Below, piece after piece: positions 1 to 64,000 of a DNA stretch of 64,000 nt. The stretch comes from an uncultured Gemmatimonadales bacterium (lineage in GTDB: Bacteria; Gemmatimonadota; Gemmatimonadetes; Gemmatimonadales; Gemmatimonadaceae). The stretch spans positions 512,001 to 576,000 of the forward strand of contig CAWBZV010000002.1 of assembly GCA_963793305.1 (NCBI GenBank), in the 5' to 3' direction. Numbering within the stretch: position 1 is the first letter of the stretch; each line of letters starts with the position of its first letter. Below the pieces are notes generated by a model, which saw only the letters and a program-made list of their open reading frames with translations, did no database searches and was not told the DNA's origin. A program made the position numbers and the translations under genes.

Positions 1-222
1 ACTGGTCGACCAGAACAGCGTCTGGCCAGTGACGTGTGACCCGCTGGCGGTCACGGGTTGCGCCTGGACCGTCGCCGTGTCGCCGATCGCGAGGTTCAAT
101 GTATCGGGGGTCATCACAATGTCCGTGATGCCCTGGGAATTCGGGCCGGTCGCCTCGTGGGAACAGGCGACGGCAATCCCGATGGCAATGATGGCGACTG
201 CTGACCACAGCACGAATCTCAC
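1..222 (-). CDS. Ig-like (Big_2) domain lipoprotein, N-terminal part (runs off window)
   Basis: Manual translation from GTG at 222: MRFVLWSAVAIIAIGIAVAC-SHEATGPNSQGITDIVMTPDTLNLAIGDTATVQAQPVTASG...LFWSTS. Lipobox Cys plus Big_2 pattern; abuts the stop of the upstream TPR gene; not in the ORF track. Confidence 0.8.
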   Translation of the reverse strand, partial: MRFVLWSAVAIIAIGIAVACSHEATGPNSQGITDIVMTPDTLNLAIGDTATVQAQPVTASGSHVTGQTLFWSTS

Positions 223-1209
223 TCAGAGCGCTCTGTGCAGGAGTGATACCACCGCGGCTTCAATCGCCCCCAGGAGGGTTACGCCGGCCGCAGCCGCGAT
301 GCCAGCCCCCAGATTCTTCTGGTCGGTCGTCTGGTAATTCTGCATGTACGGGTGCCCGTTGCGGTCCGTATAGGTCGCCGTCTTGGTGACCGTCCGCGAC
401 TGCACCCCCCAAACGACCGCACCCGCCGAGGCGCCGGTTACGAGGACGCCGAGGAGGGGCTGCCGTGTATAGTACTGGCCTCCCCCCGGGATCAGGCCCA
501 GCCAGAACGCGGCCGTGGCGCTCGGCAACTCGCGGTGGAGGGCGAGCTCGCGCTGGCTCACGGCGTCGCTATCGCCTGCGGCGGGCGTCAGGCGGATGTA
601 TTGGTCGAAGTCGCGAATGGCCGCCAGCTGGTGGTGCTGGTGCGCGAGGGCCAGCGCGTGATCGTAGAATCCGGGGGCAAATCCAGGTTCAGCGGCGATC
701 ACGTCTGAGAACGCCTGCTCGGCACTGCCCCAATCAGATCGATCATAGGCCTGCACGCCGTCTCTAAACCGCTCGACGAGAGTTGTGCCGCGCGCCAGTT
801 CGGGACCTGGCACGATCTCCGCTATCTTGTCGCGGATCCGCGCGGCGTCGCCGGCGGTCGGGGACAGAAATAGGTAGCGGCAGTACTCGAGAATGGCGTC
901 CGGCTTGTCGCCCATCTCCTCGTTCTCGCGACCGAGGCGATAGGCGAGACTCGCGTCGCCTTGGCTGAGTTGGGCCGCTTGCAGCAACAAATCGCGCGCC
1001 GACTTGTGGTCGCCCTCGAGGGCGGCTTCGGCGCCCAAAGCAGCCATGCGGTTGGCTTCGTCGGTCTGCGCGCGGACCGGGCCAATGGGCGCGATGAAGG
1101 CCGGGCAGGCGATGACGATGGCTGCCGGCGCGGTGCGCTTGAGCGGCAGCTCTTGTGCGACGAGCGGTACGATCGGGACCACGGACCAAACGAGAACGCG
1201 ACCGTTCAT
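223..1209 (-). CDS. Exported TPR protein with C-terminal hydrophobic segments (DUF5683-like, LIPGGGQYY)
   Basis: Several TPR-like helical pairs; C-terminal AFWLGLIPGGGQYY and Gly/Ala-rich hydrophobic segments; 4-bp overlap with upstream gene. Confidence 0.75.
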   Translation of the reverse strand: MNGRVLVWSVVPIVPLVAQELPLKRTAPAAIVIACPAFIAPIGPVRAQTDEANRMAALGAEAALEGDHKSARDLLLQAAQLSQGDASLAYRLGRENEEMGDKPDAILEYCRYLFLSPTAGDAARIRDKIAEIVPGPELARGTTLVERFRDGVQAYDRSDWGSAEQAFSDVIAAEPGFAPGFYDHALALAHQHHQLAAIRDFDQYIRLTPAAGDSDAVSQRELALHRELPSATAAFWLGLIPGGGQYYTRQPLLGVLVTGASAGAVVWGVQSRTVTKTATYTDRNGHPYMQNYQTTDQKNLGAGIAAAAGVTLLGAIEAAVVSLLHRAL

Positions 1210-4200
1210 GGACCGACCATGATCGTCACGGAGCCCTGCGCTCCATCATCGGTCGTGGCCGTGATCGTCACCAATGCGCTGTTCGTCGACACCGCCTGCA
1301 GGGTGATCACCGTCGTCGCGGGGTTGGCGACGAACGGCCCCGAGCTGCCGTTGATCGTCACCGTCGACCCATCGGACGACGTCCACGTGACCTCGCGTTG
1401 CGATGAGACATCGGTGCCGAATGTATCGAGCAACTGCGCCGACGCGGTAGTGCTGTTCGCGCCGGACAGACTGAGGGTCGTCGTGCCGGCGTTCACGTTG
1501 ACCGTTCCCACGTGGCCGATCACGGTGATGGCCGACGAGCCGGATGCCGAGCTGTTCGTGCTCGTCGCCGTGATCGTCACCGGACCTGCCGCCGTACCCG
1601 CCGCCGTCACGAGCCCGTTGCCATCCACATTCGCGATAGCCGAGCCGCCGTTCGACCACGTGACGGCGATGCCAGCCGGTGTCGTCGTCGCGCCCAACTG
1701 AATCTGGTTACTCGGCGACGTGGCGAAGATCGTCGCGCTCGACGGATTGACGCCGACCGACGTCACGGCTGGGTTCGTAATGTCGACCGTCGCGGTGCCG
1801 TTCGCGCTGCCGCTCGCCGCGGTAAAGGTCACCGTGCCGGTGTCGTTCACCACACCGACGGGTTGCACGAGGCCCGTGTTCGATATCGTCGCGACTCCGG
1901 TATTGCTCGACGTCCAGGTCACCGTTCTCCCGGTGAGCACCGTGCCACCCGCGTCTTTCAGTGTCGCGGTCAGCTGCTGGGTCTGTGCCGTCGTAATCGT
2001 GGAGGTGGGCGGTGCGACGGTCACGCTCGCGACCGGATCCTGCGTGATGGTCACCGTCGCGGTCCCGTTCACACCACCACTGGTCGCGGTGATCGTCACG
2101 GTTCCGGTGTCATTTGGTCCCGTGGGCGACACGAGCCCGGTATTGGACACCGTCGCGATCGTCGGGTCGCTGGTTGTCCATGTCACCGGCCTCCCCGTGA
2201 GCACCGTGCCGCCCGCGTCCTTGAGCGTCGGGGTCAGCTGCTGGGTCTGGGTCGCGCTGATCGTCGAAGTCGGCGGCGCGACGGCGACGCTCGCGACTGG
2301 GTCTGGTGTGATCGTGACCATTGCGGTCCCATTCACACCACCGCTCGTCGCGGTGATGGTGACGGTGCCGCTGTCATTCGCGCCCGTTGGAGAGACGAGC
2401 CCGGTGTTCGACACGGTCGCGATCGCCGTATTGCTCGATGACCACGTGACCGGTCGACCCGTGAGCACCGTTCCGCCGGCGTCTTTCAACGTCGCGTTCA
2501 GTTGCTGAGTCTGCGTAGCGTTGATCGTCGATGTCGGCGGCGCGACCGTGACGCTCGCGACGGGGTCCTGGGTAATCGCGACCGTCGCCGTCCCATTCAC
2601 GCCGCCACTCGTCGCGGTGATCGTGACAGTGCCGCTGTCGTTCGCTCCGGTTGGCGATACCAGGCCCGTGTTCGACACCGTCGCGACCGCCGTATTGCTC
2701 GACGACCACGTGACCGCTCGACCCGTGAGCACCGTTCCGCCGGCGTCTTTCAGTGTCGCGGTGAGTTGCTGCGTCTGAGTCGAAGAGATCGTGGAAGACA
2801 GGGGAGCGACCGCTACGCTCGCGACTGGGTCTTGAGTGATCGCGACGGTTGCGGTCCCGTTCACGCCACCACTGGTCGCGGTGATCGTGACGGTGCCGCT
2901 GTCGTTCGCGCCGGTCGGCGAGACCAGGCCCGTGTTCGACACCGTCGCGACCGCGGTATTGCTCGACGACCACGTGATGGCGCGACCTGTGAGCACCGTT
3001 CCGCCAGCGTCTTTCAACGTTGCGGTGAGCTGCTGGGTCTGCGTAGCCGAGATGCTGGAAGACGAGGGCGCTACGGTGACGTTCGCGATGGGGTCCTGCG
3101 CAATGGCGACGGTCGCCGTACCACTCTTCCCGCCGCTCGACGCCGTGATGGTCACCGTCCCGCTGTCGTTGACTCCTGTTGGAGACACGAGACCCGTGCT
3201 CGACACCGTCGCGACCGCGGTATTGCTCGACGACCACGTCACCGGCCGGCCGGTAATCACGGTCCCGCCCGCGTCCTTCAATGTCGCGGTGAGCTGCTGC
3301 GTCTGGGTCGCCGAGATAGCGGAAGACGGAGGCGCGACGGTGACGGTTGCGACGGGATCTTGCGCGATCGAGACCGTTGCCGTCCCGCTCGCACTGCCGC
3401 TGGTCGCGGTGATGGTCACGGTACCGCTGTCGTTCGCTCCGGTCGGAGAGACGAGGCCCGTGTTCGAGACCGTCGCGACCCCTGTATTGCTGGACGACCA
3501 CGTGACCGTTCGTCCGGTGAGCGTCGCGCCACTTGCGTCCGTGAGCGTCGCGGTCAGTTGCTGCGTCTGAGTGGCCGAGATGTTGGAAGACGGCGGTGTC
3601 ACCACCACGTTGGCGACCGGATCGGGCACGACAGCGACAGTGGCAGTGCCGCTCTTGCCGCCGGTCGTGGCGGAGATGGTCACGGTACCGCTATCGTTCG
3701 CGCCGGTCGGAGAGACGAGGCCGGTGTTCGAGACCGTCGCGATGCTTGGGTTACTCGACGTCCAGGTCACGACTCGCCCGCTGAGCACTGTTCCACCACC
3801 GTCTTTCACTGTGGCGGTCAGCTGCTGCGTCTGCGAGGCGTTGATCGTCGACGACGTTGGCGCGACGGAAACGCTTCCGACAGGATCCTGTCCGATCGTG
3901 ACGGTCGCCGTCCCGGCGCCGCTGCCGCTCGTCGCGGTGATGGTGACGGTGCCGCTGTCGTTCGTGCCGGTGGGAGAGACGAGACCTGTGTTCGAGACCG
4001 TCGCGACCGACGGATTGCTCGAGGACCACGCGATCGGCCGGCCGGTGAGATTCGCGCCACCCGCATCGGTGAGCGTCGCGGTCAGCTGCTGCGTCTGACT
4101 CGCGTTGATCGTGGAGGATGGCGGGCTGACGGCGATCGTAGCGACGGGATCCTGGACGATCGTGACCGTGGCCGACGCGCTCTTGCCGCCGCTGCTCACG

Positions 4201-6642
4201 GTGATGGTGACCGTCCCGCTGTCATTGAGGCCGCCGACCGGCCGCACGAGCCCCGTGTTGGAAACCGTGGCCACGCCGGGTTTGCTGGACGTCCATGTGA
4301 CGGGCCGCTGGAGCGTATCGCCCTGCGAATCGTCCAGCGTATCGGACATTTGCAGCGTCTGCGCCGCGGTAATCGTCGCGGTCGTGGGCACGATGACCAC
4401 GCTCGAGACGGGTGCCAGCGTGACGGTGATGCCACCCCCGCCCGTCTTGCCGCCGGTCGATGCGTAGACCGAGTCCGAACCGGCGGCCACGCCGGTCACG
4501 ACTCCGGTCTGATCGACGCTGGCGATGCTGCCGCCGGACTTCGTGATCCACGTGAACTGGCGGCCCGCGAGAAGATTGTTGTTGGCGTCGTACGCCTTCG
4601 CGACCACCGTGCTGGTGAAGCGGACGTTGACCGTGAACAGATTTGGCGTCAGCACGACGAACGCGACGGGAACATTGCTCACCGTCACCTGGGTCGTGCC
4701 ATTCACATTGTTGCCCGAGCTCGCGGTGACCGTGATCGGGCCGCCGGATGCGACGCCGGTCGCGGTGCAGGTGTCGAGCTGCGTGACCGGATCGACACCG
4801 CCGGCACTCACGGTCACGTTGCCGGTTGCCGCCGATTGCCAGGTCACGCTGCGGCCGGACAACACGTTGCCGCTCCCATCCTTCTGCGTTGCCGTGAGGA
4901 TCGCGGTCTGTCCGACGATGATGGTGACGGGATTGGGCGTCACGGTCACCGACGCCGTCGGCGCGGCGATGACGGTCGTCGTGTTCGTATCCGCTTTCGC
5001 GCCGCTCTGCGCGATGACCTGCGCGACGCCGGGCGCCACGCCTTGAACGAGGCCCGTGCTCGACACGAATGCGATCCCGTTGTTCGTCGAGCTCCAGGCC
5101 ACCGCGGGGTTCGTGATCACGTTCCCCAACGAGTCCGTCACCGTAACGGTCAGTTGGGTCTGTGTCCCCGCGGTGACCGTCACGGTCTTCGGTGAGATCG
5201 CGACCGAGCCGACTGGAATGGGTTTCACGGTCACCGTTGCGGCGGCTACCTTGCCGCCGCTCGTCGCGACAATGGCGACGGTGCCGGCGCCGACGCCCGC
5301 GACCAATCCCGAGGTCGAGACGGTCGCGACCGCGCTATTGCTCGAAGACCACGCCACCGTCCGTCCGCTCAGCGTATTCCCCGCCGAATCTTTCACGGTC
5401 GCCGTGAGCTGCGCGGTTCCGCCGATCGTGATCGAGTCGAGCGTCGGCGCGATGCTGATCGACCCGACCGGCACCAAGGCGACATTCACGGTCGCCGTGC
5501 CGGATTTCGTGCCGCTGGTTCCAGTGATCTGCGCCTGTCCCGACCCCACGGCGGTCAACATTGCGGTCAACGGACCGGTGGCCGTGACGGTCGCGACGCC
5601 GGGCGTGTTCGAAACGAATGCCACCGTCGCGCCCGCGATCGGGTTCCCCTGATTATCGGTCACTTCCGCGGTGAGCGCTTGGCTTTGCCCGACGAGCAGA
5701 TTCGAGAGCGCGGGCGACATGACGACGGTGTTGATCGGCACCGCCTGCACGGTGAGCGTGGCGGTCGACGTGACGCCGCCGCTCGTCGCGCCGACGGTCA
5801 CCGAGGCGACGCGCTTGCCGGTCACCGTCCCGGTCTGGTCGATCGTCGCGATCGTCGTATCGCGCGAGAACCATGTGAGGCTTCGGCCCGTGAGCACATT
5901 GCCCGCCGAGTCCTTCGTGGTCGCCGACAGCTGCGTTGTTTGCCCGACGATTACACTCGGGCTGTTGGGCGAGAGCACGATCGTCGCCACGGGGACGAGG
6001 GTCACCGTGACCGTGGCGGTGCCAACGATCGAGCCCGATGCTGCTTGGACGGTTGCCATGCCCGGCCTCCGCGCGATCACGAAGCCGGATTGGTCGACCC
6101 CCGCGATGGTCGTGTCACTGATCGACCAGATCACCGGTCGTCCCGTGAGCGCGTGGCCCGTCGCGTCCTTCGTGGTGTCGGTATACTGCGTCGCGGTGCC
6201 GACGCGCAGCAGGGCAGTGCTGGGCGCCACGACGACCGACGCGACGGGAACGGGGAGAACGGTGATCTGCGCCGGGTGACTGGGCGAGACGCCGGCGGTG
6301 CTCGCATCGATGGTGGCCGTGCCGACGGCGATGGCGGTGACGACACCGCCCTGGGTAATCGTCGCGACACTGGTGTTGCTCGAACTCCAGAAGATCGGCA
6401 GGTTGTTGACCGGTCCTCCGCCCGAACGTCACGGGTTGCGCTGAAAACGTCTTCATGGCGCCAAGGACAATCGACACCGTGTCGGGGGTGATGATGATGT
6501 CCGCGACGTGGTGCGCATTCGGCCCGGTGACGTCGCTCGCGCACGCGGCCAACAGGATGGCCGCGGCGATTCTACCGTGGAATCGTAATAGCCACCGGTT
6601 CGGACCGATGCGTCGTCGTGCCGTCGCCCAGCTGGCCGTCAC
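1206..6642 (-). CDS. Giant Big_2 (bacterial Ig-like) repeat lipoprotein / putative adhesin, ~1800 aa, one frameshift at ~6425
   Basis: Lipobox ILLAAC in ORF 6115..6642 joins the 1674-aa ORF if one base at 6425-6426 is removed (VTSGGGPVNNLPIFWSSSNTSVAT). About 20 TWSSSNxxVATV-type domains. Start codon uncertain. Confidence 0.85.
1780..4410 (-). repeat. About 10 tandem 264-bp (88-aa) highly similar Big_2 coding repeats
   Basis: The DPV motif recurs every 264 bp (about 2031, 2295, 2559 ... 4143); unit QDPVASVTVAPPSSTISATQTQQLTATLKDAGG...NDSGTVTITATSGG. Confidence 0.9.
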
Positions 6643-9136
6643 TGTTGTAGCCCCAGCAGAGCGTGGCGCTGGTCGATGTCATCGCGCACGTGTGCGAACC
6701 GCTGGCGTGAATGGCCGCCAACGACTGCGTAGACGTGACGCGCACCGGCGCTGTACGATCGAGCGTCGTACCATCGCCCAGCTGCCCGTAAGTGTTCCGT
6801 CCCCAGCAATACGCGTCGCCACCGGTCGTGAGTGCGCAGGAGTGAACCAGCCCGGCGGCCAACGACATATACGTCGCGGTCGTTTTCACCGGGGTCGGCG
6901 TATCGTGTTCCTGCAGGTCGCCGACACCGAGCTGTCCATAGCTATTCCGACCCCAGCAATATGGTTGACCCGCGGTCGTCAACGCGCAAGAGTGATAGCC
7001 ACCGGCGGCGATCGCTCGAAACGCGACGCCTCCGAGGAGCGGTCCCGGGACGGCCCGGACGATGTGCGTACCGTCGCCCAATTGGCCATATGAATTCTGA
7101 CCCCAGCAGTACGCTTGCCCGACTTGATCAAGCGCGCACGCGTGGTGGGCGCCCGCGGTCAGTACCACGAAGTGAACGAGGCTGGCGACTTTGGCCGGCG
7201 TGCTACTGTTGCTCGTGCTTCCGTTTCCGAGCTCGCCGTACAGGTTTCGGCCCCAGCACCATGCCTCTCCGGCGGCAGTCAACGCGCACGAGTACCCGGC
7301 GCCCGCCACGATGGTGTGAAACACATGGTCGCCGGCGACCTTCGTGGGCGTCGAGTGATCGCTCGCATCGCCGGTCCCGAGCTGGCCGAACGTGTTGCCC
7401 CCCCAGCAGTACGCGGCGCCGGTGCGGCTGACGGCGCACGTGTGATCCTCGCCTGACGCAATTTGCGAGAATGCGACATCGGCGTTGGCTCGCATCACGG
7501 CCTGCTCGCGCGCCGTCGATCCCACGCCGAGCTGGCCTCGGTCGTTGTTGCCCCAACACAGTGCGGTCCCTTGCCCATCGAGCTCGCAGGTGTGCAGCCC
7601 GCCGCCTGATATCGGTGAGGTGGCCGGCGGATGGATGATCGCCCCCGTCACGAGCGCCGATGGTTTGGCGCTCGACTCGGAGACGGTAGGCGTAGGCGCC
7701 GGAGGTGCAGGTTTTTGCACGGTCGCCGGCGGAGGCGGCGTAGGTGTGCTCTTCGCCGCGAGCAGCTTCGCCGCGGAATCGCGCTGGGCAAACAACTGCA
7801 TAGCGGCGCCAGAGTCTGCCGCCGCCGTTGCCGCCGCCGCGCTATCCGCGGCCCGCCGGATTGCCTCCTGACCCGCCCGCGCCAGCGAGTCTCGGTACGC
7901 CGCAATTGATGCCTGCTGCTCGCTATCCGCCCGATGCGAGACGTTGGCCGATGATCCCGAAAACGCCCGCGCACTCGGCGTGTGCTTCCAGAGCAGATCC
8001 GGATTGATGAGAAACGTCAGCAGCGCACCGACAACCAGCGCGCCCCCGGCGAGGATGAGCCCGATCGGTCCATTGCGCCGGCGCGTCGGTACCGGGATGA
8101 GCGACAGATCCGGGAGGCCGCCGTCGAACGACGGATGCGCGGCGTTCGGCACGTCGTCCTGGCCTCGACGGTATTGCATCGTGTGCAGCGCCGTCGACCC
8201 GGCGTTCATGGTGCTGCCGGCGAGCGGTGGCAGGTGCTGGGCCAGGCGATTGGTTGTCGTCGCCGCGGAAGCCTGGGACGTCCGATCACGCACCCACTCG
8301 TCGTCCGACAACGCGCTCAGGAACGCTTGCGCGCTTTCCCAGCGCGCGTCGCGATTTTTCTCCAGCGCGCGCTCGGTCACCGCCATGAGCCGCGGCGGGA
8401 CATCACCTCGAGCGCCAGCGATGGCGGGCAGGGGATCGAACTTCTGGCGGTACATGACGTCCGCGACGTTCATGTCGACCCAGGGCCGTACGCCGAGCAA
8501 CATCTCGTAGCCGACGAGGCCGAGCGAGAAGAGATCGCTCCGTCCATCGAGCGCCAGCCCGTCGATCTGCTCCGGCGACATGTACGCCGGCGTTCCCACG
8601 AGGAGATCGGCCGACGGGGTCTGACGTCTCATCTCTGCGGATAGGGCTATCCCGAAGTCCGACAATAACGCGCGGCCGGTCTCGTCGTTCAAGAAGATGT
8701 TCTCGGGCTTAACGTCCCGGTGCACGACGCCGCGCGCATGCGCATACGCCAACGCCGCCGCGATATCAATGAGGACGGCCTCGGCGCGCTCCGGCGCGAA
8801 CGGCCCGTCCTCATGAATCGCGCGCTCCAGGCTCCGTCCGGGGATATACTGCATCACCAACGCGAGCCCGCGCGTCGAGAGTCGCTTGACGGCGTGGATC
8901 GCGACGACGTTCGGATGCTGCAGTTGCGCGACCGTGCGCGCTTCGTTCAGCTGCCGGGCGATCGTCTCGTCGTCGATCCCACTGGCCGTGTGGATGACTT
9001 TGATCGCCACATCGCGACCGAGCTCCCGATCGCGCGCCAAATAGACGATCGACATCCCCCCGCGGCCGAGCTCACCCAGAATCTCGTAATCGGCCTCGAG
9101 CTCTCGAATCTCGACGAGGGTCGCTTCTTCGGCCAA
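6572..9136 (-). CDS. Hanks-type Ser/Thr kinase with TM helix and extracytoplasmic RCC1/BLIP-II beta-propeller
   Basis: GRGGMS, VAIK, HRDVKPEN, DFG, GTPAYMSPE, DLFSLG motifs; TM LILAGGALVVGALLTFLI; about 7 HxC...CWGxNxxGQLG repeats. TTG start at 9136 inferred. Confidence 0.92.
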   Translation of the reverse strand: MAEEATLVEIRELEADYEILGELGRGGMSIVYLARDRELGRDVAIKVIHTASGIDDETIARQLNEARTVAQLQHPNVVAIHAVKRLSTRGLALVMQYIPGRSLERAIHEDGPFAPERAEAVLIDIAAALAYAHARGVVHRDVKPENIFLNDETGRALLSDFGIALSAEMRRQTPSADLLVGTPAYMSPEQIDGLALDGRSDLFSLGLVGYEMLLGVRPWVDMNVADVMYRQKFDPLPAIAGARGDVPPRLMAVTERALEKNRDARWESAQAFLSALSDDEWVRDRTSQASAATTTNRLAQHLPPLAGSTMNAGSTALHTMQYRRGQDDVPNAAHPSFDGGLPDLSLIPVPTRRRNGPIGLILAGGALVVGALLTFLINPDLLWKHTPSARAFSGSSANVSHRADSEQQASIAAYRDSLARAGQEAIRRAADSAAAATAAADSGAAMQLFAQRDSAAKLLAAKSTPTPPPPATVQKPAPPAPTPTVSESSAKPSALVTGAIIHPPATSPISGGGLHTCELDGQGTALCWGNNDRGQLGVGSTAREQAVMRANADVAFSQIASGEDHTCAVSRTGAAYCWGGNTFGQLGTGDASDHSTPTKVAGDHVFHTIVAGAGYSCALTAAGEAWCWGRNLYGELGNGSTSNSSTPAKVASLVHFVVLTAGAHHACALDQVGQAYCWGQNSYGQLGDGTHIVRAVPGPLLGGVAFRAIAAGGYHSCALTTAGQPYCWGRNSYGQLGVGDLQEHDTPTPVKTTATYMSLAAGLVHSCALTTGGDAYCWGRNTYGQLGDGTTLDRTAPVRVTSTQSLAAIHASGSHTCAMTSTSATLCWGYNSDGQLGDGTTTHRSEPVAITIPR

Positions 9137-9140
9137 TCGG

Positions 9141-9920
9141 CTACCGCTCTCGGAACCGGAAGAGGACGTCGCCCATCTCGATTTGGTCGCCATCGTGCAG
9201 CACACGCTGGCCGTGGGCCGTGTCCAACGCTTCCCCGTTGATCACGACGGGGTTCGTCTGAGAGAGATTCGTGATCTTCCAGCGGCCTTCCACGTACTGC
9301 ATGCGGGCGTGCTGGCGACTGATCGTCTGCGAGCGCAACTGGACATGCCGATAGGGCGGCCCCGCGACGCGACCGAATGTCACCTCGGGAATCTCTCCCC
9401 AGGTCCGAACGAATCGGATGTCCCGTCCCGGCACATCGCCGTCGAGCACTTCCAATCGACCCGGCAAAAACTGCAATGTGCCTTCGGCCGGCGCGACGCT
9501 CTGCACGATTTTCCCGTTACCGTTGGCGCCATTGACGCCATTCAGCGACCGGCCCGTGCCGTTCGAGTGCGGTGGATCCGTCGATGGAGGTGTCGGCGGT
9601 GCCACCGTTTGCACGTGACTGCGCACGTCCGGCTGCGGCGAGAACGCCGTGGGTTGCGGCATGGCGGTCGCCGGGGTCGTCGGCCCTTCGATGGCCGCGC
9701 CGCGCAACGAATCGCGCAAAGGCTGTAATGGGAGCTCGGCCATCCCACGGCGGTGAACCGGGATGACGAGTGGCACCGGCTCAGGAACGTCGAGCTCGCG
9801 CTCGATCCGCCGCGACTTGACGATCGCTAACACCGCCCAGATCACAAGGGTAGCGCCAGCGATGATCGCCGCGGCAATCAACCACATCGGATCGATAGTT
9901 GTATTTGTCAGACTAGGCAT
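9141..9920 (-). CDS. Membrane-anchored FHA domain protein
   Basis: N-terminal TM, Pro-rich linker, FHA motifs FGR...ISRQHA...TNPVVING...LHDGDQIEMG. Confidence 0.88.
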   Translation of the reverse strand: MPSLTNTTIDPMWLIAAAIIAGATLVIWAVLAIVKSRRIERELDVPEPVPLVIPVHRRGMAELPLQPLRDSLRGAAIEGPTTPATAMPQPTAFSPQPDVRSHVQTVAPPTPPSTDPPHSNGTGRSLNGVNGANGNGKIVQSVAPAEGTLQFLPGRLEVLDGDVPGRDIRFVRTWGEIPEVTFGRVAGPPYRHVQLRSQTISRQHARMQYVEGRWKITNLSQTNPVVINGEALDTAHGQRVLHDGDQIEMGDVLFRFRER

Positions 9921-10042
9921 GGCACACACCGGCCCGGCGGTGTGGCCGCCAGGCTACAGGAAGATCCACAGAACCACTGTAAGAAACGTTCCGCCGGCTT
10001 CTGCGGCAATGCAGTGGCGCTTGTGTAACCAGGCTCAGCCTT

Positions 10043-11986
10043 CTAGAAGCTGGGTGCGGCGATCTCGGGCTTCTTCTTCGTCTTAGTCGTCGAATCGATC
10101 ACCTTCGTCGCCTGGTCGAGATTGATATTAACCGCAGGCGCCGACGGCAGCGCGACGTCCGGCTGAGCTGGTGCTGCCCCAGCGCCACGAGATAGTCGGA
10201 TCGGTGGAGCATGTGGTGTCGCCTTCACTGCATTCGAATCGGACTCTTCCGCGGGCGGAGGAGCCGCCGGGCCCATGTGCGCCGAGAAGCCTTCGTGGGT
10301 TTGCGTGGGAGCCGGAGTGGGTGTCTCTGGCGCCTGCGCTACCGGTGTGGGCGTCTCCTGGGCGGGTGCTGGAGCGGGCGCGGCCGCGACGGGAGTTGGA
10401 GCCTGCGCCGGTGCCGGAGTCTGGACAGCTGGCGCGGATGCGGTCGCGTGCTTAGTCGGCGTCGCGGGAGCCGAATGACCCATCTTCGGCACGACGACTA
10501 TGGCGCCGACTATAAGAACGGCCGCAATCGCGCCTACCGCGATCCCGATCATCTTGCCATTCGAGGCTTCCTTGCCGAAGCCGATGCGCGGCTGCTTCCG
10601 CTCAGGTTCCTCCTCGACAAGCGCAACCGGCGGAGGCGTCGGCGTCCTCGGGACCACGGCCGGCATTGGTGGCGGCGTCGGCTTCGGGCGCTGGAACACC
10701 TGTGTGACGCCGAGCTGCACGTCATTCGTGCTCGGCTCGACGACCTTCGGCTCGGGCTTCCGTTCAGGCGCGATATTCGAGTCGAATTTGAGCTCCCCGG
10801 TCGGAGGCTCGACCGGAATGGCGATCACTTGCGAGACGCGTCTTATCGGCTCGGACACCCGATTCGGCTTCGGCGCCGGAAGCTCTGGATCGTCTGCCCA
10901 GGCCTCGGTGATCCCCAGGTCGTTCTTCGCCGGCGACTCGGGCTCTTTGGCCAGCGGCGCCGGAGGCGGAGCGGCCGGGGGCGGTGCAGCCGGCTTTGGC
11001 GCCGTCGGAGTCGGGATGCGCACAGACGAAGCGGCGGGCGTGAGCCCGGTCCGCGGGGCCTGAATCGGCATTGCCATCGTTGGCGTGAGGCCACTCGCTA
11101 CCGGCTTGATCTCCGCGGAACGGCGCACGCGAATTGGGACGGTCGTTGTTGCCACCGCCGCGGCGGCCGCGGCACGAGCCTCATCGACCCGGGCTCGCTG
11201 TTGCGTCACAGTGGGGTGGTCCGCCCCCATCGTGTCTTCACGCGCTTTGAGCCCTCGTTCACGCAAGTCGAGCGCTGCGACGTGCTTACCAAGCGCCGCC
11301 AGCGAATCCGACAGTCCATCCATGGCCTGGAGAACCGCGGGGTCGCTCGCCGGCAACTGCCGCTCGCGTACGATCAGCACGCGCCGCCAGAGCCGCTCGG
11401 CCTGGTCCGGCTTTCCAAGTGCGTGCCGTACTTTCGCCAGGCTAACGAGAACGGTCGCGACTTCAGGGTGCTCGGGCCCATACGGCCGCTTGAGCGTGAG
11501 CAACTGCGTCAGAAGGGGTTCGGCCTGCCGATAATCGCCGCGTTTGAAGTACAGCCGCGCGAGGTTATTCAGGTTGACGCCAAGGTCGGTCTGCGCGGAT
11601 TCGACGCGCTTCGCGCTGGCTCCCATGGCCCGCTTGAGGAGCGGTTCGGCCTCGTCCAAGGCGCCACGCGAGACGTACAAGGCGGCCAGGTTGTTGATGC
11701 TGGTGAGAACGCTCGGATGCTCGGACCCGAGGCTCTGCTCCCGAAGCTCCAGGGAGCGCCGGAAGAGCTCTTCGGCGCGTAAGTGGTCTTTTTGCTGATA
11801 CTTGAGCTGCGCTAAGTTGCCAAGACTCGATGCCAGCTGCAGCGGGTCCCCACCCCCGCGCTCGGCCTCGGCGATGGCCGCGACAAAGGCGTCCTCGGCT
11901 CCCGCCAGGTCGCCTTCCGCGAACAAACGGCGCCCCGTTTCGTTATACTGCTCCCAAGTGATCGAAGACGCCGCAGTGGCAGTCAT
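10043..11986 (-). CDS. TPR (kinesin light chain-like) protein with Pro-rich region and C-terminal TM
   Basis: Repeats SLGNLAQL / EHPSVLTSINNLAALY / EHPEVATVLVSLA; AGGAG RBS before ATG 11986; TM IGIAVGAIAAVLIVGAIVVV. Confidence 0.85.
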   Translation of the reverse strand: MTATAASSITWEQYNETGRRLFAEGDLAGAEDAFVAAIAEAERGGGDPLQLASSLGNLAQLKYQQKDHLRAEELFRRSLELREQSLGSEHPSVLTSINNLAALYVSRGALDEAEPLLKRAMGASAKRVESAQTDLGVNLNNLARLYFKRGDYRQAEPLLTQLLTLKRPYGPEHPEVATVLVSLAKVRHALGKPDQAERLWRRVLIVRERQLPASDPAVLQAMDGLSDSLAALGKHVAALDLRERGLKAREDTMGADHPTVTQQRARVDEARAAAAAAVATTTVPIRVRRSAEIKPVASGLTPTMAMPIQAPRTGLTPAASSVRIPTPTAPKPAAPPPAAPPPAPLAKEPESPAKNDLGITEAWADDPELPAPKPNRVSEPIRRVSQVIAIPVEPPTGELKFDSNIAPERKPEPKVVEPSTNDVQLGVTQVFQRPKPTPPPMPAVVPRTPTPPPVALVEEEPERKQPRIGFGKEASNGKMIGIAVGAIAAVLIVGAIVVVPKMGHSAPATPTKHATASAPAVQTPAPAQAPTPVAAAPAPAPAQETPTPVAQAPETPTPAPTQTHEGFSAHMGPAAPPPAEESDSNAVKATPHAPPIRLSRGAGAAPAQPDVALPSAPAVNINLDQATKVIDSTTKTKKKPEIAAPSF

Positions 11987-12019
11987 GATGGTTCGCTCCT
12001 TATTCCGAGGGACGCCCGG

Positions 12020-14243
12020 TTGGCTGGCCGCGTAACCGTTCAGCTCGTCTTGATTAGCGCCCTCGTTGCCTGTCACAATGACCACCCAACTACACCGGCT
12101 TTGCCGGCCGCGAGTGCGGTCATTTTCACCCTGCCGAGCACGCATCTGGTGGTCGGCGATTCGGTCCCGGCGACCGCAACGGTTCTCGACGCCAACGGGG
12201 TGGTGATCGATAGTGCGCCAGTTGTTTGGAGCACACTGAATCCCTCCGTTACGACGGTCAGCAATTACGGCGAGGTGTACGGAAAAGGAGCCGGCATCGG
12301 CCGGATCGTTGCCAAGTCCGGCGCCGTGGCTGATACCGTGGTGGTTACCGTCGACGTGGCGGGCACGATCACGATCGATTCTATCACGCCACATCAGCTA
12401 ATTGCTGGGCAACCAGCGACACTATACGGCCATCAATTCAGCAGTATACCGACTGCCACGGTCATATTGATCGGCGTGGATTCGCTCGCTCCGACGGCGG
12501 CCGATTCTACGCATCTGGTCTTTGTCCTGCCCGATACCAGCTGCTCGCCAGCCGGTACTCGGACGATCACCGTCAAGTCTCGCGGCTCGGCCGCCCAGCT
12601 CCTCGAGCGCTTCGCTCCCGGCACCCCACCCATCTCCCTCGCTGTCGGCGGCGTCCAGGCCATCAATGCCAGTACGACTGGCTGCCTCCAGTTCGCCGCA
12701 AACGCGTCAGCCGCGACCTATATCGTGATTGTTGGCAACGTCACGAGCTCGCTCGATGCTGGATTTGGGTTTGAGCTCACTCAGGTCGTCGGAGACAGCG
12801 CGCCGCTCGGTTTTCACGGCTACTCGCGTGTGCGCGCCGCGCTTCGCGCGAACGCTTCCCGCGCCATCAGCCCCCGCGCCGCTCTCGCACGAACGGCCCG
12901 ACGCACTCCGTCGTACCGGACCGCCGAACTCGGTCGCACTGGCTCCGCCGCATCGGTCGCACTCCCGGTACGCCAGTCGCGCAGTCGAGCCGCGGAGTCC
13001 GGCAATCACGAGACCGGTAATCGCGGGACCAGTGTCCCCGACTCCGAGCATCACGCGGTCGCGAGCGAAGCGAGCGCTGTGCACAAAGCCGCCGTTGGCG
13101 ATGCCGTCACGTACAACGTCCCGCTGCACGGCTGTGATAGCGCAGTCGTGACGCATGGCCACGTGATGGCCGTGGCGTACGCACGCGATCATCGCCCAAG
13201 ACGACTCGGCGCCGAGCAGCGGCGTCGACTTCGCCGGGATCTCAGCCGATGTCGACGCGTCGATCTACCCGACGGACTCGTCGCATTTCGGCACCCCATC
13301 CGACATCGACGCCAACGGCCACGTCATCCTGTACTACACGCCGCGGGTGGCGGCCCTCGCCAGCGGCGACGCCTCGATCGTCGGCGGCTTCTTCTTCCGC
13401 GGCGATCTCTTCCCAACCAGCACCTGCGGCGCAAGCAACCAGGCCGAGATCCTGTATCTATCTCCGCCAACCTCAACGCGCGGAACAATCGCCCACGTGC
13501 TGGAGCATTTGATCAACGCCAGTAATCACATTCGCACGAACGCGACCGCCTTCGAAGACCCGTGGCTGGACGAGGCCCTCGCGCACGCCGCCGAGGACTT
13601 TGTGGGACGCGCCGTCGACGGCTACTCGGACACGCAGCTGCTGTCATTCGCTGACATAAGCAACGGCCCAAACGCGAACGCCTACGCATCTTACTTTCAA
13701 GGCAACGCCGGCCGCTACGCGTCGTGGCTCGGCGCGCCGCAGCTATTCGGCGGCGCCGACACGACCGCCGATACGTCAGCCGCCGCGCGCGGCGCCGCGT
13801 GGACGTTGCTGCGCTACACGTTCGATCAGTACGCGAACGGGTCGCCCGCGGCGCTCGCGCGCGCTCTCGCCGCTGGACCCAACGCCGGCATCTACAATCT
13901 GGTGAGCGCCAGCGGCACGTCGCTGGATTCGCTGATCGAAGGGTGGCTCGTCGCGACCTACGCGACCGGATTTGCGATCCCCGGCGTCGCGCCACGCTAC
14001 ACGTTCACGAGCTACAACTGGCAGGACATCGAGACGCAGCTCACCCAAGGGTTCGGCCTGTCCACGACGCCGTTCGCGGCCGGCGCGACCGGGATCGCGG
14101 ACAGCGTGCAGGCGAACAGCGGATTCTACTTGACGATGGCGAATCTGGCGCCGACCGTGGCGTTCTCGACTCGGCTACTGAGCTCGGCCGGGACAGTCGT
14201 AACGCTGCCCGGGGCTCGCCTGTATATCCTACGAATCCAATAA
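12020..14243 (+). CDS. Lipoprotein with Big_2 + IPT/TIG + M30-like (gluzincin) peptidase domain; frameshift at ~13176
   Basis: Lipobox ALVAC; Ig domains; FGTPSDIDANG, GFFFRGDL, TIAHVLEHLIN, WLDEALAH; two ORFs joined by removing one base. Confidence 0.75.
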
Positions 14244-14250
14244 GAAAAAG

Positions 14251-14322
14251 AGCCGGCGCTCGGGATTGAACCGAGGACCTTTCGATTACGAATCGAGTGC
14301 TCTACCACTGAGCTACGCCGGC
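14251..14322 (-). tRNA. tRNA-Thr(CGT)
   Basis: GCCGGCGTAGCTCAGTGGTAGAGC...TT-CGT-AA...GGTTCAATCC...CGCCGGCT cloverleaf; no encoded CCA. Confidence 0.93.
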
Positions 14323-14323
14323 A

Positions 14324-14405
14324 TGCCCTGGCGCGGACTCGAACCGCGACGCCTTACGGCACCACCCCCTCAAGATGGCGTGTCTACCAATTTCACCACC
14401 AGGGC
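14324..14405 (-). tRNA. tRNA-Leu(GAG)
   Basis: GCCCTGGTGGTGAAATTGGTAGACAC, anticodon arm CCATC-TTGAGGG-GGTGG, long variable arm, GGTTCGAGTCC. Confidence 0.95.
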
Positions 14406-14410
14406 AAAAA

Positions 14411-14484
14411 CGGGACTGACGGGGCTCGAACCCGCGACCTCCGGTGTGACAGACCGGCACTCTAACCAGCTGAGCTACAGTCCC
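14411..14484 (-). tRNA. tRNA-Asp(GTC)
   Basis: GGGACTGTAGCTCAGCTGG..., anticodon arm CCGGT-CTGTCAC-ACCGG. Confidence 0.95.
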
Positions 14485-14574
14485 TCAAATCACTTCGTGA
14501 TTTTCGTAGTTTATTCCCTCCGGGGGACAAACCCCAACTGCGCCCCCCGGACCCCCCAAACACGCTCCTCAAAA

Positions 14575-14646
14575 TAGCCCCAACGGGAGTCGAACCCGTC
14601 TCTCCACCTTGAAAGGGTGACGTCCTAACCGATAGACCATGGGGCC
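14575..14646 (-). tRNA. tRNA-Glu(TTC)
   Basis: GGCCCCATGGTCTATCGGTTAGGAC..., anticodon arm TCACC-CTTTCAA-GGTGG. Confidence 0.95.
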
Positions 14647-14653
14647 GGGCTGA

Positions 14654-14726
14654 TAGCGGTAACGGGATTCGAACCCGTGTTTGAGCCTTGAGAGGGCTCC
14701 GTCCTAGTCCCCTAGACGATACCGCC
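14654..14726 (-). tRNA. tRNA-Glu(CTC)
   Basis: GGCGGTATCGTCTAG..., anticodon arm GAGCC-CTCTCAA-GGCTC. Confidence 0.95.
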
Positions 14727-14743
14727 GTTTCTTTGTTGCCCCA

Positions 14744-14816
14744 CAGGCGCGGAGGGACTTGAACCCCCAGCCGCTGGTTTTGGAGACCAGTGCTCTACCA
14801 ATTGAGCTACGCGCCT
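14744..14816 (-). tRNA. tRNA-Trp(CCA)
   Basis: AGGCGCGTAGCTCAATTGGTAGAGC..., anticodon arm CTGGT-CTCCAAA-ACCAG. Confidence 0.95.
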
Positions 14817-14820
14817 AAAG

Positions 14821-14895
14821 GGTGGCTGATGGGAATTGAACCCACAACCCCCGGAGCCACAGTCCGGTGCTCTAACCAATTGAGCTACAGCCACC
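14821..14895 (-). tRNA. tRNA-His(GTG)
   Basis: G-1 plus GTGGCTGTAGCTCAATTGG..., anticodon arm CCGGA-CTGTGGC-TCCGG. Confidence 0.95.
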
Positions 14896-14903
14896 ATGGA
14901 GCG

Positions 14904-15464
14904 CTAGGCCCTATCTACGTATTCCCCCGTCTGCGGATTCACGCGCACCTTTTCGCCCGTCTTGACGAATTCCGGCACGTTCACCGTCACGCCATTCTCG
15001 AGCGTCGCCGGTTTGGTCGATGCCGTCTTCGTCGCGCTCTTCATGACCGGCGCTGTCTCCGTCACCTCGAGCGTCAACGAGTTGGGCAACTGAATGCCGA
15101 TCGGCCGCCCATTGTAGTACTCGGCCTGAATCCGCATACCTGCTTGCATCCACTGCGCGGAATCGCCGAGCGCCTCCTCGTCCATCTCGAGCTGGTCATA
15201 GTTTTCGGTGTTCATGAAATGGTACGTGTCGCCACCCTTGTACATGAACTCGAGATCGTGCGTCTCCATCGACGCCCGCTCGACGGAGTCCGCCGCGCGG
15301 AATCGATGCTCGAACGTCGATCCCGTCCTCAGGTTCTTGAGTTTTGCCTGCACCATAGCGCGCAAATTTCCCGGGGTGTGGTGTCGAAATTCGATCACCC
15401 GCACCGGGTCGCCCTCGAACACGAGGACCATGCCGCGCCGGATCTGAGTTGCTGAGAAAGCCAT
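14904..15464 (-). CDS. efp: Translation elongation factor P
   Basis: MAFSATQIRRGM...HHTPGNLRA...KPATLENG...VPEFVKTGEKVRVN...GEYVDRA. Confidence 0.96.
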   Translation of the reverse strand: MAFSATQIRRGMVLVFEGDPVRVIEFRHHTPGNLRAMVQAKLKNLRTGSTFEHRFRAADSVERASMETHDLEFMYKGGDTYHFMNTENYDQLEMDEEALGDSAQWMQAGMRIQAEYYNGRPIGIQLPNSLTLEVTETAPVMKSATKTASTKPATLENGVTVNVPEFVKTGEKVRVNPQTGEYVDRA

Positions 15465-15475
15465 AGCCCCAAAAA

Positions 15476-16136
15476 CTATCGCGATTCGGCGAGAAGTGGT
15501 AGCATCGCCCTCCACTCGGTAGCAGCGGCCACGCGCGAGCCGGCGACGTTCGGATGCATGCGGTCGGCCTGATTCAATGCGGGGCGCCCGGCCACACTAT
15601 CGAGGAGAAACGGCAGCAACGTCGCGTTCTCGGCCTTGGCCGCCTGCCCATACACCGCGTGAAAACGCGACGCGTAGTCGACGCCCAGGTTCGGCGGCGC
15701 CTCCATCTGAACCACCGCCAACCGGGCCGCCGGCCGCTCCGCATGCACCTTGGCCAGGATCGCCTCGAGGTTCGCCCGCAACGAATCCGTGTCCAGCCCA
15801 CGCAGTCCGTCATTCGCGCCGGTTTCCAACACGAACACGTCGACCGGACCTCGCAGCAACCAATCGATGCGCCGAAGCGCCCCGGCGGAATGTCTCGCCG
15901 GACAACCCCGCATTGACGACGCGATACGGCAGCCCGGCTGAGTCGATCTTCGCCTGAATGAGCGCCGGCCACGCATCTTCGGGATCGAGTCCGAGCCCCG
16001 CCGTCAAACTCGTCCCGACGATAAGCACCGTCCGGCGCGCCGTCGTGTCCGCGTGCACCAATGTAGTTTGGACCGACGGTGATCGCTCACGCGAACAGGC
16101 CGTCAGCACCATCACACACGCGACCGTCAGTCTCAT
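15476..16136 (-). CDS. tesA: Arylesterase / acyl-CoA thioesterase I (SGNH/GDSL) lipoprotein; frameshift at ~15890
   Basis: GTSLTAG, VNAGLSGET, ETGANDGLRG, NQADRMHPN; divergent from a ybbA/ybbP-type pair as in E. coli. Confidence 0.85.
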
Positions 16137-16800
16137 GCTCGTCGCCCGCGAATTGACAAAAGAATACCAGAGCGGCTCTCGGACCCTTACTGTCCTGGAC
16201 GCCGTTTCGTTCGATATCCCGCAAGGGACCTTCGTCTCCATCGTCGGACCCTCCGGAAGCGGGAAGACGACGCTCCTGGGTCTCCTGGCAGGGCTCGATA
16301 CCCCAACCAGCGGATCGGTGATCCTCGACGGCGCCGATCTGGCCACCCTCAACGAGGACCGCCGCGCCAAGCTCCGTGGCGAGAAAGTCGGGTTCGTCTT
16401 CCAGAGTTTCCAGCTCATTCCCACGCTCACCGCGTTGGAAAATGTCAGCGTGCCGCTCGAGTTGCGCGGGGAGCGCGAGTCGCAGTCGGCCGAGCGCGCC
16501 CGCGACGTGCTCGACCGCGTCGGACTCGGCGACCGTGTGGGGCATTTTCCCGCCCAGCTGTCGGGTGGCGAGCAGCAGCGCGTCGCGATTGCGCGGGCGT
16601 TCGCCAACCAGCCGCGAATCCTGTTCGCCAATGAGCCGACTGGCAACCTCGATGCTGCCACCGGTCTTCGCATCGTCGAGCTTCTCGAATCACTGAACGG
16701 CGAATCGGGTTCGACCATCGTGCTCGTGACGCACGACCTCGGTCTGGCGGGTCGTGCGCAACGCATGATCAAGCTGGCTGACGGCCGCGTCGTGCCATGA
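16135..16800 (+). CDS. ybbA: ABC transporter ATP-binding protein (YbbA/LolD-like)
   Basis: GPSGSGKTT, LSGGEQQR, ILFANEPTGNLD (Walker B Asp appears as Asn). Confidence 0.9.
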   Translation: MLVARELTKEYQSGSRTLTVLDAVSFDIPQGTFVSIVGPSGSGKTTLLGLLAGLDTPTSGSVILDGADLATLNEDRRAKLRGEKVGFVFQSFQLIPTLTALENVSVPLELRGERESQSAERARDVLDRVGLGDRVGHFPAQLSGGEQQRVAIARAFANQPRILFANEPTGNLDAATGLRIVELLESLNGESGSTIVLVTHDLGLAGRAQRMIKLADGRVVP

Positions 16801-19292
16801 GTCTCGCGAGAATTGCCTGGCGAGAAAGTCGCACCACCCGTCGCCGTTTGTTCCTGTACATGGGATCGATCGCGTTCGGCGTCGCCGCGCTCGTCGCCAT
16901 CGACTCGTTCGCCGCGAACGTCACGCAGTCCGTCCGTGAGCAATCCCGATCTCTCATCGGCGGCGATCTCTCCCTGACCTCCCGCGGCCCTCTCCCGCCG
17001 CTCGCCCACACGATCGTCGACTCACTCCGCACCAAGGGGGCACGAGAGGCTCGCGTGACGAGCTTCGCGTCGATGGCCGTCGATCGCCGCACCGGCCTCA
17101 CACGCCTCGTCCAAGTCCGCGCCGTCACCTCGAACTTCCCACTCTATGGCGCCGTACTCACGGATCCGTCGACTGCCTGGGGAGCTCTTCGAACACAGGC
17201 AGCGGTGGTCGTAGACCCCGCGCTCCTCGTGGCGATCGACGGCCACGTGGGCGACACCTTGGCACTTGGGTACGGCCGATTCGTCATCACGGGCACCCTG
17301 CAAACAGTCCCGGGTGACGCGGCCATTGCCGCCGCCATCGGCCCACGCGTGTTCATCCCCGAGGCCGATCTCGTGCTCACGCAGTTGCTGACGTTCGGCA
17401 GCCGCGCCGAGTACAAGACCGTCCTCGGCGTCAACGCAACGCCGGCGCTCGAAGCACGCCTCCGGAACCGACTCGACACGCTGCACGTGCGCGTACAGAG
17501 CGCCACGGATACCGACACGGGTCTCACCGACGCCGTCAAGCGGCTGCGCAACTTTCTCGGGGTCGTCGCGCTCGTCTCACTGCTGCTCGGCGGCATCGGC
17601 GTCGCCTCCGGCGTCCGCGCATTCGTGCGCCGCAAGATCGACACCGTCGCCGTCTTGCGCTGCCTCGGCGCGACGACCCGGCAGATCCTCTTGATCTACG
17701 TCGGCCAGGCGGCAGCCATGGGTCTCATTGGAGCCGCGGCTGGCGCGCTCCTCGGCGTCGGACTGCAGTTCGGACTGCCGCTCGCGATTCGAGACTTTCT
17801 TCCGGTCGACGTTGATCCGCACCTCGTGCCCGGCGCGATCGGCTTCGGGCTGCTCCTCGGACTCTGGGTGGCGTTGTGGTTCGCGCTCCGCCCGCTGCTC
17901 GCACTCAGCTCCATCTCTCCACTCGCCGCGCTGCGTCGCGAATACGGTGACGAGAACGTGCGCGAAGGTCGCGCCATCATCCCCGCGCTCGTCCTCGGTG
18001 CCACGGTTCTCGCGCTCTCGGTTGCTCGCGCGCCCCGGCCTCGCCTCGGCGTCGGCATCGCGATCGGGATTGGCGTCGTCCTGCTCGCTTTGTGGGCGGG
18101 CGCGGTCGCGCTCTCTTGGTTGGCCCGCCGGATCACGCGCTCCGGCTGGCCATATGTGATTCGCCAAGGCGTCGCGAATCTATATCGTCCGGCGAACCAA
18201 ACGCGCGCCGTCGTCCTGTCGCTGGGATTCGGCGCATTTCTCATCGCGACGTTGTACCTGGTACAAACCAACGTCCTGCGCGAGTTGAACGTCGCCACCG
18301 ACGCCTCGCGCGGAAACGCGCTGTTCTTCGACGTTCAATCGGACCAAGCGCCGGGACTCGACAGCATGGTCGGCCGATCAGTCGTCGAGACGGCGCCACT
18401 GGTCACGATGCGCATCGCGTCGATCAACGGCGTATCCGTCGGCGAGCTCCAACGCGCCAAGAAGGGGGCTACATGGGCGCTGCGCCGCGAGTACCGGTCG
18501 ACGTACCGCGACACGCTCGTCGGATCCGAACATGTCGTCGCCGGCAAATGGTTCGGCAAAGATCCGCCGGGTGACACGGCCGAGCTCTCGCTGGAGGCCG
18601 ATGTGGCGAAAGAGCTCGGAGTTGGGATCGGATCGCGCATCATCTGGGACGTCCAGGGCGTACCCGTGCCGACCCGACTCACCAGTACGCGCGATGTCGA
18701 CTGGGCCCGGTTCGAGCCGAACTTCTTCGCCGTGTTCCCGAACGGCGTGTTGGAGCACGCGCCGCATCAGGTCGTGGTACTGGCCAACGTGCCGGATCCC
18801 GCGGCGCTATCGCGTCTCCAGCGCGCGGTCGTCGACCGCTACCCGAATGTGTCGACCGTCGATCTCACGCTCGTGCGCGACACGATCGGCCGGATCGTGC
18901 GCAAAGTGACGTTCGCGATACGCTTTCTCGCGCTCTTCAGCCTCGCGCTCGCCATCCCCGTCCTTTTTAGCTCGGTATCCACCAGCAGGCGCGATCGCGT
19001 GCGCGAAGGCGTGCTCTTGAAGACACTCGGCGCGAGTCGCGCGCAGATCCAAGCGATCATGCTGGCCGAATACGCCGCCTTGGGCCTCGTGGGCGCGCTG
19101 ACGGGCGTCCTGCTGTCGTTCGCCGGCGCGTGGGCCCTATTACGATTCGCGTTCGAGAGCTCATTCACGCCGGCAGTAATTCCCGCCCTCGGCATCGCGC
19201 TCGTCTGCGCCGCACTGGCGATTCTCATTGGCGTCCTCGGCGGACGCGATGTCTTCGCCGAGACGCCGATTACCGCCCTTCGGGCAGAGTGA
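16797..19292 (+). CDS. ybbP: YbbP-like double FtsX-domain ABC permease
   Basis: 831 aa, two FtsX-type membrane blocks (LRCLGA, LKTLGA), PNFF motif; ATGA overlap with ATPase. Confidence 0.88.
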   Translation: MSLARIAWRESRTTRRRLFLYMGSIAFGVAALVAIDSFAANVTQSVREQSRSLIGGDLSLTSRGPLPPLAHTIVDSLRTKGAREARVTSFASMAVDRRTGLTRLVQVRAVTSNFPLYGAVLTDPSTAWGALRTQAAVVVDPALLVAIDGHVGDTLALGYGRFVITGTLQTVPGDAAIAAAIGPRVFIPEADLVLTQLLTFGSRAEYKTVLGVNATPALEARLRNRLDTLHVRVQSATDTDTGLTDAVKRLRNFLGVVALVSLLLGGIGVASGVRAFVRRKIDTVAVLRCLGATTRQILLIYVGQAAAMGLIGAAAGALLGVGLQFGLPLAIRDFLPVDVDPHLVPGAIGFGLLLGLWVALWFALRPLLALSSISPLAALRREYGDENVREGRAIIPALVLGATVLALSVARAPRPRLGVGIAIGIGVVLLALWAGAVALSWLARRITRSGWPYVIRQGVANLYRPANQTRAVVLSLGFGAFLIATLYLVQTNVLRELNVATDASRGNALFFDVQSDQAPGLDSMVGRSVVETAPLVTMRIASINGVSVGELQRAKKGATWALRREYRSTYRDTLVGSEHVVAGKWFGKDPPGDTAELSLEADVAKELGVGIGSRIIWDVQGVPVPTRLTSTRDVDWARFEPNFFAVFPNGVLEHAPHQVVVLANVPDPAALSRLQRAVVDRYPNVSTVDLTLVRDTIGRIVRKVTFAIRFLALFSLALAIPVLFSSVSTSRRDRVREGVLLKTLGASRAQIQAIMLAEYAALGLVGALTGVLLSFAGAWALLRFAFESSFTPAVIPALGIALVCAALAILIGVLGGRDVFAETPITALRAE

Positions 19293-19737
19293 AATCCAGC
19301 GCGATTTCGGCGTCGGGCGGCAGCGCCCGCCATCGCGCGATGAGCTCCTGCGCGAGCGCCCGTGATCGCGCGATCTCGTCGTCCGTGAGGGTCCGCCAGG
19401 CCTCGCCGCAGAAACTCGCCCCTTGCGCATTGATCTCGTCCGCCGTGCAATCCTGATTGAGGCAGCCCACCAGAAACTCGGCGACTTCCGCCTCGGCCGG
19501 CAGTCGGCCGCGCGGCCATGGCGTGCCGAAGTCGCTCAGGTCCCAGCCGCGTGCGACGAGGCCATAAAACGCCTCATGGAGGCCCAGGGTGGTCTCCACC
19601 GCGTAGTGGGTGAGATCATGCGGGGGAAAGAAGCGACTATTTTTTTCGGGGTGCCGCTGCCACGTCACCGATCCGTCCGCGCGTTCGCAGCGCAACACCG
19701 CGAGGCCGTCGACCCGATTGTGAATTCGAATCCGCAT
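19270..19737 (-). CDS. Hypothetical protein with PHDLTHYAVE motif
   Basis: 155-aa ORF with protein-like composition filling the gap; HDxxH motif. Confidence 0.7.
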   Translation of the reverse strand: MRIRIHNRVDGLAVLRCERADGSVTWQRHPEKNSRFFPPHDLTHYAVETTLGLHEAFYGLVARGWDLSDFGTPWPRGRLPAEAEVAEFLVGCLNQDCTADEINAQGASFCGEAWRTLTDDEIARSRALAQELIARWRALPPDAEIALDFTLPEGR

Positions 19738-20668
19738 GATGATATCTCGTGAGTCGATCGAAGCCGCGGCATCGCGGATCCGGCCCTATATCCGCGAGAC
19801 CCCGGTCGAACCGTCGGACAACAATGTCTGGCTCAAATGCGAGCAGATGCAACGGTCGGGCTCATTCAAGTTACGCGGAGCCCTGAACAGTATTCTATCG
19901 CTGTCGCCGGACGCGCTCGCCCGCGGCGTCGTGACCGCGTCCACTGGCAACCATGGTCGCGCCGTGGCGACGGCGCTCGCCGCCGTCGGTGCGCGCGGCA
20001 CGGTGTACCTCCCGCACAGCGCGCCCGCCGTGAAAGTGCGGGCCTTGCGCCGGTTCTCGAATGTCGAATTGGTGTTCGAGGGCGAAGAGGGTGGCGCGAC
20101 GGAGCTCGCTGCCCGGTCGGTCGCCGAACGCGAGGGTCGCCCGTATATCTCTCCCTACAACGATGCCACGGTCATTGCGGGGCAGGGGACCCTCGGCCTC
20201 GAGTTCGCCGCTCAATGCCCGTCGCTCGACGCCGTGTTCGTCGCCGTCGGCGGTGGAGGCTTGATCTCGGGCATCGCTTCGGCGATGCGTTGCCAGATCG
20301 TCGGGTGCTGGCCCGAGCACTCCGTCGCGATGTACGAGAGCATGCGAGCCGGCGAGATCGTCGCGCCGCCCGAGCGACCAACGCTGTCCGACGCGACCGC
20401 CGGCAGCGTGGAGCCGGGCGCCATCACCCTCGATCTCTGCCGCTCGCTGATCGATGAGTGCGTCCTCGTGAGCGAAGCCGAGATCGCCGACGCCATTCGA
20501 TTCATGGTCGCCGAGCATCAGATGATCATCGAGGGCGCCGCGGGCGTCGCCGTCGCGGCATTTCGCAAGACGGCGTCACGCTACGCCGGCCGCTCGGTCG
20601 GCATCGTGCTCTGCGGTGGCAACATCGGCTTCGACACGCTCCGAACCATTATCTGCGAGACACCATGA
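19736..20668 (+). CDS. PLP-dependent threonine/serine dehydratase family
   Basis: QRSGSFKLRGA (PLP Lys), ASTGNHG, VGGGGL, CGGN. Confidence 0.92.
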   Translation: MMISRESIEAAASRIRPYIRETPVEPSDNNVWLKCEQMQRSGSFKLRGALNSILSLSPDALARGVVTASTGNHGRAVATALAAVGARGTVYLPHSAPAVKVRALRRFSNVELVFEGEEGGATELAARSVAEREGRPYISPYNDATVIAGQGTLGLEFAAQCPSLDAVFVAVGGGGLISGIASAMRCQIVGCWPEHSVAMYESMRAGEIVAPPERPTLSDATAGSVEPGAITLDLCRSLIDECVLVSEAEIADAIRFMVAEHQMIIEGAAGVAVAAFRKTASRYAGRSVGIVLCGGNIGFDTLRTIICETP

Positions 20669-20955
20669 TTCTCCTCGCGCTATCTCTCCTGGTCACGGTC
20701 CAGACCCGTGCGCTGCCGCCACAACCCGCGTCTACCGTCACCGTCGCCGCGCCCGCGACCGCGCCACAGGGTGTCCTCGAACCGCCCATCGTGCCGCCGC
20801 GCACGGCGGTGGGCGCAAGCGCCTCGCCACCCGAGCCACCCGACCCGTCCGTCTATCCGGAAACGACGCGCATGACGCGCATAGCCCGGCGCATGCTGGC
20901 GACGATCGCTGTTGGCGGGGGTGTCGCCCTGCTCGTCCATACATGCGCGGGTTAG
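20665..20955 (+). CDS. Small exported/membrane Pro-rich hypothetical protein
   Basis: ATGA overlap; MILLALSLLV signal-like start and hydrophobic C-terminus. Confidence 0.55.
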   Translation: MILLALSLLVTVQTRALPPQPASTVTVAAPATAPQGVLEPPIVPPRTAVGASASPPEPPDPSVYPETTRMTRIARRMLATIAVGGGVALLVHTCAG

Positions 20956-21668
20956 CCGGCAAGCGTGTACTCGTCACGGGCGGGACGAGTGGGATCGGCG
21001 CGGCGACCGCCGAACGGTTCGTCGAGGAGGGCGCCCACGTGTGGATTCTCGGCCGCACGGCCGATGCGAACGCTCCGCGCTCGATCGTGGCCGATGTCGC
21101 CGACGCCGCGGACGTGGCGCGGGCGTTCGAGCGAATGGACGCCGAGGCAGGCGGAATCGACGTGGTGATCAACAACGCCGGCGTCGGCTCTCGCCACGAG
21201 TTTGTGGAGATGCCGCTCGACGAATGGCGCCGCGTGCTCGACATAAACCTCACGGGTGCCATGCACGTGGCCCAGCAGGCCGCGCGGCGTATGCTCGCCC
21301 AGGGCGGTGGCGTGATCCTGAACAATGGCTCGACCAACGGGATCGTCGGCTATCGGGGATACGCGCACTACAACTCGTCCAAGGCCGCGCTCATCGAGCT
21401 CACCAAGACGCTCGCGCTCGAGTTGGCGCCGACGATTCGAGTCAACGTCGTTTGCCCGGGCTACATCCTGACGCCGATGCAGGAGGCCGAGTACACCCCG
21501 GCCATGATGCGCGAGCTCGAGGCGAAGATCCCGTTGCGCCGCCAAGGACGCCCGGCCGAGGTGGCAGCGCTGTTCGCCTTCCTCGCGTCGGACGATGCGG
21601 AGTTCTTGACGGGGCAGACCTACGTGATTGACGGTGGCGAGACCGCCGGCGGCCTAGCGAGTCGCTAG
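20943..21668 (+). CDS. SDR family oxidoreductase
   Basis: TGGTSGIG, NNAG, YNSSK, NVVCPG. Confidence 0.93.
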   Translation: MRGLAGKRVLVTGGTSGIGAATAERFVEEGAHVWILGRTADANAPRSIVADVADAADVARAFERMDAEAGGIDVVINNAGVGSRHEFVEMPLDEWRRVLDINLTGAMHVAQQAARRMLAQGGGVILNNGSTNGIVGYRGYAHYNSSKAALIELTKTLALELAPTIRVNVVCPGYILTPMQEAEYTPAMMRELEAKIPLRRQGRPAEVAALFAFLASDDAEFLTGQTYVIDGGETAGGLASR

Positions 21669-22145
21669 CGGCTGCGTCGCGGCGTGCGTGGCCATGATCT
21701 GCGCGGTCGGCCGCACGACGGCGTCGACATTGACGGGTTGCCCATTGGCGAGAATCACGGTCACTCGCACGTGCTCCCCTTGGCGCAGCTCACGTTGAAG
21801 ACCAGCGAGCATGACGTGTGGCCCAGGCGGCGCGAACGTGCTGCTCGCCCCACCCGGGATCGCGAGTCGCCGCAAGAGGGCAGTGCGGACCGTGTCGCCA
21901 TCGCGAAAGTGCTGGAAGATCGCGACCGTTCGCGCCGACGAGGACAGCACATCGACGATGTCGACCGGGTGCGCATCATGGTTCGTGAGTGTCATCGACA
22001 GCACCGCCGTGTCGCCGACCGGTGCGGCATTGACCCATGCCGTCTGTGCCACCACCTGCTGGTGACTCGGACCACACACGGCCAGCGTGGCGACAACGGC
22101 AACGAAAGCGGCCGCTGTGAGATAGACCGATCGCGAACGGCGCAC
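21654..22145 (-). CDS. Copper chaperone PCu(A)C family protein
   Basis: Signal peptide, AWV..., IPGG...FAPPGPHVMLAGLQREL..GEHVRVT; start uncertain. Confidence 0.75.
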   Translation of the reverse strand: MRRSRSVYLTAAAFVAVVATLAVCGPSHQQVVAQTAWVNAAPVGDTAVLSMTLTNHDAHPVDIVDVLSSSARTVAIFQHFRDGDTVRTALLRRLAIPGGASSTFAPPGPHVMLAGLQRELRQGEHVRVTVILANGQPVNVDAVVRPTAQIMATHAATQPLATR

Positions 22146-22282
22146 GATGTTGAGAACCCCCAAACCTCGATAACGTTCCCGCCACATGTGACGGGTTGAC
22201 ACTATAAGATACGCGTAACCGGTCTCCGCCGTTATCGGTCTGCCAGACGGGCAACTTCGGGGCGCCTTGATAGATTAGCCGT

Positions 22283-24191
22283 ATGCCTCTCCTCCCCCTC
22301 CTTTCGGCGCTCCTGACGTTAGTCCCGCCTTCGCATTCCGCGCGGCGGTTCTCCAACGTGTCGATCTCCCCGGATGGACACCTGGTCGCCTGGGTAGGCC
22401 CAGGCCCCTCGGACACTTCCGGCGGCACGCCAGGCGTTGTGATCGTCGACCGCCGGCGTCCAACAGCGGCTCTCCGCACGCTTGGCGCGGGGTATGACCT
22501 GGCCTGGTCGCCCGATAGTCGCTCGCTCGCTTTCCTGGGGGCCGGAGGCACCCTGATGCTCGTGACCGTCGCGGATGGCCAGTCGCGCGTGGTAGCGACC
22601 ATCCCAGGGGAGATGCACGACGCCCGCTTCTCACCGGACGGAAAAAGCATCGCGGTGCTCTATTCGAGACCTGAGGAGATCGCGTTTGGCCCAACCCAGG
22701 CCGCCCCGCGCGACACCGGTGTGATCGGCGATCAAGTCGACCGCCAGCACCTCGGCGTGATCGATCTCGCAACGGGGCGCCTCAAGGTCGCGACTCCAGC
22801 GGATCTCTATGTCTACGAATACGATTGGGCTCCCGACGCTCACAGGCTCGTGATCAGCGCCGCCACCGGTTCCGGCAACAACAATTGGTGGACTGCGCGC
22901 CTCTACACGGTGTCGGCGGACTCCGGCTCCCCGACCGAGATCGCCCGACCCTCGACGCAAATCGCCGTGCCGCGCTGGTCAACGGACGGCTCCGAGATCG
23001 CCTATATCGGCGGCATCATGAGCGACCAGGGGTCGACCGGCGGAGACGTCTGGGTCGTCGCGGCCTCAGGCGGAACACCCAAGGATCTGACTCCATCCGC
23101 TACGATCAGCCCGTCAGATTTGGCATGGACCGTTACGCCGCACCAGCTCGTCGTATCGGCTTGGGCCAGCGGCGCATCGGATATCGTATCGCTCGACACC
23201 CGGACAGGCGATGCGCATACGCTCGCTCACATCAACGCCCACGTGACCGGCGGCGCATTCGTTCCCTCGGTCTCGGTGTCGCATGATGGCCAAACGGTAG
23301 CAGCAGCACGCGAATCTCTAGGAGAGCCGCCGGAAGTCTGGGCGGGGCCGCCGGCACATCTGGAGCAAGTGACGCATGCGAACGCCGGCGTGACGCCCGC
23401 CTACGGGCGTGCCGAAAGCGTCGAGTGGAAGAGCGACGCGTTCACCGTGCAGGGCTGGCTCATTTACCCGGCTGACTTCAAGCCGGGCACTCGCTATCCG
23501 ATGATCGTGCAGGTTCATGGCGGTCCGGCCGCCGCGGTCCCGGCGCGTTGGATGTCTGAGCAATCGACGTCATCGGTGCTCTCGCGCGACGGTTACTTCG
23601 TGTTCATGCCGAACCCGCGCGGCAGCTATGGGCAAGGCGAGGCGTTCACGAAAGCCAACGTGAAGGATTTCGGCTACGGCGATCTCCGTGACGTGATGGC
23701 CGGCGTCGACACGGTGCTGCGTCGATTCCCGGTCGACAGCGCGCGCCTGGGTCTCACCGGCTGGAGCTACGGTGGGTACATGACGATGTGGGGCGTCACC
23801 CAGACCAACCGCTTCAAGGCCGCGGTCGCCGGCGCCGGCATCTCCGATTGGCTGAGCTACACGGGTGAGAACGGCATCGACGAATGGATGCTTCCCATAC
23901 TTCGGCGCCACCGCGTACGACGATCCGGCGGTGTACGCGAAGAGCTCGCCGATCAATTACATCCGGCGAGCCCACACGCCGACACTCGTCGTCGTCGGCG
24001 AGCGCGACGTCGAGTGTCCCGCGCCGCAGTCGTATGAGTTCTGGCGCGGGCTCGAACGCAACGGCGTGACCACGCAGCTCGTCGTCTACCCCGACGAAGG
24101 GCATGGCATCCGGAATCCCGCCCATACGCGCGATCTCCAGGAGCGCACGATCCGGTGGTTTGATCAATACTTAAAAGCTCCGGCTATGTAG
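22283..24191 (+). CDS. S9 family (prolyl oligopeptidase/acylaminoacyl) peptidase; frameshift at ~23896
   Basis: PD40-like propeller (SPDG), VHGGP, NPRGS, GWSYGG; catalytic Asp (GERD) and His (DEGH) in the +1 frame. Confidence 0.9.
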
Positions 24192-24346
24192 GAGGTCGAA
24201 AGCGGGCTCATCGCATTGATAGGGGTCGTGCGTATTGGTCCAGCAGGCGCTGCCAGTACGCGATGTACTCCTAAACAGTTCGAACGAGGCCCGCTTGCCG
24301 AAAAACGGTTGCCTGCACACCGTTGGAGTCATCTGTGTAGTGACAC

Positions 24347-26806
24347 GTGGATAAGATACTCCAGTCCATCGCGCCGCTCCTCGATGCCACGAGCGACGCC
24401 ATCATAGTAGTCGATGACGCGGGGCGCTTCGTGTATTCCAACAGAGCCGCCGCGGAAGCACTCGGACGTACGCCCGAGGCGCTCATCGGCAGGCCCATCG
24501 CCGAATTCTACCCAGCGCCACTCGGCGCGGTGCTCAAGCGCGTCACCGAGAACGGACCCGAGGTTGTCGAAGGCCTGCGCACGCCGTCCGGTCGCATCTA
24601 TGATGTCACCGTAGTTCCCGTACGAGGCGGGATGGCGATCCAGTCTCGCGACGTGACCAACCGCGTTCGCGCCGACGAGTCACGGCGCGAAAGCGAGGCG
24701 CGGTTCCGCCTCGTGACAGAATCCGCACCCGTTGGCGTTTTCTTGGCAGACCCGCGCGGACAGATCGTCTACGTCAACCCGTTCCTTCGCGAGGTCCTGG
24801 GCCGGGGTGACACGGAGCTGATCGGCCGTGATTGGGTGCAGTGGGTCCACCCCGATGATGCACATCGCGTAGGCGTCGAGTGGAGCGTCTTCCGAAAGGG
24901 CGACGTGCGCTTGCTCGACCACGTCTATCGTTTTTCCCGTTCCACGGGTGAAATCCGATGGGTACGGGGACAGGTGCACCGCTTGCGACTGGCGAGCTCG
25001 GCGCCGACGGGGTTCGTCGGCACGGTCGAGGATGTCACACTCCGTCGGACGGCGGCTGAGCGGCAGCATGTACTGGCGGCGACGGTCGAGGCCAGCGCCG
25101 ATTTCGTCGTGCTCGCCGACGAGGCGATGCGCGTCACGCATATCAATCCGGCCGGTCTCTCGCTCATTGGCCTGACGGACGCCGGACCGGCCCTGCATCG
25201 TCCACTCTGCGACCTCATCGTCGGCGATGGCATCGCGTCGGTTCTCGCCAACACCGATCGGTGGACCGGCGAACTGGCGCTGCGCCATTGGACGTTGAGC
25301 GAGCCGATCGAAACCGAGGCCCACATCTTCGCCGTCCGCGAGGCGCCCGGCGGCCCGCGCACGGCGGTCGCCATGGTCGCGCGCGACATCCGGGAGCGGC
25401 GCCGGCACGAGGCGCGGCTCGAGGGGATCATTGCGTCGGCCATGGACGCGATCATCGGCATCGACAGCGCGGGCTGTATCGTGGTCTTTAATCAGGCCGC
25501 CGAAGCAATGTTGCGCGTGACCGCGGCCGAGGCCACTGGCACGCCGATCCATCGCTACATCCGGTACCTGCCCGCGAGCTCGGGTCGCCTCACCGTCCAT
25601 CGTGCCGATGGCACCGAATTCAGCGCCGAGGTGTCGGTCTCTCGCGTCGATGTCGGCGGGGAGCAGATCGCGACCGTCATGGTGCGAGACGTCACGGGCC
25701 GGCTCCAGATGGAAGAGCAGTTGCGGCAGGCGTCGAAGATGGAGGCAGTCGGCCAGCTCGCCGGGGGCATCGCGCATGACTTCAACAATCTGCTGACGGT
25801 CATCACGGCCTACAGCGGCATCTTGATGGAGACATTGGGCGATGCCACCGGCGAGTTGAAGGAGATCTCCGCGGCGGCGCGCCGTGCGGCGACGTTGACT
25901 CGACAGCTGCTGGCGTTCAGCCGCAAGCAGCTGCTCCAGCCGAAGGTGCTCGACATCAATGCCGTGATCGCCGATGTCGAGCCGATGCTCCAGCGCCTCA
26001 TTGGCGAGGACATTGAGATCGCCCTCTCGCTCGACGCGTCCATCGCGCCGGTGCGCATCGACCCCGGGCAGATCGAGCAGGTGTTGCTCAATCTCGCCGT
26101 GAACGCGCGCGACGCGATGCCACGCGGTGGTGTGCTGCGCATTGAAACGCATACGAAAGGGACGTTTGTGAGCCTGGTCGTTCGCGACACGGGGGTCGGG
26201 ATGGATGCGACCACCCAGTCGCGGGTGTTCGAGCCCTTCTTCACAACAAAGGAGCCGGGTCGCGGTACGGGACTTGGGCTAGCGACTGTCCAGGGCATCA
26301 TGCAGCAGTGCGGCGGCTCCGTCTCGGTAGAAAGCGCGCCTGGGGCAGGGGCAGCGTTCCACATCGTGTTTCCGGCGGTATCGGGCGGTCACGTCGCGGC
26401 GGAAACCCTGGAGGCCGGCGTCGTGGCGCAGCGTGGTACCGAGACGGTGCTGATCGCCGAGGACGATCCAGCCGTTCGGGAGCTCATGTGCACGCTGCTG
26501 GCGGCGAACGGCTACTCGGTGCTGCTGGCGTCGAATGGCGCCGAGGCGCTGGCGGTTGCATCGGCGACCAACGGGACGATCCAGCTCATTGTGACCGACG
26601 TGGTCATGCCGTCCCTCGGCGGCCGGGCGCTGGTCGACCGGCTTCGGGGGACGCGGCCGAACATTCGGGTGCTCTACGCCACGGGTTACGTTGGCGACGA
26701 GGTCGTCCGCCGGGGTGGCCTCGACCCATCGGCCAACCTCCTGCACAAGCCGTTCACGGCCGACCAACTTCTCACGGCAGTCCGCCGGGCCCTGGACTCA
26801 CAATAG
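24347..26806 (+). CDS. Multi-PAS hybrid sensor histidine kinase with receiver
   Basis: About 4 PAS domains, AHDFNN H-box, NARDAM, GTGLGL, C-terminal REC (AEDD...TDVVMP...KPF). Confidence 0.93.
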
Positions 26807-26817
26807 ATTAACGACCT

Positions 26818-27738
26818 ATGAGTGGGTCGTTCGTTCCGGTCCTCCTACCGGAGCCCCAGCCTGCGCCCATGCCCGTCGCGACCGACTTGCGCGTGGCATT
26901 CCAGGGCGAGGCAGGCTCGTTCAGCGAGCAGGCCGTTGTCCAACTGTGGCGTGGGACGGCGCAGCCGGTCTCGATGCGAACGTTCGACGACGTCATGGAC
27001 GCCGCCGAGAGCGGTGAGGTCGACTACGGGATTGTTCCAATCGAGAGTACCCTCGTGGGAGGGGTCAACGTCGCGTACGATCTGCTGGCCATGCACGAAG
27101 GTCTCGCGGTGGTTGCCGAGACCATCGTGCCGATTCACCTGAGCCTCTTGGGACTGCCGGGCGCTTCTATAGGTCGACTCAAGTCGCTGCTCAGCCACCC
27201 GATCATGCTCGCCCAGTGCGCGTACTTCTTGGACGCCCACCGGCATATATACCCCGAGCCAGCGTGGGACACCGCGGGCGCCGCGCGCACGGTGGTCGAG
27301 CGTGGGGATCCCACGGTAGCCGCGGCGGCCGCGCCGCTGGCGGCGGAGCGGTTCGGGCTCGAGGTGCTCAAGGAGCACATCGAGGATCGGCTGGATACGA
27401 TGATGCGATTCTTGGCCGTGGCGACCGACCCGGAGTCTCCCGCGGCCGGCGTTCCGTCGCGCACCGCGGTGTTGTTCGCGGTGCCGGACAACGCGGGCGC
27501 GCTTCTCTCCGTCGTCGCACCACTCGCGGCCGCGGGATTCAACGTCAGCCACCTGACCTCGCGCCCGACGCGCGAGCCGTGGCGGTATCAGTTCTTCATG
27601 GAGTTCGACCACGTCGGACGCGATGCGCGCGCGGCCGAAGCCATCGGCGAGATTCGTCGCGTCTCGACGGTGTCCCGACTGCTCGGCACGTTCGCGCGCT
27701 GGCCGGCCCCCACCCGTGACACGTCCTCGCTGGCCTGA
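26818..27738 (+). CDS. pheA: Prephenate dehydratase with ACT domain
   Basis: VAFQGEAGSFSE, VPIES, SHP..LAQC, MRF, SRP, YQFF. Confidence 0.88.
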   Translation: MSGSFVPVLLPEPQPAPMPVATDLRVAFQGEAGSFSEQAVVQLWRGTAQPVSMRTFDDVMDAAESGEVDYGIVPIESTLVGGVNVAYDLLAMHEGLAVVAETIVPIHLSLLGLPGASIGRLKSLLSHPIMLAQCAYFLDAHRHIYPEPAWDTAGAARTVVERGDPTVAAAAAPLAAERFGLEVLKEHIEDRLDTMMRFLAVATDPESPAAGVPSRTAVLFAVPDNAGALLSVVAPLAAAGFNVSHLTSRPTREPWRYQFFMEFDHVGRDARAAEAIGEIRRVSTVSRLLGTFARWPAPTRDTSSLA

Positions 27739-28852
27739 CACGGCGCTGACCGCACGGCTCGGTCTTCGCTATCCGGTCATCCTCGCGCCCATGGCCGGCG
27801 GGCCGTCGACGCCGGAGCTCGTCGCCGCGGTATCGAACGAGGGCGGCCTGGGCATGCTGGGCGCGGGGTACCTCGCTCCCGATGCCATTCGCTCCGCGAT
27901 TCGCTCGATTCGCGCGCTGACGGACCGTCCGTTCGGCGTCAACCTGTTCGTTCCGGATCCGGCTCGGGACCCCGATGCCGTCGTCGAAGCAGTCGCGCGT
28001 TCCCGAGCGCTGCTCGAACCCTTCGCCGTGGAACTAGGAGTAACCCTCCCGTCTGAATTGTACCCGGTCGATTTCGACGCCCAAGCCGCCGTGCTCGTCG
28101 AAGAACGCGTCGCAGTGGTCAGTGTCACGTTCGGCGTCATGAGCGCGCGTTGGATCGCGGCGTTCCAATGGATCGGCACAGTTGTCATTGGCACCGCGTC
28201 GACGGTGGCCGAGGGCAAGGCACTGGAAGACAGTGGCGTAGACTTCGTCGTCGCGCAGGGGTCTGAAGCCGGAGCCCACCGCGCGACGTTTCTCGCGCCA
28301 GTCGCCCGATCCTTGATCGGCACCATGGCCCTCGTGCCGATGATGGTCGACGCGCTCACCGTGCCGGTCATCGCATCAGGCGGCATCATGGACGGCCGCG
28401 GCGTCGCTGCCGCCCACATGCTTGGCGCCGTGGGAACGCAGCTCGGCACGGCATTTCTCGCCACACCCGAGAGCGGTGCGCCGGCGCCCCACAAGGCCGC
28501 GGTGCTGACGGCGACCGAGGAGAGCACGGGCGTCACGCGCGTCTATTCAGGTCGTGCGGCTCGCGGCGTGCTCAATCGTCTCGCGCGCGAGCTCGAGCCG
28601 CACGAGGCCGAGTTACCCCCGTATCCGTTGCAGAACGCCCTCACGCGCGATATCCGCATCGCGGCCGCGCGCGCGGGCAACCCTGATCTAATGTCGTTAT
28701 TCGCGGGGCAGGGCACTCGGCTTGCCACCGACCTGCCCGCGGCCCATGTCTTTCGCCGAATCGTCCGCGAGACCGTCGATCTCTTCGATGCGCTGGAGGT
28801 GCCGCCCGCCCTCGAAGGGAGTCGTAAGCCAGGTGTTGAGGATGTCCCGTAG
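27716..28852 (+). CDS. Nitronate monooxygenase family (FMN) protein
   Basis: ILAPMAGG, PFGVNLF, AQGSEAGAH, ASGGIMDG, QLGTAF, SGRAARG; GTG start inferred. Confidence 0.9.
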   Translation: MTRPRWPDTALTARLGLRYPVILAPMAGGPSTPELVAAVSNEGGLGMLGAGYLAPDAIRSAIRSIRALTDRPFGVNLFVPDPARDPDAVVEAVARSRALLEPFAVELGVTLPSELYPVDFDAQAAVLVEERVAVVSVTFGVMSARWIAAFQWIGTVVIGTASTVAEGKALEDSGVDFVVAQGSEAGAHRATFLAPVARSLIGTMALVPMMVDALTVPVIASGGIMDGRGVAAAHMLGAVGTQLGTAFLATPESGAPAPHKAAVLTATEESTGVTRVYSGRAARGVLNRLARELEPHEAELPPYPLQNALTRDIRIAAARAGNPDLMSLFAGQGTRLATDLPAAHVFRRIVRETVDLFDALEVPPALEGSRKPGVEDVP

Positions 28853-29198
28853 CATCGCCTCTGGAATCAACCGCTCTCCGAGCGACAAGACGTTCGAGTC
28901 GTTATGCGCGCGCGCGAAGCGCGCCGCATCGACATTCCAGCAGATGGTGCACCGTATGCCGCGGATGCGATTGGCGACGATGGCCTCGCCATTACCGGAC
29001 CCACCGAGCACGATCCCGCGCTCGTAATCCCCGATGGCCACGGCTTCCGCGACCGGCCGGATGAACAACGGATAGTCGACGGATTCAATCGAATTCGTTC
29101 CGAAATCGTCGAACGTCGTGTCCCGCTTCGCGAAGCCAGCCGATGATGAGCCCTTTGTATCGAAAGCCGGCGTGGTCCGAACCGATCGCGATTTTCAC
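28697..29198 (-). CDS. rpiB: Ribose-5-phosphate isomerase B; frameshift at ~29112
   Basis: GTG-KIAIGSDHAG, VDYP, GGSGNGE, ARAHNDSN, FEGGRH. Confidence 0.9.
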
Positions 29199-29208
29199 GG
29201 ATGTCGCC

Positions 29209-29751
29209 TCACACCGCGGGTGCGCCGAACCGGGTCACGTATCGCTCGATCGACCGATTGATCTCGACGAAGGCCGCCTCGTGTCCTTGCCAACCGAGAA
29301 TCTGTACGCGCTTGCCTTCGAGATCCTTGTAGATCTCGAAAAAGTGCGCGATCTCGCGCAGGGTGTGCGGCGGAATGTCGGCGAGGTCGAAGAACTCGTT
29401 CTGGGTCGGATCTTCGGCGGGCACGCCGAGGATCTTATCGTCGGGGTCTCCCCGGTCCAGCATCTTGAGCACGCCGATGGGCCGCACGTCGATGCGGCAG
29501 CCGGGGAACGTCGGTTCTTTGATCAGGACAAGGACGTCACACGGATCGCCATCTTCCGCCAGCGTCCGTGGAATGAACCCATAATCACCGGGATAGTGCA
29601 CGGCGGAGTACAGGACGCGGTCGAGGCTGAACAAACCGGTGTCCTTGTCCAACTCGTACTTGTTGCGGCTGCGACTGGGTATCTCGATCACGGCCGAGAC
29701 CTCGCGCGGAACGTCTTTGCCGACGGCGAGATCGTGCCAGGGATGTATCAT
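29209..29751 (-). CDS. ppa: Inorganic pyrophosphatase (family I)
   Basis: KYELDK, YGFIPRT, DGDPCD, DDKI. Confidence 0.95.
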   Translation of the reverse strand: MIHPWHDLAVGKDVPREVSAVIEIPSRSRNKYELDKDTGLFSLDRVLYSAVHYPGDYGFIPRTLAEDGDPCDVLVLIKEPTFPGCRIDVRPIGVLKMLDRGDPDDKILGVPAEDPTQNEFFDLADIPPHTLREIAHFFEIYKDLEGKRVQILGWQGHEAAFVEINRSIERYVTRFGAPAV

Positions 29752-29825
29752 GGAACGCATGCTATGAGGTGTCGCTGTGCGGCGCCAGGTCTGGACAGTC
29801 GCGCACGGTGTTACTATATCGGGCC

Positions 29826-30308
29826 ATGCCTGCCGAGCTATCTATCATCATCGAGCGCTTGGGTTTGGCGACGCTCACGGGCGCCGCCATCGGTCTCAAC
29901 CGCAAGCTGCACGGCAAGCCCGTCGGCATTCGGACGCACTCGCTCGTGGCGTTAGCCTCGGCCATGCTCGTCTACGTGAGCTACGGTGCTGCGGGCCTGA
30001 TCAATGGCCCCCCGGTGCCGCAGACGGTGCAGGGCATCGTGACCGGTATTGGTTTCGTCGGTGCGGGCGTGATCTTGCACCGGTCGGGGAGCAAGAACCG
30101 GATCACCGGCTTGACGACGGCCAGCGCCCTGTGGTTTACGGCAGCCCTTGGTGTGGCGTGTGGCGCGGGTCTTTTCATCCCAGCGATCGTGGCAACCGTC
30201 ATCGCTTTGGTCGTACTTATCATCGGTGGCCCCATCGAGGGGTACATCGAGACCCATTTTCGCAAAACGGAATCGATCCCACCGCCACCGGAGCCGCCCG
30301 TCGAGTGA
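29826..30308 (+). CDS. MgtC/SapB family membrane protein
   Basis: GIRTH, GIGFVGAG, GLTTASALW. Confidence 0.9.
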   Translation: MPAELSIIIERLGLATLTGAAIGLNRKLHGKPVGIRTHSLVALASAMLVYVSYGAAGLINGPPVPQTVQGIVTGIGFVGAGVILHRSGSKNRITGLTTASALWFTAALGVACGAGLFIPAIVATVIALVVLIIGGPIEGYIETHFRKTESIPPPPEPPVE

Positions 30309-30357
30309 TATATTGGGTGGCGCGATCGTCTTGAAAACGGAGAGCATAGGAGACGTC

Positions 30358-30519
30358 ATGGACGACAAGAAGCTTCTCGCGCTGGCGAAGAAAAACGCGG
30401 CGAAGGCGCAGCCGAAGAAGCCAGCTGTCCCGAAGTACGACTCGACGCTTCCGCCGGAGCCAGAGGGCGCCGAGGACGTCAAGCGCTTTTTCAAGGAAAT
30501 GAAGAAACGGGATTTTTAA
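30358..30519 (+). CDS. Small basic hypothetical protein (53 aa)
   Basis: AGGAG RBS; MDDKKLLALAKKN...FFKEMKKRDF. Confidence 0.7.
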   Translation: MDDKKLLALAKKNAAKAQPKKPAVPKYDSTLPPEPEGAEDVKRFFKEMKKRDF

Positions 30520-30520
30520 C

Positions 30521-31294
30521 ATGCCCCCTGCGCGCGTGATGCGCTGGGCATCGGTGCTGAGCGCCGCCGTGATCGTATCGGCGTGGCGCCCGCTCACGAT
30601 TCCGACGGGGGCAGAGATCGTGCGGTCGATGCACGACAAGTACGCCGGCAAGTGGTTCAAGACGTTGACGTTCGTTCAACAAACCACGCGGCCTACGAAA
30701 GACGGCAAGGACACGGTCCAAACCTGGTACGAGAGCGCGTCGCTCCCAGGTCGCCTTCGTATCGATGTCGGCAAGCCGTCCGAGGGCAATGGTGTCCTCT
30801 ACCGGAACGACTCGACGTACCAGATAACGGCCGGTTCGCTCGACAAAGCCGCGGCGGGCGGTAACCCACTGCTCCCACTGCTGTTCGACGTCTACGTCGT
30901 GCCAGTTCACCAGACGATCGCCGACGTCCAGAACACTCTCAAGATCGACCTCTCCAAGGTCCGACAATCCACCTTCGATGGCCGTCCGGTCTACGTCATT
31001 GGCGCCGATTCGGGCAACGAGCACGCGCCTCAAGTCTGGATCGACACCGAGCGCCTCGTCGTGCTCCGCCAGATCTTCGCGTTCGGCAGCGACTCGAACG
31101 CCACCTACATCGACGGCCAGCTCAAGCAATACCGCCCGATCGGCAAGAGCTGGATCGCGCCGCGGTGCGAGTTCTACATCGCCGGCAAGCTGTTGCAGCG
31201 CGAGGACTACTCAGAGATCAAGGCCGACGTGCCACTGAGCGAGGCCCTGTTCGATCCGGCCCAGTGGAAGACCGCGCCGCACTGGTTACATTAG
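30521..31294 (+). CDS. Exported protein, LolA-like / lipoprotein-sorting fold (tentative)
   Basis: Signal peptide; beta-rich, PGRLRID, QVWIDTERLV, LFDP C-terminus. Confidence 0.65.
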   Translation: MPPARVMRWASVLSAAVIVSAWRPLTIPTGAEIVRSMHDKYAGKWFKTLTFVQQTTRPTKDGKDTVQTWYESASLPGRLRIDVGKPSEGNGVLYRNDSTYQITAGSLDKAAAGGNPLLPLLFDVYVVPVHQTIADVQNTLKIDLSKVRQSTFDGRPVYVIGADSGNEHAPQVWIDTERLVVLRQIFAFGSDSNATYIDGQLKQYRPIGKSWIAPRCEFYIAGKLLQREDYSEIKADVPLSEALFDPAQWKTAPHWLH

Positions 31295-31303
31295 GGTAAC
31301 GTC

Positions 31304-31376
<73 letters not shown>

Positions 31377-31381
31377 TGTGA

Positions 31382-31417
31382 AAAAGACGCCGGGACCTTC
31401 GGGTCCCGGCGTCTTTT
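31382..31417. terminator. Bidirectional intrinsic terminator
   Basis: AAAAGACGCCGGGACC-TTCG-GGTCCCGGCGTCTTTT perfect hairpin between convergent tRNA and CDS. Confidence 0.9.
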
Positions 31418-31424
31418 GCCGTCG

Positions 31425-32384
31425 TCAGCGGTTCTTGCGCGGTGGTTGTTGGCGCGCTTTGAGTGTCTGGGTTTGTCTCGCGTGCTTCGCCGCCAAAGCC
31501 TGGGTCTGTTGTTGATGGCGCTGCTCCAGTTGCTGAACTTTCGCGGGGGCAGCGTTCTGTTGGGATAGCCGCTGGTGTTCTTGTTGCTGCCGCTGTTGAA
31601 GATCTTGCCGCTCTTGCGTCTGTTTCGCCGCGAGTTGGTCTTGCTCGCCCTTGTATCGCTGATCGAGGCCCGCGTCTCCCGTGTTGGGAGTCGCATGCTC
31701 GGTCCGCGGCAGATCATTTGGATGCACGGCCGCTCGCGACTGGGGGTTGGAGCGAGCGAGGCGGGCTCGATCGGTCTGTGCGGCGACCGGGCCAACATGT
31801 CTCGCTTGGGCGGCTGCCTCCTCGTCCGCCGTCGCGCGCTCGGTGATGCCGCCGCGACCCCCATTGTAGCTGACACGGGTCACGTTGTTGTTCACGATCG
31901 TCGTGCTGTTGTAGACGTTGTGAACGACCGTGACATTCACGTTGGTGACCGTGCGGTTATAGAAGAAGTGTCCGCCATCCCAGTGGCCTCCGTCATACCC
32001 GTGCCCGGAGTAGCCAAATCCGTAGGCGACTCCGCCGTAGAACCCGATGTGTTCGCCCCAATATCCCTCGTGGAACACAAATGCACTGCCACCCCACCCC
32101 CAATATCCAGGGGTCCAGAGGAAGCCGGGTTGGGGCGGTTCCACCCAGGCACCGGCGACCCAGTAGTAGCTGCCATCAGCCCACGCCCAATAGCCGGGAG
32201 TCCAGAGGTAGCCGTCTCCGGGGCACGGCGGCTGTGAGTAGGCGGGAAGGTCCGGCGGCGCGACATCGACCGCCGCGCTGGTTGTGACGTATTCGTCCGG
32301 TGGAGGGTAGCCGGCCGAGCCACACGCGGCGAGCGTGATGGTCGTCAAGAGCATTGGAAGCACGCGGATCACGGTATTTCGCAT
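31425..32384 (-). CDS. YXWGXW/WXXGXW repeat lipoprotein
   Basis: Lipobox LAAC; YLWTPGYW, YYWVAGAW, FLWTPGYW; Gln-rich tail. Confidence 0.88.
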   Translation of the reverse strand: MRNTVIRVLPMLLTTITLAACGSAGYPPPDEYVTTSAAVDVAPPDLPAYSQPPCPGDGYLWTPGYWAWADGSYYWVAGAWVEPPQPGFLWTPGYWGWGGSAFVFHEGYWGEHIGFYGGVAYGFGYSGHGYDGGHWDGGHFFYNRTVTNVNVTVVHNVYNSTTIVNNNVTRVSYNGGRGGITERATADEEAAAQARHVGPVAAQTDRARLARSNPQSRAAVHPNDLPRTEHATPNTGDAGLDQRYKGEQDQLAAKQTQERQDLQQRQQQEHQRLSQQNAAPAKVQQLEQRHQQQTQALAAKHARQTQTLKARQQPPRKNR

Positions 32385-32455
32385 TTGAGTTCGCCTTGAG
32401 TATCGAGTCAGTAGGCCGACGTCGGGTGCGGATGTGACGTTAAGCGCCTGTGTCG

Positions 32456-33001
32456 TCAGGTCTGATCGAGCGGATAGCGCGTAACCGCGCCGGCGATCGT
32501 CTCGCCCGAGACCGATGCATACATGTGGCGGTCGGTGATGGTGAGCGAGAGCGCTGTCCGGCGCTGCAGACGGGCGGCGATACCATCGATGAACTCACGG
32601 TCAAACGCATACAGCTCGACATCGGCGGCTCGATGGATCCTCTCGCCGACCCACTGACGCACCAGCAGGGGCGCGTTCTTGTGCGTGTAGACGACGACGC
32701 GTGGCGCGGCCTTGCTGGCTTTGTGTAGTCGGACGGCATCCGGGGCGCCGATCTCGATCCAGACGCGCAGCGCGCCGGCCAGATCGCGCACGGCCAACGC
32801 CGGCGCGTCCGGCTCGGCGAGCCCGGCCGAGAATGCGATCCCCTCGGTGTACTCCAGACAGTAAGCGAGTACCCGGGTGACCAAGTACTCCTCGGTCTCG
32901 GACGGATGACGCGCGACGCGAAACGACAGCGGTGTATAGATATGGCGATCGACGTCGGACAGGTCGATGTCGAAGTTGTAGATGGTCGCGGAGAGAGCCA
33001 C
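32456..33001 (-). CDS. yaeQ: YaeQ family protein
   Basis: ALSATIY...LSDVDR...ARHPSET...WIEIG.PD..RLHKA. Confidence 0.92.
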   Translation of the reverse strand: MALSATIYNFDIDLSDVDRHIYTPLSFRVARHPSETEEYLVTRVLAYCLEYTEGIAFSAGLAEPDAPALAVRDLAGALRVWIEIGAPDAVRLHKASKAAPRVVVYTHKNAPLLVRQWVGERIHRAADVELYAFDREFIDGIAARLQRRTALSLTITDRHMYASVSGETIAGAVTRYPLDQT

Positions 33002-33054
33002 GGTGCCAGCATACCCCGCCATCGTCCATGGTGCCAGGCCGCCGCGCATCGTCG

Positions 33055-33849
33055 TCATGCATGCTGTCCGGCCGCATCCAGGATCAACTGGGTGATCTCG
33101 TCGGGATGGGAGATCGGCGAGAGATGGCTCGACTTCAACTCAATAGTCTTGGCGCCCATGCGCTTGGCCATGAAGCGCTCGAGGTCGGGGTTGATCGTCC
33201 GATCTTCCGTCGACACCGCGTAGAAGCTGGGCTTCGAGCGCCAGGCCGCGTGTGTGGTCTTGCCGGCGAGCAGCGCCTTGTGGAATGGCCATTGAGCCGC
33301 GTAGAGCACCTTGGCTTTCGCTTCCGGGATGTCGCCAGCGAAGTCGCGAAGGAACGCCGCTTCGGTGAAACGTCCTTCATCGCCGTCGAAGACGATCCCA
33401 GCCGAGGCGGGAGGCGCTGGAAATGTCTTGGCCAGGGCCGCGTAGTCCTCGCCCGCGTCTGGCGCCCTTGCGGCCACATAGACCACCGCTGAGACGTTCG
33501 GATGCACGCCGGCTTCGGTGACGATCATTCCCGAGAAAGAATGGCCAGCCAGGACAGTCGGGCCATCCTGTCGGGCCAGGACGCGCTGGGCCGAGGCGAC
33601 CGCGTCAGGCAGCGTCGTCAGAGGGTTCTGCACGGACGTGACATTGAGCCCTGCCGCCTGTAGTCGCGCGATCACCTCGGACCAGGACGACCCGTCGGCG
33701 AATAGCCCATGCACCAGGACGACGTTGCGGGCCACGACTGGGGCCGGGGTTGGGGTCGCGGTTATGCCGAGCCTGGAGAGCACCGAGCCAGCGGCGCCAG
33801 CAAGCAGGGCCGCTGAGAACGTGCGTCTGTCCATCGTGTGCAGCATCAT
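33055..33849 (-). CDS. Alpha/beta hydrolase with Tat-like signal
   Basis: DRRTF, VLVHG, GHSFSG, EDRTI, SSH. Confidence 0.9.
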   Translation of the reverse strand: MMLHTMDRRTFSAALLAGAAGSVLSRLGITATPTPAPVVARNVVLVHGLFADGSSWSEVIARLQAAGLNVTSVQNPLTTLPDAVASAQRVLARQDGPTVLAGHSFSGMIVTEAGVHPNVSAVVYVAARAPDAGEDYAALAKTFPAPPASAGIVFDGDEGRFTEAAFLRDFAGDIPEAKAKVLYAAQWPFHKALLAGKTTHAAWRSKPSFYAVSTEDRTINPDLERFMAKRMGAKTIELKSSHLSPISHPDEITQLILDAAGQHA

Positions 33850-33957
33850 AGGATGGTTTCCCTCGTGGAATGAAATGGGCTGGCATCACATCGCCGTCCA
33901 GCATCGCGACCGCGAGCAGATATGGCAGGCTGTGGTCCGCCTCTCAGGGGCGAAGAA

Positions 33958-34347
33958 CTACAATGTCGAGAGTCCGCCGCGGATCCAGGAGGCGAGCTCG
34001 GTCTCGGTCATCCGCTTGTCGGCCACCGCTCGCATCGTCTCGACGACATCGTCGTCCGTTCGCCCCAGGTCGTATCCATTCAACTCCAGGAAGATGGCCG
34101 CCACGAGGAACGCCGTGCGCTTGTTGCCATCGGAGTACGGGTGCGACATGGCGATCCCGAACGCATACGCCGCCGCAAGCTGCGCCATGTCAGCATCGGG
34201 ATCGTAGACGTATTTCTGCTGAGGTCGTGCGAGCGCGGCGGCTAGCGCGGTCGCATCGCGCATACCCTGCAGACCGCCGTGCTCATGGAGCTGACTGGTG
34301 TGGACGGCGTCCACGATGACGGCGTCCACCCAGATCGGTTCGTCCAC
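33958..34347 (-). CDS. doc: Doc (death-on-curing, Fic family) toxin
   Basis: HPYSDGNKRTA Fic motif; LAAAYAFGI. Confidence 0.93.
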   Translation of the reverse strand: MDEPIWVDAVIVDAVHTSQLHEHGGLQGMRDATALAAALARPQQKYVYDPDADMAQLAAAYAFGIAMSHPYSDGNKRTAFLVAAIFLELNGYDLGRTDDDVVETMRAVADKRMTETELASWIRGGLSTL

Positions 34348-34578
34348 TTACTTCCGTGACAAGTCGCGGAGCGCACCTCTGTACTTCTTCGCGATGCGAT
34401 CATAAGCCTCCATCGCGCGCTCAGTCGTCGGATCGTACGGCGTGAGCAGCACACCGGCCTCAGTCTCGACCGCGAAAACCGTGTCGCCCACGCCGATGTG
34501 AAATCGATCGGCCATCTCCTTTGGGATGGTCGCCGACACCGATGTGCCAGTCTGCCGGACAATCACTTTCTTGACCAT
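34348..34578 (-). CDS. AbrB/MazE/SpoVT-type antitoxin
   Basis: VRQTGTSVSATIPKE...GDTV...LLTPYD; directly upstream of doc. Confidence 0.9.
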   Translation of the reverse strand: MVKKVIVRQTGTSVSATIPKEMADRFHIGVGDTVFAVETEAGVLLTPYDPTTERAMEAYDRIAKKYRGALRDLSRK

Positions 34579-34584
34579 GGATCT

Positions 34585-34613
34585 ATTATAAGCATAATAA
34601 TGCTTATTTGCAA
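34585..34613 (-). promoter_or_regulatory. Sigma70 promoter of TA operon with overlapping palindromic operator
   Basis: TTGCAA-17 bp-TATAAT-6 bp-ATG; inverted repeat ATAAGCAT-N4-ATGCTTAT at 34588-34607. Confidence 0.85.
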
Positions 34614-34620
34614 GCATATA

Positions 34621-35145
34621 TCAGCCAACAGTTTGCTCCACCAATGCGTCGACCTCGCTCAAGAGGCCGGTCTCCATGTCGAATACAAAGCCCCGCACCG
34701 GGACCTCTTTCGATATCCACGGATGGGATCTGACCTTGTGGATCTGCTCGCGAGTATGCTGCACCGGGTCTTTGTACGCGTAGAAGCGGATCGGAGCGGG
34801 CGACGAGTCGCCAGTCTCGGCCGTGAGCTTCTTGTTTAACTCATCGTCGGTGAACGTCGTCCAGCCGCACCCGGTGTGGTTGAGCAGCATGATCTCTTTC
34901 GATCCAAGCACGTGATTAGAAACGAGAAGCTCCGAGATCACATCGTCGGTTACCACTGGTCCGCCGGTGCGGATGACGTCGATATCGGCCATCGGCACCC
35001 CTAAGATTGCCGAGAGGTCCGACATGCGCGGATCCATACAGACGACAACGGCGATTTTGGGAGCCGGACGCTGCGCGCGCTTTGGATCGTGCGTCTTCGC
35101 CGCGTAATCACGATTCGCTTCCAGCGCCTTGTCAATAAGACTCAT
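34621..35145 (-). CDS. Beta-class carbonic anhydrase
   Basis: CMDPR and HTGC zinc motifs; AGGA RBS. Confidence 0.92.
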   Translation of the reverse strand: MSLIDKALEANRDYAAKTHDPKRAQRPAPKIAVVVCMDPRMSDLSAILGVPMADIDVIRTGGPVVTDDVISELLVSNHVLGSKEIMLLNHTGCGWTTFTDDELNKKLTAETGDSSPAPIRFYAYKDPVQHTREQIHKVRSHPWISKEVPVRGFVFDMETGLLSEVDALVEQTVG

Positions 35146-35160
35146 TCCTGGGCTCTCCGT

Positions 35161-36181
35161 GTGAGAAGACAGCAAGTTGCTGCAAGCACCGTGCTCGTGA
35201 CAGGTGGCTCTGGGTTCATCGCCAGCCACTGCATCCTCCAGCTCATAGCCGCGGGCTATCAGGTTCGCACGACGGTGCGGAACCAGTCGCGCCAGGTCGA
35301 ACGTCTCGTCCGTCGTCGCCGATTTGCAGAACGATGCAGGCTGGACTGAAGCGGTCGCCGGATGCGAGTACGTACTTCATGTGGCGTCGCCGTTCCCGCA
35401 CACCATGCCAGCAGACGAAAACGAGCTGATCGTGCCGGCGCGAGACGGCGCGCTGCGAGTGCTCCGGGCGGCGCGCGACAGTGGCGTCAAGCGCGTCGTG
35501 CTAACCTCGTCGTTCGCCGCGATCGGTTACGGACACAAGGAGCAACGAGCGGCATTCGACGAGACCAACTGGTCGAATGTGAAAACTCCCTGTGTGACGG
35601 CATACGCCAAGTCCAAGTTCTTCGCCGAACGCGCGGCGTGGGATTTCATGGCGAAAGAGGGCGGAGCCCTGGAGCTGTCCGTCGTCAATCCCGTCGGCGT
35701 GTTCGGACCGCTGCTAAAACCGGATCTGGCGACGTCGATCCTCATGGTGAAGCGCATGATGGACGGCGCCATCCCCGGCGTCCCGCAGCTCTACTTCGGT
35801 ATCGTCGACGTGCGCGATATCGCCGACCTGCACATTCGGGCGATGACGCATCCCGCCGCCAAAGGAGAGCGCTTTCTCGGCACGGCCGGCGACTTCATGT
35901 CGATGCTGGACATGGCGAGAGCGCTGAAGCACCGCCTGGGAGCAGCGGCCAGGCGAGTGCCGGCGCGAGCGCTCCCCAACTGGATGGTTCGCCTCGTGGC
36001 GCTGCGGGATCCAGCGGCCCGATACATCCTGCCCGAGCTGGGCAAGTACAAGAACGGCACGAGCGCCAAAGCCAGACGCCTGCTGGGATGGACGCCGCGC
36101 CCCTCGGAGGATGCCTTGGTCGCCACGGCCGAAAGCCTGCTGCAACTCGGCCTCGTCAAAGGACATCGGGTCGCCGCATAG
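35161..36181 (+). CDS. NAD-dependent epimerase/aldehyde reductase (DFR-like extended SDR); frameshift at ~35300
   Basis: VTGGSGFIASH, HVASP, YAKSK; removing one A at 35300-35301 restores the frame (QVDVSSVVADLQND). Confidence 0.85.
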
Positions 36182-36217
36182 TGTTTCGCTCACCACTGCG
36201 GTGTCGTCTACCATCAT

Positions 36218-37669
36218 ATGGTGGCAGGCGAGGGCGGTCCGTGGCGGGCGCTCGTCGAACACGCCAGCGAAATGCTGTGCGTGACCGGGCCGCATGGGCG
36301 GCTCGTATACGTTAACGCAGCATGGCGCCGAACCCTCGGCTATAGCCTCGAGGAAGCGGCATCACGCCACCCGGCCGAGTTCGTGGCGAGCGAAGATCGC
36401 GCGCGCTATCGCTCGATCGCCAAGCGCATGGTCGAAGGACACCCCGTCGAGGATTTCGAGGCATCACTCGTCGCCAAAGACGGACGGTACGTCGTGTGTC
36501 GCGGATGGGCCGTCGCGCAGTACACGGACGGAACGCTCACCGGCACGGTAGCCGGATATCACGATTGCACCGCGGAGCGCGCGGTCGAGCGAGCGATCGA
36601 TGCGCTGGCGGAAAGCGAGGCGCGATTCCGGCGACTGTCTGATGCCGCGACGGATGGCGTCGCCGTGTCGCGCGAGGGCTTGCTGCGTGAAGTCAATGCC
36701 GCGTGGTGCCGGATGTTCGGCGTCACGGAAGAGGCCGCGCTCGGCACACAGACCGCCATGTTGGTCGCCGAGGACGAGCGACAGGACGTATTCCGGCGTA
36801 TGGCGGAGGCGCCGTCGGTCGCCCAGCTGCTCACGCTCGTACGACCGGACGGCACGACGTTCGATGGCGAGCTCACCGCCGGCCCGATTTCGTATCGCGG
36901 CACACCGGCGCGTATCCTGGTGGTGCGCGACATGTCGGCGTGGATGCGCGTCCACCGCCTCAAGAACGAGTTCGTGTCGACGGTCTCGCACGAGCTGCGG
37001 ACCCCACTGACCGCGATCCAAGGCGCCATCAAGCTGTTGGAGAGCGGCGCGATAGCGGCCGGCACACCAAAGGCCGCCCAGCTCCTCACCGTCGCTCGCG
37101 CCAACTCCGAACGCCTCGGACGACTGGTCAACGATCTCCTCGATCTCGAGAAGATCGAGGCGGGGCGTCTCGTCCTGCGCCGCGAGGAAGTGTCGCCACA
37201 CGATGTCGTGAGCGCCGCGCGTGATGCCACCGCCGAGTTGGCCGCCCAGGCGCACGTCGGCGTCACCGCCATGGTCCTCACCGAGCGCACGTTCCCCGCC
37301 GATCCCGATCGCGTCGTGCAGGTGCTCACGAACCTGGTGTCGAACGCCATCAAGTTCGCGGCGACGGATTCGCGCGTGCGCGTCGAGGTCTGCCTCGCGA
37401 GCGAAGCGGCCGTGCGATTCGCGGTGACGAACGTCGGTGCGGGCATCTCGGCCGCGGATATGCCCCGGTTGTTCACGAAGTTCGGTCAGCTGGATGGATC
37501 GGATGCCCGGCGCCACGGCGGGACCGGCCTTGGGCTCGCGATAGCGAAATCGATCGTGGAACAGCATGGTGGACGCATCGGTGTGCAGTCGGTCGTCGGC
37601 GGTGAGACGACGTTCTGGGTGGAGTGGCCCGTCAGCGGGTATCCGGCAGACGGTCGAGCACATCCCTGA
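36218..37669 (+). CDS. PAS-PAS sensor histidine kinase
   Basis: SHELRTPL, NAIKF, GGTGLGL. Confidence 0.92.
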   Translation: MVAGEGGPWRALVEHASEMLCVTGPHGRLVYVNAAWRRTLGYSLEEAASRHPAEFVASEDRARYRSIAKRMVEGHPVEDFEASLVAKDGRYVVCRGWAVAQYTDGTLTGTVAGYHDCTAERAVERAIDALAESEARFRRLSDAATDGVAVSREGLLREVNAAWCRMFGVTEEAALGTQTAMLVAEDERQDVFRRMAEAPSVAQLLTLVRPDGTTFDGELTAGPISYRGTPARILVVRDMSAWMRVHRLKNEFVSTVSHELRTPLTAIQGAIKLLESGAIAAGTPKAAQLLTVARANSERLGRLVNDLLDLEKIEAGRLVLRREEVSPHDVVSAARDATAELAAQAHVGVTAMVLTERTFPADPDRVVQVLTNLVSNAIKFAATDSRVRVEVCLASEAAVRFAVTNVGAGISAADMPRLFTKFGQLDGSDARRHGGTGLGLAIAKSIVEQHGGRIGVQSVVGGETTFWVEWPVSGYPADGRAHP

Positions 37670-39176
37670 CCGCGCGCGAGAGCCCCGCGGCGGTGAAGGG
37701 CTTCTGCACAAACGGTGTCGTGGCATCGATCAGCCCGCGACGGATCACGTCGTCGTCCGTATACCCCGACATATACAGCGGACGTACGTTGGGTCTGACG
37801 GCGGCGACCGCCTGGTACGCCGCGCGACCCGACCCGCCCGGCATGACGAGATCGGTGAGCACCAGCGCGATCGGACCCACATGCGTCCGCGCCGCCTCGA
37901 GCGCTTCCGCGCCGGTCGCGGCAGTGATGACGCTATAGCCCTGTGAGACCAGCACGCGCGCCGTCAGCGCGCGAACCGCCGGCTCGTCCTCGACCACGAG
38001 AATCGTCTCCGTGTTGGAGCGGATGCTCGGCGCCTGAACGGGCGGTGTCGCTTGATTGACGTCGGGCTGGGCGAGTGGAAGGTAGATCTTGAATGTCGTG
38101 CCCAGTCCGACCTCGCTATAGACCCAGATGTACCCTCCGGACTGCTTGACGATGCCGTAGACGGTCGCGAGCCCCAGTCCCGTCCCGGAGCCGAGCGCTT
38201 TCGTGGTAAAGAACGGCTCGAAGAGATGGTCCCGAACGTGGCGGTCCATGCCGCAACCCGTGTCGGTCACCGCCAGGACGGCGTATCGCCCGGGCACCAC
38301 GACCGTCCGGCGCTGCGTGTAGCACGCGTCGAGCTCGGCCACTCCAGTCTCGACGGTCAGTGTCCCACACCCGGGCATCGCATCGCGCGCGTTCGCCGCC
38401 AGGTTCATGAGCACTTGCTCGAGCTGACCGGCATCGGCCACGATCGGCAACTGCTCATCGCCCGGTCGGGTCACGATGTCGATGTCCTCAGGGATCAGGC
38501 GGCGGAGCATCGCCTCCAGGCCGAACACGATCGTATTCAGGTCGAGCACGCGCGGGCGGAGCAGCTGCTTCCGGCTGAACGTGAGGAGCTGACTCGTGAG
38601 TCGGCCAGCAGCCGCCACCGCGGTCAATATGGACTCGACTTCCGGCCGCGCGGCGTGATCCGGCGGGAGGTCTTCCCCGAGCAGCTCGCCGCTGGCGCTG
38701 ATCACCGTCAGCAGGTTGTTGAAGTCGTGGGCGATCCCGCCGGCGAGGCGACCGACGGCGTCCATCTTCTGTGCCTGGCGCAACTGCTCCTCGAGCCGGC
38801 GATGTGCCGTGACGTCATCGACGACCACGAGGTGCGCGGGCCGGTCGTCGAACGTGGTCGCCGAAAACGTGAGATTGACGATGAGCGTCCGGCCGTCGCG
38901 CGTCCGATGCGTGACATCCGTGCGCACGTTGCGCGCGGCGAATCGATTCAGGAGCTCAGGCGCGTCCGTCCGTTCGAGGTCGGACAGGGTCAGCGCCAGA
39001 AATGCCTCGCGGGAGTATCCGTAGCACCCGATCGCCGCCTCGTTCACATCGCGAATCGCCAGCGTGGCATTGTCGTAGATGAACATGGGCACGGGCATTT
39101 CGAGAAACAGCAAACGGTAGGACTCCGGCGCGGTTCGCGACAATGGCAGGGCGATCGAGGCGGCGCTACGCGGCAT
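37632..39176 (-). CDS. PAS hybrid histidine kinase with receiver
   Basis: AHDFNN, NARDAM, GTGLGL, REC domain. Confidence 0.93.
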
Positions 39177-40737
39177 TGGCGATCACCGTGAGGTATTCGA
39201 TCGAGCCGACGAACGCGGCGAACACGTCCGGGCGCCACCAGTGCGAGAGCTTTCGCATCTTGGCGACCGCCTCGCCCGGCGGAACGGGATCCTGGTAGCT
39301 GCGCGCCGAGGTCATCGCATCGAAGACGTTGGCGACGCACACGATCTGGGCATGCAGCGGGATCTCGTCGCCCGCGAGCCCGTCGGGATAGCCGGTGCCG
39401 TCGAGCTTCTCGTGATGCCACCGGATGATGGGCTTGATGAGCCACGGGAACTCGAGGTCCTCGAGAATCTCGAGTCCCCATTCCGGGTGCTTCTTGATGA
39501 TGTCGAACTCCTCAGGCGTCAGCTTCCCGGGCTTATTCAAAATGGTCGGCGGGATGCGCACCTTGCCGATGTCGTGCAGCGACGCACCCACCCGCACGGT
39601 CGTGACGTTGACCGGATCGAGCGCCAACGCCTCGGCGATTGCGACCGCATAGGCCGCGACGCGCTCCGAATGCCCATAGGTGTACGTATCGGCCGACTCG
39701 AGCGACCGGCCGTATTTGGCGACGACGTCGAGAAACGTGGCTTCCAGATCCTCGACGTCGGCGACGACGCGCCGATGATCGGCATTGGCGCCGAGCTGGC
39801 TGAACAGCCGGTGGGCGGCCGTGAGCCGGGTCATCGCGTCGTGATTCCGCTCCTGCTTGATGTACAGCAGCGCCATGTCGCGATTGGCTTCGGCGATCTG
39901 GAGCGGCGCGCCAACCGCCGTCGCGTTGGCCAGCGCCGCCCGGAATCGCTGCTCGGCCAAGTCGGGGATGCCCATCTCGCGATAGACGATGCCGAGCGAT
40001 CGATACGCATCGGCCTTGCCGCTGACGTTGCCGAGTCGCGTGAAGATCTCGAGCGCCTGCTCCGCGTCCGTGAACGCGCGATCGTAGTCGGCCAGTCCGA
40101 CCTGGACTTCGGATCGGTTCAACAGGACGCTGGCCTGGAACGGGATGTCGCCCAATCGTTCGGCGATCTTGAGGCTGGCCGCGAAATATTCGTCGGCCTT
40201 GCGCCACTCGCGCTGGTCGGCCGTCAGCATGCCGAGGTTATGATACGCGACCGCGCACCCCTGCTCGTCGCGGGCTTGGCGGAAGCGCATCAGCGAGCGC
40301 AGGTACCGCTTGCGCGCCGCGGGAAAGTCGCCTTGAATGTTGGCGATGATGCCGAAGTTCTGCTCGATCCGCGCGACGAGTAGTGCTTCGGATCCCGCGA
40401 GCTCGAGCGCCCGGGTCAACTGGGTGGTGGCGTTCGCCCACTGCGCCTGGTCGATGTGGACGAGCGCCCGACCGTTGAGCGCTTCCGCGGCAGTCACGTG
40501 ATCGTCGGCCGCGATGGCCATCTCGTACGCGGTCTGGCACATCATGATCGCCCGGTCGAACTCTTGCCGGCGGCGATGAATCGAGGCGCATCGCCGGAGG
40601 GCAGTCGCTCGTTCGCGAGCGTCGTAAGACGGCACGGCCATGGCCACCGCGGTGTAGGCTTCGAGCGCCCCGGTGGTGTCGCCGGCCCGGTCCAAGTCGA
40701 GCGCGGCGGACAGCAGCGGCCCTGCCGCGCTGGTCAC
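39166..40737 (-). CDS. TPR-repeat + HD-GYP phosphodiesterase
   Basis: N-terminal TPRs; HSERV, LHDIGK, HHEKLDGTGYP. Confidence 0.92.
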   Translation of the reverse strand: MTSAAGPLLSAALDLDRAGDTTGALEAYTAVAMAVPSYDARERATALRRCASIHRRRQEFDRAIMMCQTAYEMAIAADDHVTAAEALNGRALVHIDQAQWANATTQLTRALELAGSEALLVARIEQNFGIIANIQGDFPAARKRYLRSLMRFRQARDEQGCAVAYHNLGMLTADQREWRKADEYFAASLKIAERLGDIPFQASVLLNRSEVQVGLADYDRAFTDAEQALEIFTRLGNVSGKADAYRSLGIVYREMGIPDLAEQRFRAALANATAVGAPLQIAEANRDMALLYIKQERNHDAMTRLTAAHRLFSQLGANADHRRVVADVEDLEATFLDVVAKYGRSLESADTYTYGHSERVAAYAVAIAEALALDPVNVTTVRVGASLHDIGKVRIPPTILNKPGKLTPEEFDIIKKHPEWGLEILEDLEFPWLIKPIIRWHHEKLDGTGYPDGLAGDEIPLHAQIVCVANVFDAMTSARSYQDPVPPGEAVAKMRKLSHWWRPDVFAAFVGSIEYLTVIANAA

Positions 40738-41282
40738 CGCCGCTCAGCTCCTGCGTACACGGAGAAGTGGCCGATGAGTGCGCTCACCGTGTGCGAATCG
40801 AGGTGGAGGATCGATGGCAACCATTGCAGGATCTGACCGAGTGGCCCATTCAGGTAGACGATGCTCAGTGAGTTCGACGGCTGCGGATTACACTGGGCGT
40901 AGCCGAGTGTGAGCGTCGCCGGTACCAGGAACTGCAAGCCCTCGGGCTGGAGCACGGCGGTCAGGTGGCCGTCCGCTGGAGCGGTGGCGGTGATGGTCGT
41001 CTGCCTGAGCAACGCGCCGGGCGGAATGAGCAGCGTGTGCGGTCCGAAGTTGATCACGCCACCCAATAGACCAATGGTCGCCGTGTCCGACGCCGCGACC
41101 GTGTCCGCGGCACACACGAACAGAGACTCCGCCGGCGGCGAGAAGAGCAGGTTCGACCGCACGGAAGGAGAGGTCACGTTGGTGCGGTCGTCGCGACAGC
41201 CAGTCAGCAACCAGGCAGTCGTGGCGGCGCCGACGAGGAGCGCGCCGAAGAGCAGATTGCGTTTGAGTGTGATGGCTGACAT
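40734..41282 (-). CDS. Lipoprotein with ZU5-like beta domain
   Basis: Lipobox LTGC; IGLLGG...LLIPPGAL...PEGLQF.VPATLTL...GHFSVY. Confidence 0.7.
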   Translation of the reverse strand: MSAITLKRNLLFGALLVGAATTAWLLTGCRDDRTNVTSPSVRSNLLFSPPAESLFVCAADTVAASDTATIGLLGGVINFGPHTLLIPPGALLRQTTITATAPADGHLTAVLQPEGLQFLVPATLTLGYAQCNPQPSNSLSIVYLNGPLGQILQWLPSILHLDSHTVSALIGHFSVYAGAERR

Positions 41283-41606
41283 CGCGAATACCGGTGGGAG
41301 TCGGACTGAATGACCACAAAAACTTCTGTCCTTTCAGGTGCGACTAGTATTTGCGCAATGTCGCAACTGGTGCAGAATCGCGAGATCCGTCGATGTCCGG
41401 CAAATGGTGCGTCACTCTATCGCATTGCTGCATAGCGATTAAGCAGATACGCATCGAGTGCGCTCGCCCGAGCCGTGAACTATCGTGACACGACGCGGTT
41501 GCGGGTCGTCGAGACGTAAATGCGTCTATCTGTCACGTTATTTAACAGACCGCTTTCTAGGCGGTTCGGGAGAATCTCGGAGTGATCGGTGCTCGTCCCC
41601 GACGCG

Positions 41607-42443
41607 TCACTGGACGGGGAGCGAGAGGTACAACTTCCCGAGATCCGTCAGCTGGCCGGTGGCGCCGAGGAGGCTCGTGTAGTGCGGGTCGGGGCTCAGT
41701 CGGCCCGTGAACCAGGCATAGCGAAAGACGTCAGTGCGACTCTCGCAGGTCGCAACCATATCCGTCATCTGCGCTTCTTGCTTCGCCAGCGTGTTGATCT
41801 CGGCCCCGTCGTTCTGGCTGTGCCAATTCGCGAATTCGGTTACCCAGAACGGCTTCCCGTATTTCGTCAGGCGATCGAGTTGGGCGGAGAGGCCGTAGTC
41901 GTACCAGTGGAACGCGAGATAGTCAATGCGTGGTTGCCGACCATTGTTCGCGGCTTCGTATGCCGCGTAGAACGCATCGAGCCACGCCACGGGATCCTCA
42001 TAACCTGTCATGGTGCCCCACGTCATCGCCGGGCCCACGATGTCGGCGCCAGTCTGTGACGCGAGCACTTCGAACTGCGGCCACATCTGCGCTGCTTGCT
42101 GCGGCGTGACATTGGCCTGCGTCGCGATGTTTGGTTCGTTCAGCACCAGGATGTAGCCGTGCGTCTGCATCCCGGACACGGTGAAGTTGAACGTCCAGAG
42201 CATTGGCTCGAACTGCATGCCGTACTGCGTCGCGTAGTTTGCGGGAACGGCGGCGTTTGGGTACGGACTCCAGTTGTACCACCAGCTCACGCCCGGTGAG
42301 AGGGCAGCGAGGTCGGCGGGAGATGCGAGATCGTAGGCGATACCCCGCTTCGCGCTCTTGCTGAGTGTGCTGCTCGTGCTTGTGCTCGTAGCGCCGGAGC
42401 AGGCCGCCACAGCGGCGACTATCAGCAGGGCGTAGTGTTTCAT
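41607..42443 (-). CDS. Glycoside hydrolase (GH128 / Glyco_hydro_cc-like) lipoprotein
   Basis: KRGIAY, SWWYNW, LNEP, FHWY, WVTEF, FRYAWF. Confidence 0.88.
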   Translation of the reverse strand: MKHYALLIVAAVAACSGATSTSTSSTLSKSAKRGIAYDLASPADLAALSPGVSWWYNWSPYPNAAVPANYATQYGMQFEPMLWTFNFTVSGMQTHGYILVLNEPNIATQANVTPQQAAQMWPQFEVLASQTGADIVGPAMTWGTMTGYEDPVAWLDAFYAAYEAANNGRQPRIDYLAFHWYDYGLSAQLDRLTKYGKPFWVTEFANWHSQNDGAEINTLAKQEAQMTDMVATCESRTDVFRYAWFTGRLSPDPHYTSLLGATGQLTDLGKLYLSLPVQ

Positions 42444-42455
42444 TAATGTTCCCAG

Positions 42456-43574
42456 ATGCCGAGTAAGAGCTCGAGTTCTCGCTGGTCATGGACGATCGGC
42501 CGGATCGCCGGTATCGATATCCAGGTCCACGCAACGTTCCTGTTACTGCTTGCCTGGATCGCCTACGCGCAATACCAGGCAGCCGGAACGGCCGCGGCAG
42601 CGTGGTCGGGCGTCGCGTTCACACTTGCGGTATTCGGCTCCGTCGTCCTTCACGAGCTCGGCCATGCGTTGACCGCGGCGCACTTTGGCGTCAAGACGCG
42701 CGCGATCCTGCTGTGGCCGCTTGGCGGCGTTGCCCAGCTCGAGCAGATCCCTGATGCACCGCGAGAAGAGTTCTTGATCGCGGCGGCCGGGCCGGCGGTC
42801 ACCGTTGTGATCGCGATCATTCTGTACATCGTCCTGCGACTCGCCGGCGTTCCACTGGATTGGCGGAACGCACTCAGTGGAACCGGACAGTCGTTCCTCG
42901 AACGCCTCTTGTGGATCAACGTGGTGCTCGCCGCGTTCAACCTCCTGCCGGCGTTTCCGATGGACGGCGGACGGATCCTGCGCTCGCTCCTCGCGATGCG
43001 CATGGATCATGGACGCGCGACGACGATCGCGGCGGCCATCGGGCAAACGTTCGCGATCGCGTTCGGCCTCATCGGGCTGTTCGTGACGGGGAATGTGTGG
43101 CTCGTGTTCATCGCGTTCTTTGTCTGGATCGCCGCGGCGAGCGAAGCGCGGGCGTCCCGCTTCAAGTCGGCGCTCGATGGCATCCCCGTGTCGCGCGTCA
43201 TGATCACCAACGTCCAAACGCTCGCGCCGCGCGATCCGCTGTCGGCCGCCGTGGATCACGTCGTGGCCGGCTTCCAACACGACTTCCCGGTGATCGACAA
43301 CGGGAAAGTGGTGGGTGTGCTCACCCGCTCCGATCTCCTGCGAGCCGTCGCTCAGGGGCGATCCGGCGCAACGGTCGGCAATGTCATGCAGACGAACTTC
43401 GCGGCCGCATCGCCGAACGACATGTTGGATGCGGCGCTCACCCGGCTGCAACAGTGCGCGTGTCAAACGCTGCCCGTGCTGCGTGACGGTCAGCTCGCCG
43501 GCGTGCTCACCATGGAGTCCATCGGCACGCTCGTGGCGTTCAGTGGTCAAACCCCTTCACCATCGTCAGCATGA
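42456..43574 (+). CDS. Site-2 protease (M50) with CBS pair
   Basis: HELGH, AAAGP, NLLPAFPMDGG, CBS domains. Confidence 0.94.
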   Translation: MPSKSSSSRWSWTIGRIAGIDIQVHATFLLLLAWIAYAQYQAAGTAAAAWSGVAFTLAVFGSVVLHELGHALTAAHFGVKTRAILLWPLGGVAQLEQIPDAPREEFLIAAAGPAVTVVIAIILYIVLRLAGVPLDWRNALSGTGQSFLERLLWINVVLAAFNLLPAFPMDGGRILRSLLAMRMDHGRATTIAAAIGQTFAIAFGLIGLFVTGNVWLVFIAFFVWIAAASEARASRFKSALDGIPVSRVMITNVQTLAPRDPLSAAVDHVVAGFQHDFPVIDNGKVVGVLTRSDLLRAVAQGRSGATVGNVMQTNFAAASPNDMLDAALTRLQQCACQTLPVLRDGQLAGVLTMESIGTLVAFSGQTPSPSSA

Positions 43575-44134
43575 AAGTCATCCCCATTCTCAGTCTGGCG
43601 TTACTCGCTTCCTGCGCGACGGTACAAGTGCGTACCGCGGCGGCGCCGGGCACCCAATTCTCCACCCTGCACTCGTTCATCGTGATGGCGACACCGAAGG
43701 GCCACAGGGATACTGGAGGCGAGGGTGATCAGTTCAACAGCGTAGACCCAATGCTCCAGAACTCGATCACCTACCGCGCGCTGCACAACGACCTCGTGTC
43801 GAATTTCCAGGAACGCGGCTACGTGGTCGACTCGGCCAAGCCGGACTTCGCGGTCGCGGCCTACGCCACGGCACGGCAGCGGCTCAATGTGACCGACTAC
43901 GACTACGGATACCCGTATTGGCGGCACGGGTGGTGGGGGCCGGTCGTTCCGGCCATCACGGAGTACACCGAAGGGACCGTCGTCGTCGACGTGATCAACC
44001 CGACGACGAAAGAGCTATTGTGGCGCGGCCAGGGCACCGCTTCGGTCTCGGATGATCCGCAGACGTACGCGAAGGAGTTGGCCAGAACCGTGGCGAAGAT
44101 CGTCGACCGGTTCCCGGAGGCGGCGCCTCGATAG
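43571..44134 (+). CDS. DUF4136 lipoprotein
   Basis: LASC lipobox; YTEGTVVVDVI...LLWRG. Confidence 0.85.
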   Translation: MKVIPILSLALLASCATVQVRTAAAPGTQFSTLHSFIVMATPKGHRDTGGEGDQFNSVDPMLQNSITYRALHNDLVSNFQERGYVVDSAKPDFAVAAYATARQRLNVTDYDYGYPYWRHGWWGPVVPAITEYTEGTVVVDVINPTTKELLWRGQGTASVSDDPQTYAKELARTVAKIVDRFPEAAPR

Positions 44135-44162
44135 TCGCCGGGCGCGATTAGATTACCGGCCC

Positions 44163-45722
44163 ATGCGTCTTACCACTGTGGTCGCGCATGGGATCGTCGT
44201 TCGCTTTGGTGGCGTCGCCGCGCTGAGTGGCGTCGATCTCACGCTCACCGCAGGGTCGGTTCACGCGCTCTGCGGTGAGAACGGGGCCGGGAAGTCGACC
44301 CTCATGAAAGTATTGGCCGGCTCGGTGACGCCGGACGAAGGCTCGGTCGCGATCGATGGCCAACCGGTGACCTTCGGTAGCCCGCGCGATGCACTGGCGG
44401 CCGGCATTCGGATGGTGCACCAGGAGTTGAGCCTGGTGCCCGCGCTGTCCGTCACCGAGAACGTGCTGCTCGGCGCCGAGTCTCCCCGAAACACCATGCG
44501 CCAGCGGACGCTGGATGCGTTGGCGCGGATCGGCTCAGGACTCGACCCTGACGTTCGGGTCGAGACCCTGTCGCTCGCGGACCAGCAGATGGTCGAGATC
44601 GCGAAGGCGCTGGCCTCGGCCAATACCCGCGTGTTGATCCTCGACGAGCCGACGGCGATCCTCTCGCCCCGCGAGTGCGATGCCCTGTTCGCGTGCATCC
44701 AGCAACTCACGAGCCCGGGTCAAGCGAGCCCGGGTCAAGCGAGCCCGGGTCAAGCGAGCCCGGGTCAAGCGAGCTCGGGTCAAGCGAGCTCGGGTCAAGC
44801 GAGCTCGGGTCTCGCGAACTCGGGTCTCGCCGTGCTCTACTGCACGCATCGTCTGGAAGAAGTCGCCCGCGTCGCCGACACCGTAACGGTCTTGCGCGAT
44901 GGCCGCGTGATCGCATCCGGTCCGGTGGCCGAGATGCCCCGGGATGTCATCGTGCGCCACATGGTCGGTCGAGACGTTGCGCGCGCAGCGCGCACGCACA
45001 ATTCGCCCGGCCCAGTGGCGCTCGCCGTGCGCGACCTGTCGTCGGGATTCGTGCGCGAGGTGACGTTCGAAGTCCGCTACGGCGAGATCGTCGGATTCGT
45101 GGGCCTCGTCGGCGCCGGTCGCACCGAGCTCGTTCGCGCGATCATCGGCGCTGCCCCAATCGATGGCGGCGCCATGATGTTAGAAGGCCGCCCGTTTCGT
45201 GCCCGCCGGCCGGCCGACGCCATTCGCCAGGGATTCGGCTTCGTACCAGAGGACCGAAAGGGCGCTGGACTGATCATGCACGAGCGCGTGCGCGTGAACA
45301 CGACGCTGGCGCGCCTCACGTCCTTCGCGCGGTGGAGTATCGTCGATCGCCGCCGTGAGCAGCAGGTGACGCGCGAGTGGATCGACCGGCTCCACATCAA
45401 GGCGCAGTCGACCGAGATGCCGGTCGACCGCCTCTCCGGCGGGAATCAGCAAAAGGTCGTCCTGACGCGGTGGCTCCTCGGCGAGCTCAAGGTGCTGATC
45501 GTCGATGAGCCGACGCGCGGCGTCGACGTCGGCGCCCGCGCCGAGATCTACCGAATCTTGATCGAGCTCGCGCAGTCCGGTGCCGCCGTGATCGTCGTCA
45601 CGTCCGATCTGCCGGAGGCCGCCGAGCTCTGCGATCGCTTGCTCGTGATGCGAGAAGGACGGCTCGTGGGAGAATCCGACACGGCCGAGCGCGCCGGAAC
45701 GATGATGGTGGGCGGCGCGTGA
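44163..45722 (+). CDS. Sugar ABC transporter ATPase (RbsA/MglA-like)
   Basis: GENGAGKST, LDEPT, LSGGNQQK, DEPTRGVD. Confidence 0.92.
   Translation: MRLTTVVAHGIVVRFGGVAALSGVDLTLTAGSVHALCGENGAGKSTLMKVLAGSVTPDEGSVAIDGQPVTFGSPRDALAAGIRMVHQELSLVPALSVTENVLLGAESPRNTMRQRTLDALARIGSGLDPDVRVETLSLADQQMVEIAKALASANTRVLILDEPTAILSPRECDALFACIQQLTSPGQASPGQASPGQASPGQASSGQASSGQASSGLANSGLAVLYCTHRLEEVARVADTVTVLRDGRVIASGPVAEMPRDVIVRHMVGRDVARAARTHNSPGPVALAVRDLSSGFVREVTFEVRYGEIVGFVGLVGAGRTELVRAIIGAAPIDGGAMMLEGRPFRARRPADAIRQGFGFVPEDRKGAGLIMHERVRVNTTLARLTSFARWSIVDRRREQQVTREWIDRLHIKAQSTEMPVDRLSGGNQQKVVLTRWLLGELKVLIVDEPTRGVDVGARAEIYRILIELAQSGAAVIVVTSDLPEAAELCDRLLVMREGRLVGESDTAERAGTMMVGGA
44710..44829 (+). repeat. 8 x 15-bp in-frame tandem repeat, (SPGQA)n
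   Basis: CGAGCCCGGGTCAAG x4, CGAGCTCGGGTCAAG x2, then CGAGCTCGGGTCTCG and CGAACTCGGGTCTCG. Confidence 0.95.
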
Positions 45723-46588
45723 GCGCGTTCGCGTCAGCGTTCTTCTCTGTCGCCAATCTGGTCAACGTCGCGCTCTCGATCGCCATCGTCGGCGTGCTTG
45801 GCGTGGGGATGACCGCCGTGATCCTGACGGGCGGCATCGACCTCTCGGTCGGATCGGGTGTGGCCCTCGTGGGCATCGCGACCGCGCTCGCCGCGCATGC
45901 GGGCGGGTCTCTCCTCGCATTGGCTGCCGGCATCCTCCTCGGCGGCCTCGGCGGCGCGTTCGTCGGGCTGCTCGTCGCCCGGTGGCGCGTCCCTTCGTTT
46001 CTCGTGACGCTCGCCACGCTGTCGATCTACCGCGGACTCGCGTATTGGATCAGCGGTGGTCGCTCGATCGGAGAGTTCCCACCCGGTTTGACCTGGCTCG
46101 GTCAGGGCATCGTGTTTGGGCTTCCGGTGCCGGTGTGGGTCATGCTCCTTGTGTTCGCTGTCGGCTGGTTCGTTCTGACCCGCACGACGGGCGGCCGCTG
46201 GGTCTATGCTACTGGCGGAAACGAGCAAGCCGCGTGGCTCGCCGGCGTGAATACACAGCGCGTCGTATTCGCGACCTATCTCGCGAACGGTCTCCTCGTC
46301 GGTCTGGCCGGGGTCATGCTCGCCGCGCGACTGGGCGCCGGCGTACCGAACGCGGGCGTCGGATACGAGCTCGATGTGATCGCCGCCGTCGTCGTTGGAG
46401 GGACTGCCCTCGTCGGCGGACGCGGCGGGGTGATCGGGACCCTGATCGGCGCCGTGTTCATCGGAGTGCTGAACAACGCGCTCAACATCGCCAACGTCGA
46501 TCCGTACATACAGCGGATCGTCGTGGGAGTCGTCATTTTGGGCGCTGTCCTGGCCGACCAGGTCTGGCGCCGCATACTTCGCCTGTGA
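45719..46588 (+). CDS. Sugar ABC permease (RbsC-like)
   Basis: GGIDLSVG, GGNEQAAWLAG, YELDVIAAVVVGG. Confidence 0.92.
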   Translation: MSAFASAFFSVANLVNVALSIAIVGVLGVGMTAVILTGGIDLSVGSGVALVGIATALAAHAGGSLLALAAGILLGGLGGAFVGLLVARWRVPSFLVTLATLSIYRGLAYWISGGRSIGEFPPGLTWLGQGIVFGLPVPVWVMLLVFAVGWFVLTRTTGGRWVYATGGNEQAAWLAGVNTQRVVFATYLANGLLVGLAGVMLAARLGAGVPNAGVGYELDVIAAVVVGGTALVGGRGGVIGTLIGAVFIGVLNNALNIANVDPYIQRIVVGVVILGAVLADQVWRRILRL

Positions 46589-47874
46589 AAAAACTCTACT
46601 GGATTGTCGCGCTCCTCCCCGTGGGTTCCGCCGCGGCCCAGTCGCCGGTCGATTCCGGACTCGCCGCGGCCATCGCGCAGATTCGCGCGATCGATAACCA
46701 CGCGCATCCGCTACTCCCGCCCCACGCGGGCATGCCGGCCGACTCCGACTACGATGCGCTGCCCCTGGCCGCGATTCCGCCGTTTCCGCTGCCGGCCGCG
46801 TTTGCCCCCGACAACCCCCAGTACGCGGTCGCGTGGCGCACGTTGTACGGCGACTCCTCGAAACGCTCTCAGGTCATGGCCCAACATGGCGACGGTTGGC
46901 CGACGTGGGCCCTCGACCAGATGGGCACCGACATCATGCTCGCCAATCGCGTGGCCGTGGGACCCGGTCTCATGCCGCCGCGATTTCGCTGGGTCGCGTT
47001 TATCGACCCGCTGCTGTTTCCCCTGAATACCTCGTTGGAGCGGGCGGCCACCCCCGACGTGCGCTCCCTCTATCCCCACGAAGAGCGTATCCTCGGCCGA
47101 TATCTCGCCGCGTTGCACCTCAAGATGGTCCCAGCGACGCTCGACGCGTACCTGTCCACCGTGGTCGTCCCCACCCTCGATCGGGTCAAGCGCGAGGGAG
47201 CCGTGGCGATCAAATACGAGGTGGCGTACCTCCGCGGGCTCGACTTCGGCAACCCATCGCGAGCGGCCGCGGCGGCGGTATATGCGCGCTATGCGGGCGG
47301 TGGCACCCCGACGCACGCCGAGTACAAGACGCTCGAGGACTTCCTGTTTCGCGAGATCGGTCGCCAGGCCGGCAAACGCGGGCTCGCCGTGCATATCCAC
47401 TCGGCCGACATCGCCGGTGGCTTTTACAACGTGACGGGCAGCCAGCCGCTGTTGCTCGAGGGTGTATTCAACGACTCGACCCTCCGGGGCACCAGGTTTG
47501 TACTCCTCCACGGTGGCTGGCCGCAAACACGCCAGACGCTGTCGATGCTCGGAAAGCCAAACGTGTACGCCGACTTCTCGATGATGGATCAAATGTTGTC
47601 GCCGGCAGTCCTGGCGGGCGTCCTGCGCGAATGGCTCAGCGAGTATCCAGACAAAGTTTTGTTCGGTACCGACGCCTTCGCCGACCACAACGAGGATCCG
47701 GTCGGCTGGGTCGAGACCGGCTGGGTCGCCGCGCGGACGGCGCGACGTGCGTTGGGGATCGCCCTGACCGGCATGATGAACGACGGCGAGATCTCGCGCG
47801 ACCGCGCCGTCCAGATCGCACGGATGGTGATGCGCACCAACGCGGCCACGTTGTACGGGCTGCCGGCAGAATAA
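46585..47874 (+). CDS. Exported amidohydrolase (Amidohydro_2 / FluG N-terminal-like)
   Basis: GTGA overlap, signal MKKLYWIVALL..AAAQ, IDNHAH, VHIH, LLHG, LFGTD. Confidence 0.85.
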   Translation: MKKLYWIVALLPVGSAAAQSPVDSGLAAAIAQIRAIDNHAHPLLPPHAGMPADSDYDALPLAAIPPFPLPAAFAPDNPQYAVAWRTLYGDSSKRSQVMAQHGDGWPTWALDQMGTDIMLANRVAVGPGLMPPRFRWVAFIDPLLFPLNTSLERAATPDVRSLYPHEERILGRYLAALHLKMVPATLDAYLSTVVVPTLDRVKREGAVAIKYEVAYLRGLDFGNPSRAAAAAVYARYAGGGTPTHAEYKTLEDFLFREIGRQAGKRGLAVHIHSADIAGGFYNVTGSQPLLLEGVFNDSTLRGTRFVLLHGGWPQTRQTLSMLGKPNVYADFSMMDQMLSPAVLAGVLREWLSEYPDKVLFGTDAFADHNEDPVGWVETGWVAARTARRALGIALTGMMNDGEISRDRAVQIARMVMRTNAATLYGLPAE

Positions 47875-47949
47875 ATACTGCGTGAAATAAATTCCGAAAC
47901 ACGTGGGTAGTGTTGCGCGGCCCGGACGACGTGCTATCGTTACAAGTGC

Positions 47950-48351
47950 ATGGCTGCTGAGCCGCGAACGTTGTTGATCGTGGACGATGAGCCCGTAATC
48001 GCGCGGGGTCTGGCTGCGTTGTTGGGCCGCCGCGGGTTCAACGTATTGACGGCCATGAGCGGATCCGCCGCCAGGGAGATACTCTCCCACCAGCACGTCG
48101 ACGGCCTCTTGATCGACTACCGCGTCGCCGACCTCCGTGGCGATGTTCTCCTCGCCGGCGCGATCGCGATCCAACCGCACCTCCGCAACCACGCGGTGTT
48201 CTTGACGGGCGACATCAGCGACACCGCGCGAGACGTCATCGCGGAGACCGGGTGCCCGGTCGTCATGAAGCCGTTCGAGACGGCGGAGTTGGTGCGCGTG
48301 TTGAACGAGGTCATTGGCGAGCCGCGTGAGTCTCAGCAGGGGAGTGCCTGA
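47950..48351 (+). CDS. Single-domain response regulator
   Basis: LIVDDE, LIDY, FLTG, KPF. Confidence 0.88.
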   Translation: MAAEPRTLLIVDDEPVIARGLAALLGRRGFNVLTAMSGSAAREILSHQHVDGLLIDYRVADLRGDVLLAGAIAIQPHLRNHAVFLTGDISDTARDVIAETGCPVVMKPFETAELVRVLNEVIGEPRESQQGSA

Positions 48352-49229
48352 GGTGTTCCCGCACTAGCTCTACGACGGTCTCGGGCTCCTCGATGTGTGA
48401 GAACGTACCACTCCGCTCCATCCAGACAAATCGCGCCTGTGGGGCATAGCGCGCGAACTCGATCTGATACGCGGGATAGAGCGCGCGATCATAGCGTCCC
48501 GCAAGTATCAGCGTCGGCACCGACATCGACAGCTCGGCAAGCCGCGGTCGAAAATCCGGCAGCTTGGCGACCTCTCCTCCAATAAAGAACTCAACGTCGT
48601 CCCCGACGAACACCGGGTACAACTCGGCGTTTCTCGATCCCGGTTCGCTGAGCAGCTTCTTCGCGTTGTCGGGATTGAAGAAGCGCACCAGCGGTCCATG
48701 CACGGCATACAGCGCCTGAACCCTCGGATCGGTCGAGCGAACCCCCGTCGCCCGCAGCGCCAATATTTTCTCCCACACTTCGGGAAATTGGTTTGCGATC
48801 TCGCGATTGATATTTTCGTGATTGCGCTGCCACATCTCGGGACTGTGCAGCGTGTTGGCGAGGATGAGGCGGCGTACACGATTGGGATGTGCGAGTGCAT
48901 ACGCCATGGCGACCATGCCGCCGTATGAAAACCCGTAGATGTTCAGCTGCTCGAGCCCGAGCGCCTCGCGCACGACGTTCGATGTCGGCCACGTCGCCGG
49001 CGAACGTGATGGTGCCTTGGTTGTCGGACTTTCCCCGGCCCCGATAGTCGAGATAGAGAATCCGATACTGATCGGCCAGCGCCGAGAAGTACGGGTGGAA
49101 CGTCAGATGGGAGCTCGCCGGCCCGCCGGAGAGTAACAAGAGGGGCGAGCCGCTCCCTTCACTCTCGACCCACAGTCGACCGCCGGGAATGTCAAGATAT
49201 TCCCCACTCACATGATAGTTCGGTGTCAT
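48311..49229 (-). CDS. Alpha/beta hydrolase (proline iminopeptidase-like); frameshift at ~48978
   Basis: LSGGP, DYRGRGKS, GFSYGG, GRYD. Confidence 0.83.
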
Positions 49230-49326
49230 ACCGGGCAACGTAGACGGACCGAGTTCCACGTGCGTGCCGGAGCTTGCGCCCGAATTCGCTTGGGCCTAGG
49301 ATCTCGCAACCCCCGGAGGAACAACT

Positions 49327-51366
49327 GTGGCGATACGACGTGCGTTGTGCGTGATAGCGATCGTGGCGACTCGGGTACAGGCGCAGGAGTCCCTGGCGCC
49401 GCTACGCGTGGTCGATCCGACGTACATGGATACCACCGTGAAAGCCTGTACGGATTTCTTCCAGTATTCGGTCGGCGGCTGGCTCAAGCACGACACGATT
49501 CCACCCGACTATTCGTACTCGGGAGTCGGTCGTGACATGGAGGACCGAAACGAGCTCGTGGTCCGATCCGTGCTCGAGGACGCCGCTTCGCATCGTGCGA
49601 CGGCGCCTGCAGGCAGCACCGAGCGGAAGCTCGGCACCTTCTACGCCACGTGCATGGATTCGACAGCGGCCGACGAGAGCGGCATCACGCCGCTCCAGCC
49701 GGCGCTCGATAGCATCGCGGCGGCGCGGACGTCGGCCGATCTCCTGCGACTGATCGTGGCGAATCAGGAGCGTGGCGCCAGGGTCCTGTTCAACTATGAT
49801 CCGGCCCCCGATCTGCACGACGCCGGCCGCTACATGGCGTTTCTCGGCCAGGGCGGCCTCGGGATGCCCGATCGCGATTACTACACGAACACGGGACACG
49901 AGGCTGACTCGCTCCGACAGGCGTACGTGCGGCACGTGACGAACACCCTGACGCTCGCGGGCGAGACACCGGGCGCTGCCGCGGCCGATGCGCAACACAT
50001 CATGGCGCTCGAGACCGCGCTGGCGAAGGCGTCGATGACGCGCGTGGCCCTGCGTGATCCGAAAGCGACCGATCATCCAACGTCCCTGGCCACGCTGCAC
50101 ACGACCGTGTCGGCGTTCGATTGGACCTCGTATTTCCGGACGATCGGCCTCGAGACGCCACCGGCGAAGGTCAATCTCTCGGAGCCGGCGTTCTTCAAGG
50201 AAGCCAACAGCCTGCTCGTCTCGACGCCGCTCTCAACTTGGAAACCGTATCTCCGCTATCACCTGATCCAGGCGGGCCAAAGCTGGCTCAGCACGCCATT
50301 CGTGAACGAGGATTTCGCCTACACGTCGTTGTTCACGGGCGCGAAGCAGCTCCTGCCGCGTTGGAAGCGCTGCCTCAGGGAGACCGACGGCGAGTTAGGA
50401 GAGGCGCTCGGCAAAGCGTACGTCGACAAGACCTTCCCGCCGGAAGCCAAGGCTCGGGCGAAGGAGATCATCGACGATGTGCGCGCCGCGTTTGGTGAAC
50501 GGCTGCGCAAGCTGACCTGGATGTCCGATACGACGCGGCAGAAGGCACTCTACAAGCTCGCGCAAATGCACGAGAAGGTCGGGTATCCGGACCTCTGGCG
50601 CGACTACTCGAAGCTCGAAGTGGCCGAGGGGCCGTTCGCGCTCAACGTCTTCCGCGCGAACCAATTCGAGTGGCAGCGCGTCGTCCGCCGGCCCGGGACG
50701 CCGGTCGACACGACCGAGTGGGGCATGACGGTCCCGACGGTGAACGCGTACTACAATGGCTCGAAGAACGAGATGGTGTTCCCCGCGGGAGCGCTCGAGC
50801 CGCAGACCTTCGATCCCAAGGCCGATGACGGCGCGAACTTCGGGTCGCTCGCCGGCAGCTGGGCCGGTCACGAGTTGACCCATGGGTTCGACGACGAAGG
50901 GCGGCATTTTGATGCGAAAGGCAATTTGACGGATTGGTGGACGGCGACCAATGGGGCGAAGTTCACGACGCAAGCCGACCTGATCGTCAAGCAGTTCAAC
51001 TCGTACGTCGCGGTGGACACGCTTCACGTGAACGGCAAGCTCACCGAGGGCGAGAACATCGCCGATTATGGCGGCGTCCTCACCGGATACGACGCGCTCG
51101 AGCGGGCGCTCCAGCAGCACGGACGGCCGGGGCTCATCAATGGATTCACGCCCGAGCAACGGTTTTTCCTCGGCTATGCGCAAAGCTGGCGCGGCCAGAC
51201 GCGGCCAGAGGAGATGCGCACGCGCGTCGCCACGGATCCGCACGCGCCCGAGCAGTGGCGCGTCAACGGGCCGCTCTCGAACGATCCGCTGTTCGCTCAG
51301 GCCTTTGGTTGCAAGGCCGGCGACCCCATGGTACGGTCAGCGGAGCTCGTGCCGCATATCTGGTGA
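49327..51366 (+). CDS. M13 family metalloendopeptidase (PepO/neprilysin-like)
   Basis: CTDFF, VNAYY, HELTHGFD, ENIAD, DPH; GGAGG RBS. Confidence 0.95.
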   Translation: MAIRRALCVIAIVATRVQAQESLAPLRVVDPTYMDTTVKACTDFFQYSVGGWLKHDTIPPDYSYSGVGRDMEDRNELVVRSVLEDAASHRATAPAGSTERKLGTFYATCMDSTAADESGITPLQPALDSIAAARTSADLLRLIVANQERGARVLFNYDPAPDLHDAGRYMAFLGQGGLGMPDRDYYTNTGHEADSLRQAYVRHVTNTLTLAGETPGAAAADAQHIMALETALAKASMTRVALRDPKATDHPTSLATLHTTVSAFDWTSYFRTIGLETPPAKVNLSEPAFFKEANSLLVSTPLSTWKPYLRYHLIQAGQSWLSTPFVNEDFAYTSLFTGAKQLLPRWKRCLRETDGELGEALGKAYVDKTFPPEAKARAKEIIDDVRAAFGERLRKLTWMSDTTRQKALYKLAQMHEKVGYPDLWRDYSKLEVAEGPFALNVFRANQFEWQRVVRRPGTPVDTTEWGMTVPTVNAYYNGSKNEMVFPAGALEPQTFDPKADDGANFGSLAGSWAGHELTHGFDDEGRHFDAKGNLTDWWTATNGAKFTTQADLIVKQFNSYVAVDTLHVNGKLTEGENIADYGGVLTGYDALERALQQHGRPGLINGFTPEQRFFLGYAQSWRGQTRPEEMRTRVATDPHAPEQWRVNGPLSNDPLFAQAFGCKAGDPMVRSAELVPHIW

Positions 51367-51424
51367 GCTTGACATGGGAGGCCCCTCTCGGCAACGTGAG
51401 GCAACTGAAGCCGAGAGGGGCCCC

Positions 51425-52321
51425 ATGGACAGTACACGGTCGCTGAACACCGTCGTCGTCTGGGTGGTCAATGTGCTCGTCGCCGGTCTGTTTCTGGCGG
51501 TCGGCGTGCCCAAGGTCCTAGGACTGGAAACGAACTTCTTCCAGTTCGCCGCCATGCGCGGCTTCCCCGATTGGATCCGCATCGTCGTCGGCGTGTGCGA
51601 GGTCATCGGCGCCATCTCCCTGCTCATCCCCCGACTCTCCGCATACGCGGCGCTCGGGCTGGCGATGCTGATGGTCCCCGCGGCCATCACGCAACAGATG
51701 AGCGGTCAGCCGGGTGTCTACGTCCCGATCGTGCTCTTCGTCGTCCTGCTGATCTTGGCGGAGCGCAGGAACCCCGCGGCTGTCCGGGCCATGTACCGGT
51801 CGATTGCCGATACGCCGCATCCGTTGCTCAAGAGCGGTACGATCGCGGGAGTCATCGGCGCCACCTGCGTGGCCGGCTGGTTTTTCATCGTCGATATCGT
51901 CAGCAACATCCCGTTTGCCACGCCACTCGTGCTCGGCCACGCCCTGCTGACGCTGCTGCGGCCCACGCCGAGTTGGGCGAGCTCGCCCGCGCTCGTGATC
52001 CTCGTCTACACGCTATTCCACTACGCCGCGTTCATTGGGGTCGGCATCGTCGCCGCCGTCGTCGTCGGCTGGGCCCGCACCGAGCCGTCCGTGCTCCTCG
52101 GCTTCGTCATCCTGTTCGCGGCCGTGGAAGTCGGTTTCTATGGCTTCGTCGCCGTACTCGCCCAGGCCAGCGACCTGCATTCGCTTGCTTGGTACCAGGT
52201 AATGCTCGGTAACTTGATCGCGGCGACCGGCATGGGTCTGTATCTCTGGCGCGCCCACCCGCAGCTGCACGATCAACTGCAACATGCGCTCGATGTTCCG
52301 ATTGGGAACGAATCCAGTTAG
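51425..52321 (+). CDS. DoxX-family membrane protein with additional multi-TM domain
   Basis: N-terminal DoxX-like (GVPK...VGVCEVIGA.LL.P), then 4-5 further TMs. Confidence 0.75.
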   Translation: MDSTRSLNTVVVWVVNVLVAGLFLAVGVPKVLGLETNFFQFAAMRGFPDWIRIVVGVCEVIGAISLLIPRLSAYAALGLAMLMVPAAITQQMSGQPGVYVPIVLFVVLLILAERRNPAAVRAMYRSIADTPHPLLKSGTIAGVIGATCVAGWFFIVDIVSNIPFATPLVLGHALLTLLRPTPSWASSPALVILVYTLFHYAAFIGVGIVAAVVVGWARTEPSVLLGFVILFAAVEVGFYGFVAVLAQASDLHSLAWYQVMLGNLIAATGMGLYLWRAHPQLHDQLQHALDVPIGNESS

Positions 52322-52338
52322 CGTCGCGTTCGTTTGGC

Positions 52339-53934
52339 ATGGCAACAGCAGTAGTCCCAACGGTTGAGCAGCAGCAGGTAGACGCCCGGCGGTGGTTCAT
52401 TTTGATCGGGTTGATCACCGCCGCAATCATGGAGGTTCTCGACACCACCATCGTCAACGTCGCGCTCCCGCAAATGGCGGGGAATTTGAGCGCGACGACG
52501 GACGAGATCGGTTGGGTCGCGACCGGATATATCCTCTCCAACGTCGTCGTGCTCCCCATGACGGCGTTTTTCACGACCCTCTTCGGCCGCCGGAATTATC
52601 TCGTCGGCTCGATCGTGATCTTCGCGATCGCGTCGTTCCTGTGCGGCACATCCCACACGCTGATCGAGCTGGTGCTCTGGCGCGTGGTGCAGGGCGCTGG
52701 CGGCGCCGCCCTCCTGTCGACTGCCCAGGCCACGCTCAGGCAAGTCTTTCCGCCGAAAGAGCAGGCGATGGTGCAGGCGCTGTTCATTGTCGGTCTGATC
52801 GTCGCGCCAACGCTGGGCCCAACCCTCGGCGGGTGGATCACCGACAACTACAACTGGAACTGGATCTTCTTCATCAATATCCCGATCGCGGCCGTCACCG
52901 TGTTCTTGACGATGACGTTCCTGCAGGATCCTCCGGGCATGCGCCGGAAGCCCGACCGGATCGATTTTCTCGGGATCGGTCTACTGACGGTCGGGCTGGC
53001 GTCCCTGCAGTATGTGCTCGAGGAAGGGCGTCGCTACGATTGGTTCCAGGACGACAGGATCAAGCAATTGAGCGTCATCGCCGCCGTCTGTCTGTCGACC
53101 ATGATCTGGTGGGAGCTGTCGTCGCGGAACAAGCACCCGATTGTCGACTTCCGCGTGCTCAAGAACCGCCAGCTCGCCGCGTCGATCTTCCTCTTCGTCG
53201 CGCTCGGATTCGGTCTCTATGGCGGCGTGTTCATCTTCCCGCTGTTCACGCAGACGATTCTCGGGTTCTCTCCGACGGCGACGGGTCTGGCGCTGCTCCC
53301 AGGTGGTATTGGTACCGCGATTACGGCGATCATCTGCGGGCGCCTCCTGAGCGGCAACAAGGTCGATGGCCGCATTCTGATCGCGCTCGGTGTCGTGATT
53401 TTCTCGGTCGCGATGTGGCGGCTCGGGCACCTCACGACCGAAGCCGGTGAGCCGCAAGCGCGTGCCGCGCTCTTCATTCGCGGACTGGGGCTCGGTCTGC
53501 TCTTCACGCCGATCAACAACGTCGCGTTCGGCGGGATCGACCCTAAGGATGCGCAACAGTCCGCGGGCTTGATCAACCTCGCGCGCCAGCTCGGCGGGTC
53601 ATTCGGCATCGCCATCTTGAGTACGTACGTGGTGGATCAGACGCAGTACCACCGGGAGAACCTCGTCCAGTACGTGACGGCCTACAATCCGCAGGTGGCT
53701 ACCCGCACGGCGGCCATCGCGTCGAATCTCGTCGCGCACGGATTCTCGTACGATGCGGCTCGCCGCGCCGCCGTTGGAGCGCTCGACAATATCGTGACGC
53801 GCCAGGCGGCGATGATGGCGTACAACGACGCGTGGCTGCTCATCCTGCTGATATTCGTGATCGTCTCGCCCGCGATCCTACTGCTCCGGCGGCCTCGGGG
53901 CGGCGCTGGCGCGGGGGCTGGCGCTGGTCACTAG
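52339..53934 (+). CDS. DHA2 MFS efflux permease (EmrB/QacA)
   Basis: LDTTIVNVALP, APTLGPTLGGW, WIFFINIP, RQLGGSFG. Confidence 0.93.
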   Translation: MATAVVPTVEQQQVDARRWFILIGLITAAIMEVLDTTIVNVALPQMAGNLSATTDEIGWVATGYILSNVVVLPMTAFFTTLFGRRNYLVGSIVIFAIASFLCGTSHTLIELVLWRVVQGAGGAALLSTAQATLRQVFPPKEQAMVQALFIVGLIVAPTLGPTLGGWITDNYNWNWIFFINIPIAAVTVFLTMTFLQDPPGMRRKPDRIDFLGIGLLTVGLASLQYVLEEGRRYDWFQDDRIKQLSVIAAVCLSTMIWWELSSRNKHPIVDFRVLKNRQLAASIFLFVALGFGLYGGVFIFPLFTQTILGFSPTATGLALLPGGIGTAITAIICGRLLSGNKVDGRILIALGVVIFSVAMWRLGHLTTEAGEPQARAALFIRGLGLGLLFTPINNVAFGGIDPKDAQQSAGLINLARQLGGSFGIAILSTYVVDQTQYHRENLVQYVTAYNPQVATRTAAIASNLVAHGFSYDAARRAAVGALDNIVTRQAAMMAYNDAWLLILLIFVIVSPAILLLRRPRGGAGAGAGAGH

Positions 53935-54560
53935 TAGTGCTGATAGAGGCGAACGGCGCTTAGCCGGATGGAGCCGAGCTTGATCTCGGTCGCGGTCTGG
54001 GACGAATCGAATTGAATGTCGAACGCCGTTTCCTGCACGGAGTGCGAGCAGGTCGAGTACGACGCCTCATAATAGACCGATGCCAGGTCGATGGCGGAGC
54101 ACGTGCCGGCCGCCGAGACGACGGTGTCGACAATCGTACCCTGCTGTGAGACCTGTTCGGCGGCGCCGTTCAGATAGCCCAGGGCGAAGTCCTGTTCGGC
54201 GGGCAGATACTGGGAGATGATCACGCGGTTCGCGTCCGGATCGGCCCAGGCCGCGAAGTTGTAGGTCGAGTCGACGGGCGTTCCTTGGATGGTGACGTTG
54301 ACGAACTCGAAGGCCACCGCCTGGTACATTGCCGACGTTCCGTTCACCGTGATCGAGACCTCGTGCGGCGCGACGCCGAACGCGAGCGGCACCGCGATAT
54401 ACTGCATCGCGATCTGCCGCAGGTTGTCGTTCGTCTCGACCGCGCGCTGCCACAAGCTGTCGAAGTGCACCGCCAGTGACCGTGCCGAAGGCCCGGTCGG
54501 CGCATCGCTGCCGCAGCCCATGGCGAACGTCGCGGTGACGAGGAGGATGGTGGCGCGCAT
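53931..54560 (-). CDS. Hypothetical lipoprotein
   Basis: MRATILLVTATFAMGC lipobox. Confidence 0.7.
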   Translation of the reverse strand: MRATILLVTATFAMGCGSDAPTGPSARSLAVHFDSLWQRAVETNDNLRQIAMQYIAVPLAFGVAPHEVSITVNGTSAMYQAVAFEFVNVTIQGTPVDSTYNFAAWADPDANRVIISQYLPAEQDFALGYLNGAAEQVSQQGTIVDTVVSAAGTCSAIDLASVYYEASYSTCSHSVQETAFDIQFDSSQTATEIKLGSIRLSAVRLYQHY

Positions 54561-54703
54561 GGCAGACGAAGGTGCCGATCGGACCGTCGAGCGGCAATGC
54601 CGAAGAAATGGGACGATATTCCCCCAACCCTGCCGAAGGCAGGCTCGCAACGCAACCGATAGCCCGAAGGGCCGAGTCCGAAGATGCAACCCCCAGGGGA
54701 GTC

Positions 54704-57700
54704 ATGACCGCCCAGCCCGACCGCGCCACTTACGGCCTTCGGCCCGACATTCTGTCGCAGTGGGAGACGCTCGCCCAGTCGCTCTCCAGCATCGCCCCCA
54801 CGGCGGCGCCGGCGATGATCATTCCCTTGGTGATCGCCGCCGCGGGACGGTCGGCGTGGGTGTCGTTCGTCGTCGCGACGATCGCCATGGCCCTCGTCGC
54901 CGCTCACGTCAACGTGTTCGCCCGCGACTCGGCTACGCCAGGGTCCCTGTACGCGTTCGTCCGCGGCGAATTCGGGTCATGGGTGGCGCTGCCGGCGGGT
55001 TGGGCGCTCCTCGTCGCCTATATCGGGACGGCCGCCGCGGTGACCGGCGGGATCATCCAGTATGCGCAGAATCTGGTCGGGATCGCTGGTACCGGCGTCG
55101 CGATCCTGCTGATCATCCTGTCGATTGGCCTGTCGGCCATGCTCGCCTATCGCAACGTGGAGCTGTCCACGCGATTCATGCTCTGGATCGAGTGCGCGTC
55201 GGTGGCGACGATCGTGCTCTTGTTCGTGATCCCGACGCGCGCGCATCCGTTGAGCTGGGATCCCACGCAATTCACGCGGTCGGTGTTCGCCGTCACGCCG
55301 GTCGGCGCCGGCCTCGTGCTCGCGACGTTCGCGTTCGTCGGGTTCGAGAGCGCCACCGCGCTCGGCGCCGAAGCGAAAGATCCATTGACGACCATCCCCC
55401 GCGCGGTCATGGGGACGGCGCTGATTTCTGGTGCGTTCTTCGTGTTCTCGACCTACGCCGAGGTCGACGCGGTCGGCTCGAAGGTCGATCTCCTGACGGG
55501 GACGCAAGCGCCACTGCAAGTCCTCGCGACCCTCAAGGGGCGATCGTGGGTGGGGCCGATCGTGTCGGTTGGCGCGATCATGAGCTTTTTTGCGTGCGCC
55601 ATGTCGTGCATTACGGCGGCCGCGCGCACGATGTTCCTCATGGGCGCGCAGAAGGTCTTGCCATCGCGGTTGGGACAGGTGCACGCACAACATCAGACGC
55701 CGTCCATGGCGGTGATCGTATCCAGCATCGCCGCCGCCGTTCCCGCCTTAGCCTTGGCCGCGCGACATGTCAGCGCGTTCGATCTGTACGGGTGGCTGGC
55801 CACGATCGCGACGTACGGATTCCTCGCGGCGTATGTGTTCGTGACGGTCGCCGCGCCGATATATGAATTGCGCCGACGCACGCTGACGGTGCCAAAGGCC
55901 GGCCTCGCGGTCGTGACCGTGGCGTTTCTCGTCTGGGCGTTCGTCGCCAGTCTGCCGCCGGCAACCTCCACCGGTCCCGAGCGATGGCTCGCGCCCATCT
56001 TCTTCGCGCTGATTGTGGCCGGCTGTGTGTATTGCATGGCACGCCGCCGCCTCATCGTTGCCGGCGCGATGATCGTGCTGTTTGCCACTCCCGCTCGTGC
56101 ACAATTCACGCGGGAGCGGAGCTGGCTCAAGATGCCCGATGGCGTTCGTCTGGCGGTCACATACTGGCGACCGACGGGAGCGAAAGACAAACTCCCCGTG
56201 CTGCTCGAGTATCTGCCGTATCGGAAAGAAGACTCGTTCTATCAGCGCGATTACCCACTCTACAGCTGGTTCGTACGCCATGGCTTCATCATGGCCAAGG
56301 TCGACATTCGAGGTACGGGATCGTCCGAGGGACATCTGCCGGACCGCGAGTACTCCGAGCAGGAGATGAAAGACGCCGACGTCATTATCGATCAGCTCAG
56401 CCGGCTGCCGGGGTCGAATGGCAACGTGGGCTTGTGGGGAATCTCCTGGGGCGGATTCAACGCCATCCAGATCGCCATGCGCCACCCACCGGCGCTCAAG
56501 GCCATCATATCAGTGGATGCCACGGACGACCTCTATCACGATGACATTCACCAGATCGACGGCGTGCTCCACATCGATCAGTACGCTCTCCAGATCGACC
56601 ACGAGAACGGCCTCCCCGCGCCGCCCGCGTACGCGATCGACTCGGCGTACTTTCACAATCGGTTCGATACATCACCATGGTTGCTCACCTATCTGCATCA
56701 TACAGTCGACGGACCATGGTGGCGCTGGAACTCGCTGCGTTTTCAGTACGACAAGCTGACGATTCCGTGCTTTCTCATAGGTGGTCTGCTGGACGGCTAC
56801 CGCGATGCCATCCCGCGCATGCTCGACAGTGTGCACGCACCGATCAAGGCGATCGTCGGGCCATGGAACCACACCTTTCCCGATGATGCCGTCCCGGGAC
56901 CCGCCATCGAGTGGCGCGGTCTCGCCGTCAAATGGTGGAAGCATTGGTTGGAGGGCGAGGCCAACGACATCATGGACGGACCGCGGCTCACCGTCTTTGT
57001 CCGCGACTCGGTGCCGCCGGACGTATCCCTCGCCATCAGTCCCGGGCATTGGCGCGGGGAAGACTGGCCGATTGCTCGCACGCAATGGCGCACGTGGTAC
57101 CCGAACCCCAGGCATGAGCTTGGCGAAGCAGTTGGAGCGCGAGATTTCGGCTGGTACGATTGGTTGGCTTATACCGCGGGCGTTGGCACGGCGGTTCCAG
57201 TCTGGTGGAATGATGCGACGGGCGACCAGGCGGCCGATGACGGACAGAGCTTGACCTATGACAGCAGGGAGCTGCGGGAGCCGGTCGAGATCATCGGTTT
57301 TCCGCGCGTGCGCTTGCAGGTTCGGCCCGCCGCCCCGATCGTCGATTGGACCGTGCGGCTCGAAGACGTCTTTCCCGATGGGCGCGTCGCGCTCGTGACC
57401 GGGGTGCTCCAGAGCGGCGCCCAATGGTCATCGCGCCTCGATCCGGCGCCACTCGCACCGGGCTTGCCGTATGTGATCAAGACGCCGCTGCACTTCACGA
57501 CGTGGACCTTCCGACCGGGACACAAGATCCGCCTGGCTATCGCGAACTCGCAGTTCCCAATGGCGTGGCCGACGCCGTACCCCACGACGACATCATTGGA
57601 AGTCAATGACGGCAGCACCACCCTCGACCTTCCGGTCGTCCCGTCAGCACCGAACGCACAGGTGCCGGTCTTTGCGGCGCCCCAGCCCCATGACCAGGCA

Positions 57701-58066
57701 CCGGATGCGCGAACGTTACAGGAGACGGGCTATCCCGGCGCCATCGTCACCCACAACGTCGTGGCAAAAACCACGGCTGTTGATTTTCTTACACGCTTCT
57801 CGTACCAGATCCTCGACCGCCGAATCGAGAACATCGAGAAGGAGCATTACGAGACACACGATGACGACCCGGCCCACTCGAGTTTCGTCGGCGACGAATC
57901 CCATCACATATGCCGCCCGAAGCGCTGCCTCGTGCTTCGCACCGGAATAGACGTGCAGTCGGATAGCACGACGTTGCGTGTTCGCGTAACCCGGCGACTC
58001 GAGGAGAACGGCCGGCTCGTGCGCACGAAGATCTGGACCGACACGATCCCGCGGGGGATCAACTAG
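54704..58066 (+). CDS. APC amino-acid permease fused to CocE/NonD (S15) hydrolase
   Basis: AQSLSSIAPT, FVGFESA..LGAEAKDP..TIPRA; then MPDGVRLA, YLPYRK, DIRGTGSSEG, GISWGG, GPWNH; no stop between the two halves. Confidence 0.85.
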   Translation: MTAQPDRATYGLRPDILSQWETLAQSLSSIAPTAAPAMIIPLVIAAAGRSAWVSFVVATIAMALVAAHVNVFARDSATPGSLYAFVRGEFGSWVALPAGWALLVAYIGTAAAVTGGIIQYAQNLVGIAGTGVAILLIILSIGLSAMLAYRNVELSTRFMLWIECASVATIVLLFVIPTRAHPLSWDPTQFTRSVFAVTPVGAGLVLATFAFVGFESATALGAEAKDPLTTIPRAVMGTALISGAFFVFSTYAEVDAVGSKVDLLTGTQAPLQVLATLKGRSWVGPIVSVGAIMSFFACAMSCITAAARTMFLMGAQKVLPSRLGQVHAQHQTPSMAVIVSSIAAAVPALALAARHVSAFDLYGWLATIATYGFLAAYVFVTVAAPIYELRRRTLTVPKAGLAVVTVAFLVWAFVASLPPATSTGPERWLAPIFFALIVAGCVYCMARRRLIVAGAMIVLFATPARAQFTRERSWLKMPDGVRLAVTYWRPTGAKDKLPVLLEYLPYRKEDSFYQRDYPLYSWFVRHGFIMAKVDIRGTGSSEGHLPDREYSEQEMKDADVIIDQLSRLPGSNGNVGLWGISWGGFNAIQIAMRHPPALKAIISVDATDDLYHDDIHQIDGVLHIDQYALQIDHENGLPAPPAYAIDSAYFHNRFDTSPWLLTYLHHTVDGPWWRWNSLRFQYDKLTIPCFLIGGLLDGYRDAIPRMLDSVHAPIKAIVGPWNHTFPDDAVPGPAIEWRGLAVKWWKHWLEGEANDIMDGPRLTVFVRDSVPPDVSLAISPGHWRGEDWPIARTQWRTWYPNPRHELGEAVGARDFGWYDWLAYTAGVGTAVPVWWNDATGDQAADDGQSLTYDSRELREPVEIIGFPRVRLQVRPAAPIVDWTVRLEDVFPDGRVALVTGVLQSGAQWSSRLDPAPLAPGLPYVIKTPLHFTTWTFRPGHKIRLAIANSQFPMAWPTPYPTTTSLEVNDGSTTLDLPVVPSAPNAQVPVFAAPQPHDQAPDARTLQETGYPGAIVTHNVVAKTTAVDFLTRFSYQILDRRIENIEKEHYETHDDDPAHSSFVGDESHHICRPKRCLVLRTGIDVQSDSTTLRVRVTRRLEENGRLVRTKIWTDTIPRGIN

Positions 58067-59622
58067 TGGCATTCTGTCCGCCGCCGTGCGAACCAGCCAT
58101 CGCGAACACGGCGGTGTCCCGCGAACCCCAAGGCGCCCGCTCCACTGGCTGGATCCTCGCCGCCACGATCCTCGGCTCGAGCCTCGCGTTCATCGACGGC
58201 ACGGTCGTCAGCATTGTCCTGCCGGTCATGCAGCGCGAGATGCACACGACGATCGTCAACGCGCAGTGGGTCGTCGAGATTTACCTCCTCTTCCTCTCGT
58301 CGCTGATCCTCGTCGGCGGCGCGGTCGGCGACCGCTGGGGCCGCGAGCGCGTGTTCACCGGCGGCATCATCGCGTTCGGCCTGGCATCCATCGGGTGCGC
58401 GCTCGCGCCGAACATCAACTGGCTCATCGCGTGGCGAGCCCTGCAAGGCATTGCCGCCGCATTTCTCATCCCCGGCAGTCTCGCGATCCTCGGCGCCGCG
58501 TTCTCGCCCGGCGAACGAGGCCAAGCCGTCGGCACGTGGTCGGCGGCGACCGCCATCGTCACGGCCGCCGGTCCAGTCCTCGGCGGTTGGCTCGTCGAGC
58601 ACACCTCGTGGCGATGGATCTTCGCGCTCAATGTGCCGCTGGCCGCCGCGGTCGTCGCCATCATGGTGTTCGAGGTGCCATTCTCCGCGCCCGCGAAAGT
58701 CACCCGCTCGCTCGATTGGACCGGCGCCGCGCTCATTACCGCCGGGTTGGGCGGCATCGTCTTCGGGCTTATCGAATCACCGCACTACGGTCTCGGCAGC
58801 CTGAGAGTCGTATTGAGCCTGATCGTCGGCGTCGCACTGGTCGGCGCGTTCATCGTCGTCGAGGACAGGGTCATCCGACCGCTGGTGCCGCTCATGCTCT
58901 TTCGCTCGCGAGCGTTCAGCGGCGCGAATCTCATCACCCTGTTGCTCTACGCCGCACTGGGCGGCGCGCTCTTCTTTTTGCCCTTTGATTTGATCCAGAT
59001 TCATCATTACACGGCCACCGCCGCGGGCGCGGCGCTGTTGCCGTTCGTCATTATCGTGGCGCTCCTGTCACGCACCGCGGGCGAGATGGCTGAACGGGTC
59101 GGCATCACGCTCCCCCTCACGCTCGGCCCGCTCATCGCGGCCGTCGGGATCGCGACGTTTGCGCTGCCGGGCGCGGGCGGCGGCTACTTCACGACGTTCT
59201 TTCCCGGGATGGTGCTCCTCGGCCTGGGGATGGGGATCACGGTCGCGCCTCTTACGACGGCGGTGCTCTCATCCGTCGATGACGAGTTCGAAGGCGTCGC
59301 CTCGGGAGTGAACAACGCCGTCGCGCGCCTTGGCGGCCTCCTCGTCATCGGCGTCCTCGGGATCATCATGGTCCAGCGCTTCTCGACGCAATTGGATGCG
59401 GGGCTCGCCCATGCGGGCGCTCCCACGCAGGTCCGCCAGGCGTTGGGCGCTCAAGCATTGCAGCTGGCGGCGATCACGCCGCCGCCAGCCTACGAGCACC
59501 TCGTCACGGCAGCGGCCGTCTCGGCATTTCGGGGCGCGATGATCGTGTCGGCGGTGCTCGCACTGGCTGCCGCTGGGGTGGGGGCCACCACTTTGCCTCC
59601 GCGGCGCAGCCGCCGCCGGTAA
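58066..59622 (+). CDS. DHA2-like MFS transporter
   Basis: FIDGTVV, GDRWGR, GPVLGGW, WRWIFALNVP, SGVNNAVAR. Confidence 0.92.
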   Translation: MAFCPPPCEPAIANTAVSREPQGARSTGWILAATILGSSLAFIDGTVVSIVLPVMQREMHTTIVNAQWVVEIYLLFLSSLILVGGAVGDRWGRERVFTGGIIAFGLASIGCALAPNINWLIAWRALQGIAAAFLIPGSLAILGAAFSPGERGQAVGTWSAATAIVTAAGPVLGGWLVEHTSWRWIFALNVPLAAAVVAIMVFEVPFSAPAKVTRSLDWTGAALITAGLGGIVFGLIESPHYGLGSLRVVLSLIVGVALVGAFIVVEDRVIRPLVPLMLFRSRAFSGANLITLLLYAALGGALFFLPFDLIQIHHYTATAAGAALLPFVIIVALLSRTAGEMAERVGITLPLTLGPLIAAVGIATFALPGAGGGYFTTFFPGMVLLGLGMGITVAPLTTAVLSSVDDEFEGVASGVNNAVARLGGLLVIGVLGIIMVQRFSTQLDAGLAHAGAPTQVRQALGAQALQLAAITPPPAYEHLVTAAAVSAFRGAMIVSAVLALAAAGVGATTLPPRRSRRR

Positions 59623-59746
59623 AAGGTCAGCCTCCGTCCTCGTCAGAGGACGAAAGGACACCCTTAAGCTCCGCTTAACAGCAGAGATTCGCGGTCGTCT
59701 CCTGGAACAGTGGTTGCCTTAACTACGGCTTTCAGGAGGTGACATA

Positions 59747-60427
59747 ATGCATCAACGAATGTGGGTCGCCGCACTGGGCGCGATGGCGCTGTCGGCGTCC
59801 GTCGCGAGTGTAGCGAGTGCCCAGTATCGTGTGCGATACGGGTACAATTACGACGCGTTCGACAATGAAGCAGTGCACATCGGCATCTCGGGAGGCGCCG
59901 CCGTCCCGACTGGTCCGTACGCCGAACGATTCAATCCGGGTTGGAATGTCGATGGGAACCTGGCGATTCCGCTCGATCGTCGCTCACCGATCTGGCTCCA
60001 GTTCGATGTTGGGTACTCGCGCTTCGGCGTCAATTCACAGACGCTGCAAGACTTCAATGTGAATACCGGATTCAGCAGCATGCTCTCCGGTACCGCCAAT
60101 CTCGTGATTGGCCTGACCAATGATCCGCGCGCCCGCGTGGTGCCGTATCTCATCGGCGGCGGCGGTGTGTATTCGCGGTATGTCGAGCTCGATAACTACC
60201 AGAACTCGGGCGTGGCCTGCGATCCGTTCTTTGGATTCTGTCAGAGCTACAATCAGGCCGTGCCCGTCCTGACACGGACCGAGACCGTCGGCGGTTTGGA
60301 TGGCGGGGCCGGACTGCGCTTCAAGATGCGACGGGTGAATTTCTACCTTGAGGCGCGGTACGAAACAGCTTTCACCAACACCACGAATACGGCGTTCGTT
60401 CCCATCAGATTCGGCATTGAATTCTGA
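59747..60427 (+). CDS. Outer-membrane beta-barrel protein
   Basis: AGGAGG RBS, signal peptide, PYLIGGGG, C-terminal FGIEF. Confidence 0.85.
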   Translation: MHQRMWVAALGAMALSASVASVASAQYRVRYGYNYDAFDNEAVHIGISGGAAVPTGPYAERFNPGWNVDGNLAIPLDRRSPIWLQFDVGYSRFGVNSQTLQDFNVNTGFSSMLSGTANLVIGLTNDPRARVVPYLIGGGGVYSRYVELDNYQNSGVACDPFFGFCQSYNQAVPVLTRTETVGGLDGGAGLRFKMRRVNFYLEARYETAFTNTTNTAFVPIRFGIEF

Positions 60428-60451
60428 TAGCACCTCGATAGGTTGTATAGC

Positions 60452-60505
60452 ATGACGCTGCGCTGTTGTTGTCTCGCCCCCCGCATCCCAGAGACTCAGG
60501 CGTAG
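60452..60505 (+). CDS. Putative Cys-rich leader peptide MTLRCCCLAPRIPETQA
   Basis: ATG ACG CTG CGC TGT TGT TGT...GCG TAG, upstream of a terminator and the sulfite reductase. Confidence 0.8.
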   Translation: MTLRCCCLAPRIPETQA

Positions 60506-60526
60506 CGCGCCCCGTGTACACCCGTG

Positions 60527-60558
60527 CCCGCCGGAGTTTTCTCCGGCGGGTTTTTTTT
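60527..60558 (+). terminator. Attenuator terminator hairpin
   Basis: CCCGCCGGAG-TTTT-CTCCGGCGGG followed by T8 and immediately the ATG. Confidence 0.9.
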
Positions 60559-62160
60559 ATGCCTGAAACGACTGAAACACCGACACAGCGCATCGAGCGC
60601 ATCAAACGCGAGAAAGCGTCCTGGTCGATCCTGGACGATATTCGTCGCTACTCCACGCTCGGCTACGACGCCATTCCGGACGACGACCTGAACGTCCGGT
60701 TCCGTGCGTGGGGCCTGTATACGCAGGGCGATGGCCTTGGCGTGCATGGCGAAGCCACGCGCTTTTTTATGATGCGCGTGCGGACGCCCAACGGCATCGT
60801 GACGTCGGCGATGGCGCGTACGATCGCCGATCTCTCCGATCGCTATGCGCGCGGTTCGCTCGACATCACGAATCGACAGAACTTCCAGCTGCATTGGCTT
60901 CGCATCGAGGACATCCCGACGGTGTGGGATGCTCTCGCGGCTGTCGGTTGGACGAGCATGGGCGCATGCGGCGACAACACGCGTACGGTCACGGGTTGTC
61001 CGCTCGCCGGCGTCGACGCCGCGGAGATCGCCGATGCCTCGCCGATTGCCGTGCAGATCGACCAGCGGATGAATGGCAATCCGCTGTACGCGAACTTTCC
61101 GCGCAAATTCAAAATCTCGGTCACGGGCTGCGCGCATTGGTGCACATATCCCGAGATCAACGACATTGGATTGACGGCCGTGCGACGCGGCGACGAGATC
61201 GGGTTCAGCTTGCGTGTCGGCGGCGGTCTTTCGACCCGCCCCCGACTCGGCGATCGACTCAACGTCTTCGTGCCGTGGGACGCCGTGCCCGATGTCGTCG
61301 ACGCCGTCGCCGCCATCTTCCGCGACTCCGACGAGTTGCGCGTGCAGCGCGCGAAAGCGCGTATGAAATTCTTATTTCTCACGCATGGCTGGACGCCCGA
61401 TCGATTTCTGGTCGAGCTCACCCATCGGCTAGGCTACGCGCTCAGCCCCGCGGTCCCAGAAGTGCCGCCGGACGGCTCATTCCGCGATCACGTCGGGGTG
61501 CATCCGGAAAAGAGTGGGGCATCATTCTACGCGGGATTCACGGTCGCGTCGGGTCGCATCTCTCCGGATGCCCTTCGTTCTCTCGCCTCGCTCGCGGACG
61601 AATATGGCACTGGATCGCTGCGCACCACCGCGATGCAGAACGTGGTCGTGCTCGGCATCCCGGCGGAGCGGCTCGGCGCATTTCAACGGGCGGCTGCGCG
61701 GAGCGCGGCGCCACCACTGGAAGGGTCGCCGTTCCGTCGTGGGATACTCGCGTGCACCGGTTCCGAGTATTGCAAGCTCGCCGTGGCCGAGACGAAGCGG
61801 TTCAGCCTGGATCTCATACCGGAGCTCGAGCGCCGACTCCCGGGATTTCAGTCGCACGTGAAGATTTTTGTCACGGGCTGTCCGAACGCGTGCGGCCAAC
61901 ATTGGATAGCGGATATTGGGCTGCAGGGCGCCGCGGACGGCTTTGACATATTCATCGGTGGCGGGCTCGGCGCGACGCCGGGATTCGCCGACCGGATCGG
62001 AGTCCGCGTCGCGGCAGCCGAGACGGCGGATGCATTGGAGACGCTGTTCCGCGAGTACCTGGGCGGCCGTGCAGGCGACGAGACGTTCCGAGCATGGACC
62101 GCACGCGTCGGCCCAGATTACGTCAAGACCGCGCTCGCGATGGCTCGATCACAACCATGA
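60559..62160 (+). CDS. Siroheme/4Fe-4S sulfite (or nitrite) reductase
   Basis: MMRVR, TNRQNFQ, ACGDNTR, PRKFK, CTGSEYC, GCPNACGQH; the Cys leader favours an assimilatory sulfite reductase. Confidence 0.9.
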   Translation: MPETTETPTQRIERIKREKASWSILDDIRRYSTLGYDAIPDDDLNVRFRAWGLYTQGDGLGVHGEATRFFMMRVRTPNGIVTSAMARTIADLSDRYARGSLDITNRQNFQLHWLRIEDIPTVWDALAAVGWTSMGACGDNTRTVTGCPLAGVDAAEIADASPIAVQIDQRMNGNPLYANFPRKFKISVTGCAHWCTYPEINDIGLTAVRRGDEIGFSLRVGGGLSTRPRLGDRLNVFVPWDAVPDVVDAVAAIFRDSDELRVQRAKARMKFLFLTHGWTPDRFLVELTHRLGYALSPAVPEVPPDGSFRDHVGVHPEKSGASFYAGFTVASGRISPDALRSLASLADEYGTGSLRTTAMQNVVVLGIPAERLGAFQRAAARSAAPPLEGSPFRRGILACTGSEYCKLAVAETKRFSLDLIPELERRLPGFQSHVKIFVTGCPNACGQHWIADIGLQGAADGFDIFIGGGLGATPGFADRIGVRVAAAETADALETLFREYLGGRAGDETFRAWTARVGPDYVKTALAMARSQP

Positions 62161-62692
62161 TGAACCGCAGGGGGCCTTTCCCCACGTTCGCGTACCGATG
62201 TGGCCGATCGGCGCGAAAAACCAGAGAGTCCCCCCGCGCCATGCTATGCGTGTCGGCGCCGAGCGTCAGCGTGAGACTCCCGGCGAGGGCGTAGAGCATC
62301 TCGCGTGACCCGGGTGGGTGCGCGGCGCCATCGTATCCATCGCCTGGCGCGATGCGCCAATCCCATACCTCGGACTGATCCGATCCGATCAGCAGCGTCG
62401 CGACGCTGCCCGGAAGCCCGTGCCACAACTCGGCGGCGTCGGCCGCGCGCACGACGCGCACGGGCGGCGACTCGTCGACCTCGACCAGCCGGGGGACGGA
62501 GACCCCGAGCGCATCGGCAATGCGGCACAGGGTCGCAATGCTCGGGTTGGTCCGCGCTTGCTCGATTTGCACGAGCATGCCTTTGCTGACGCCCGAGCGT
62601 GTCGCCAGCGTGTCGAGCGTCCACGACCGCCGCGTGCGCAGCGCGTGCACCGTGCGCGCGATCGCCGCCGCGATGGCGTCAGGGTCGGTCAT
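62123..62692 (-). CDS. XRE HTH + cupin transcriptional regulator (SutR/PuuR-like)
   Basis: WTLDTLATRSGVSKGMLVQIEQARTNPS; cupin H..G.RE...PHRYAN. Confidence 0.92.
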   Translation of the reverse strand: MTDPDAIAAAIARTVHALRTRRSWTLDTLATRSGVSKGMLVQIEQARTNPSIATLCRIADALGVSVPRLVEVDESPPVRVVRAADAAELWHGLPGSVATLLIGSDQSEVWDWRIAPGDGYDGAAHPPGSREMLYALAGSLTLTLGADTHSMARGDSLVFRADRPHRYANVGKGPLRFIMVVIEPSRARS

Positions 62693-62698
62693 CGAGCC

Positions 62699-62733
62699 TC
62701 AGTATACTGACCATAAATGTCAGTATATATTAC
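62699..62733. promoter_or_regulatory. Divergent promoter with palindromic operator
   Basis: Perfect TCAGTATACTGA (62699-62710) and a partial second copy TCAGTATAT, overlapping both -10 boxes. Confidence 0.75.
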
Positions 62734-62737
62734 CGCC

Positions 62738-63571
62738 ATGGCCCCACTGCTCGCCATACTCGCCTCGATCTGCTACGGCGGCGCGGACTTCCTCGGCGGG
62801 CTCGCCAGCCGAAAGAGCTCGGCGCTCGCGGTCGCCGCCGTCTCACAGTTCGTGGGTCTCGCGCCCCTCGCGATCGCGATGCTCGTGGCGGGCCCGAGTA
62901 CGCCGAGCACCGCCGACCTCGCGTGGGGCGCTGCCGCCGGCTTAGCGGGAGCCGCGGCGCTCGCCCTTTTTTTCAAGGCGCTCACGCTCGGACGCATGAG
63001 CGTGATGGCGCCCGTTGCTTCGGCGACGGGCGCCGCGGTCGCCGTGCTCATTGGCTTCGCTCTCGGCGAGCGACCCGGGCCCCTCGTGCTCGCCGGGTTC
63101 GCACTCGCGGTCGTGTCGATCGTGCTCGTCGCTCAAGACCGATCGGGCCCCGACGGGTCGACCGAGCGTGGCGTGCTCACCGCGCTCGCGTGCGGCATCG
63201 CGCTCGGCGCGTGGTACACGTGCTTGCACCCAACGTCGATCGCCGCCGGTCTCTGGCCACTGGTGATGGCCCGAGCGGTATCGCTGCCGCTCCTGGCTCT
63301 GGCGACCCGATTGAGGGGCCGGTCGCTGCGCCTCCCGAGAGACGTGATGGCTATCGCGCTGCCGTCGGGCACGCTCGACATCATCGCGAACGTCTGCTAT
63401 CTGATCGCCGTGCGACAGGGTATGCTGAGCGTCGTCGCGACGCTCGCCTCCCTCAACCCCATCGTGACCGTCGCCCTCGCCTGGTCGGTCCTGCACGAGC
63501 GCCTGCGCCCCGCCCAGTATCTCGGACTCGCCTTGGGCATCGCCGCGATGGCGATGATCTCATTGGGCTAG
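62738..63571 (+). CDS. EamA/DMT family transporter
   Basis: YGGADFLGG, GRMSVMAPV, GERP, LASLNPIVT, LHERL. Confidence 0.9.
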   Translation: MAPLLAILASICYGGADFLGGLASRKSSALAVAAVSQFVGLAPLAIAMLVAGPSTPSTADLAWGAAAGLAGAAALALFFKALTLGRMSVMAPVASATGAAVAVLIGFALGERPGPLVLAGFALAVVSIVLVAQDRSGPDGSTERGVLTALACGIALGAWYTCLHPTSIAAGLWPLVMARAVSLPLLALATRLRGRSLRLPRDVMAIALPSGTLDIIANVCYLIAVRQGMLSVVATLASLNPIVTVALAWSVLHERLRPAQYLGLALGIAAMAMISLG

Positions 63572-64000
63572 GTAGGGCTCCATGTGGACTAATACGCCCT
63601 GCACGAAAGGCGCGACCGCCAGGATCGCGCCCTTGACCGAGCCGCTGAGCTCGTGCGCGTCATGAAGCGACATGTGCGGGTCCGCCTGCACATGTATCTC
63701 GACGAAGTATCCGAGTCCCGACCGTCGCATTTTCAAGTTCTCGATCATGCGCACGCCGGCGGTCGACATCGCGGCCTCGCGAACGCGATCGATCAGCGCG
63801 GGACTCGGCGCGGTGTCCATGAGATCGGCGAGCGCCGGCCGCAGCATGTGCGCGCCGTTGTACGCGACGATGCCGGCGGCGACCAGCGCTGCCCAGTCGT
63901 CGGCAGACTCCCATCCGCGTCCCCCGATCACGTGGCCACCGATCAGCGCGACCGCGATCCCGATAGACGCCGCGCCCGAGCTGACGGCGTCGCTCAGGTG
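63560..64000 (-). CDS. Cation diffusion facilitator (FieF-like), C-terminal part
   Basis: HLSD, ADLMD, VEIHVQADPHMSLHDAH, VLVHMEP; truncated by window edge. Confidence 0.88.
   Translation of the reverse strand, partial: HLSDAVSSGAASIGIAVALIGGHVIGGRGWESADDWAALVAAGIVAYNGAHMLRPALADLMDTAPSPALIDRVREAAMSTAGVRMIENLKMRRSGLGYFVEIHVQADPHMSLHDAHELSGSVKGAILAVAPFVQGVLVHMEPYLAQ

Follow-up and report, generated by a model that had tools for sequence, protein, structure and literature searches.

Leader-peptide transcription attenuators of the classical kind include the enterobacterial trpL, hisL, thrL, leuL and ilv leaders and the actinobacterial trp and ilvB leaders. Their mechanism is taken here as summarised in passages of 10.1101/834739 and PMC1262725. 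For cysteine, the system that has been tested is translational. The leaderless polycysteine sORFs of the mycobacterial 'Cys ribulon' respond to cysteine and act on translation through sequestration of the Shine-Dalgarno (SD) sequence, as described in passages of Canestrari et al. (10.1101/834739); parts of the same report state that uORF attenuation for cysteine was previously undescribed, and an excerpt of PMC13236596 cites Cys control as translational. Cys leader peptides were also predicted in Actinobacteria, with no conserved terminators, in passages of PMC1262725. A terminator-type leader has been predicted in alphaproteobacteria, where uORFC-8-2, located upstream of cysS in Rhodobacterales, is described in excerpts of Brewer et al. 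(2021, PMC8632094) as a predicted uORF with tandem Cys codons at positions 14-15, UGC being dominant, and an intrinsic terminator.

The literature searched (mostly open-access, supplements aside) held no report of such a Cys attenuator for Gemmatimonadota, Acidobacteriota or sulfite reductase. Cys predictions may also exist in the comparative genomics of attenuation by the Lyubetsky group (2010, 2014). One paper matching Acidobacteria together with leader peptides and cysteine was found, the excerpted text of which describes no such element. According to passages of PMC2965389 the predicted Acidobacteria attenuators are nearly all unassigned, and the supplements of PMC2965389 and PMC8632094, as referred to in excerpts of those papers, list many predicted attenuators that may bear on novelty. 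The original prediction for the locus described here, made from its sequence, knew of no terminator-based Cys attenuator in this lineage. For the searched literature this stands, but a terminator-type Cys attenuator is predicted ahead of cysS in excerpts of PMC8632094, so that the novelty is narrower than had been implied; no demonstration of terminator-type attenuation for cysteine was found in the searched literature.

The leader examined here precedes a reductase gene close to one end of the window, the whole stretch of 64,000 nucleotides that was analysed (Table 1). It resembles the classical attenuators in having a run of product codons in a short ORF, an antiterminator overlapping a U-tract terminator and a position at the head of an operon. 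Unlike them it would sense cysteine, its transcript is predicted to be leaderless and it occurs in Gemmatimonadota and Acidobacteriota; the leaders of this genus also have a U-tract that runs up to the start codon of the controlled gene. With uORFC-8-2, as excerpts of PMC8632094 describe it, it shares tandem Cys codons within a stem, a U-run terminator and the same proposed mechanism, both being predictions only. The genes concerned here are sulfite reductase, rhodanese, cysC and osmC-cysNC operons, the Cys residues are at codons 5-7 and UGU is dominant, so that neither the cysS gene, the codon 14-15 position nor the UGC preference of uORFC-8-2 was found, in a comparison made by description. 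The mycobacterial sORFs, in the passages available, are similar in their leaderless start (predicted here), consecutive Cys codons, association with sulfur genes including thiosulfate sulfurtransferase, and presence at several loci per genome. In contrast to their SD sequestration without a terminator, a conserved intrinsic terminator is present here and the Cys tract is not paired with the SD region; a consecutive-Cys ORF with a predicted leaderless start was thus found, and terminator-free pairing of the Cys tract with an SD was not. The leader is real and conserved, most likely works like the classical attenuators and is distinct by these tests from both the mycobacterial system and uORFC-8-2.

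Table 1. Positions, in the window, of the leader elements and neighbouring genes.
Feature	Position	Strand	Remarks
-35-like hexamer TTGAAT	60417..60422	+	within last codons of upstream gene
-10-like hexamer TAGGTT	60439..60444	+	7 nt 5' of uORF ATG; predicted leaderless start
Leader ORF (uORF)	60452..60505	+	17 codons, MTLRCCCLAPRIPETQA followed by stop
Cys control codons, UGU x3 (TGT TGT TGT)	60464..60472	+	codons 5-7 of uORF
Segment 1	60456..60475	+	partner of segment 2 in ribosome-free RNA (helix 1:2)
Segment 2	60491..60509	+	uORF end and stop codon; predicted 5' strand of antiterminator
Segment 3	60523..60540	+	3' strand of antiterminator; overlaps terminator 5' arm (60526-60536) and loop
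Intrinsic terminator	60526..60558	+	11-bp stem, 4-nt loop, T8 up to reductase start codon
Siroheme sulfite/nitrite reductase, NirA/SirA type	60559..62160	+	533 aa; stands alone here
Upstream 226-aa gene	59747..60427	+	strong SD; without own terminator

Sequence elements and computed folds of the leader

The uORF, its three TGT codons and the TAGGTT hexamer ahead of its ATG were found in the sequence as originally predicted, the uORF stop codon being at 60503-60505. The T8 run occupies 60551-60558 and is followed with no spacer by the reductase ATG at 60559. This terminator was the sole terminator-like site within 59600-60700. Short ORFs that start with ATG and carry CCC number 56 in the genome, and a downstream T-run was found only at the reductase uORF. 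An Rfam scan of 58000-64000 with E values up to 5 gave no family matches, and no riboswitch or T-box (S-box, Cys T-box) was found.

The two promoter-like hexamers are separated by 16 nt. TTG is kept at the -35 position in 8/8 aligned leaders of the genus; a sigma-70 scan did not list TTGAAT at its position. For comparison across clades a set of 69 unique leaders was used, consisting of the sequence set with one leader left out (L120, judged by eye to have no clean terminator) and the window leader added. The geometry TTG-16/18-yAnnnT-5/8-start was present in 25 of these 69, including the leader studied here, versus 93 of 14938 background starts, from which about 1.5 leaders would be expected. 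In this genome the yAnnnT motif peaks 6 nt upstream of gene starts (117 vs about 20, n=983), and the ilvD leader carries TTGACA followed after 16 nt by the same hexamer TAGGTT. No SD was seen before the uORF (-3.6 kcal/mol). The leaderless start proposed for the uORF is supported by this promoter geometry.

Folding of 60452-60520, the region of helix 1:2, gave a minimum free energy of -21.8 kcal/mol. The predicted pairing of 60456-60464 with 60499-60507 (9 bp, including two G-U) was recovered with pair probabilities of 0.84-1.0, and the helix was extended in the fold by 60471-60475 with 60491-60495. The pairing partner of the Cys codons is segment 2 of the uORF, not the reductase start region. 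The antiterminator, predicted at nine of ten pairs, was also recovered and became longer when segment 1 was masked, the nascent RNA to 60540 then giving a 16-bp interrupted helix of -19.4 kcal/mol between 60491-60509 and 60523-60540. The stem of the terminator, predicted at 10 bp, is 11 bp long when a closing G-U is counted (-23.9 kcal/mol). The free whole leader folds as helix 1:2 plus terminator with an energy of -46.2 kcal/mol (z = -4.66), a stability matched by 0/200 shuffles; the antiterminator of this leader taken singly was not beyond chance (p 0.139 vs 200 shuffles). In the equilibrium fold with segment 1 masked the terminator was still more stable than the antiterminator once its 3' arm had been made, so that the switch must be kinetic and occur during transcription. 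When a ribosome was walked codon by codon through this leader, sequestration of the arm amounted to -12.3 kcal/mol at codons 5-9 and -2.5 kcal/mol at the stop, compared with -6.0 kcal/mol without a ribosome.

The upstream 226-aa gene gave no Pfam or NCBIfam match; its sequence gives the impression of an outer-membrane beta-barrel, and its SD duplex was calculated at -16.0 kcal/mol. Because it has no terminator of its own, transcripts from this gene would run into the leader, and read-through may add transcripts. Two soil metatranscriptome runs (word shares 0.07 and 0.05) gave only low-depth contigs of relatives covering the upstream gene. These contigs end at 60464 and 60479, which are differing sites and neither of them the terminator, and none lies properly on the reductase.

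Conservation of the leader at homologous loci

Loci encoding relatives of the reductase numbered 376 in genomes and 501 in metagenomes, and the best 80 from each source were combined as 160 best homologous loci; the two sets overlap and kin loci are not independent. A module was scored where a short ORF with CC or at least three Cys was accompanied by a hairpin and U-tract 35-85 nt past its stop. On the upstream coding strand this Cys-rich uORF and terminator were present in 90 of the 160 loci, from Gemmatimonadota and Acidobacteriota, versus 10, 11 and 6 of the 160 when the same test was applied to control regions (the upstream reverse strand and two downstream strands). Nine other amino acids tested in the same upstream region gave 2-18 of the 160 best loci. 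A stricter filter kept 77 of the 160, drawn from Gemmatimonadota as well as Acidobacteriota records and with the terminator conserved, and the first gene behind these 77 leaders was sir in 53, rhodanese in 12 and cysC in 12. In the remaining 83 of 160 the reductase often lies within an operon or close to a contig end. As a prospective test, 10 initially leader-negative loci (no leader in 3 kb) were extended upstream, and six were found to have a leader 5.4-5.7 kb away, heading osmC-cysNC-cysD-cysC-cysH-tauE-sir or rhodanese-led operons. The other four showed no leader in the DNA read and include a genome of the same genus (G002/G069) in which the reductase sits behind a PALP-family gene. The leaders travel with the first gene of the sulfur operon regardless of what precedes them. 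The conservation of Cys codons and helices in relatives, which had been proposed as a check, is borne out by the 90 loci and by a compensatory change within the genus described below.

The nearest named homologues were Gemmatimonadaceae. The peptide start MTLRCCCLA is kept in leaders L019-L021, L113-L115, L121 and L157, and in the genus alignment the uORF is better conserved than the DNA immediately 5' of its start. Across clades the uORF varies in length (about 17 to more than 50 codons) and sequence, and only the Cys content is kept. Frameshift coupling between uORF and reductase was also considered, the reductase frame being open for 36 codons through the leader here but not in a related genome (G005, open frame 552 aa); as the frame relation differs there, it was rejected as chance.

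The reductase contains the Pfam domains PF01077 and PF03460 (one locus, L045, was left out of the Pfam scan on account of a frame slip). All NCBIfam matches were below cut-off, the best name being ferredoxin-nitrite reductase, and the best named sequence matches were nitrite reductases. The best PDB match was 1ZJ8 (E 1e-86), titled NirA, which we take to be a sulfite reductase. Neighbouring cysC, cysH, sat, tauE or rhodanese genes were present in 64 of the 160 best loci, and in 104 of 160 when cysG was counted. It is this sulfur-gene context that decides for sulfite reductase as the most likely assignment, with sulfite as the probable substrate.

The pairing of the terminator 5' arm was compared over the 69 leaders. 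The best partner of the arm starts 5' of the uORF stop in 68/69 and ends no more than 12 nt from the stop in 69/69, and the antiterminator beats dinucleotide shuffles (p<=0.05) in 30/69. Mean arm pairing was 0.72 with the ribosome at the Cys cluster, 0.29 with the ribosome at the stop and 0.65 without a ribosome. As the pairing in free RNA is close to that in the stalled state, helix 1:2 is not general across the 69 leaders; in this model the general switch would consist mainly of the ribosome covering segment 2, with helix 1:2 as an addition in this genus. When arms were swapped between leaders as a control, the cognate arm outperformed 95% of the distant ones in 17 of 68 leaders, with a median rank of 0.22 and a rank of 0.125 for this leader, which gives modest support; L032, whose hairpin was mis-parsed in the 69-leader pairing test but is still counted there, was left out of the control. 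All six genus leaders folded contain helix 1:2, a G-U pair being replaced by A-U in L121. Arm sequestration in these six was -17.1 to -26.8 kcal/mol in the stalled state versus -2.5 to -8.5 kcal/mol at the stop, all six behaving in the same way. In the most distant of the genus leaders (L022) ACTC:GAGT is replaced by GTCC:GGAC and the antiterminator helix is kept. The logic first proposed, in which stalling releases segment 2 from helix 1:2, is retained for the antiterminator, which forms in the folds of 6/6 genus leaders, but its helix 1:2 is a feature of the genus.

Within a clade of 24 Gemmatimonadota sequences segment 2 forms a nearly invariant island inside variable uORFs and repeats the terminator 3' arm. 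The alignment of this clade, in which 90.9% of pairs are formed, is nearly invariant and held no double (compensatory) changes. The Arg codon is CGG in 21/21 clade leaders checked, versus 205/971 Arg codons in their reductase genes.

Proposed mechanism and competing explanations

On the strength of these models the leader is, with high probability, a classical leaderless ribosome-mediated transcription attenuator that senses charged tRNA-Cys. The features of this class found here are tandem product codons, an intrinsic terminator, an antiterminator computed to exclude it and sulfur genes downstream. Transcription would start at or beside the uORF AUG, as suggested by the promoter geometry. When cysteine is plentiful the translating ribosome would reach the stop codon and cover segment 2, while in RNA from which the ribosome has gone, or on which it never loaded, helix 1:2 would hold this segment. 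In both cases segment 2 would be occupied, so that formation of the 11-bp terminator would end transcription at the T8 run just 5' of the reductase AUG. Under cysteine shortage, stalling at codons 5-7 would place the ribosome over segment 1 and leave the RNA from 60491 onward free. The 16-bp antiterminator would then form before the terminator 3' arm is made, and RNA polymerase would read into the reductase gene.

Between the end of the hairpin and the reductase AUG there are 7-8 nt, and with the start codon abutting the U-tract the hairpin would also cover the ribosome-binding region. Attenuation might be translational, alone or on top of termination, with the 3:4 hairpin blocking ribosome loading on the reductase AUG, a reading that we regard as improbable. 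In this genome the hisG and ilvD leaders show the same abutting layout, the ilvD 3' arm reading AAGGAGG, and the tested Cys precedent acts on translation by hiding the SD, in passages of 10.1101/834739. Among the 69 leaders, however, only eight, six of them from this genus, have a start codon 12 nt or less from the U-tract (the median distance being 31 nt), while hairpin and U-tract are present in all, and an 11-bp GC stem followed by eight T is the signature of an intrinsic terminator. The terminator 3' arm was also rejected as a true reductase SD, its score not being above background: 26% of 983 genes and 21% of shuffles score at least as well as its SD-like GGCGG (-6.0 kcal/mol). A second, translational lock is therefore possible but unsupported. 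Another reading, in which the hairpin simply terminates the upstream 226-aa gene constitutively, the uORF is incidental and the reductase is expressed by leak-through, would agree with the lack of any other terminator behind that gene and with the antiterminator of this leader not being significant singly. Yet the module follows the head of the sulfur operon regardless of the upstream gene, the Cys enrichment is specific to the operon-head position and the uORF is better kept in the genus than the DNA just 5' of its start, which leaves this reading barely credible.

The Cys-rich peptide could itself be the sensor or product, either as a metal- or sulfide-binding mini-protein or as a nascent-chain arrest peptide that answers to metal, sulfane sulfur or oxidation and not to tRNA charging. 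Many homologous peptides contain four to nine Cys in CC and CxC patterns, and in one clade an Arg-Pro pair is found about 7-9 codons before the stop, always in one frame. The codons of this pair, however, coincide with the antiterminator strand, Cys content alone is conserved across clades while length and sequence are not, and the same architecture occurs in this genome with His, Thr and Leu/Val codons ahead of the matching operons. The codons themselves are also biased. The ratio of UGU to UGC is 234:150 in the 69 leaders versus 63:600 in their reductase genes, the genome background being 2123 UGU among 8936 Cys codons in 3184 long ORFs. This bias, together with the invariant CGG, points to a constraint on RNA or tRNA and against the peptide, and we consider a role of the peptide as sensor or product very improbable. 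A single tRNA-Cys gene was found in the genome, with the anticodon GCA. This anticodon reads UGU by wobble, and UGU is thus the wobble-read codon, which would sharpen sensing by a transcription attenuator of the proposed kind.

Other leaders and sulfur genes in the same genome

A scan of 904 terminators of the genome revealed His, Thr and Leu/Val leaders ahead of hisG, hom (homoserine dehydrogenase) and ilvD; no Trp leader was seen ahead of the trpE-like gene. The spacing from stop codon to U-tract in these leaders is 44-53 nt and matches that of the Cys leader, so that classical attenuation appears to be a habit of this organism. A second Cys leader was located at G000:C3:1346347-1346478, encoding MRRETVTFCCATANLRPRRHT, with TTGACA-18-TAGTCT-5-ATG and a terminator, and precedes a gene for a two-domain rhodanese/sulfurtransferase. 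It had been missed in the terminator scan because it contains only two Cys, and was found with a profile from the 24-sequence clade as a weak match (E 0.065) that was confirmed by reading the sequence. The RNAalifold consensus of this clade was wrong, with six pairs between segments 2 and 4, and the model therefore served as a sequence profile only. The rhodanese leader is kept in at least four of five genus relatives. The profile, into which Cys content is partly built, gave matches at 14 places in 12 of 120 family genomes, and the genes behind the matches include rhodaneses, an OsmC-like gene and a uroporphyrinogen-III synthase-like gene.

In this genome, which is 92% complete, cysH/cysD (PF01507), sat (PF01747), cysC and tauE were not found. 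PF01507 was present in one of five genus relatives (67-95% complete), and thus in 1/6 genus genomes overall. The genome contains cysK and a cysG-like gene. No Cys leader was seen ahead of either of these or, in the terminator scan, ahead of cysS. Where sulfate activation is missing, Cys control of a reductase and a rhodanese would be consistent with the use of thiosulfate or sulfite. A wider reading, offered tentatively and regarded as possible rather than probable, is that a terminator-based cysteine ribulon governs sulfur assimilation in Gemmatimonadota and Acidobacteriota. In this genus it would have two members, sulfite reductase and rhodanese, forming a cysteine-gated thiosulfate/sulfite route to cysteine in which one hairpin, its U-tract reaching the start codon, would lock both transcription and translation.

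As the mechanism is a textbook one, the gain lies in its reach and testability and not in a new principle. If true, the proposed reading would show how sulfur assimilation is controlled in two abundant and genetically almost untouched soil phyla, and the leader would mark sulfur genes of unclear role, such as the rhodanese, OsmC-like and uroporphyrinogen-III synthase-like genes. A direct test would also be possible in a cultured organism, as the full module (leader L096) is present in Terracidiphilus gabretensis S55.

Cysteine leaders beyond the reductase

A second Cys leader, that is, a Cys-rich short ORF followed by a terminator and predicted to act as an attenuator, was found in the genome carrying the window, upstream of a rhodanese/sulfurtransferase gene. 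Its sequence combines promoter geometry of the leaderless type with a terminator, and it is conserved in four of the five genus relatives. The leader encoding MRRETVTFCCATANLRPRRHT and the one preceding the siroheme sulfite/nitrite reductase gene belong to different RNA families.

Among the reductase loci of relatives, L032 carries a tandem pair of Cys leaders with terminators, which precede the reductase match by 450 and 250 nt. L068/L187 have an additional Cys-rich ORF and hairpin immediately 3' of the reductase, and L070 contains one more Cys-rich ORF with a hairpin. In Telmatobacter bradus (L080) a Cys-rich uORF, MMASPLCRLCCCFYAHG, lies about 170 nt upstream of the reductase match; its U-tract is weak and the locus was not picked up by the module filter, which scanned reductase-homologue loci for a Cys-rich short ORF followed by a hairpin and U-tract. 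The first gene after the Cys leader is OsmC-like in several sulfate-assimilation operons (L201-L203, L206, L207, L040, L216), a position hinting at a sulfur-related role for these genes.

Leaders for other amino acids and probable leaderless genes

Leaders for other amino acids are also present in this genome (see table). A 7-codon ORF shares a TGATG overlap with the start of the His leader. The ilvD leader has the promoter TTGACA-16-TAGGTT, and AAGGAGG lies within the 3' arm of its terminator, shortly upstream of the ATG, making it a candidate for joint control of transcription and translation. Across the whole genome, start codons show a yAnnnT peak 6 nt upstream and the SD signal scarcely exceeds that of shuffles, which together suggest that leaderless genes are numerous.

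Features of the genome (G000) and of the window
Feature	Position	Details
Second Cys leader, MRRETVTFCCATANLRPRRHT	G000:C3:1346347-1346478 (= L211:1480-1611)	upstream of rhodanese/sulfurtransferase gene
His leader, MQTTLRHHHHAHRHGPTGRGALVREWMMG	G000:C3 about 303410-303556 (L193)	terminator + T7, hisG directly after
Leu/Val leader + terminator	G000:C3 about 64300-64447 (L194)	upstream of ilvD
Thr-rich leader + terminator	G000:C3 about 1375050-1375208 (L195)	upstream of homoserine dehydrogenase gene
cysS match	G000:C2:232656-234078 (L107/L108)	two pieces, different open frames
cysG-like gene match	G000:C5:150690-151380 (L209/L210)	two pieces, different open frames
Single open frame, 1164 codons	window 54572-58066	amino-acid permease + CocE/NonD hydrolase domain
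226-aa gene	window 59747-60427	strong SD

Split frames, a possible fusion and the gene upstream of the leader

The two-piece cysS and cysG-like matches may reflect an assembly error or a frameshift, and the 1164-codon frame may be a fusion or two in-frame genes. The 226-aa gene had no match in Pfam or NCBIfam, and is covered by RNA contigs of relatives from two soil runs.
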